Positions 1 to 32,000 of a stretch of 32,000 nt of DNA are shown in pieces. The notes under the pieces were generated by a model. That model saw nothing but the letters and a program-made list of their open reading frames with translations, was not told the origin of the DNA and made no database searches. Each line of letters begins with the position of its first letter. Within the stretch, counting starts at the first letter, position 1. The translations under genes and the position numbers were made by a program. The DNA comes from Bacteroidales bacterium (GTDB lineage: Bacteria > Bacteroidota > Bacteroidia > Flavobacteriales > Flavobacteriaceae). The stretch covers positions 1 through 32,000 of the forward strand of contig JASMTR010000105.1 of the NCBI GenBank assembly GCA_041694175.1, given 5' to 3'.

Positions 1-3
1 TAG

Positions 4-76
<73 letters not shown>

Positions 77-113
77 ATATATTTTAGTAAATTATTTTTC
101 TAATTGCGGACTG

Positions 114-121
114 CAAATATA
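114..121 (-). promoter_or_regulatory. Bacteroidetes-type -7 box (TATATTTG), candidate promoter of the tRNA
   Basis: The minus strand reads TATATTTG, matching the TAnnTTTG consensus, about 38 nt upstream of the mature tRNA 5' end. Confidence 0.3.
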
Positions 122-159
122 AGAATACTTTTCGTTTTGAACAAAATAATATAAAAGTA

Positions 160-489
160 TTACAAATTAGATTTTAAGGCTTCTAACTCAGACTTGACAT
201 GCTTTAATTTTCTTACCAAGTCATAGTTGTCCAGTGTACTGCCTTTATGCGTTTTTAGGTGTTGCTTTGCACCTTCTAAAGTAAAACCACGTTCTTTTAC
301 CAAATAGTAGATTTGTTCAAAGTTTTTAATATCCCTAGGCGTAAATTTTCTATTGCCTTTAGCGTTTTTTTTAGGTTTAATGATATCAAATTCTTTTTCC
401 CAAAACCGAATTAACGATGTGTTAACTTCAAAAGCTTTAGCAACTTCGCCTATATTGTAGTACAGTTTTTCTGGTAGGTCAACTTTCAT
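160..489 (-). CDS. MerR-family transcriptional regulator (109 aa)
   Basis: The N-terminal helix-turn-helix YNIGEVAKAFEVNTSLIRFWEKEF is typical of MerR. ATG start; 4 nt downstream of the M23 peptidase gene, so probably in the same operon. Confidence 0.85.
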   Translation of the reverse strand: MKVDLPEKLYYNIGEVAKAFEVNTSLIRFWEKEFDIIKPKKNAKGNRKFTPRDIKNFEQIYYLVKERGFTLEGAKQHLKTHKGSTLDNYDLVRKLKHVKSELEALKSNL

Positions 490-493
490 ATAA

Positions 494-1471
494 TTAGTCC
501 AAAGATTGATTTTCTAAAGCAGAGTTGTTCATCATAGCCTCATAATCTTCCGCAGATAAATCATTGTAATAAAAATATACGGGATTAACGTGAGCGCCAT
601 TTTTCAATACCTCATAATGTAAATGTGGTGCAGTAGATGAGCCAGTATCGCCTACATAACCTATAATTTCTCCACGCTTCACGTTTTGCCCTCTAAACAC
701 AGAAATTTCACTCATATGCGCATAAAGGGTTTCATAATTAAAGCCGTGATCTAATACAACATGATAGCCATAACCTCTTCTGGACTTTTTAACCTTTTTA
801 ACTCTTGCATTACCAGTTGCAAATATTGGTGTTCCCTCAGGAGCGGAAAAGTCCATTCCTGTATGCATTTTTCTGATTTTATAAATGGGATGCATTCTCA
901 TACCATAACCAGATGCCGTTCTCTTTAAATCATCATTTTGAACGGGTTGTATAGCTGGAATAGAGGCTAATAATTCTTCTTTATTTAGTGCGTATTCAAC
1001 TATTTCATCTAAAGATTTTGATTGAACCACAACGCGTTTTTTGAGTTGGTCGAGTCGTTTTTTGGTTTTAATGATAATTTCAGAATTATTATAACCTTCA
1101 AGATCTTTATATCTATTCACCCCACCAAATCCAGACTTGCGTTGCTCTTCAGAAATGGGGTCAGCTTCAAAGTAAACTCTATATATTTTATTATCTCGTT
1201 CCTCTAATTCTTTCACGACACTAGTAATATCCTCCATTTGCCGATTCATCATTTCATATTGAAATGTCATTTGATCAAGCTCTCGTTTATATGCTTTTTC
1301 TTTAGGCGTCTCAATTCCAGGGATGTTGAGATAAACTATTAAAAGCAGTATACTTGCCACCAAAGTCCCTAAAACAAACAAAAGCGTTAGTCCAAAGGTT
1401 TTACCTTTTTTTCGCTCTATCTTTCTGTAGGAGAGTGTTTCGGTATCGTAATAATATTTTACCTTCCGCAT
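494..1471 (-). CDS. M23 family metallopeptidase (LytM-like) with N-terminal membrane anchor
   Basis: N-terminal TM segment, a coiled-coil region, and a C-terminal M23 signature (HTGMDF ... GDTGSSTAPHLHYEV). Confidence 0.9.
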   Translation of the reverse strand: MRKVKYYYDTETLSYRKIERKKGKTFGLTLLFVLGTLVASILLLIVYLNIPGIETPKEKAYKRELDQMTFQYEMMNRQMEDITSVVKELEERDNKIYRVYFEADPISEEQRKSGFGGVNRYKDLEGYNNSEIIIKTKKRLDQLKKRVVVQSKSLDEIVEYALNKEELLASIPAIQPVQNDDLKRTASGYGMRMHPIYKIRKMHTGMDFSAPEGTPIFATGNARVKKVKKSRRGYGYHVVLDHGFNYETLYAHMSEISVFRGQNVKRGEIIGYVGDTGSSTAPHLHYEVLKNGAHVNPVYFYYNDLSAEDYEAMMNNSALENQSLD

Positions 1472-1485
1472 TCTTAAATTTATAT

Positions 1486-1493
1486 TACTTTTG
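1486..1493 (+). promoter_or_regulatory. -7 box TACTTTTG, candidate alaS promoter
   Basis: Matches TAnnTTTG, about 70 nt upstream of the alaS ATG. Confidence 0.3.
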
Positions 1494-1514
1494 CGTTATC
1501 GCTTATTAGCATTG

Positions 1515-1522
1515 CAAATATA
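1515..1522 (-). promoter_or_regulatory. -7 box TATATTTG, candidate promoter of the M23 peptidase/MerR operon
   Basis: The minus strand reads TATATTTG, 44 nt upstream of the M23 start codon. It faces the alaS box, so the two divergent promoters overlap. Confidence 0.3.
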
Positions 1523-1561
1523 ATAAAATTCAATACTTATTCAGGTTAAGCCATTTTGCCT

Positions 1562-4189
1562 ATGAATTCTAAAGAAATCAAAGCCAATTTTTTCAATTTT
1601 TTTAAACATAAAAATCACAATTTTGTGGCTTCTGCTCCAATTGTGCTTAAAGACGACCCTACCTTAATGTTTACCAATGCCGGAATGAATCAGTTCAAAT
1701 CTTTGTTTTTAGGAACTGAAAAAGTGGAGCACTCCAGAGTTTATAATACTCAAAAATGCCTTAGAGTTTCTGGCAAACACAACGACCTTGAAGAAGTCGG
1801 AAAAGACCACTATCATCACACTATGTTTGAGATGATGGGCAATTGGAGTTTCGGTGATCCTGACCGTCCGGCAGGCGGGTACTTTAAAAAAGAAGCCATC
1901 GAATGGGCTTGGGAGCTTTTAACCGAAGTTTATAAAATCAATCCTGACAATTTATACGTTACTGTTTTTGAAGGATATCAAGAAGAGGGTTTAGACAAAG
2001 ATAAAGAAGCTTTTGAAATATGGAAAACCATTGTTAGTGACAATAAAATTGTTCTGGGTAATAAAAAAGACAACTTCTGGGAAATGGGCGAGCAAGGCCC
2101 GTGTGGTCCATCGTCTGAAATTCATGTCGATCTGAGGTCAAAGGCTGACAAAAAAGCGGTTCCTGCTAAAAGTTTAGTCAATAAAGACCATCCTGAAGTC
2201 ATTGAGATTTGGAATCTTGTCTTTATCCAGTTTAATAGAAAAGCCAATGGTTCCTTAGAAAATCTACCTCAAAAACACGTCGATACGGGTATGGGGTTTG
2301 AACGTTTATGTCGTGTACTTCAAAATAAAACATCTAATTATGACACCGATATTTTTCAGCCTATTATTAAAACTATAGAAAAAATATCTGGGCATACTTA
2401 CGGAAAAAATGAAGAGATAGACATTGCCATCAGAGTGATTGCAGACCATATTCGTGCCGTGACATTTTGTATAGCGGACGGACAGTTGCCATCAAGTAAC
2501 GGCGCTGGTTATGTGGTTAGGCGTATTCTTAGAAGAGCTGTGCGTTATGCTTATACTTTTTTAAACATAAATAAACCGTTTATGTTTGAATTGGTTGAAG
2601 TTTTAAACCAACAACTCGGAGAAGATTATCCAGAATTATCTAAGCAAAAAAAACTTTGTCAACGGGTCATAAAAGAAGAAGAGCAAAGCTTTCTCAAAAC
2701 TTTATCTCAAGGTTTAAAACGCCTTGAAGATATCATCAAGGAAAGCTCGACTAAAACCATTTCAGGACAAAAAGCCTTTGAACTCTTTGACACTTATGGC
2801 TTTCCTATCGATTTAACAGCTTTAATTTTAAATGAAAACGGTTTTGACTATGATAAAAACGAATTCAAATCGGCTTTAGAACAACAGAAAAAACGCTCTC
2901 AATCGGCTTCTGAAAGTCAAACAGATGATTGGACGGTTGTTGAAAATAATGAGGCTAATGAATTTGTAGGTTACGATAACTTAAAAACGACCTCAAAAAT
3001 TATAAAATACCGCAGTTTTAAAACCAAAAAAGAAGGTCAACGCTATCAAATTGTGTTAGACCAAACCCCTTTTTATCCAGAAGGTGGCGGACAAGTTGGA
3101 GACCGTGGACAATTTATTTTTGACAATGAAAATATCGACGTTTTAGATACCAAAAAAGAACACGGCGATATCATACATATTACAAAAAAATTACCCTCAA
3201 ATTTAAAACAGAGTTTTAGTGCTAAAGTCAATGCTCAAAAACGCTTCCTTTCAGCTTGTAACCATTCTGCAACGCATTTGTTACATCACGCTTTAAGAGA
3301 AGTTTTAGGTCATCACGTTGAGCAAAAAGGTTCATTAGTCAATGATAAATACTTACGTTTTGATTTTTCTCATTTCGAAAAACTGAGCCCTGATGAGCTT
3401 TCTTCAATTGAACAAAAAGTCAACACTCAGATTTCAGAACATATCGCTTTAGAAGAAAATCGCAATGCTGATTTTGAAGAAGCTAAAGCCCAAGGTGCAA
3501 TGGCTTTGTTTGGCGAAAAATACGGCGACAAAGTGCGCAGCATCAAATTTGGTAATTCTATAGAACTCTGTGGTGGCACACACGTTAAAAACACGGCTGA
3601 AATTTGGTATTTCAAAATCACGAGTCAATCTTCTGTGGCTTCTGGTGTAAGACGGGTTGAGGCCATTACTAACAAAGCGGCCAAACAGTATTTAGAAGAA
3701 AAAGATGCTGAAATTCAAGAAATATTAAACTTATTGGGGTCAAATCAACAACCCGTTCAGCAAGTTGAAAAATTAATTCAAGACATAGAGAGTCTTAAAA
3801 ACGAAAATCAAACATTACTTCAAGACAAGGCCAAAACCATAAAATCTGAATTAAAAAGTTCTGCTGAAACGATTAATGATGTTAATTTCATCGCCAAACA
3901 AATTGATTTAGATGCCAAGGCTATAAGAGATGTTGCCTTTCAACTCGCTGGAGAAATGGATAATTTGTTTTTAGTTTTAGGCTCTAATCAAAATGGAAAA
4001 GCCATTTTAAGTTGTTATATTTCAAAAAATTTAGTTGAGCAAAACGATTACAACGCTGGAAAAATCATTAGAGAACTCGGTAAACACATTCAAGGCGGCG
4101 GCGGCGGTCAAGCCTTTTTTGCAACTGCTGGTGGTAAAAACCCCGACGGCATACCTAAAGCTTTACAAGAAGTTAAATCTTATCTATAA
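1562..4189 (+). CDS. alaS: alanine--tRNA ligase (carries a 7-aa in-frame insertion, see findings)
   Basis: Full-length AlaRS homology: HHTMFEMMGNWSFGD..YFK, editing-domain HSATHLLH and CGGTH, and C-terminal GGGGGQ. The ORF opens at TTG 1556, but ATG 1562 (MNSKEIK) is the more likely start. Confidence 0.97.
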   Translation: MNSKEIKANFFNFFKHKNHNFVASAPIVLKDDPTLMFTNAGMNQFKSLFLGTEKVEHSRVYNTQKCLRVSGKHNDLEEVGKDHYHHTMFEMMGNWSFGDPDRPAGGYFKKEAIEWAWELLTEVYKINPDNLYVTVFEGYQEEGLDKDKEAFEIWKTIVSDNKIVLGNKKDNFWEMGEQGPCGPSSEIHVDLRSKADKKAVPAKSLVNKDHPEVIEIWNLVFIQFNRKANGSLENLPQKHVDTGMGFERLCRVLQNKTSNYDTDIFQPIIKTIEKISGHTYGKNEEIDIAIRVIADHIRAVTFCIADGQLPSSNGAGYVVRRILRRAVRYAYTFLNINKPFMFELVEVLNQQLGEDYPELSKQKKLCQRVIKEEEQSFLKTLSQGLKRLEDIIKESSTKTISGQKAFELFDTYGFPIDLTALILNENGFDYDKNEFKSALEQQKKRSQSASESQTDDWTVVENNEANEFVGYDNLKTTSKIIKYRSFKTKKEGQRYQIVLDQTPFYPEGGGQVGDRGQFIFDNENIDVLDTKKEHGDIIHITKKLPSNLKQSFSAKVNAQKRFLSACNHSATHLLHHALREVLGHHVEQKGSLVNDKYLRFDFSHFEKLSPDELSSIEQKVNTQISEHIALEENRNADFEEAKAQGAMALFGEKYGDKVRSIKFGNSIELCGGTHVKNTAEIWYFKITSQSSVASGVRRVEAITNKAAKQYLEEKDAEIQEILNLLGSNQQPVQQVEKLIQDIESLKNENQTLLQDKAKTIKSELKSSAETINDVNFIAKQIDLDAKAIRDVAFQLAGEMDNLFLVLGSNQNGKAILSCYISKNLVEQNDYNAGKIIRELGKHIQGGGGGQAFFATAGGKNPDGIPKALQEVKSYL
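1859..1879 (+). repeat. 21-nt GC-rich micro-element, copy A (CCTGACCGTCCGGCAGGCGGG), in frame inside alaS
   Basis: 17/21 G+C in AT-rich surroundings. It encodes PDRPAGG between the D and Y of the conserved SFGDYFK motif, and is 18/21 identical to the reverse complement of 5918-5938. Confidence 0.65.
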
Positions 4190-4191
4190 GT

Positions 4192-4698
4192 ATGGGTTTA
4201 AAAATTTTGTTGTTAAGTGACACACATTCCTACATCGATGAACAAATTCTAAAATACGTCAAAGAAGCCGATGAAGTTTGGCATGCTGGCGATATTGGCG
4301 ATCTTAAAGTTACTGATGCCATTGAACAACACACCAAACTCCGAGCCGTTTACGGCAATATAGACAGCCACGAGATTCGATCGTGTTTTCCTTTACATCA
4401 ACAGTTTAAAATTGATAATTTAAAGGTTTGGATCACACATATTGGTGGTTATCCTAAACGCTATAATCCACAAATCAAATCACAATTAGAAGTCAATCCA
4501 CCTGATGTCTTTATTTGCGGACATTCTCATATTCTTAAAGTGATGCAAGACCCCAAACTCAAACTTTTACACTTCAATCCTGGAGCTATAGGTAAACACG
4601 GCTTTCATCAAAAAAGAACAATGTTGCGTTTTCAAATTAATCATTCTAAAATCGAAAATTTAGAAGTGGTTGATTTTGGCAAAAGAGGTGCAATTTAA
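4192..4698 (+). CDS. metallophosphoesterase family protein (YfcE/MJ0936-like phosphodiesterase)
   Basis: Calcineurin-like motifs: LLLSDTH, GD(IGD), GNID, GHSH. Confidence 0.85.
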   Translation: MGLKILLLSDTHSYIDEQILKYVKEADEVWHAGDIGDLKVTDAIEQHTKLRAVYGNIDSHEIRSCFPLHQQFKIDNLKVWITHIGGYPKRYNPQIKSQLEVNPPDVFICGHSHILKVMQDPKLKLLHFNPGAIGKHGFHQKRTMLRFQINHSKIENLEVVDFGKRGAI

Positions 4699-4719
4699 TA
4701 TGAGTTAGATTTAACCTGA

Positions 4720-4752
4720 ATTATTCAATAAGAATTTTTCTCATTGAATAAT
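4720..4752. terminator. perfect 10-bp inverted repeat (ATTATTCAAT / ATTGAATAAT, 13-nt loop) between convergent genes
   Basis: The hairpin is seen directly. There is no clear U-tract on either strand, so a terminator role is tentative. Confidence 0.3.
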
Positions 4753-4818
4753 AACGAATCTCGTTGTATATAGGTAGTATTGAAAATAGGCTTTTAACTG
4801 ATTATTACTACGGCTGAA

Positions 4819-5148
4819 TTAAATTACTTCTTGTATTTCTTTCTTTAGTTTTTTCAAATGACGATTTAAAATAGCCCAAACTATTGAATTATCAATGCTG
4901 TCGTAGGCGTGAATCAATCTGTTTCTGAATCCAATAATTTGTTTAGCATTATCAATTTGCAAATCTGGTTCAACTTTTTGGAGTTGGCTTAAAGCTTCTC
5001 CAATAATCGCTAACTGTCTTTCAACCGCGCTTTGGGTTTTTAAATCATTTTGATAAATATTGAAATCTGTCATATCAACAGTAAATTTTTCTATCAAGTC
5101 GATGGCCATTAAAATATCAGATAGATATTTTCTGCTCTTTTCCGTCAT
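4819..5148 (-). CDS. hepT: HepT-like (DUF86) ribonuclease toxin of a type VII toxin-antitoxin system
   Basis: RX4HXY motif present (RNRLIHAY). About 109 aa, immediately downstream of and overlapping a minimal nucleotidyltransferase gene. Confidence 0.85.
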   Translation of the reverse strand: MTEKSRKYLSDILMAIDLIEKFTVDMTDFNIYQNDLKTQSAVERQLAIIGEALSQLQKVEPDLQIDNAKQIIGFRNRLIHAYDSIDNSIVWAILNRHLKKLKKEIQEVI

Positions 5149-5452
5149 AGATTAAAATTTTTGTAGAATCTATACTTTTTTTTAGAATAGGATTTTTAAT
5201 AGAAGTGTTTGTTAATAAATCTACTTTTCTCTGAAAAAATTGTTCAAATTTATCCCAAACGTTCAATAAGTTTTCTCCTCGTTCAATTGGATCATCGTTG
5301 TCAATTTCAATTAATAAATCTATATCGCTCGAATCCTCATTAAATTTGTCGGTAATAGAAGAGCCAAAAGCATATAAGTTCTTCACATTGTGAGCTTTAC
5401 ATAATGATAGGAAATCCGCCGTTTTATATTTAATAGATTCTCTTAAATTCAT
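5117..5452 (-). CDS. mntA: MntA-like minimal nucleotidyltransferase antitoxin
   Basis: GSx(n)DxD motif (FGSSITDKFNEDSSDIDLL). The ORF extends to 5494, but the start at Met-15 (MNLRES, 5452) gives the usual family size. 32-nt overlap with hepT. Confidence 0.8.
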   Translation of the reverse strand: MNLRESIKYKTADFLSLCKAHNVKNLYAFGSSITDKFNEDSSDIDLLIEIDNDDPIERGENLLNVWDKFEQFFQRKVDLLTNTSIKNPILKKSIDSTKILIYDGKEQKISI

Positions 5453-5652
5453 AATGCTAATATAATGCATTTTTTGGAATCTGGATTTTATCAACTAACT
5501 GTCATCAATGAGGTAATTGTAGTTGTTTGCTTTCTTATAGCAATGCTAAGATTTTGTCAAAGTGGAGAATTAAAGAGGGTGTTTTGTCTAATAAAGTGAC
5601 TTCGATTTAAATATTTTACTTATCTTTAACGTTAGTAACGCAAAACAAGTGT

Positions 5653-5964
5653 ATGATTGTTTCTTTTCGCTCAAAAGAGACTGAACAAATTTGGGATGGA
5701 AATCGAGTAAAGAAAATGCCGATTAATATTCAAAAAAATGGATACCGAAAATTAAGAATGTTGAATAATTCCCAAAACATAGCTGATTTAAGAATACCAC
5801 CATCAAACCGACTTGAAAAATTGAGGGGAAGTTTAAATGAATTTTATAGCATTCGAATTAACAAACAATGGCGAATAATTTTTAAGTGGAATAATGGAAA
5901 TGCGAGCGAAGTGGGAACCCGCCTGCTGGACGGGCAAGTAGTCGATTATCATTCAAAGAAATGA
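5653..5964 (+). CDS. higB: HigB-like (RelE/ParE superfamily) mRNA interferase toxin (carries a 7-aa in-frame insertion)
   Basis: Typical HigB layout (SFRSK.TE..W.G ... IRINKQWRIIFKW.NGNA ... VDYH). ATGA overlap with the downstream HTH antitoxin gene. Confidence 0.85.
   Translation: MIVSFRSKETEQIWDGNRVKKMPINIQKNGYRKLRMLNNSQNIADLRIPPSNRLEKLRGSLNEFYSIRINKQWRIIFKWNNGNASEVGTRLLDGQVVDYHSKK
5918..5938 (-). repeat. 21-nt GC-rich micro-element, copy B (minus strand CTTGCCCGTCCAGCAGGCGGG), in frame inside higB
   Basis: 16/21 G+C; 18/21 identical to copy A in the opposite orientation. Deleting exactly these 21 nt yields ...NASEVGIVDYH. Confidence 0.65.
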
Positions 5965-6269
5965 AAATGGAAAATTTATCAAATGTGCACCCTGGAGAAG
6001 TTTTACTTCACGAATTTCTTGAGCCGCTTGAAATTACAGCTTATCGACTGTCAAAAGATTTAAAAATACCGCAAACTCGGATATCTGAGATTGTAAAAGG
6101 CCGACGTCGAATAACAGCCGATACCGCTTTACGGTTAAGTAAATATTTTGGAAACTCAGCTAAATTTTGGCTTGGACTTCAAGACGATTTTGACATCGAA
6201 GAAGGAAAAGAAAATAAAGGAAACGAGCTGAATAAAATAAAACATTACGCCGATAAAAACCCTGCCTAA
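5961..6269 (+). CDS. higA: HigA-family antitoxin, XRE-type HTH
   Basis: N-terminal HPGEVLLHEFLEPL..T...LSK.L.IP..RISEIV.G.R.ITADTALRLSKYFG.SA.FWL.LQ is the canonical HigA sequence. Confidence 0.9.
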   Translation: MKMENLSNVHPGEVLLHEFLEPLEITAYRLSKDLKIPQTRISEIVKGRRRITADTALRLSKYFGNSAKFWLGLQDDFDIEEGKENKGNELNKIKHYADKNPA

Positions 6270-6349
6270 AACGAAACCACACTTAATACGGGTTTTGAAA
6301 AAAGATAAACCAAGCGTCTTTTTCGTGAGCAATTCATAATATTTATAAA

Positions 6350-7222
6350 ATGAAAAACATTAACATCAACGACTTTAGCATTCAACCAGAAGTTAAGTTG
6401 TCAGAACTTCCAACCAGCTTAGATTTAGAAGCTAAAACTTCAAAAATTGAAAAACAGCTTCGTAAAACACGAAGAAATTTGGGCGAAATGCAAAATAAAC
6501 TTTATGCTCATAGTAAATACAGTGTATTGGTATGTATTCAAGGAATGGATACTTCTGGAAAGGATAGTTTAATTCGTGAAGTTTTTAAAGATTTTAATGT
6601 TAGAGGTGTGAACTGTTACAGTTTTAAAAAACCTACCCTTTTAGAACTTCAGCAAGATTTTTTATGGCGACATTACAAGCGACTTCCAGCGCGTGGTAAA
6701 TATGCAGTTTTTAATCGTTCTCACTACGAAAATGTCTTAATATCAAAAGTCCATCCTAAAATTGTGCTTTATGAAAATTTGCCACACATCAACCAAATTG
6801 AAGATCTCAATGAAGAATTTTGGAACAATAGGTTAAGACAAATCAATCAATTTGAACAAATCATTGCCGAAAACGGCACAATCATTTTCAAGTTTTTCCT
6901 CAACATTTCAAAAGTAGAACAAAAAGAAAGATTACTCAGGCGCCTTAATAAACCTCACAAAAACTGGAAGTTTGCCCCAGAAGATATCGAAGAACGTCAA
7001 CTTTGGGACAACTATACTTCGGCATACGAAAAAGCCATCAACACCACCTCAAAACCACACGCACCCTGGTATAATATTCCTGCAGATGATAAACCTACAG
7101 CAAGATACCTCGTGGCCAAAATTTTAGAAGAACGAATGTCAACATTCACTGATATTCAATATCCAGAATCCAATCTTGAGCAAAACATCAAATTCTACAA
7201 AGACATGCTTAAGAATGAATAA
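6350..7222 (+). CDS. polyphosphate kinase 2 family protein (polyphosphate:nucleotide phosphotransferase)
   Basis: PPK2 Walker A-like GMDTSGKDS, FLWRH, RSHYE, and about 290 aa as a single domain. Confidence 0.88.
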   Translation: MKNININDFSIQPEVKLSELPTSLDLEAKTSKIEKQLRKTRRNLGEMQNKLYAHSKYSVLVCIQGMDTSGKDSLIREVFKDFNVRGVNCYSFKKPTLLELQQDFLWRHYKRLPARGKYAVFNRSHYENVLISKVHPKIVLYENLPHINQIEDLNEEFWNNRLRQINQFEQIIAENGTIIFKFFLNISKVEQKERLLRRLNKPHKNWKFAPEDIEERQLWDNYTSAYEKAINTTSKPHAPWYNIPADDKPTARYLVAKILEERMSTFTDIQYPESNLEQNIKFYKDMLKNE

Positions 7223-7429
7223 GATTTTTAAAATTTGAATTTAATAAAAGTTATATTTTTCACACTTGTAATACACAAATGAATTCTAACACTATTAGTG
7301 TATTAGTGGCAAAATAAAAAGCAGTAAGTAAACGTTCAATCCAGAATAGCCATTTTTATAGTAAAAATCCTACAAAAAACTTAAATCGAAAATCAAAGCC
7401 TATTTAACTTCGCTTTACAAGACTTTACT

Positions 7430-7437
7430 TATCTTTG
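7430..7437 (+). promoter_or_regulatory. -7 box TATCTTTG, candidate hpt-adk promoter
   Basis: Matches TAnnTTTG, 15 nt upstream of the hpt ATG. Confidence 0.35.
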
Positions 7438-7451
7438 TTTTTTGCAGAATT

Positions 7452-7979
7452 ATGACCATTAGAGACTTACAATTTGAGCTTTTTATCACGCAAGACGATA
7501 TTAACAAACGTGTTGAAGCCTTGGCTAAGTCCATACAAAACGACTATAAAGACAAAGCGCCAACATTCTTGATCATATTAAACGGTGCATTTATGTTTGC
7601 TTCAGATTTAATTAAGCACTACCAAGGCGAATGCCGCATTAGTTTTATGCGTTTGGCCTCCTACCGTGGCACACGCTCAACAGGGAATATCAGCACTTAT
7701 CTCGAAGCAGAACAGCTCGAAAATAAAGATATTATCATTGTAGAAGATATTGTCGATACAGGCAACTCAATAGAATACATCATCCAACATCTCAAAACCA
7801 AAAACCCTAAATCTTACCGCATAGCCAGTCTATTTCACAAACCCGATGCCTACAAAAAACCATATCACATCGACTATATCGGTATATCAATTCCCGATAA
7901 ATTTATTGTAGGTTATGGTTTAGATTATAACGGTTTAGGTCGAAATTTACCCGATGTCTATCAACTCAAAACCTCATAA
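7452..7979 (+). CDS. hpt: hypoxanthine phosphoribosyltransferase
   Basis: PRPP-binding motif IIIVEDIVDTGNS and C-terminal FIVGYGLDY..L.RNLP. Confidence 0.95.
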   Translation: MTIRDLQFELFITQDDINKRVEALAKSIQNDYKDKAPTFLIILNGAFMFASDLIKHYQGECRISFMRLASYRGTRSTGNISTYLEAEQLENKDIIIVEDIVDTGNSIEYIIQHLKTKNPKSYRIASLFHKPDAYKKPYHIDYIGISIPDKFIVGYGLDYNGLGRNLPDVYQLKTS

Positions 7980-7982
7980 ATT

Positions 7983-8555
7983 ATGACAAATATTGTTTTA
8001 TTTGGTCCGCCAGGAGCCGGCAAAGGCACACAAGCTGACATTTTAAAAGACAAATATAACCTCATTCACCTCTCAACAGGCGATATGTTTAGATACCACA
8101 TCAAAAACAAAACAGACCTCGGTCAACTCGCCCAATCATATACAGACAAAGGTAAATTAGTCCCAGACGAAGTCACTATCAAAATGCTCAATGCCGAAGT
8201 AGATAGGCATTTACCCTGTAATGGATTCCTCTTTGACGGTTTCCCACGCACCGAAGCTCAAGCCCAAAGCCTCGACCAATTGATGACCCAAAAATCAACT
8301 CAAGTCAACGCAATGATTGCCTTAGAAGTCGATGACGAAGTTTTGGTCAAGCGTTTACTCGAACGTGGCAAAACCTCAGGCAGACCAGACGATGCCAACG
8401 AAGAAGTCATCAGAAAACGCATCAAAGTTTATTATGATGAAACCGCTATTCTGAAATCCTATTATCAAAAAAACAATAAATACTTTGGTGTAAATGGAGT
8501 AGGTAATATTGAAGAAATCACAGCACGAATCAGCAAAGTAATTGATAAAATTTAA
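7983..8555 (+). CDS. adk: adenylate kinase (short-lid type)
   Basis: P-loop GPPGAGKGTQ, DGFPRT, and an AK1-like lid RGKTSGRPDD. Confidence 0.97.
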   Translation: MTNIVLFGPPGAGKGTQADILKDKYNLIHLSTGDMFRYHIKNKTDLGQLAQSYTDKGKLVPDEVTIKMLNAEVDRHLPCNGFLFDGFPRTEAQAQSLDQLMTQKSTQVNAMIALEVDDEVLVKRLLERGKTSGRPDDANEEVIRKRIKVYYDETAILKSYYQKNNKYFGVNGVGNIEEITARISKVIDKI

Positions 8556-8576
8556 TAAACTATTTTGGCTTTATAC

Positions 8577-8706
8577 GGGCTATTCGCTATATCTTTTTGG
8601 GCTTTGTCAAGTCTCAGTAAGCATTTTGAGATTACCGCTTTATGGCGGCACTCTCAAAATGCAACTTCGCTAAGACAAACCTCAAAAAGGATGTCGCAAC
8701 TATCCC
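8577..8706. repeat. ~130-nt imperfect palindrome; candidate structured RNA or MITE-like relic
   Basis: The left arm (8577-8638) and the reverse complement of the right arm (8645-8706) are each 62 nt and align along their full length. This includes a perfect 10-bp segment, GCATTTTGAG (8621-8630) / CTCAAAATGC (8653-8662), and an apical CCGC/GCGG hairpin. No ORF. Confidence 0.5.
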
Positions 8707-8803
8707 TAAGCTAAATTCGGCATTCAATTTACCATTTTTACTACACATTAACGACTAATTAAAAAAGTTAATTATATTTGAATACCAGAAACAAATACAC
8801 TTG

Positions 8804-9568
8804 ATGGAACACGAATTAGAACACGATGGAAAATTTAAATTTATTGAAGTAGGTAAAGGCACACCCATAATAATCTTACACGGTTTAATGGGCGGTCTCA
8901 GCAATTTTGATGGTGTCGTTGACTTTTTTCCGAAACAAGGTTACAAAGTTGTTATACCAGAATTACCCATTTACACTTTACCCATTTTAAAAACCAATAT
9001 CAAAAATATTTCTACCTACATCAAAGAATTTATAAACCACAGACAATACAAAGATGTCATTCTATTAGGTAATTCCCTTGGCGGTCATATAGGATTACTT
9101 ACTACAAAACTATACCCCGAATCAATCAAAGCATTAGTCATCACCGGCAGCTCTGGACTTTACGAAAGTGCAATGGGCGAGAGCTATCCCAAGCGTGGCG
9201 ATTACGACTACATCAAGAAAAAAGCAGAAAATGTTTTTTACGACCCTAAAGTCGCAACCAAAGAAATTGTAGATGAAGTTTATAGCGTAGTCAATGACAG
9301 AAGCAAACTTATCAGAACATTGGCCATTGCAAAAAGCGCCATAAGACACAATATGGGCAAAGATTTGCCTAATATGCCTCAGCCCACCTGTATCATTTGG
9401 GGAAAACAAGACAATGTCACACCACCAAATGTCGCCGAAGAATTTCACGAAAAGCTACCCAACTCAGATTTATTTTGGATAGACAAATGCGGTCACGCCG
9501 CAATGATGGAACACCCTAAACAATTTAATAGCATTTTGAACGATTGGCTTCAGAAACGTGAGTTATAA
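8804..9568 (+). CDS. alpha/beta hydrolase fold protein
   Basis: HGLMGG, nucleophile elbow GNSLGG, and C-terminal CGH.AMMEHP. ATG at 8804, one codon inside the TTG-opened ORF. Confidence 0.85.
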   Translation: MEHELEHDGKFKFIEVGKGTPIIILHGLMGGLSNFDGVVDFFPKQGYKVVIPELPIYTLPILKTNIKNISTYIKEFINHRQYKDVILLGNSLGGHIGLLTTKLYPESIKALVITGSSGLYESAMGESYPKRGDYDYIKKKAENVFYDPKVATKEIVDEVYSVVNDRSKLIRTLAIAKSAIRHNMGKDLPNMPQPTCIIWGKQDNVTPPNVAEEFHEKLPNSDLFWIDKCGHAAMMEHPKQFNSILNDWLQKREL

Positions 9569-10164
9569 TGAATATCACAACCTCAAAGTTTGTAATCAGT
9601 AATTCCAAAGTAGAAGACTGTCCCAATTCTCAATTGCCAGAATATGCCTTTATAGGTCGAAGTAATGTTGGTAAGTCTTCATTAATCAATATGTTGACGG
9701 GTCGAAAAAACTTAGCCAAAGTTTCAGGAAAACCTGGCAAAACAAGATTGATTAATCATTTTCTTATTAATAATACTTGGCATTTGGTGGATTTACCTGG
9801 TTATGGTTATGCTAAAGTCAGCAAAAAAGAAAAAAAAGTCTTTCAAAAATTCATCACTGATTATTTTAAAAAACGAAAACAACTCGTCAACGCATTTGTG
9901 CTAATTGATTCCCGTCACGAACCGCAAAGCATTGACCTTGAATTTATGCAATGGCTCGGTGTCAATGCTATACCATTTTCCATTATTTTTACCAAAACCG
10001 ATAAGTTAAAACCCCAAGCTTTAGACAAAAACATCTTGCACTACAAATCTGTTTTAATGGAATACTGGCAAGAATTAATGCCCATTTTCTTATCCTCATC
10101 CAAAGATAAAACAGGTAAAGATGATATATCAGCTTACATCCACAATATCAATCAAAGTTTGTAA
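9568..10164 (+). CDS. engB: ribosome biogenesis GTP-binding protein YsxC/EngB
   Basis: G1 GRSNVGKSS, DLPGYGYA and TKTDK motifs. 1-nt overlap with the upstream stop codon. Confidence 0.93.
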   Translation: MNITTSKFVISNSKVEDCPNSQLPEYAFIGRSNVGKSSLINMLTGRKNLAKVSGKPGKTRLINHFLINNTWHLVDLPGYGYAKVSKKEKKVFQKFITDYFKKRKQLVNAFVLIDSRHEPQSIDLEFMQWLGVNAIPFSIIFTKTDKLKPQALDKNILHYKSVLMEYWQELMPIFLSSSKDKTGKDDISAYIHNINQSL

Positions 10165-10250
10165 TAAAAATTTGATAATTAAGAGGTTAAGTCATATTAA
10201 GACTTCATAGAAATCCATAATGACTTTCATATCTTAATGGTTCAAAAAAA

Positions 10251-10745
10251 ATGGTTAATAAACACATGAAAGAACCAACAAAATCATACACTGTAAAAGA
10301 AGCCTTTCAGGCTTTGTGTAAGTATTGCGTTTATCAAGACCGATGCCATCAAGAGGTTGAGCAAAAACTCATCAACATGAATATGATTCCTGATGCCAGA
10401 GCGCAAATTATATCAGATTTAATTCAGCACGATTTTTTAAATGAAGAACGCTTTGCAATGAATTACGTTATGGGAAAATTCAATCAAAAAGGTTGGGGTA
10501 AAATCAGGATACGTCAAGAGCTCAAAAGACGAAATATTTCAGAGTATTTGCTCAATAAAGCTTTAAACCAAATTAAAGAGAGCAACTACCTTAATAAATT
10601 AGAAGAATTAGCTCAAAAAAGATTTAAACAACTCAGTAAAGATACAAGCTACAAGAGTAAAGCAAAACTCAAAAATTACTTGATTTACAAAGGCTATGAA
10701 ACAAGTTTAGTCTTTGAAGCTATTAATCATTTAACAAAGTTTTAA
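10251..10745 (+). CDS. recX: RecX-family regulatory protein
   Basis: Size and helical-repeat pattern are typical of Bacteroidetes RecX (C.YQERC..EV..KL ... L.NE.RFA..Y...K....WG...I..EL..R.I). An alternative start lies at 10266. Confidence 0.75.
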   Translation: MVNKHMKEPTKSYTVKEAFQALCKYCVYQDRCHQEVEQKLINMNMIPDARAQIISDLIQHDFLNEERFAMNYVMGKFNQKGWGKIRIRQELKRRNISEYLLNKALNQIKESNYLNKLEELAQKRFKQLSKDTSYKSKAKLKNYLIYKGYETSLVFEAINHLTKF

Positions 10746-10798
10746 AGTTTTAGAAAAAATTACTAATTTACACGCCATAACCTAAAATCTTAAAAATC

Positions 10799-11134
10799 AT
10801 GGAAGAAACCAACCAAGTTCAACAACCGAAGCCAAATAATCATATGGCTATGGCTATTGTTTCAACAGTATTATCAGTTATTACCTGCACACTTTTAGGA
10901 CTAATACCCGGAATAGTGAGTATAGTAATGGCTAGCCAAGTCAATTCAAAATACAATGCTGGAAATCACGAAGCTGCTCAAAAATCATCTAAAAATGCTA
11001 AAATAGCTTGGATAATTTCAATAGTAATTACAGTGGGAATATTGATATATACTTTTGCTGTACTCGGCTCTTCATGGGGTGAAATTATGGAAACTTTTCA
11101 ACAAGAAATGGAAAGACAACAATCACTTCAATAA
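10799..11134 (+). CDS. CD225/dispanin family membrane protein
   Basis: Two hydrophobic segments flank a ...SQVNSKYNAGNHEAAQKSSKNAK... loop, the typical bacterial CD225 architecture. Confidence 0.72.
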   Translation: MEETNQVQQPKPNNHMAMAIVSTVLSVITCTLLGLIPGIVSIVMASQVNSKYNAGNHEAAQKSSKNAKIAWIISIVITVGILIYTFAVLGSSWGEIMETFQQEMERQQSLQ

Positions 11135-11148
11135 ACATATATTAATTA

Positions 11149-11562
11149 ATGACTTTAACGAAACCCATTAAAATATTATTGATTACGATCAGTGTTTTGG
11201 TGGGTTTCTTGTTGTTATGGCTGTATTATAATATCAATCCCAATGGTCAATCATTTATACCGCAATGTCCATTTCATAGCATTACAGGTTTGCATTGTCC
11301 TGGTTGTGGGAGCCAACGGGCTTTGCATGATTTTCTTCACGGTAGAATTCTCGAAGGCTTTCAACACAACTTTTTAATTGGCTTAGGTTTGCTGGTGATG
11401 TTTTATAAAATCTTTTTATGGATCAGGACTTATTTTTATCCCCAAAAGACCAAAAATTTACTCTACAATCCTAAAACAGCTTGGTTTATACTTATCTTAG
11501 TTATCGGCTTTTGGGTTTTACGAAATATTCCTATTTTCCCTTTTAATATTTTAGCCCCCTAA
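11149..11562 (+). CDS. DUF2752 domain membrane protein
   Basis: Signature CPFHSITGLHCPGCGSQRAL followed by TM segments. Confidence 0.8.
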   Translation: MTLTKPIKILLITISVLVGFLLLWLYYNINPNGQSFIPQCPFHSITGLHCPGCGSQRALHDFLHGRILEGFQHNFLIGLGLLVMFYKIFLWIRTYFYPQKTKNLLYNPKTAWFILILVIGFWVLRNIPIFPFNILAP

Positions 11563-11609
11563 GGCTTTATAATTTTAAGATTTCTTAGATTTGGGCTAAA
11601 ATTAAAATC

Positions 11610-13064
11610 ATGCTACAAAATATAGAACCTCAAGTGGTTTGGAAACATTTTACCCTACTTAATGCCGTTCCTCGACCGTCTAAAAAAGAAGAACGCGTCA
11701 TTCAATTTATGATGGACTTTGGTCAAGATTTGGGTTTGGAAACATTAAAAGACAAAGCTGGCAACGTCATTATCAAAAAATCTGCAACAAAAGGATTTGA
11801 ACAGAAAAAAACGATTGTACTCCAGTCGCATCTCGATATGGTGCATCAAAAAAATGAAGATACGGACTTTGACTTTAACACTCAAGGTATTGAAATGTAT
11901 GTGGATGGCGATTGGGTTAAAGCCGAAGGCACAACACTTGGTGCAGATAACGGTCTCGGCGTAGCAGCAATTATGGCTATTCTTTCAGCAGATGATATTG
12001 AGCATCCAGCAATAGAAGCTTTATTTACCATAGATGAAGAAACAGGAATGACAGGAGCTAAAAATCTTGATCCTGATATATTAAACGGCGAAATTTTACT
12101 CAACCTCGATACTGAAGAAGACGACGAAATCGGTATTGGTTGTGCAGGTGGTGTGGACATTACAGCTACACGATTTTATATTGAAGAGTCCATTCCCGAA
12201 AAGACAACTGCTTTTCAAGTGGTTGTAAAAGGTTTGCAAGGTGGACATTCTGGTATGGATATCATCAAAGGTTTAGCTAATGCCAATAAGATTTTAACAC
12301 GTTTGTTATTTGATGCACATAAAAATTATAATATGCGTTTATCCTCTTTTATTGGCGGTGGTTTACGTAATGCTATTCCTCGTGAAAGCAAGTGCCAATT
12401 TGTAATTTTAAACAACGATGTTGAGGCATTCAAGACTTCATTTCAAAACTTAGTAAAAGAGATCCAATCAGAATATCAATCGCTTGAGCCGCAAATGTCA
12501 ATTCAACTTGAAAATTGTGATCAACCGAAGTCCGTTTTGAGTAGTGATGTGCAAGACTTGATTATTAAATCACTGCAAACGGCTCATAATGGTGTTTTTA
12601 GAATGAGCCCTGATATCGAAGGTTTAGTTGAAACCTCAAATAATATCGCTAAAGTTAATATTGAAAAAGGAAAAATTGAAATTTCTTGTCTCACTCGTTC
12701 TTCTGTCGATTCTGGTAAATGGGATTTAGCCCATAGCATAGAAAGTGCATTTGATTTGGCAGGTTGTCGTGTGAAGTTTTCAGGTGACTATCCTGGTTGG
12801 ACGCCTAATCCAAATTCTAATATTTTAAAAGTTTTAGATACATTATATCAAAGTAATTTTGGTGAAAAAGCAAATGTTGCAGCTTGTCACGCTGGTTTAG
12901 AGTGTGGAATTTTAGGTAGTCATTATCCTGAAATGGATATGGTTTCTTTTGGCCCAACTATTAAAGGCGCACATTCGCCAGATGAACGTGCCAGCATTTC
13001 ATCAACACAAAAGTTTTGGGCATTTTTAAAAGATATTCTTAAAAATATTCCAGAAAAAAGTTGA
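11610..13064 (+). CDS. pepD: aminoacyl-histidine dipeptidase (Xaa-His dipeptidase, M20C)
   Basis: Full-length PepD homology (LQSHLDMV, GTTLGADNG.G, FT.DEE.GM.GA, GGHSG, CHAGLECG, GP.I.GAHSP.E). Confidence 0.93.
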   Translation: MLQNIEPQVVWKHFTLLNAVPRPSKKEERVIQFMMDFGQDLGLETLKDKAGNVIIKKSATKGFEQKKTIVLQSHLDMVHQKNEDTDFDFNTQGIEMYVDGDWVKAEGTTLGADNGLGVAAIMAILSADDIEHPAIEALFTIDEETGMTGAKNLDPDILNGEILLNLDTEEDDEIGIGCAGGVDITATRFYIEESIPEKTTAFQVVVKGLQGGHSGMDIIKGLANANKILTRLLFDAHKNYNMRLSSFIGGGLRNAIPRESKCQFVILNNDVEAFKTSFQNLVKEIQSEYQSLEPQMSIQLENCDQPKSVLSSDVQDLIIKSLQTAHNGVFRMSPDIEGLVETSNNIAKVNIEKGKIEISCLTRSSVDSGKWDLAHSIESAFDLAGCRVKFSGDYPGWTPNPNSNILKVLDTLYQSNFGEKANVAACHAGLECGILGSHYPEMDMVSFGPTIKGAHSPDERASISSTQKFWAFLKDILKNIPEKS

Positions 13065-13077
13065 TTTTATTAATTCA

Positions 13078-13129
13078 AGACCTCACAGGTTTTCCACCAA
13101 AGGTGGACAGGCTGAAACCTGTGAGGTTT
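13078..13129 (+). terminator. GC-rich nested hairpin downstream of pepD
   Basis: 13-bp outer stem ACCTCACAGGTTT (13080-13092) / AAACCTGTGAGGT (13115-13127). It encloses a 22-nt GC-rich filler containing the CCACC-AAA-GGTGG hairpin, followed by TTT. Confidence 0.45.
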
Positions 13130-13174
13130 AAGTGAGTTATAAGTAAAGTCTGAAAATTCTTAAACCCAAATTAA

Positions 13175-13939
13175 ATGACAATTTTATCATACAACGTCAA
13201 CGGTATTCGCGCAGCAATGCGGAAAGGCTTAACGAATTGGCTAAAAACGACTGATGCTGATGTGGTTTGCTTTCAAGAAATCAAAGCTCAAAAAGAGCAA
13301 ATCGAGGTTGAAGCTTTTAAACAATTAGGCTACAACTACTGCTTTTGGTTTTCTGCACAAAAAAAAGGCTATAGCGGCGTTGGTATTATTTCAAAAGTAA
13401 AACCTCAACACGTTGAAATTGGCTGTGGTATTGACTATATGGACAATGAAGGACGAATATTAAGAGTTGATTTTGACAACTTTTCTTTGATGAGTTTATA
13501 TCTGCCTTCAGGAACCAACGACGCCAGACTCAATCTGAAATTTGATTTTATGGCTGATTTTTACAACTACATAGACAAACTTAAAAATGAAAAACCCAAC
13601 TTAGCCATTTGTGGTGACTACAATATTTGTCACGAGCCTATTGATATTCACGACCCAGTAAGACTTAAAACGGTATCAGGATTTTTACCTGAAGAACGCG
13701 ATTGGTTGAGTCAATTTTTAAACAATGGATTTATCGATTCGTTTAGATTTAAAAATCCAGAAGTCGAGCAGTATTCTTGGTGGAGTTATCGCGCCAATGC
13801 CAGAGCCAACAATAAAGGTTGGCGATTAGATTACCATTTGGTTTCGGAGCCCTTAAAACAAAACATTGAAAGAGCCGTTATATTACCAGAAGCTAAACAC
13901 AGTGACCACTGTCCCGTTTTATTAAAATTGGAATTTTAA
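13175..13939 (+). CDS. xth: exodeoxyribonuclease III
   Basis: ExoIII/APE family motifs (SYNVNGIRA, CFQE.K, GDYN..H, SDH.P). Confidence 0.93.
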   Translation: MTILSYNVNGIRAAMRKGLTNWLKTTDADVVCFQEIKAQKEQIEVEAFKQLGYNYCFWFSAQKKGYSGVGIISKVKPQHVEIGCGIDYMDNEGRILRVDFDNFSLMSLYLPSGTNDARLNLKFDFMADFYNYIDKLKNEKPNLAICGDYNICHEPIDIHDPVRLKTVSGFLPEERDWLSQFLNNGFIDSFRFKNPEVEQYSWWSYRANARANNKGWRLDYHLVSEPLKQNIERAVILPEAKHSDHCPVLLKLEF

Positions 13940-13949
13940 TTAGAAAATC

Positions 13950-14906
13950 ATGAAAACTAAATATTTGCTTTTACTTATTACTGTAGGTTTACTTGGGTCT
14001 TGTGTCCCAAAAAAAGATTTTGTCAATCTCCAGACCCGTTACGACAATTTACAGTCACAAAACGATTTGTTAACCCAAAAGTTAAAAGCTTGCCAGAAAA
14101 GCAAAAGCGAATTAACTTCAGATTTTGAAAAAAGTCAGAATAGATTAGAAGCACTTCAACAAGATTATGAAGCAATTTCAGAAGATTATGCGGAGCAAAC
14201 TTCTAAGCTCAAAAATCTTGAAACGTCTTACGAAGCTTTAGAACAAAACAGCAGTGAACTGCTTCAAGCCAACGCTAAGAGAAACCGAGACCTTCTCAAA
14301 CAACTTGAAGCCAAAGAAAAAGCCCTTGCTGAAGAACAAAAACGACTAGGGCAACTCCAAAAAGATTTAGACAAACGCTCCTACAGAATTGAGCAGTTAG
14401 AAAACTTGATTGCTTCTAAAGATGCTAAACTAAACAATCTTAAAAACAAACTCAGTGAAGCTTTAGTTGATTTTGAAGGACGTGGTTTGAGTGTCGAGCA
14501 ACGCGATGGCAAAGTTTACGTTTCTATGGAGAATAAGCTACTTTTTGCCTCTGGAAGCTGGAACGTTGGAACTGAAGGCCAAAAAGCGATCAAGGAATTG
14601 GCTAATGTTTTAGCTCAAAATTCAGATATTTCAGTATTAATTGAAGGTCATACTGATAATGTACCTTATGGCGGTAATGGACCGCTTAAAGACAACTGGG
14701 ATTTATCGACCAAACGTGCCACAGAAGTTTTAAAACTTTTGCTTAATAACGCCAGTGTCAACCCACAAAACTTAACCGCTGCTGGTCGTGGTAAATATGC
14801 GCCAGTTGCAAGTAACGAGACTCAAGCGGGAAAAGCCAAAAACCGAAGAATAGAAGTTGTTTTAGAGCCACAACTCGACCAAATCAATAAGCTCTTGGAA
14901 GAGTAA
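13950..14906 (+). CDS. OmpA-family lipoprotein with long coiled-coil N-terminal region
   Basis: Lipoprotein signal (LLGSC), about 170 aa of heptad-rich sequence, and a C-terminal OmpA/MotB domain (EGHTDN ... NW.LS..RA ... GRG...P ... NRR.E). Confidence 0.88.
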   Translation: MKTKYLLLLITVGLLGSCVPKKDFVNLQTRYDNLQSQNDLLTQKLKACQKSKSELTSDFEKSQNRLEALQQDYEAISEDYAEQTSKLKNLETSYEALEQNSSELLQANAKRNRDLLKQLEAKEKALAEEQKRLGQLQKDLDKRSYRIEQLENLIASKDAKLNNLKNKLSEALVDFEGRGLSVEQRDGKVYVSMENKLLFASGSWNVGTEGQKAIKELANVLAQNSDISVLIEGHTDNVPYGGNGPLKDNWDLSTKRATEVLKLLLNNASVNPQNLTAAGRGKYAPVASNETQAGKAKNRRIEVVLEPQLDQINKLLEE

Positions 14907-14927
14907 AAAGTCTTTGCGCCTTCGCGG

Positions 14928-14948
14928 CTCTGTCTGCCGACAGGCAGG
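14928..14948 (-). repeat. 21-nt GC-rich micro-element, diverged copy D (minus strand CCTGCCTGTCGGCAGACAGAG), intergenic
   Basis: 15 of 20 aligned positions match copy A, with one 1-nt gap; three mismatches are G-to-A. It contains the hairpin CTGCC-GACA-GGCAG and sits between TTYGCG motifs. Confidence 0.4.
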
Positions 14949-14979
14949 TTTGCGAGATAAATTTTTAAATATAGTGTTT

Positions 14980-17496
14980 TTAAAATCGAAGTCTAAACAC
15001 CAAATTAGGTGTAAAACCTAAACCGTTTTGTCTTAAAACGTGTATATTTTCATCAATATCAATCGCATAAAATTGATTGTAAACATTATTATTATCCATT
15101 AAGTTTAATAAAGAAACTCCTGCTAGAGCTTGAATATTTTTATATAACTTAAAAGTATATGTCGAAGAGAAGTCTAATCGGAAATAATCATCAAGTCGTT
15201 CAGCATTGGGCGATTCAAATTGTATTTGTTGGGGTAATTCACTTTGATTTTCAGACAGCAATGTATTGGTTACACCCGAATGCCAATTAAAACCAGTTGA
15301 TAATTTTAATCCATTTTTTTCATAACTTAAACCGGTTGATATCACGTGTTTGATATCTAAGTTATTAGGAAATGAAGAAGGTGATAAGGCTTCAAAATCA
15401 TAATCATTTTCAGACCAAGAATAACTGACCCAACCAGAAAACGGGTCAAAGTTTTTATTCACTAAAACATCAAAGCCTTTAACTTCATAACTGCCGTGCG
15501 TTTCAGCAAATTCAAATTGATTTTGAAACCCTTGTCCTTGAGTCGTGATGCCATCAACTTCTTTATAATAAAAATCTAAGTTAATAAACCAATGAGGTTT
15601 TATAAAATTAAACCCTGCAGAAATTTGCTGACTTTCTATAATAGGTCTGCTATCAGGGTCAGATAATACCCAACGTCTGTTTTCAACCCCGAGAAAATCT
15701 GTTTGCAAATCAATACTCTGTGAAGTCACCTGACTTTTTTGTTCGCCTAAAATTTCTAAGTATAAATCATTTAAAAATTCATAACTTAAATTAAATCTCG
15801 GTTCAATACGGAGTTCATCAAATTTTGTAAAGTGATTAAATCTTCCGCCCAAACTAAGATTAAGCAAACTGTTATCTGAACGGTAATTGAGTTGAGAGTA
15901 CAAACTGTTAGTCAAGATTGAATTTTCAGTTTCTCTAAAAAAACCAGGATCATTAATTTCTTGTGAGTTTAAAATACTGGTTTCATTTAATTGATAACCG
16001 TTTTCAATTTTAAAGTTTGAAGTTAATTGCGTTTCAGCATTAATTTTAAACCCTGATTCTCTAACTTCATTAATTTGCTCTAAACCTTGCTGATTAAGTA
16101 AATTGGTATTGTCAGCGTTTAATTTATATCTTGAGATATAAAATTGAAATTGAGAGGTTGTTGTTTTAGACCAGTTTCTTTCGTAAAAAATGCCAGCAGC
16201 AAAATTAGTTTGTTCTAAATTACTACGTCGGATATTGACTTGGGTGTTTTCAGTTTCAAATCGGTTTAAAGAAAAATCATCTTCGGCATAAAATAGATTA
16301 ACTTTTAAAAAATCATTATCAGTGAGTTGATGTTTATAATTAAGTGTTGCATCAAAAAAGTTGAAATCATCATCTTGTTGAACACTCGGTAATTCAAAAT
16401 TGGTGACCTGCGTATTTTGAAAAACCTTATCGAAATATTGATCATAGGTTGGGCTTTCCCAAAGTGAATTAATAGATTGTCTTGACGACACTTGAACAGA
16501 AGACGATTTGCTTAACGGCACTTCTACGATGGCGTCAATATTAATCAAGTTTGAGCCAACTTCAGCTTTTAAGCTATCTGCAATTGCGTTAGATGTCTTC
16601 ATATCTATTAAGCTTGAGACACCATCGCCATAGCGGGCAGATGTCCCATTTTTTATTAGGCTTACTTTTTCAGTCATATAAGGATTAAATGCTGAAATCA
16701 TTCCGAAGAAATGTGAGGTGTTATACATTTTAATGCCATCCCAGAGAAATAAATTTTGGTCGTGCGTGCCACCTCTAACATTTAAATAAGAAACACTTTC
16801 ATTTCGACTGATAATTCCTGGCAAAGCTTGCAAACTTTGTAGCACGTCTGGCTCAACCAAACCTGGCAACAAACCAAATTCTTTATAATTAATTTCTAAA
16901 CCACCTGAGGCTATTTTTTGAATACCTCGAGTTAATAAATTAGTCAGCATAACCTCATTTAATTCTTGATAGAATGGACTGATATACAGTTTGTAACAAT
17001 TTTGTGTTCTTGAAGTATCAAGAGTATATTCTTGAGAAATAAAGTCTTCAGAAAATATTTTAAAACTAACAATTTTTGAATTTACTGGAATTTCAAATTG
17101 ACCTTTAGCATTTGATTTAAAAAAGTACGAGTTATATTTTAATTGCGAATTGGGCACAACTTCATTTGTAACTTCATTGAAAATGGACACACAAATCACT
17201 CTTTTGTTTGACTTTGGAACTAGCAATATACTATTATCATTTTGTAACAAATACTGAAACGGCGTTTGTTTTTCTAAATCAAGCAATTGTTCTTTTAGCG
17301 TTTTTGCTTCGTTTGAAAACTTTATTCTTATGTTTTTAATTTCATCATCCGCGTAAGAAAACATCACAGCGTACTGATTTTCAATTTTTTTTAGATAGAT
17401 AACCAAATCAATATAAGTAGAGTTAGATTGAGCAGAAGTATTTTTGCCCATTCCAATAATAATAAGAACAAAGAAAAAGAATTTTAAAAATCTCAC
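14980..17496 (-). CDS. TonB-dependent receptor with N-terminal signalling (STN-like) and carboxypeptidase-regulatory-like domains
   Basis: Signal peptide, an N-terminal extension, a plug region (LLPGL ... NVRGG ... DG), a long beta-barrel and a C-terminal F. 4-nt overlap with the upstream FecR gene. Confidence 0.85.
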   Translation of the reverse strand: MRFLKFFFFVLIIIGMGKNTSAQSNSTYIDLVIYLKKIENQYAVMFSYADDEIKNIRIKFSNEAKTLKEQLLDLEKQTPFQYLLQNDNSILLVPKSNKRVICVSIFNEVTNEVVPNSQLKYNSYFFKSNAKGQFEIPVNSKIVSFKIFSEDFISQEYTLDTSRTQNCYKLYISPFYQELNEVMLTNLLTRGIQKIASGGLEINYKEFGLLPGLVEPDVLQSLQALPGIISRNESVSYLNVRGGTHDQNLFLWDGIKMYNTSHFFGMISAFNPYMTEKVSLIKNGTSARYGDGVSSLIDMKTSNAIADSLKAEVGSNLINIDAIVEVPLSKSSSVQVSSRQSINSLWESPTYDQYFDKVFQNTQVTNFELPSVQQDDDFNFFDATLNYKHQLTDNDFLKVNLFYAEDDFSLNRFETENTQVNIRRSNLEQTNFAAGIFYERNWSKTTTSQFQFYISRYKLNADNTNLLNQQGLEQINEVRESGFKINAETQLTSNFKIENGYQLNETSILNSQEINDPGFFRETENSILTNSLYSQLNYRSDNSLLNLSLGGRFNHFTKFDELRIEPRFNLSYEFLNDLYLEILGEQKSQVTSQSIDLQTDFLGVENRRWVLSDPDSRPIIESQQISAGFNFIKPHWFINLDFYYKEVDGITTQGQGFQNQFEFAETHGSYEVKGFDVLVNKNFDPFSGWVSYSWSENDYDFEALSPSSFPNNLDIKHVISTGLSYEKNGLKLSTGFNWHSGVTNTLLSENQSELPQQIQFESPNAERLDDYFRLDFSSTYTFKLYKNIQALAGVSLLNLMDNNNVYNQFYAIDIDENIHVLRQNGLGFTPNLVFRLRF

Positions 17497-18404
17497 TTAT
17501 TTGACAAAATGATAGTGTTACCGTCAATAGTATAGGTTAAACCCAGCGGCAAAGTAATAGAATTTAGTGCAATTTTTAAGTCTTTGTGAGAAAAACTTCC
17601 GGTGTAAACTTTATTGATATCAATATTTGAAGTCTCAAATTTGACATCGTAATAGTTTTTGAATTCCTTTAAAACAATATTTAAAGGTTGACTATTGATT
17701 AGGGTTTTATCTGATTTCCAATCGGGTAGAGCAGAATTGTTTTGAGTTAAAGCAATATTGTCTTGAGTTAAAGCTAAATTATCTTTAGGTTTTAAGATAT
17801 AACTTTTCTCCTTAATAGAAACTTTTACTGAACCTTCATAACAGGTCACTTCAAAGCCGTAATCACGAGATTTGACATTAAAAACAGTGCCCAAAACTTC
17901 TACTGTACCGTAAGACGTATTGACGATAAAAGTTTGACCTTTATCAACTTCAAACAAAGCTTCTCCATTGAGTTGAAGTTGACGTTGGGTTTTCCAATCT
18001 ATTGTTTTGAATGATAACACTGAATTAGCGTTAAGACTTACTTTTGAATCATCGGGCAGTTCAACAATTTCTGTTTTAGCCGTAGCGGTTTCAAAAGATT
18101 GTGAACTTGGAGTATTTGTCAATGATTTAAACAACGTAAAAGCTATAATGGCTATAGCTGCAACGGCTGCCACATACTTGAATGATGATAGTCTTGAGGA
18201 TTTATTTGTAGAATGAATAGCAAACTCTAATTGTTCAAAAGCTGCTTTTTCATCGTAATTTGCTGCCTTGAAATGCTTAGCTTTTTCTGAAAGTTTAGCG
18301 TAAGCAGGATACTCGTCTAATTGCTTAAACGCTTCCAACTCTTCGGGAGTTAACTCATTGTTGAGCCACTTTTTTATTAAATGTTCTTTCTTAGGTTTCA
18401 TCAT
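17493..18404 (-). CDS. FecR-family anti-sigma factor / transmembrane sensor
   Basis: N-terminal anti-sigma helix, a single TM segment (VAAVAAIAIIAFTLF), and a periplasmic FecR domain (L.DGS.V.LN..S.L ... L.GEA.F.V). Confidence 0.87.
   Translation of the reverse strand: MMKPKKEHLIKKWLNNELTPEELEAFKQLDEYPAYAKLSEKAKHFKAANYDEKAAFEQLEFAIHSTNKSSRLSSFKYVAAVAAIAIIAFTLFKSLTNTPSSQSFETATAKTEIVELPDDSKVSLNANSVLSFKTIDWKTQRQLQLNGEALFEVDKGQTFIVNTSYGTVEVLGTVFNVKSRDYGFEVTCYEGSVKVSIKEKSYILKPKDNLALTQDNIALTQNNSALPDWKSDKTLINSQPLNIVLKEFKNYYDVKFETSNIDINKVYTGSFSHKDLKIALNSITLPLGLTYTIDGNTIILSNK
17742..17783. repeat. 21-nt tandem duplication inside the FecR gene (plus a degenerate third unit at 17721-17741)
   Basis: TTGAGTTAAAGCAATATTGTC followed by TTGAGTTAAAGCTAAATTATC (18/21 identical). 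It encodes DNLALTQ-DNIALTQ-NNSALP. Confidence 0.55.
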
Positions 18405-18446
18405 TAGTATGACAATTTAAAGCTATATTTTCCTACCATGGAAGTG

Positions 18447-18971
18447 TTAAATTTCGTGAATATCTTTTCGCAATTGTTCTAATGCTGTGTAAATTCTTTT
18501 TTCAACTGCTTTTCTGGAAATCCCCAATATCTTAGCAATTTCTTTATGTTTCTTACCCTCAACTCTGTTGAGTAAAAAAGCAACTCTTTTTTCTTCAGTT
18601 AATTTAGATAAAGCTTTTTGATACTTGTCCATATATTCTTTTTCTTCTAAAAGAAATTGAGGGTCTTGATGGTCTGAGTCATTTGACTTGGCCTTTAACT
18701 CGTATTTTAAAACTACTTTTTCGTGCTTAATCACATTTAGGGTAGTATTATTAGCAACCGAATAGAGATAACTTTTAGCTTTGTCTGGTGAGATTTTCTT
18801 ACAATTTTCCCACAGTTTTAAAAAGGCTTGTTGAACTTTGTCTTTGGGGTTAAACTGTTCCCCAAATTTATAATAAATAAAGTCGTGTAAATCTTTAGCA
18901 TATTTTTCGTGAAGCTTAGAGAATAATGTTTTCTCACAACAATTTTTATGTAAAGATTTATCTTTTGCCAT
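18447..18971 (-). CDS. ECF-type RNA polymerase sigma-70 factor
   Basis: Region 2 (F..LWEN) and a region 4 HTH (KHKEIAKILGISRKAVEKRIY.AL..LR). First gene of the sigma/FecR/TonB-receptor triad. Confidence 0.9.
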   Translation of the reverse strand: MAKDKSLHKNCCEKTLFSKLHEKYAKDLHDFIYYKFGEQFNPKDKVQQAFLKLWENCKKISPDKAKSYLYSVANNTTLNVIKHEKVVLKYELKAKSNDSDHQDPQFLLEEKEYMDKYQKALSKLTEEKRVAFLLNRVEGKKHKEIAKILGISRKAVEKRIYTALEQLRKDIHEI

Positions 18972-19038
18972 TTCATCAAAAGTATAAAAATAGTTAATTG
19001 GGTAGGAATTTTTATCTTTGAATTGTCTTTATTTATGA

Positions 19039-19692
19039 ATGGACAAAATGAGAAAATATTTATTCTACATATTAGTATTGTTTTTAGTGAGCTGTTATAG
19101 TGAAGATGAGTCTCTAACTGATTTATCTGAAAATACAACCCACAGGACATCTGAACTCACATCACTTTTAAAATCTGTTGCTGCTCACGATGCTTCATTT
19201 GACGACATTATTGATAATAACTCTTGTTTCAGTCTAAGTTTTCCCTATCAAGTTGAAGTTAATTCTGAATTAAGAACAATAAATACTGTTCAAGATATAA
19301 CAGAATTAAATAGTGAAGATAATATAGAAATAGTTTATCCTGTAAATAGTATTTTCTTCAATTTTGAAGAACATCAAATTAATTCTAACACAGGTTTTAA
19401 CTTAATTAAAAACACTTGTGATCAGAATTTCAATATTCAAGCCAACCCGTGTTTAGATTTTCAATACCCCATAACATTTAAAGAGTTTAACGATTTGACG
19501 AGAAGTTTTGATACTTTTCAATTCAACAGTGATAAAGATGTTTTTATTCACTTAGAGAATCTTCACGATAATGATGTTTTTGAAATAGACTATCCTATTT
19601 TCCTATCAAATTCTACTTCAAACTCTATTAGAATTGACTCGAATGCTGAATTTATATCAGCTTTTAATCTGTCTCTCCAAGATTGTCAATAA
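19039..19692 (+). CDS. hypothetical lipoprotein
   Basis: Lipobox LVSC after a hydrophobic leader. I recognise no family. The start could be the second Met (19048). Confidence 0.6.
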   Translation: MDKMRKYLFYILVLFLVSCYSEDESLTDLSENTTHRTSELTSLLKSVAAHDASFDDIIDNNSCFSLSFPYQVEVNSELRTINTVQDITELNSEDNIEIVYPVNSIFFNFEEHQINSNTGFNLIKNTCDQNFNIQANPCLDFQYPITFKEFNDLTRSFDTFQFNSDKDVFIHLENLHDNDVFEIDYPIFLSNSTSNSIRIDSNAEFISAFNLSLQDCQ

Positions 19693-19810
19693 ATCTTAAT
19701 TTTTTAACAATATTGTTTAATAAAGTTAAATATATATTAAACAAAATTTCTGTGGTAGTATTTTTTAGAGTTGTATTGTCTAATAGATGTAAACCAAAAA
19801 ATATTTACTT

Positions 19811-21214
19811 ATGAAATCACTATCAAAAATTATGTTTTTAGCGGTATTGCTTATCACCGCCGTATCTTGTTCAGACGACGATGATGCAACACCCATTGTA
19901 GAGCAAGCTCCAAATTTAGTTGAAGCCGCACAAGCCGCTGGCTTAACAACACTATTAGATGCAGTAGGTGCAGTTGATGGTTTAGACCAAACTTTACTTA
20001 ACGCCAATGCTATTACTGTATTTGCTCCTACTAACGATGCTTTTGGAGATGCATTGACTGCTTTTGGTGCTGCAAACTTAGACGAATTAGTCACTGCCAT
20101 TGGCGGAGAAGAAAATTTAGAAACAATTTTAGGTTTTCACGTGGTACCAGCAGTTGCCTTTTCAACAGATTTGCCAGAAGGAGAAGCAGACTTTGCTACT
20201 TTATCAGGTCAAGAAATCACTATAACACGTAATGGAAGTGATGTTACTGTTACGGATTGGGCTGGTAATGTTCGTAATGTAGTTACGGCTAATGTTGAAA
20301 TAGAAAATGGTGTTGTACACGTTATTGATGGCGTATTGTTACCAGAATTACCACCAGCATCAACTTTTGATATTATCGCTAATAGTCCAAACCATGAGAC
20401 ATTAGAATCCGCTTTAGTGTCAACTGGTTTAGATCAAGTATTAATGAATGGCACATTTACTGTATTTGCGCCAACAGATGCAGCTTTTTCAGGTGTAGAT
20501 ACATCAAGCTTAACTGAAGAACAACTCACTAATATTTTGCTTAATCATGTGGTCACAGGAAATGTTTTGTCAACTGATTTAGCTAACGGCTACGTTAAAA
20601 CTAATGCAACAGAAACCTATTCTGGCAATGGTAACTTTATTGATTTATATGTCAATGTAGATGATGGTGTTACTCTTAATGGAAATGCAAGCGTTACAAC
20701 TGCTAATTTAGAAAGTAGTAATGGAACTGTCCATGTTGTAGATGCCGTAATCACAATTCCAAATGTTGTTGATTTAGCTGCTGCCAACCCTATGTTTTCT
20801 AATTTAGCTACAGCTTTAACTCAAGAAAGTTTAATTGCAACATTATCTACAGACGCAGGAACGAGTCCAGCACCATTTACTGTATTTGCTCCAAACAACA
20901 CAGCATTTCAAAACTTTTTAGATGAAGATCCAAATGATGGATTTGCAAGCATCCAAGATGTTTTAGACTTGCCTATTTTAGCTGATGTTTTGACATATCA
21001 CGTTTTACCTGATGGAGCTGTAAGAGCTGCTGATATTTCAGATGGTATTTCACCATCTACAATTCAGGGAGAAACTATTACAATTAATACGCCTGATGGT
21101 GTTACCATTACAGATCAAAATGCTAGAGTAGTAAATATAGTAGCTACAGATGTAACAGGATCAAATGGTGTAATTCATGTTTTAGATAATGTGATTTTGC
21201 CAACACTACCTTAA
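19811..21214 (+). CDS. fasciclin (FAS1) domain lipoprotein, three FAS1 repeats
   Basis: Lipobox AVSC. TVFAPTNDAF-like motifs occur three times, each followed by G(V/T)(V/I)HV(I/V/L)D..(L/I).P. Confidence 0.9.
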   Translation: MKSLSKIMFLAVLLITAVSCSDDDDATPIVEQAPNLVEAAQAAGLTTLLDAVGAVDGLDQTLLNANAITVFAPTNDAFGDALTAFGAANLDELVTAIGGEENLETILGFHVVPAVAFSTDLPEGEADFATLSGQEITITRNGSDVTVTDWAGNVRNVVTANVEIENGVVHVIDGVLLPELPPASTFDIIANSPNHETLESALVSTGLDQVLMNGTFTVFAPTDAAFSGVDTSSLTEEQLTNILLNHVVTGNVLSTDLANGYVKTNATETYSGNGNFIDLYVNVDDGVTLNGNASVTTANLESSNGTVHVVDAVITIPNVVDLAAANPMFSNLATALTQESLIATLSTDAGTSPAPFTVFAPNNTAFQNFLDEDPNDGFASIQDVLDLPILADVLTYHVLPDGAVRAADISDGISPSTIQGETITINTPDGVTITDQNARVVNIVATDVTGSNGVIHVLDNVILPTLP

Positions 21215-21240
21215 TTTTATACTTCAAATAAGATAATTTA

Positions 21241-21268
21241 AAACCGGCTACTTTTAGTCGGTTTTTTT
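21241..21268. terminator. bidirectional rho-independent terminator between the fasciclin gene and radA
   Basis: A 9-10 bp stem, AACCGGCTA-CTTT-TAGTCGGTT (one G-U pair), followed by T7 on the plus strand. It lies 2 nt beyond the radA stop codon. Confidence 0.75.
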
Positions 21269-21270
21269 GT

Positions 21271-22635
21271 TTAAAAAAGGTACTTAATTAAATCAATAAC
21301 ACTTTTGAGCTTGATGATTTCAAGCTGATAATTACTTTTAGATACTTTGGTGTTTTGAGCGATAAACATTTTTTCAAACCCTAATTTATCAGCTTCAGCA
21401 ATACGTTGTTCGAGTCTTGGAACAGGTCTAACTTCGCCTGCTAATCCAATTTCGGCTGCAAAACAGTAACGGTAGTTGAGTACCATATCGTGACTTGAAG
21501 ATAAGATTGCCGCAACAACTGCTAAGTCTATCGCGGGGTCATCAATGTTGATACCGCCAGTGATATTCAAAAACACATCTTTAGCACCTAATTTAAAGCC
21601 AGCACGTTTTTCTAAAACGGCCAAAATCATATTCAGTCGTTTGGCGTTGTATCCCGTAGATGAACGCTGTGGTGTGCCGTAAACAGCTGAACTAACTAAA
21701 GCTTGAATTTCTACCATTAGTGGGCGCATACCTTCTAATGTTGCAGCAATAGAAGTGCCGCTTAAATCGTGTTCTTGGTTAGAAATTAAAATTTTAGATG
21801 GATTTAAAATTTGCTTTAATCCATCACTTTGCATTTCATATATGCCAAGTTCATGGGTGGCTCCAAATCTATTTTTTTGAACTCTAATAATCCGGTAAAT
21901 AAAATTTTGATCGCCTTCAAACTGCAACACCGTATCCACCATATGCTCAAGAATTTTTGGACCAGCAAGATGACCTTCTTTGTTGATGTGACCTATCAGC
22001 AAAACAGGAGTATTTGTTTCTTTTGCATATTTAATCAATTCAGCTGTGCAAGCTCTAATTTGAGAAATACTACCTGGTGAACTTTCAATCATTTCGGTAT
22101 GTAAAGTTTGAATAGAATCAATGATAACAAGCTCGGGTTCAATTTTTTTAATTTGATTAAAGATGCGTTGTGTGGATGTATCTGCCAGTATAAAACAATT
22201 GTCATTTGTTTTTTGAATACGGTCTGCACGCATTTTGATTTGCTTGCTGCTTTCTTCTCCAGAAACATAAAGGCTTTTTGCGGATAAGTTGAGGCACAAC
22301 TGAAGTAATAATGTGCTTTTACCAATACCAGGTTCACCGCCAAGTAAAATTAAAGACCCTTTTACTATTCCACCGCCAAGCACTCTGTTTAATTCATTGT
22401 CTTTGGTAATGATTCTATCTTCTGTTTCAAAACTAATATTGCTAAGTTTGGACGCTTTAGGTAGTTTTGATGTATTGTTTTGAGAGTTTGAATCTTGCCA
22501 AGTTTTATCCTGAGATTTACTGATAACCTCTTCTACTAAGGTGTTCCATTCTTTGCAAGAATGACACTGTCCTTGCCATTTTGGGTGTTGAGCGCCACAG
22601 TTTTGACAGAAGTAGACAGTTTTAGGTTTAGCCAT
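21271..22635 (-). CDS. radA: DNA repair protein RadA/Sms
   Basis: N-terminal zinc finger C.NCG...KW.G.C..C, Walker A GGEPGIGKST, KNRFG motif, and a Lon-like C-terminal domain. Confidence 0.96.
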   Translation of the reverse strand: MAKPKTVYFCQNCGAQHPKWQGQCHSCKEWNTLVEEVISKSQDKTWQDSNSQNNTSKLPKASKLSNISFETEDRIITKDNELNRVLGGGIVKGSLILLGGEPGIGKSTLLLQLCLNLSAKSLYVSGEESSKQIKMRADRIQKTNDNCFILADTSTQRIFNQIKKIEPELVIIDSIQTLHTEMIESSPGSISQIRACTAELIKYAKETNTPVLLIGHINKEGHLAGPKILEHMVDTVLQFEGDQNFIYRIIRVQKNRFGATHELGIYEMQSDGLKQILNPSKILISNQEHDLSGTSIAATLEGMRPLMVEIQALVSSAVYGTPQRSSTGYNAKRLNMILAVLEKRAGFKLGAKDVFLNITGGINIDDPAIDLAVVAAILSSSHDMVLNYRYCFAAEIGLAGEVRPVPRLEQRIAEADKLGFEKMFIAQNTKVSKSNYQLEIIKLKSVIDLIKYLF

Positions 22636-22640
22636 ATATT

Positions 22641-23789
22641 TTAGTAACCAAAAGTTTTTTTAAGTAAATCTATCTCGTCGAGAAGCATCTCTTTTTTAAT
22701 TCCAGCAACTTCATCATAAGTATACCCAGCTTCATAAGCTTTAATAGCTTTTTTAGGTTTGCCAATTTTCTGATAATACATACCTTCGAAATAATCAGAC
22801 AATAAAGTTTTTGGATGATTTTGTTTTGCAATATCACCTAAATCTTTAAGGTGGTCCCAAGATTCCTTTTCTTTAATAAACTCAAATACTTTCATTATAT
22901 CTGAAATCCTTATGGATTTTTCGATACCATAAAGGTTGTAAATAGTTTGGTATTTATCTTCTAAATATTTTACGGGGTCAGATGAATCAGACAAACTTGT
23001 TTTATATTCCTCATCATCTATAGCTGTGTAAGGCTTGAAAATTTCTAATAGACTATAAGGTAAAGCGTAACTGACAAGTGTATAATGGTTTGTATTTTCA
23101 AACTCTCGATAACTAAGTTTTAATTTTTCATCACTAACAGAAGATAAATTGGTGTACAATGTTTTAGATTTTTGTTTTAAAAACTTTAAGTCGTTTGAAC
23201 CTGAGCTAATACTATACCAAAGTTTTTGATCTAAATCATTCATTTTTTTAACTATATATGGCATGAGTCCATTTGGAAAGTCAGGGCTCAAGTTAATAAA
23301 ACCATCGAAAGGTATATTTTTACTAAAAAGGTATAAATTCATGAAATTAGCCATATAATCTTGACCTACAACCACAGAAAAGGAACCAATATTATAGTTT
23401 TTATTTAAATAGGGTAAGATTTCTAAACCTATAAAATCAAAGAATTTTTCACCTTTTTCAATTGGAGTAAAGTTTATTCGATCGTAATTTCCGTCTTCTA
23501 TCCTATGTCCAATTTGGTTTATTCCAACCACAAAAGAGTCTGGTATTTCTTCCCAGTAACTTAAATAATCAACTGTTCCAGCGACAGGTTCAAATAGATA
23601 ATCTCCATCAAATACAAATACTAATGGGTATGTTTTTCCATCTTCCGGATTGTAATTTCGAGGAAGCTGAATTTTTAACTCTCGGGTTTCTTCTAAAATT
23701 TTAGATTCAACCTCTATGTATTCCTTTTGTGCAAAACTGTAAAACTGGGGTATGAAAATCACAATGACGCACAGCCATAGTTTTTTCAT
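22641..23789 (-). CDS. secreted esterase-family alpha/beta hydrolase with C-terminal TPR-like region
   Basis: Signal peptide and a putative-esterase-like N-terminal part (YPLVFVFDGDYLF). Family assignment is by resemblance only. Confidence 0.65.
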   Translation of the reverse strand: MKKLWLCVIVIFIPQFYSFAQKEYIEVESKILEETRELKIQLPRNYNPEDGKTYPLVFVFDGDYLFEPVAGTVDYLSYWEEIPDSFVVGINQIGHRIEDGNYDRINFTPIEKGEKFFDFIGLEILPYLNKNYNIGSFSVVVGQDYMANFMNLYLFSKNIPFDGFINLSPDFPNGLMPYIVKKMNDLDQKLWYSISSGSNDLKFLKQKSKTLYTNLSSVSDEKLKLSYREFENTNHYTLVSYALPYSLLEIFKPYTAIDDEEYKTSLSDSSDPVKYLEDKYQTIYNLYGIEKSIRISDIMKVFEFIKEKESWDHLKDLGDIAKQNHPKTLLSDYFEGMYYQKIGKPKKAIKAYEAGYTYDEVAGIKKEMLLDEIDLLKKTFGY

Positions 23790-23802
23790 AAAAACTGGTT
23801 TT

Positions 23803-24783
23803 TCAATTCACAAATTTATGACTTTTATTTACAATAGGCAACACTATTGCAGATGTCACTCCAAGAACCACAACTAAGACGGTTTGGGCTATCCATAACA
23901 CCCATCCAAATGCCTGACCAACATCTAAAGGAACATCAAACATTTTGTATACAGAAGCAATTGCAAAGGGATATAATCCAATTCCGCCACTCGTGACTGT
24001 CATTGCAAATGTGCCAGCAATAAAGCCAACTAAAGCAGCACCAAAAGTTAAATTTTCAGCACCAACTACTGCGTATTTAATTATCCAAAACATCAATAAG
24101 TAAAGCGACCATATAGCCAATGTTTGAAGTATAAAAGACCATTTTTGACGGAGTTTTAAAACACTTTTAACCCCTTGCATTATTCCTATTAAAAAATCTT
24201 TGATTTTAATTATTAATGTGTTTTTAGAAAATTTAAGTAATCTTAAAATTATCAGTACTAATAATCCCAAACCAAGTAGGTAAAAAAATGACTTTAAAGG
24301 ATTAATTTGATTTAAATCAAGATAAAATAAAAGTTCCTTAGCTTGAAAGATGAGTGTAAAACCAATAATAATTAATAACACCATAAAATCGATTACCCGC
24401 TCAGTAATTATTGTGCCAAAACTTTGTTCGAAACTTAAGTTGGAATAACTTGCATAACTTGCTCCTCTTAAAACTTCACCTGATCTCGGTATTCCAAGGT
24501 TGGCTAAATATCCAAACATTACTGTATAAAAACAATTCGAAAATTTTGGTTTATCATTTAAAGGTAAAAGTAATAACTTCCATCGGTTTGCCCTGATGAC
24601 ATGAGACAACAATCCGAGAAACATAGACAAAATAACCCATAACAAGTCTGCGTTTTTAGTGTTTTCCCATATTGCTGTGCGCTCTTCTTGTGTAGTGTCT
24701 TTGAATGAATACCAGACAAAAAAAATACCCAAAAGTAAAGGTAAAAGAATTTTAATCCACTTTTTAAATTTTGATTTGGGCAT
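23803..24783 (-). CDS. lysylphosphatidylglycerol synthase TM-region (UPF0104, flippase-like) membrane protein
   Basis: About 8 TM segments. The N-terminal pattern (W......R...LL.PL ... NL.IPR.GE..R) is typical of this family. Confidence 0.78.
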   Translation of the reverse strand: MPKSKFKKWIKILLPLLLGIFFVWYSFKDTTQEERTAIWENTKNADLLWVILSMFLGLLSHVIRANRWKLLLLPLNDKPKFSNCFYTVMFGYLANLGIPRSGEVLRGASYASYSNLSFEQSFGTIITERVIDFMVLLIIIGFTLIFQAKELLFYLDLNQINPLKSFFYLLGLGLLVLIILRLLKFSKNTLIIKIKDFLIGIMQGVKSVLKLRQKWSFILQTLAIWSLYLLMFWIIKYAVVGAENLTFGAALVGFIAGTFAMTVTSGGIGLYPFAIASVYKMFDVPLDVGQAFGWVLWIAQTVLVVVLGVTSAIVLPIVNKSHKFVN

Positions 24784-24786
24784 GGA

Positions 24787-25134
24787 TTATTTTAGTAAGT
24801 TATCGTCATTTGGAAAAAGAATTGCAGGACTAAATTGTTTAGCTTCATCAGGAGTCATAATAGCATAAGCCATCAAAATTAATATATCTCCTGGCGAAAC
24901 TTTTCTTGCAGCTGCACCGTTAAGGGTTATTTCTCCACTTCCTCTAGGGCCAGGGATAGCGTAAGTTTCTAGACGTTCACCATTTGAATTGTTAACGACT
25001 TGAATTTTTTCACCGTCAAAAATATTAGCGGCATCCATCAAGTCACTATCAATGGTAATACTTCCAATATAATTCAGGTCAGCTCCTGTAACTTTTACGC
25101 GATGTATCTTAGACTTTACTACTGTTATTTGCAT
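24787..25134 (-). CDS. panD: aspartate 1-decarboxylase
   Basis: KSKIHR.KVT.ADLNY.GSITID contains the Gly-Ser self-processing site. Confidence 0.96.
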
Positions 25135-25140
25135 TTTTAT

Positions 25141-25980
25141 TTAATTCAAAGCTATATTATCTATTAATCTTACTTTATTGCAGTAAGCTGCTATAAAGGC
25201 TCTATATTTCTTGTCTTTTCTTGCTGTCGATGTCGGTATTAAGTCATCTTCATCAGCTATTTCAAAGTATTCTAATTTAAGATTATTTGTAGACTTAAAA
25301 ACAGATTTAACCTTTTTTTTAAGCTGTTCTATGTTGTGATAATTGAAATTTTGTTTTGCGAATTTTAAGCACTCGTAAATAATTTTTGCATCATCTTTTT
25401 CGTGTTCTGATAGCAATTTATTTCTAGAACTTTTAGCTAATCCATTTGGCTCTCTGAATGTTTTACAGCCAATGATTTCAACATTTTGTCCTGTTAAATT
25501 AACTAATTTTTTTACAATAGCTAGTTGCTGATAATCTTTTTCACCAAAATAAGCCTTATGAGGCTCAACCAAATCAAAAAGTCGATTTAATACAGTGCCA
25601 ACACCATTGAAGTGTCCACTTCTGTATTGACCTTCCATATATTTAGACAAGCTTTCAAAATTAAAAGATTCTGACTTTGGTTCCTCAGGGTAAATCTCTT
25701 CAACTGTAGGCGAATATATTAAAATATTTTTGCTAAGTGCTTCTATTTTTTTTACATCTGTATTCAATGTTCTGGGATAGTTGGATAAATCATTGGGATC
25801 ATTGAATTGTGTAGGGTTCACAAATATCGATACAACAACAATTTCACAATCTTGTTGAGCTTTTTTTATGAGCGACAAATGACCATTGTGCAATGCACCC
25901 ATTGTGGGTACCAGGCCTTTTGAATAAGATGGTTCCTTGTCAATAAAATTTCTTAAGGTATCGATAGCTTTAAATAGCAC
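25141..25980 (-). CDS. panC: pantoate--beta-alanine ligase
   Basis: PTMGALHNGHLSL, VSIFVNPTQF and FGEKDYQQ motifs. The start codon is GTG. Confidence 0.95.
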   Translation of the reverse strand: MLFKAIDTLRNFIDKEPSYSKGLVPTMGALHNGHLSLIKKAQQDCEIVVVSIFVNPTQFNDPNDLSNYPRTLNTDVKKIEALSKNILIYSPTVEEIYPEEPKSESFNFESLSKYMEGQYRSGHFNGVGTVLNRLFDLVEPHKAYFGEKDYQQLAIVKKLVNLTGQNVEIIGCKTFREPNGLAKSSRNKLLSEHEKDDAKIIYECLKFAKQNFNYHNIEQLKKKVKSVFKSTNNLKLEYFEIADEDDLIPTSTARKDKKYRAFIAAYCNKVRLIDNIALN

Positions 25981-26002
25981 GTAAGCTTTTTTAAAATTTA
26001 TG

Positions 26003-26010
26003 CAAAACTA
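26003..26010 (-). promoter_or_regulatory. -7 box TAGTTTTG, candidate panCD promoter
   Basis: The minus strand matches TAnnTTTG, 23 nt upstream of the panC start. Confidence 0.35.
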
Positions 26011-26041
26011 ACATTTTAACCTCAATCCGCATAAATTTTTG

Positions 26042-26049
26042 TAAATTTG
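26042..26049 (+). promoter_or_regulatory. -7 box TAAATTTG, candidate promoter of the glgA-like operon
   Basis: Matches TAnnTTTG, 39 nt upstream of ATG 26088. Confidence 0.4.
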
Positions 26050-26087
26050 CACACTTTTAAATATTACCTGGCTCTAAACGTATTTTT

Positions 26088-26909
26088 ATGAAGGATAAGC
26101 GCGTTCTCTTTGTTTCATCTGAAGTTGTTCCATATCTTCCAGAAAACGATATTTCAACATTATCGTTTGAAGCACCAAAAATGATTAATTCCACAGGCGG
26201 GCAAACCCGTATTTTTATGCCTCGTTTTGGTAACATTAACGAAAGAAGACACCAACTCCATGAAGTTATTCGATTGTCTGGTTTAAATCTTGTTGTAAAT
26301 GATTTAGACATGCCTTTAATCATTAAGGTGGCATCTATTCCAAAAGAAAGGATGCAAGTCTATTTTATAGATAACGAAGATTACTTTAAAAGAAAAGCCA
26401 TGTATACCGATGAAGATGGTGAACTTTTTGAAGATAATGATGAAAGGTGTATATTTTTCGCAAAAGGAGTAATAGAAACTGTAAAAAAACTGAATTGGGC
26501 ACCAGACATTATCCATGTTAATGGTTGGATGGCATCACTTCTACCTCTTTATTTAAAAAACTATTACGGCAACGAGCCTTTATTCAAAGGATCAAAAATC
26601 GTAACATCTATTTATAAAAATAACTTCGAAGGCAAGCTTGATGATAATATGTTCAAAAAAGTGATGTTCGATGGAATTGACGATGATAAAGTCGAGCAAA
26701 TTAAAACCCCAAACTATAATAATTTGATAAAATTATCGATTATGTATTCTGATGGTGTTATAATTGGCAGCGAAAAAATACCTGATGAGTTAGATAATTA
26801 TATTAAGAAATTTAAAAAACCTAAATTAAAATACCATTCTTTAGAAGAATTCACTCAGGCGTACCAAGATTTTTACTTAAAAGATATACTAAATGAAGAG
26901 ATTGATTAA
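26088..26909 (+). CDS. short glycogen/starch-synthase-like protein (GT5 N-terminal domain only, 273 aa)
   Basis: The N-terminus (VLFVSSEV.PY ... GG ... MPR.G) resembles the catalytic N-domain of GlgA. It is about half the length of canonical GlgA. Confidence 0.78.
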   Translation: MKDKRVLFVSSEVVPYLPENDISTLSFEAPKMINSTGGQTRIFMPRFGNINERRHQLHEVIRLSGLNLVVNDLDMPLIIKVASIPKERMQVYFIDNEDYFKRKAMYTDEDGELFEDNDERCIFFAKGVIETVKKLNWAPDIIHVNGWMASLLPLYLKNYYGNEPLFKGSKIVTSIYKNNFEGKLDDNMFKKVMFDGIDDDKVEQIKTPNYNNLIKLSIMYSDGVIIGSEKIPDELDNYIKKFKKPKLKYHSLEEFTQAYQDFYLKDILNEEID

Positions 26910-28497
26910 CTTGAAGTCGAAAATTAAAACTTTTATATTCCTTTTTGCTATCTTAATTTTATCAAATGCATGTGAAGAAGACTTTACACCATTAGGGTCA
27001 GGATTTATTAATAGCCTAACCTTACCTGAACCTTATGAAGTCCAAAATTTAGCTGCTTATAATGATAATATTTTATCTGTTCAATCTAATACATTAAATA
27101 ATTATCTTTTAGGACAATTCAATGACCCTGTATTTGGTAACTCTGATGTGAGTATACTTTCTCAGCTTGAATTACAAAATACAAATCCCAACTTTGGAGA
27201 AGACCCTGTTTTAGATAGTGTCATTTTAACACTTCCTTTATTTTCACAAGTCATTGATAGAAATGAAGAAAATAACAAAGACATATATCGTTTAGATTCA
27301 ATTTTTGGAGATGGCGGCTTTAAAATTTCAATATTTGAATCTAACCAATTTTTATCAGATGTTGATCCTGGTGAAGATGGCGATTTTGAAAATGCTCAAC
27401 TTTATTATTCTAATCAACTTGCTGATTTTGAAAATAATATAGAAAATACACCGTTATTTGTTTCTGAAGACATCATGCCTTCTGAGCTTACAGAAACTCA
27501 AATACTATTTGACCAAATTGACTCTACAACTATAGATACCTTAAGAGTTTCGCCAAGAATAAGATTAAAATTACCAAACGATTTTTTTCAAGAAAAAATT
27601 CTTGACAATCAAAACTCTACAAATCTTGTGAGCCAAAGTAGTTTTAAAAATTTCTTAAGAGGTCTTTATATTAAAACAGGTCAGCTTTCCAATGGAGGCT
27701 CCATGATAAATTTAAACCTCAGTGCACAAGATGCAAATATTAGGCTTTATTACAAATCGCTAAGGCCACCACCTAGTTTAGAAGTAGAAAATGATGAAGA
27801 ATTAGTTGAGACATTTAATAAATTTGATTTAAGGTTTGCAGGTAATACTATTAACTTCTACAACAATACAAACACATTAGATTTATCTAATCAAGACACT
27901 ACCAGTGGTGAAGAGAATTTGTTTATTAAAGGTGGTGAAGGTATTGTTGCTATAGTAGATCCATTTAATGGTCCTGATAGTGATGGTAATGGTGTGGCTG
28001 ACGAAATTGATCAATTAAGGCAAAATAACTGGTTGGTTAACGAAGCAAACTTAATCTTTTATGTTGATGAAAATTTGGCAGACCAAATTCAAAATAAACC
28101 TAATAGAATATTTGCATTTGATTTAGATAGAAATAGGGTACTAATCGATTACAATTTAGATCCCGGTGCCACAAATAATCCATTGACCTCACGACTAAAT
28201 CATTTAGGACCACTTCGAGAAGATGAAAATGGCAATAGTTTTTACAAAATCAGAATCACGAGTCATATTAATAATATAATTAATAACGATTCTATCAACT
28301 CTAGAATTGGAATTGTAGTCACTCAAAACGTAAATCAAGCAAGAATATTAGATGTTCGCGATAGCCAGCTTAATCAAGTAGAAACTTTTATAGAAAGCTC
28401 CATATCAACACCTAGAGGAACTGTATTTCATGGGAATTTATCTCCTGATGAAGAAAAAAGACTTAAATTACAGATATTTTTTACAGAACCTAACTAA
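26893..28497 (+). CDS. DUF4270 family lipoprotein
   Basis: Lipobox LSNAC. Its position between the glgA-like gene and glmS, and its sequence character, fit flavobacterial DUF4270. 17-nt overlap with the upstream gene. Confidence 0.75.
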   Translation: MKRLINLKSKIKTFIFLFAILILSNACEEDFTPLGSGFINSLTLPEPYEVQNLAAYNDNILSVQSNTLNNYLLGQFNDPVFGNSDVSILSQLELQNTNPNFGEDPVLDSVILTLPLFSQVIDRNEENNKDIYRLDSIFGDGGFKISIFESNQFLSDVDPGEDGDFENAQLYYSNQLADFENNIENTPLFVSEDIMPSELTETQILFDQIDSTTIDTLRVSPRIRLKLPNDFFQEKILDNQNSTNLVSQSSFKNFLRGLYIKTGQLSNGGSMINLNLSAQDANIRLYYKSLRPPPSLEVENDEELVETFNKFDLRFAGNTINFYNNTNTLDLSNQDTTSGEENLFIKGGEGIVAIVDPFNGPDSDGNGVADEIDQLRQNNWLVNEANLIFYVDENLADQIQNKPNRIFAFDLDRNRVLIDYNLDPGATNNPLTSRLNHLGPLREDENGNSFYKIRITSHINNIINNDSINSRIGIVVTQNVNQARILDVRDSQLNQVETFIESSISTPRGTVFHGNLSPDEEKRLKLQIFFTEPN

Positions 28498-28511
28498 CCA
28501 AATAAATAATT

Positions 28512-30359
28512 ATGTGTGGAATTGTAGGATATATAGGACATCAAGACGCCTATGACATAGTACTAAAAGGTCTTCAGCGACTTGAATACAGAGGTTATGA
28601 TTCTGCTGGAATAGCACTTTATGACGGTCAAAATCTAAATATTTGTAAAACTAAAGGCAAGGTTTCAGAACTCAATCTAAAGTGTAAAAAAGATCGAGTC
28701 AATAAAGGTAAAGTGGGCATTGGTCATACCAGATGGGCTACTCACGGTGAACCAAATGATGTCAATTCTCATCCTCATTGTTCTAACTCTGGTCGACTAG
28801 CTATTATTCACAATGGGATTATAGAAAATTACGATTCTATTAAAAAAGTATTGGAAAATAGAGGTTATACTTTTAAATCTGAAACTGACACTGAAGTCTT
28901 AGTCAACCTCATCGAAGAAGTAATGACTAAAGAAAAAGTTAAATTAGGTAAAGCTGTTCAAATTGCTTTAAACCAAACAGTTGGGGCATACGCTATAGCC
29001 GTATTTGACAAACAAAAACCAAACGAAATTGTTGTCGCTAGATTAGGTAGCCCACTAGCTATTGGAGTTGGTGATAATGAATATTTTATTGCTTCTGATG
29101 CTTCGCCGTTTATTGAATATACAAAATCAGCCATTTACCTTGAAGATGGTGAAATGGGTGTGATAAGACTTGGTAGAGAACCAAAAATTAGAAAAATAAA
29201 AGATGACAAATTAGTTGATCCATATATAACTGAGTTACAAATGAGTTTGGATCAAATTGAAAAAAGTGGGTATGATCATTTTATGCTCAAAGAAATTTAC
29301 GAGCAACCTACGGCTATAAAAGACACCTTTAGAGGTAGAATGTTAGTTGATGAAGGCATTATTAAAATGGCAGGAATAGATGATCATTTAGAAAAATTTG
29401 TTAATGCCAATAGAATAATTATTGTGGCTTGTGGAACATCTTGGCACGCAGGACTGGTTGCTGAATATATTTTTGAAGATATTGCGAGAATACCTGTAGA
29501 AGTAGAATACGCTTCGGAGTTCAGATATCGCAATCCTGTTATTAATAAAAATGACATCTTAATAGCCATTTCACAAAGTGGAGAAACGGCTGATACTATG
29601 GCAGCCATTAAATTAGCTAAAGAAAACGGTGCTTTTGTCTTTGGCGTTTGTAATGTTGTGGGGTCATCCATTTCTAGAGAAACGAATGCTGGCGCCTATA
29701 CGCATGCTGGTCCAGAAATTGGTGTGGCATCAACCAAAGCATTTACAACTCAAATTACTGTTTTAAGTTTAATTGCCATAAAATTAGGTAAAGCCAAAGG
29801 AACCATTTCAAATTCTGATTTTCATTTATATTTAAATGAAATGGAATCTATACCAAGTAAAATAGAAAGAGCTCTCAAACAAAACGATCACATCATAAAA
29901 GTAGCTGACAATTATAAGCTTGCTAAAAATTGTCTTTATCTCGGACGCGGTTATAATTTCCCTGTCGCTCTTGAGGGGGCTTTAAACTTGAAAGAAATTT
30001 CTTATATCCACGCAGAAGGTTATCCTGCTGCCGAAATGAAACATGGGCCAATCGCTTTAATTGACGAAGAAATGCCGGTAATTGTCATTGCAACACGTAA
30101 AGGTCACTACGAAAAAGTAGTCAGTAACATACAAGAAATTAAATCTAGAAAAGGAAAAATAATAGCTATTGTTACAGAAGGTGATCAAACTGTGAAAAAT
30201 ATGGCTGACCACGTTATAGAAGTGCCAGAAACCTTTGAAGCTTTCACACCTTTATTAACAACAATCCCGTTACAATTGCTTTCTTATCACATCGCAGTTA
30301 TGTTAGGAAAAAATGTTGATCAACCTCGAAATTTAGCTAAATCGGTTACCGTTGAGTAG
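28512..30359 (+). CDS. glmS: glutamine--fructose-6-phosphate aminotransferase (isomerizing)
   Basis: MCGIVGY N-terminal nucleophile, two SIS domains, and C-terminal NLAKSVTVE. Confidence 0.97.
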   Translation: MCGIVGYIGHQDAYDIVLKGLQRLEYRGYDSAGIALYDGQNLNICKTKGKVSELNLKCKKDRVNKGKVGIGHTRWATHGEPNDVNSHPHCSNSGRLAIIHNGIIENYDSIKKVLENRGYTFKSETDTEVLVNLIEEVMTKEKVKLGKAVQIALNQTVGAYAIAVFDKQKPNEIVVARLGSPLAIGVGDNEYFIASDASPFIEYTKSAIYLEDGEMGVIRLGREPKIRKIKDDKLVDPYITELQMSLDQIEKSGYDHFMLKEIYEQPTAIKDTFRGRMLVDEGIIKMAGIDDHLEKFVNANRIIIVACGTSWHAGLVAEYIFEDIARIPVEVEYASEFRYRNPVINKNDILIAISQSGETADTMAAIKLAKENGAFVFGVCNVVGSSISRETNAGAYTHAGPEIGVASTKAFTTQITVLSLIAIKLGKAKGTISNSDFHLYLNEMESIPSKIERALKQNDHIIKVADNYKLAKNCLYLGRGYNFPVALEGALNLKEISYIHAEGYPAAEMKHGPIALIDEEMPVIVIATRKGHYEKVVSNIQEIKSRKGKIIAIVTEGDQTVKNMADHVIEVPETFEAFTPLLTTIPLQLLSYHIAVMLGKNVDQPRNLAKSVTVE

Positions 30360-30429
30360 ATCAATTTTTCCCGAAATAGTATCGAAAATTTATTTGAAAA
30401 ACTTTCGGATTTTTTTCATATAAAACCCC

Positions 30430-30437
30430 TATATTTG
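30430..30437 (+). promoter_or_regulatory. -7 box TATATTTG, candidate atpD promoter
   Basis: Matches TAnnTTTG, 33 nt upstream of the atpD ATG. Confidence 0.45.
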
Positions 30438-30466
30438 CAAACCAAAAAAATACATTAAAATCATAG

Positions 30467-31981
<1,515 letters not shown>

Positions 31982-32000
31982 TTGTAGTATGCAGTTTTCA

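Follow-up and report, generated by a model that had tools for sequence, protein, structure and literature searches.

The palindromic repeats of Rickettsia known as RPEs are reportedly selfish elements that lie in frame within coding genes, including essential ones. They are said to be translated and tolerated as surface loops, and those of the RPE-1 type, about 100-150 bp long, are reportedly confined to Rickettsia. The SDRs of cyanobacteria are described, by repute, as dispersed, noncoding and apparently mobile sequences of 21-27 nt, nested in other repeats, and they are said to occur in heterocyst-forming strains, mainly outside genes. We know of no transposase for them. IS200/IS605 elements and the REPIN/RAYT system depend on enzymes that act on single-stranded DNA; the elements have a hairpin with a short, guide-like 5' tail, and they leave no target-site duplication. 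The GC clusters and byps of yeast mitochondria are organellar and vary in length, byps measuring 27-55 nt and depending on ribosomal bypassing. Finally, REPs are imperfect palindromes of 20-40 bp, tagged by GTAG or CGTC, with stems of 5-13 bp and loops of 4-5 nt (PMC3733652). Some REP units fall inside open reading frames (ORFs), where they add residues to the protein, and REPs of the CGTC type have no dedicated transposase (Di Nocera et al. 2013, PMC3733652).

The element considered here, given the working name E (consensus CCCGCCTGCCGGACGGGCAGG), is 21 nt long and occurs twice in the window, that is, in the whole stretch of 32,000 nucleotides that was analyzed. It carries no gene, and each insertion adds exactly 21 nt and duplicates none of the target. 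Copies of E are probably non-autonomous, ultra-small mobile or dispersed elements that are targeted by structure, translated where they fall within genes, and filtered by selection. The pertinent features of the window are as follows.

1556..4189, plus strand: alaS, alanine--tRNA ligase of 877 amino acids (Pfam tRNA-synt_2c, E=2.5e-196; tRNA_SAD; DHHA1).
1859..1879, minus strand: E copy in alaS (forward orientation CCCGCCTGCCGGACGGtCAGG), one substitution relative to the consensus; its plus strand encodes PDRPAGG, between FGD and YFK of AlaRS.
5653..5964, plus strand: higB, HigB-like (RelE-type) toxin of 103 amino acids (Pfam PF05015, E=9e-24).
5918..5938, plus strand: E copy in higB (forward orientation CCCGCCTGCtGGACGGGCAaG), two substitutions relative to the consensus; peptide (T)RLLDGQ(V).
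5961..6269, plus strand: higA, HTH_3 antitoxin partner (Pfam PF01381).
14928..14948, plus strand: intergenic member CTCTGTCTGCCGACAGGCAGG of a sister family whose core is CCTGTCTGCCGACAGGCAGG.

A preliminary description of this DNA had recognized an inverted copy of the alaS 21-mer within higB, and direct comparison gives the same alignment: the minus strand of 5918-5938 (CTTGCCCGTCCAGCAGGCGGG; plus strand CCCGCCTGCTGGACGGGCAAG) agrees with the plus strand of 1859-1879 (CCTGACCGTCCGGCAGGCGGG) at 18 of 21 positions, and at 20 of 24 when flanking bases, three each side, are added. Only these two places in the window lie within three mismatches of the 21-mer. The same description considered a chance recurrence very unlikely, and rightly so, to judge from the mean of 0.00 matches found in 100 shuffles that preserved dinucleotides. 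The analytic expectation, given the base composition of the window (34% G+C), is 1.2e-5, and the two places are among the few 21-nt segments with at least 15 G+C. It also holds that the element faces opposite ways in the two genes and is read there in different frames, that both genes remain open, and each copy preserves the reading frame of its host. Both copies are slightly decayed relics, and with substitutions in each of them, these 32 kb give no direct sign of ongoing movement in the source genome.

The toxin gene offers the clearest view of an insertion. Its product matches PF05015, is followed in the next ORF by an HTH_3 protein, and retains D98-Y99-H100, all as expected of a HigB-type toxin. 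The canonical stop has been lost (TAA to TCA), which produces a three-residue SKK extension overlapping the start of higA, and the C-terminus reads ...NASEVG-TRLLDGQ-VVDYHSKK. The Pfam HigB-like_toxin match ends at residue 86 (position 85 of 91 in the profile), just before the insert. When 5918-5938 is deleted, the protein ends in ...EVGIVDYH, the canonical HigB ending that the preliminary description had predicted from the same deletion. The insert is indeed close to the active-site tail, breaking up the last conserved segment two residues before the C-terminal D-Y-H. In the HigB of P. vulgaris, the equivalent residues Asp90, Tyr91, and His92 are critical in mRNA cleavage (PMC5027501), in agreement with the catalytic role that had been claimed for the C-terminal Tyr and His of characterized HigB toxins.

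Comparison with homologous proteins confirmed the proposed insertion of seven residues, encoded by an in-frame 21-nt insert. The closest HigB relatives are mostly 93 amino acids long and end in ...NASEVEI(I/V)DYH. Seven extra residues (TRLPDGQ or variants) appear at the same nucleotide in 8 of the best 120 HigB clusters, the window protein included, and the insertion is not private to the source genome. The preliminary description would have given up the idea of an insertion if HigB homologues commonly had a loop of this length and sequence here. Taken literally, some do, namely the 8 of 120, yet what they share is the same DNA element and not a native loop.

The event can be followed at the level of DNA through a comparison of carriers (L001-L005) with non-carriers (L149-L152), in all of which higB is likewise paired with higA. 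Filled and empty alleles, among them a syntenic pair (L004, filled, and L149 from Psychroflexus sp., empty), are separated by a clean 21-nt gap, GAAGTRGAAA|TAATCGATTATCA, and alignment of the alleles reveals no target-site duplication at the higB site. The unit inserted in the carriers gives the consensus of E. Alleles share at least 90% identity in DNA, and carriers are interleaved with non-carriers rather than monophyletic; one carrier (P0003) differs from two empty proteins (P0017 and P0030) at only 1 of 88 residues. The recurrence of E at the same site in higB could be the result of homologous recombination among close alleles.

What does the insert do to the toxin? At columns at least 95% conserved among non-carriers, carriers have on average 3.1 changes as against 0.79 (Mann-Whitney p=4e-5). 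The 8 carriers compared include several metagenomic singletons, and the I>V change at the junction is counted in. The changes include Y92N in P0003, W73G in P0004, and R31Y in the window protein. This pattern fits the idea that carriers may be drifting under relaxed constraint, and it is consistent with an insert that probably attenuates or inactivates HigB. A predicted structure of the window HigB, based on an alignment of 56 sequences, reached a mean pLDDT of 59, and since residues 85-103 fell below 50, the model is uninformative on the insert. A sequence search of the PDB with the same protein returned GraT (6F8S) as its only match, aligned only to residue 83.

The second host gene tells a longer story. 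In the window, AlaRS reads ...GNWSFGD-PDRPAGG-YFKKEAI around the insert. An insert at FGD^YFK is present in 35 of 120 Bacteroidota AlaRS fragments, the window copy being one instance of a repeatedly occupied site, and the site is empty in 74 of 80 alaS relatives. A tree of 119 AlaRS fragments requires at least 16 gains or losses: one large clade carries decayed copies in nearly all its members, and another dozen or so filled tips are dispersed among empty ones. The exact consensus lies at this site in a Chitinophagaceae MAG (L126), a Bacteroidales MAG (L233), and a third locus (L234), besides the copies in the window (one mismatch) and in Arenibacter (four mismatches). The wobble positions that flank these copies differ (GGA GAC, GGC GAT, GGG GAT, GGT GAT), which rules out co-transferred flanks as the origin of copies at the same site. 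Arranged by degree of decay, the alaS copies carry 0, 0, 0, 1, 4, 4, 10, 14, and 16 mismatches but always measure exactly 21 nt, and their peptides move away from PARPAGG by way of PASPEGG and PNAPEEG to more distant forms (PANPSGG is also seen). Since decayed copies keep their length while their peptides drift, they must have been translated and then have evolved as an ordinary loop of seven residues. The alaS copy in the window must be compatible with the function of AlaRS. Every stage is on view at this site, beginning with a fresh, GC-rich copy (PARPAGG) and ending with an AT-rich loop that has been fully assimilated. That one codon boundary of an essential gene has been filled repeatedly recalls the homing of introns and inteins, though without an encoded enzyme.

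E is by no means confined to these two genes. At least 120 loci in genomes (one per GTDB species) match the E pattern, and viral contigs, scanned with the pattern CCCGCCTGCYGGACGGNCARG, contain 23 matching loci. Among the matches listed, 151 of 172 E copies are identical to the consensus. Tallied by record title, the genome loci among the matches listed include about 55 from Bacteroidota, 17 from CPR/Patescibacteria, 8 from Ignavibacteria/Chlorobi, 6 from Planctomycetota (Scalindua and Brocadiaceae among them), and 4 from Nitrospirota, with others from Chloroflexia, Elusimicrobia, Omnitrophota, Marinimicrobia, and a few Proteobacteria. None of the matches listed from the 120 or more genome loci comes from Cyanobacteria. 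Collections of cultured phages and plasmids contain almost no E, and what they do contain is mostly partial matches in GC-rich records of Streptomyces or Halorubrum. The sources of E comprise isolate genomes (those of Flavivirga sp. 57AJ16 and Mucilaginibacter sp. PPCGB 2223, for instance), complete genomes such as LT629302.1, and MAGs from many assemblers and sequencing centers. At the other extreme is a MAG from a termite gut (Th196P1bin11, WRKG01, labeled Bacillota), which is saturated with E: 10 exact copies lie within one stretch of 14 kb, and there are four in one ORF of about 1,054-1,059 amino acids. The E-rich termite contigs consist of prophages, with terminase, portal, and tail-sheath genes, and of host genes.

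The proteins that contain E include AlaRS, HigB, LeuRS (confirmed by Pfam), phage tail sheath, and terminase, as well as a putative MetRS, so called from its resemblance by eye. One protein (L144) carries three exact copies at the same position (GAT G^GA AAA) of three diverged Reg_prop repeats, while the remaining propeller repeats of the protein are empty. The recurrence at one site here and in alaS could be the work of a selective filter. Two loci (L075 and L133), where the flanks of E resemble D-arm and T-arm sequences, were considered as interrupted tRNA genes, but ARAGORN and Rfam call no gene at either, even after E has been deleted. The literature searched has no match to the 21-mer or to its six peptides, and keyword searches returned only general work on REPs, RPEs, and organellar elements.

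Nor did the surroundings of E point to a partner. An all-against-all BLASTP comparison of 1851 flanking ORFs, from about 1 Mb of flanking DNA, identified no recurrent neighbor gene. Pfam and PHROGs assigned 77 ORFs from the E-rich termite MAG to prophage and housekeeping genes among the best 25 families listed, and no Y1 family was among the best 25 Pfam families.

Perhaps nothing moves any longer. According to this explanation, which we consider unlikely, E is an immobile fossil: its insertions are old and vertically inherited, spread by recombination or gene conversion and sometimes refreshed by ectopic conversion, in which case the copies in higB and alaS would not attest to recent transposition, nor would recurrence at a site signify targeting. 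The one or two substitutions in the window copies would be natural for a fossil, as would the large AlaRS clade, filled almost throughout with decayed sequences, and the higB alleles, with their identity of at least 90%, are close enough for homologous recombination. The lack of a transposase among the 1851 flanking ORFs and the best 25 Pfam families of the E-rich MAG speaks in the same direction. However, the exact consensus appears in alaS genes of different classes despite diverged synonymous sites on either side. The genomes concerned have a GC content of 34-41%, in which GC-rich codons would change, and a GC-rich 21-mer in alaS therefore cannot have persisted unchanged by descent. A fossil would also require precise loss to have been very frequent, because 74 of 80 alaS relatives are empty. 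Lastly, nested copies and 10 exact copies in 14 kb of prophage DNA indicate that E has multiplied recently.

Alternatively, E may be kept by selection. Near identity in different phyla is not what one usually sees in a non-autonomous element, and it could point to a function in the host, or owe part of its extent to MAG contigs that have been binned wrongly. A functional motif, present in genes by virtue of what it does and not through selfish spread, might be a hairpin in DNA or RNA to which a conserved protein binds, a signal for translational pausing or mRNA stability, or a site for recombination or replication. Most copies listed match the consensus exactly, even in distant phyla, the same sites recur, and the hairpin is stable: as single-stranded DNA, the consensus forms a 4-nt tail, a stem of 6 bp (CCTGCC/GGCAGG), and a 5-nt loop, at -6.7 kcal/mol. 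In its full register, E is an imperfect 8-5-8 palindrome, and a subfamily, CCTGCCTGCCGGACAGGCAGG, in which C3>T and G15>A occur jointly, forms a perfect 8-5-8 hairpin at -8.9 kcal/mol. Against a host function, other variation in E is mainly decay of the C>T and G>A kinds, with no compensatory pairing in the 6-bp stem. Moreover, E occurs in both orientations, in six frames, in unrelated genes, in structural genes of prophages, and in intergenic DNA, it is absent from most orthologues, and the nesting of copy within copy is typical of selfish insertion. On balance, a host function is quite improbable as the reason for the presence of E.

The sister family occupies the same loci as E but has been seen mostly outside long ORFs. 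Its core of 19-20 nt recurs in 17 other places within E-bearing loci, and the member in the window sits between convergent ORFs (13950-14906 on the plus strand and 14980-17496 on the minus strand).

The consensus of E, on inspection, is free of stop codons in all six frames, and its length is 3x7. In low-GC loci, 71 of 135 copies lie in clear long ORFs, where all six frames are used: RLPDGQ 24 times, PARPAGG 17, PPAGRAG 16, LPVRQAG 7, PACRTGR 5, and CPSGRR 2. An element translatable in several frames, as had been surmised from the two window copies, is what these figures describe. From the uneven counts (5 and 2 at the bottom), both of the frames that contain Cys are depleted, and since identical DNA is read in six frames, convergence at the level of protein is ruled out. 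With no stop and a length divisible by three, the coding copies are translated as a loop of seven residues rich in Pro, Gly, Ala, and Arg; the host protein gains seven amino acids and is not broken.

Translation would be beside the point if E were removed or skipped at the level of RNA or protein synthesis, as a mini-intron or in the manner of a byp, so that HigB and AlaRS were made without the seven residues. A GC-rich hairpin in an AT-rich genome does bear a superficial resemblance to mitochondrial byps and GC clusters. Against removal stand a length that is always 3n, frames free of stops, the depletion of Cys-containing frames, and the occurrence of both orientations relative to transcription. 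Old copies in alaS, their hairpin gone, keep their 21 nt and a peptide resembling P-A-x-P-x-x-G, as expected only if they are translated, and removal or bypass must be judged very improbable. As for E being an artefact (from adapters, assembly, or chimeras), a coincidence, or a native GC-rich loop, nothing beyond its short length favors the idea, which can safely be dismissed in view of a chance expectation of about 1e-5, the mixture of isolates and MAGs from many assemblers and centers, and copies that have acquired substitutions and been inherited at orthologous sites.

To return to a mobile or dispersed element filtered by selection, the sites it occupies are not a random sample. E is found nested within E at its center, positions 10-12 (CCCGCCTGCCG^GACGGGCAGG), and also within related palindromes. 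When empty sites were reconstructed, 9.6% placed the insertion point in the loop of a perfect stem of 6 bp or more, compared with 1.9% of controls (Fisher p=4e-5); examples of such targets are CACCGTCATA^AATGACGGTG and TTCGGATTTTAA^AATCCGAA. Junctions are non-random and polar: over 134 sites, A^T was counted 38 times, G^G 28 times (14 of them CG^GA), and C^C once. Preferences in the flanks are weak (A or G at -1 in 79%, T or G at +1 in 71%, A at +2 in 52%), no conserved sequence is evident at -5 to -2, and the logo of the flanks is low in information. In one cluster of co-oriented genes (L027), the two orientations of E stand at 5:5. Recurrent sites and nesting, taken together, make some target preference likely. 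No stable hairpin was found at the higB and alaS target sites, however, and structure targeting therefore fails to explain the two sites in the window.

How might so small a sequence move? A trans-acting activity may copy E, one whose substrate is DNA that is transiently single-stranded or folded into a hairpin. A candidate would be a nuclease or recombinase specific for hairpins, for example one of the HUH/Y1-like type. No enzyme would be needed if copying occurred through template switching at the replication fork, onto an ectopic hairpin, a process that would work in any phylum. Selection would then purge those insertions that damage proteins, and the survivors would be seen at permissive or preferred sites, such as FGD^YFK in alaS and the C-terminal strand of HigB. 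Copies in coding regions are translated and later decay like ordinary coding sequence.

One may go further and suppose that E is the smallest active bacterial mobile element yet, a noncoding "nano-transposon" of 21 nt that crosses phyla, homes to hairpin loops and a few conserved coding sites (FGD^YFK in alaS, for example), and is built, through its 3n length and stop-free frames, to survive translation. This stronger supposition is possible though doubtful. If true, it would mean that E is spread by a universal host process or by a widespread hairpin-specific enzyme, and that E serves quite generally as a source of seven-residue loops in proteins and of toxins that have been attenuated. If E is mobile at all, the lower size limit of transposable DNA would come down to a single hairpin of 21 nt, and one would have to ask what machinery copies it into the hairpin loops of Flavobacteriia, CPR, and anammox Planctomycetes alike. 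E is also a traceable source of insertions in proteins. In practical terms, its copies can pass for lineage-specific "signature indels" and so inflate apparent protein novelty, and they can weaken toxin-antitoxin modules.

Of the systems already described, REPs come to mind first, because E too is a small, GC-rich, imperfect palindrome with an unpaired tetranucleotide at one end. The size and fold are those of a REP (21 nt, a 4-nt tail, a 6-bp stem, a 5-nt loop), but the tag is not: the unpaired end of E is CCCG in place of GTAG or CGTC, and a 3-nt tail of the CCA type is lacking. CGTC occurs in E only internally and on the reverse strand. REPs are mainly extragenic, whereas at least half of the E copies in low-GC loci (71 of 135) are intragenic. 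REPs often form inverted dimers (REPINs or BIMEs), whereas E is found singly or nested and not head-to-head. Families of REPs are specific to a species or genus, whereas one consensus of E extends across many phyla. The length of E, exactly 3n, is a further difference.

The two systems noted for entering genes or for their small size each share some traits with E. Like RPEs, E is inserted in frame in functional genes (alaS, higB, and those for LeuRS, phage sheath, and terminase). An RPE, however, is said to measure about 100-150 bp and to be found in Rickettsia only, whereas E, with its 21 nt, is found in many phyla, nests within itself, and has refilled the same sites in independent lineages. 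SDRs are matched by E in size (21 nt), in dispersal, with sites polymorphic between filled and empty, and in the nesting of copies. SDRs are not known to have a stop-free length of 3n, to be read in frame inside genes, or to range over many phyla as E does.

For a mechanism, the best analogy is to IS200/IS605 and REPIN/RAYT, which E resembles in its hairpin with a short 5' tail and in the absence of a duplication. Sites of E nonetheless lack the fixed tetra- or pentanucleotide found 5' of the insertion point of IS200/IS605, no Y1 or RAYT gene was seen beside E copies, where no neighbor recurs among the 1851 flanking ORFs and no Y1 family is among the best 25 Pfam families of the E-rich MAG, and a single hairpin of 21 nt is far below the two-ended minimum of the elements that these enzymes mobilize. 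MITEs, defined by terminal inverted repeats and a target-site duplication over some 50-500 bp, differ from E in its 21 nt and in the clean junction at higB. The GC clusters and byps of yeast likewise move into AT-rich genomes, coding regions included, as short inserts that are rich in GC and fold into hairpins, but E is found in bacteria, keeps to 21 nt, and is translated, unlike byps.

The closest known kinds are thus intragenic REPs, the RPEs of Rickettsia, and the SDRs of cyanobacteria, and the definition of each leaves E outside. What sets E apart is its combination of minimal size, a stop-free design of 3n nucleotides, spread across phyla, and repeated occupation of the same coding sites.

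The canonical stop codon of higB, TAA in relatives, is replaced by TCA in the window (5950-5964), so that HigB is extended by SKK and now terminates at a TGA that overlaps the start of higA (ATGA). Directly upstream of higBA lies a second pair of genes:

Window 4819-5494, minus strand: second toxin-antitoxin pair, HepT-like RNase (PF01934) and MNT-type nucleotidyltransferase (PF01909).

The adjoining pairs thus form a small toxin-antitoxin cluster beside alaS. The higBA module, both with E, the 21-nt GC-rich hairpin repeat (L004), and without it (L149, from Psychroflexus sp.), is syntenic with an unrelated second HigB_toxin (PF09907) pair just upstream, and a PF09907 toxin pair also lies directly upstream of the E-bearing alaS of L233, a Bacteroidales MAG.

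The window carries, in addition, an intergenic block flanked on both sides by a direct repeat of TTGCG:

Window 14916-14948: GC-rich block made up of GCGCCTTCGCGG and then CTCTGTCTGCCGACAGGCAGG.

The latter sequence belongs to a sister repeat family with the core CCTGTCTGCCGACAGGCAGG, whose members are mostly intergenic and occur alongside E in other genomes.

E also lies within other repeats. In Flavivirga, Muricauda, and other Flavobacteriaceae (L040, L090, L072, L065, L137, L088), it sits inside another intergenic repeat of the hairpin type, at the same position (…GAGCG^NAGTCGA…). Either the two constitute a composite that spreads as a single unit or the loop is a favoured target. Several other copies (L114, L130, L143, L033, L142, L135, L054) are found exactly mid-way in short tandem repeats with a 7-nt unit, such as (TTTTCAA)n, (TATTGAA)n, (GAAACTG)n, and (AGTTATG)n, so that an identical heptamer stands on either side of E. 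These heptamers could be a preferred target, or they could reflect duplication linked to insertion. The repeats of one protein also carry E:

L144 (Sphingobacteriaceae MAG DATLXK010000007) 4360-5436: Reg_prop (two-component regulator propeller) protein.

Three diverged repeats of this protein each carry an exact copy of E at the homologous position, RYD-G^G-K, and a fourth element, the variant CCTGCCTACCGGACAGGCAGG, comes immediately past the second copy.

Two further copies lie within fragments that resemble parts of tRNAs:

L133 540-620: E within a T-arm/acceptor-like fragment, between tRNA-Ala and SRP RNA.
L075 4550-4620: E within a D-arm-like fragment, in a CPR tRNA cluster.

Neither ARAGORN nor Rfam called a gene in these two fragments, whether E was present or removed.

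The density of E and its variants is extreme in a MAG from termite gut, 'Bacillota bacterium Th196P1bin11' (L027, L026, L017, L009, L010, L016), where they occur about once per 1-1.5 kb, both in host genes and in the structural genes of prophages (terminase, portal, and tail sheath). Studies of E would find a natural model in this genome.
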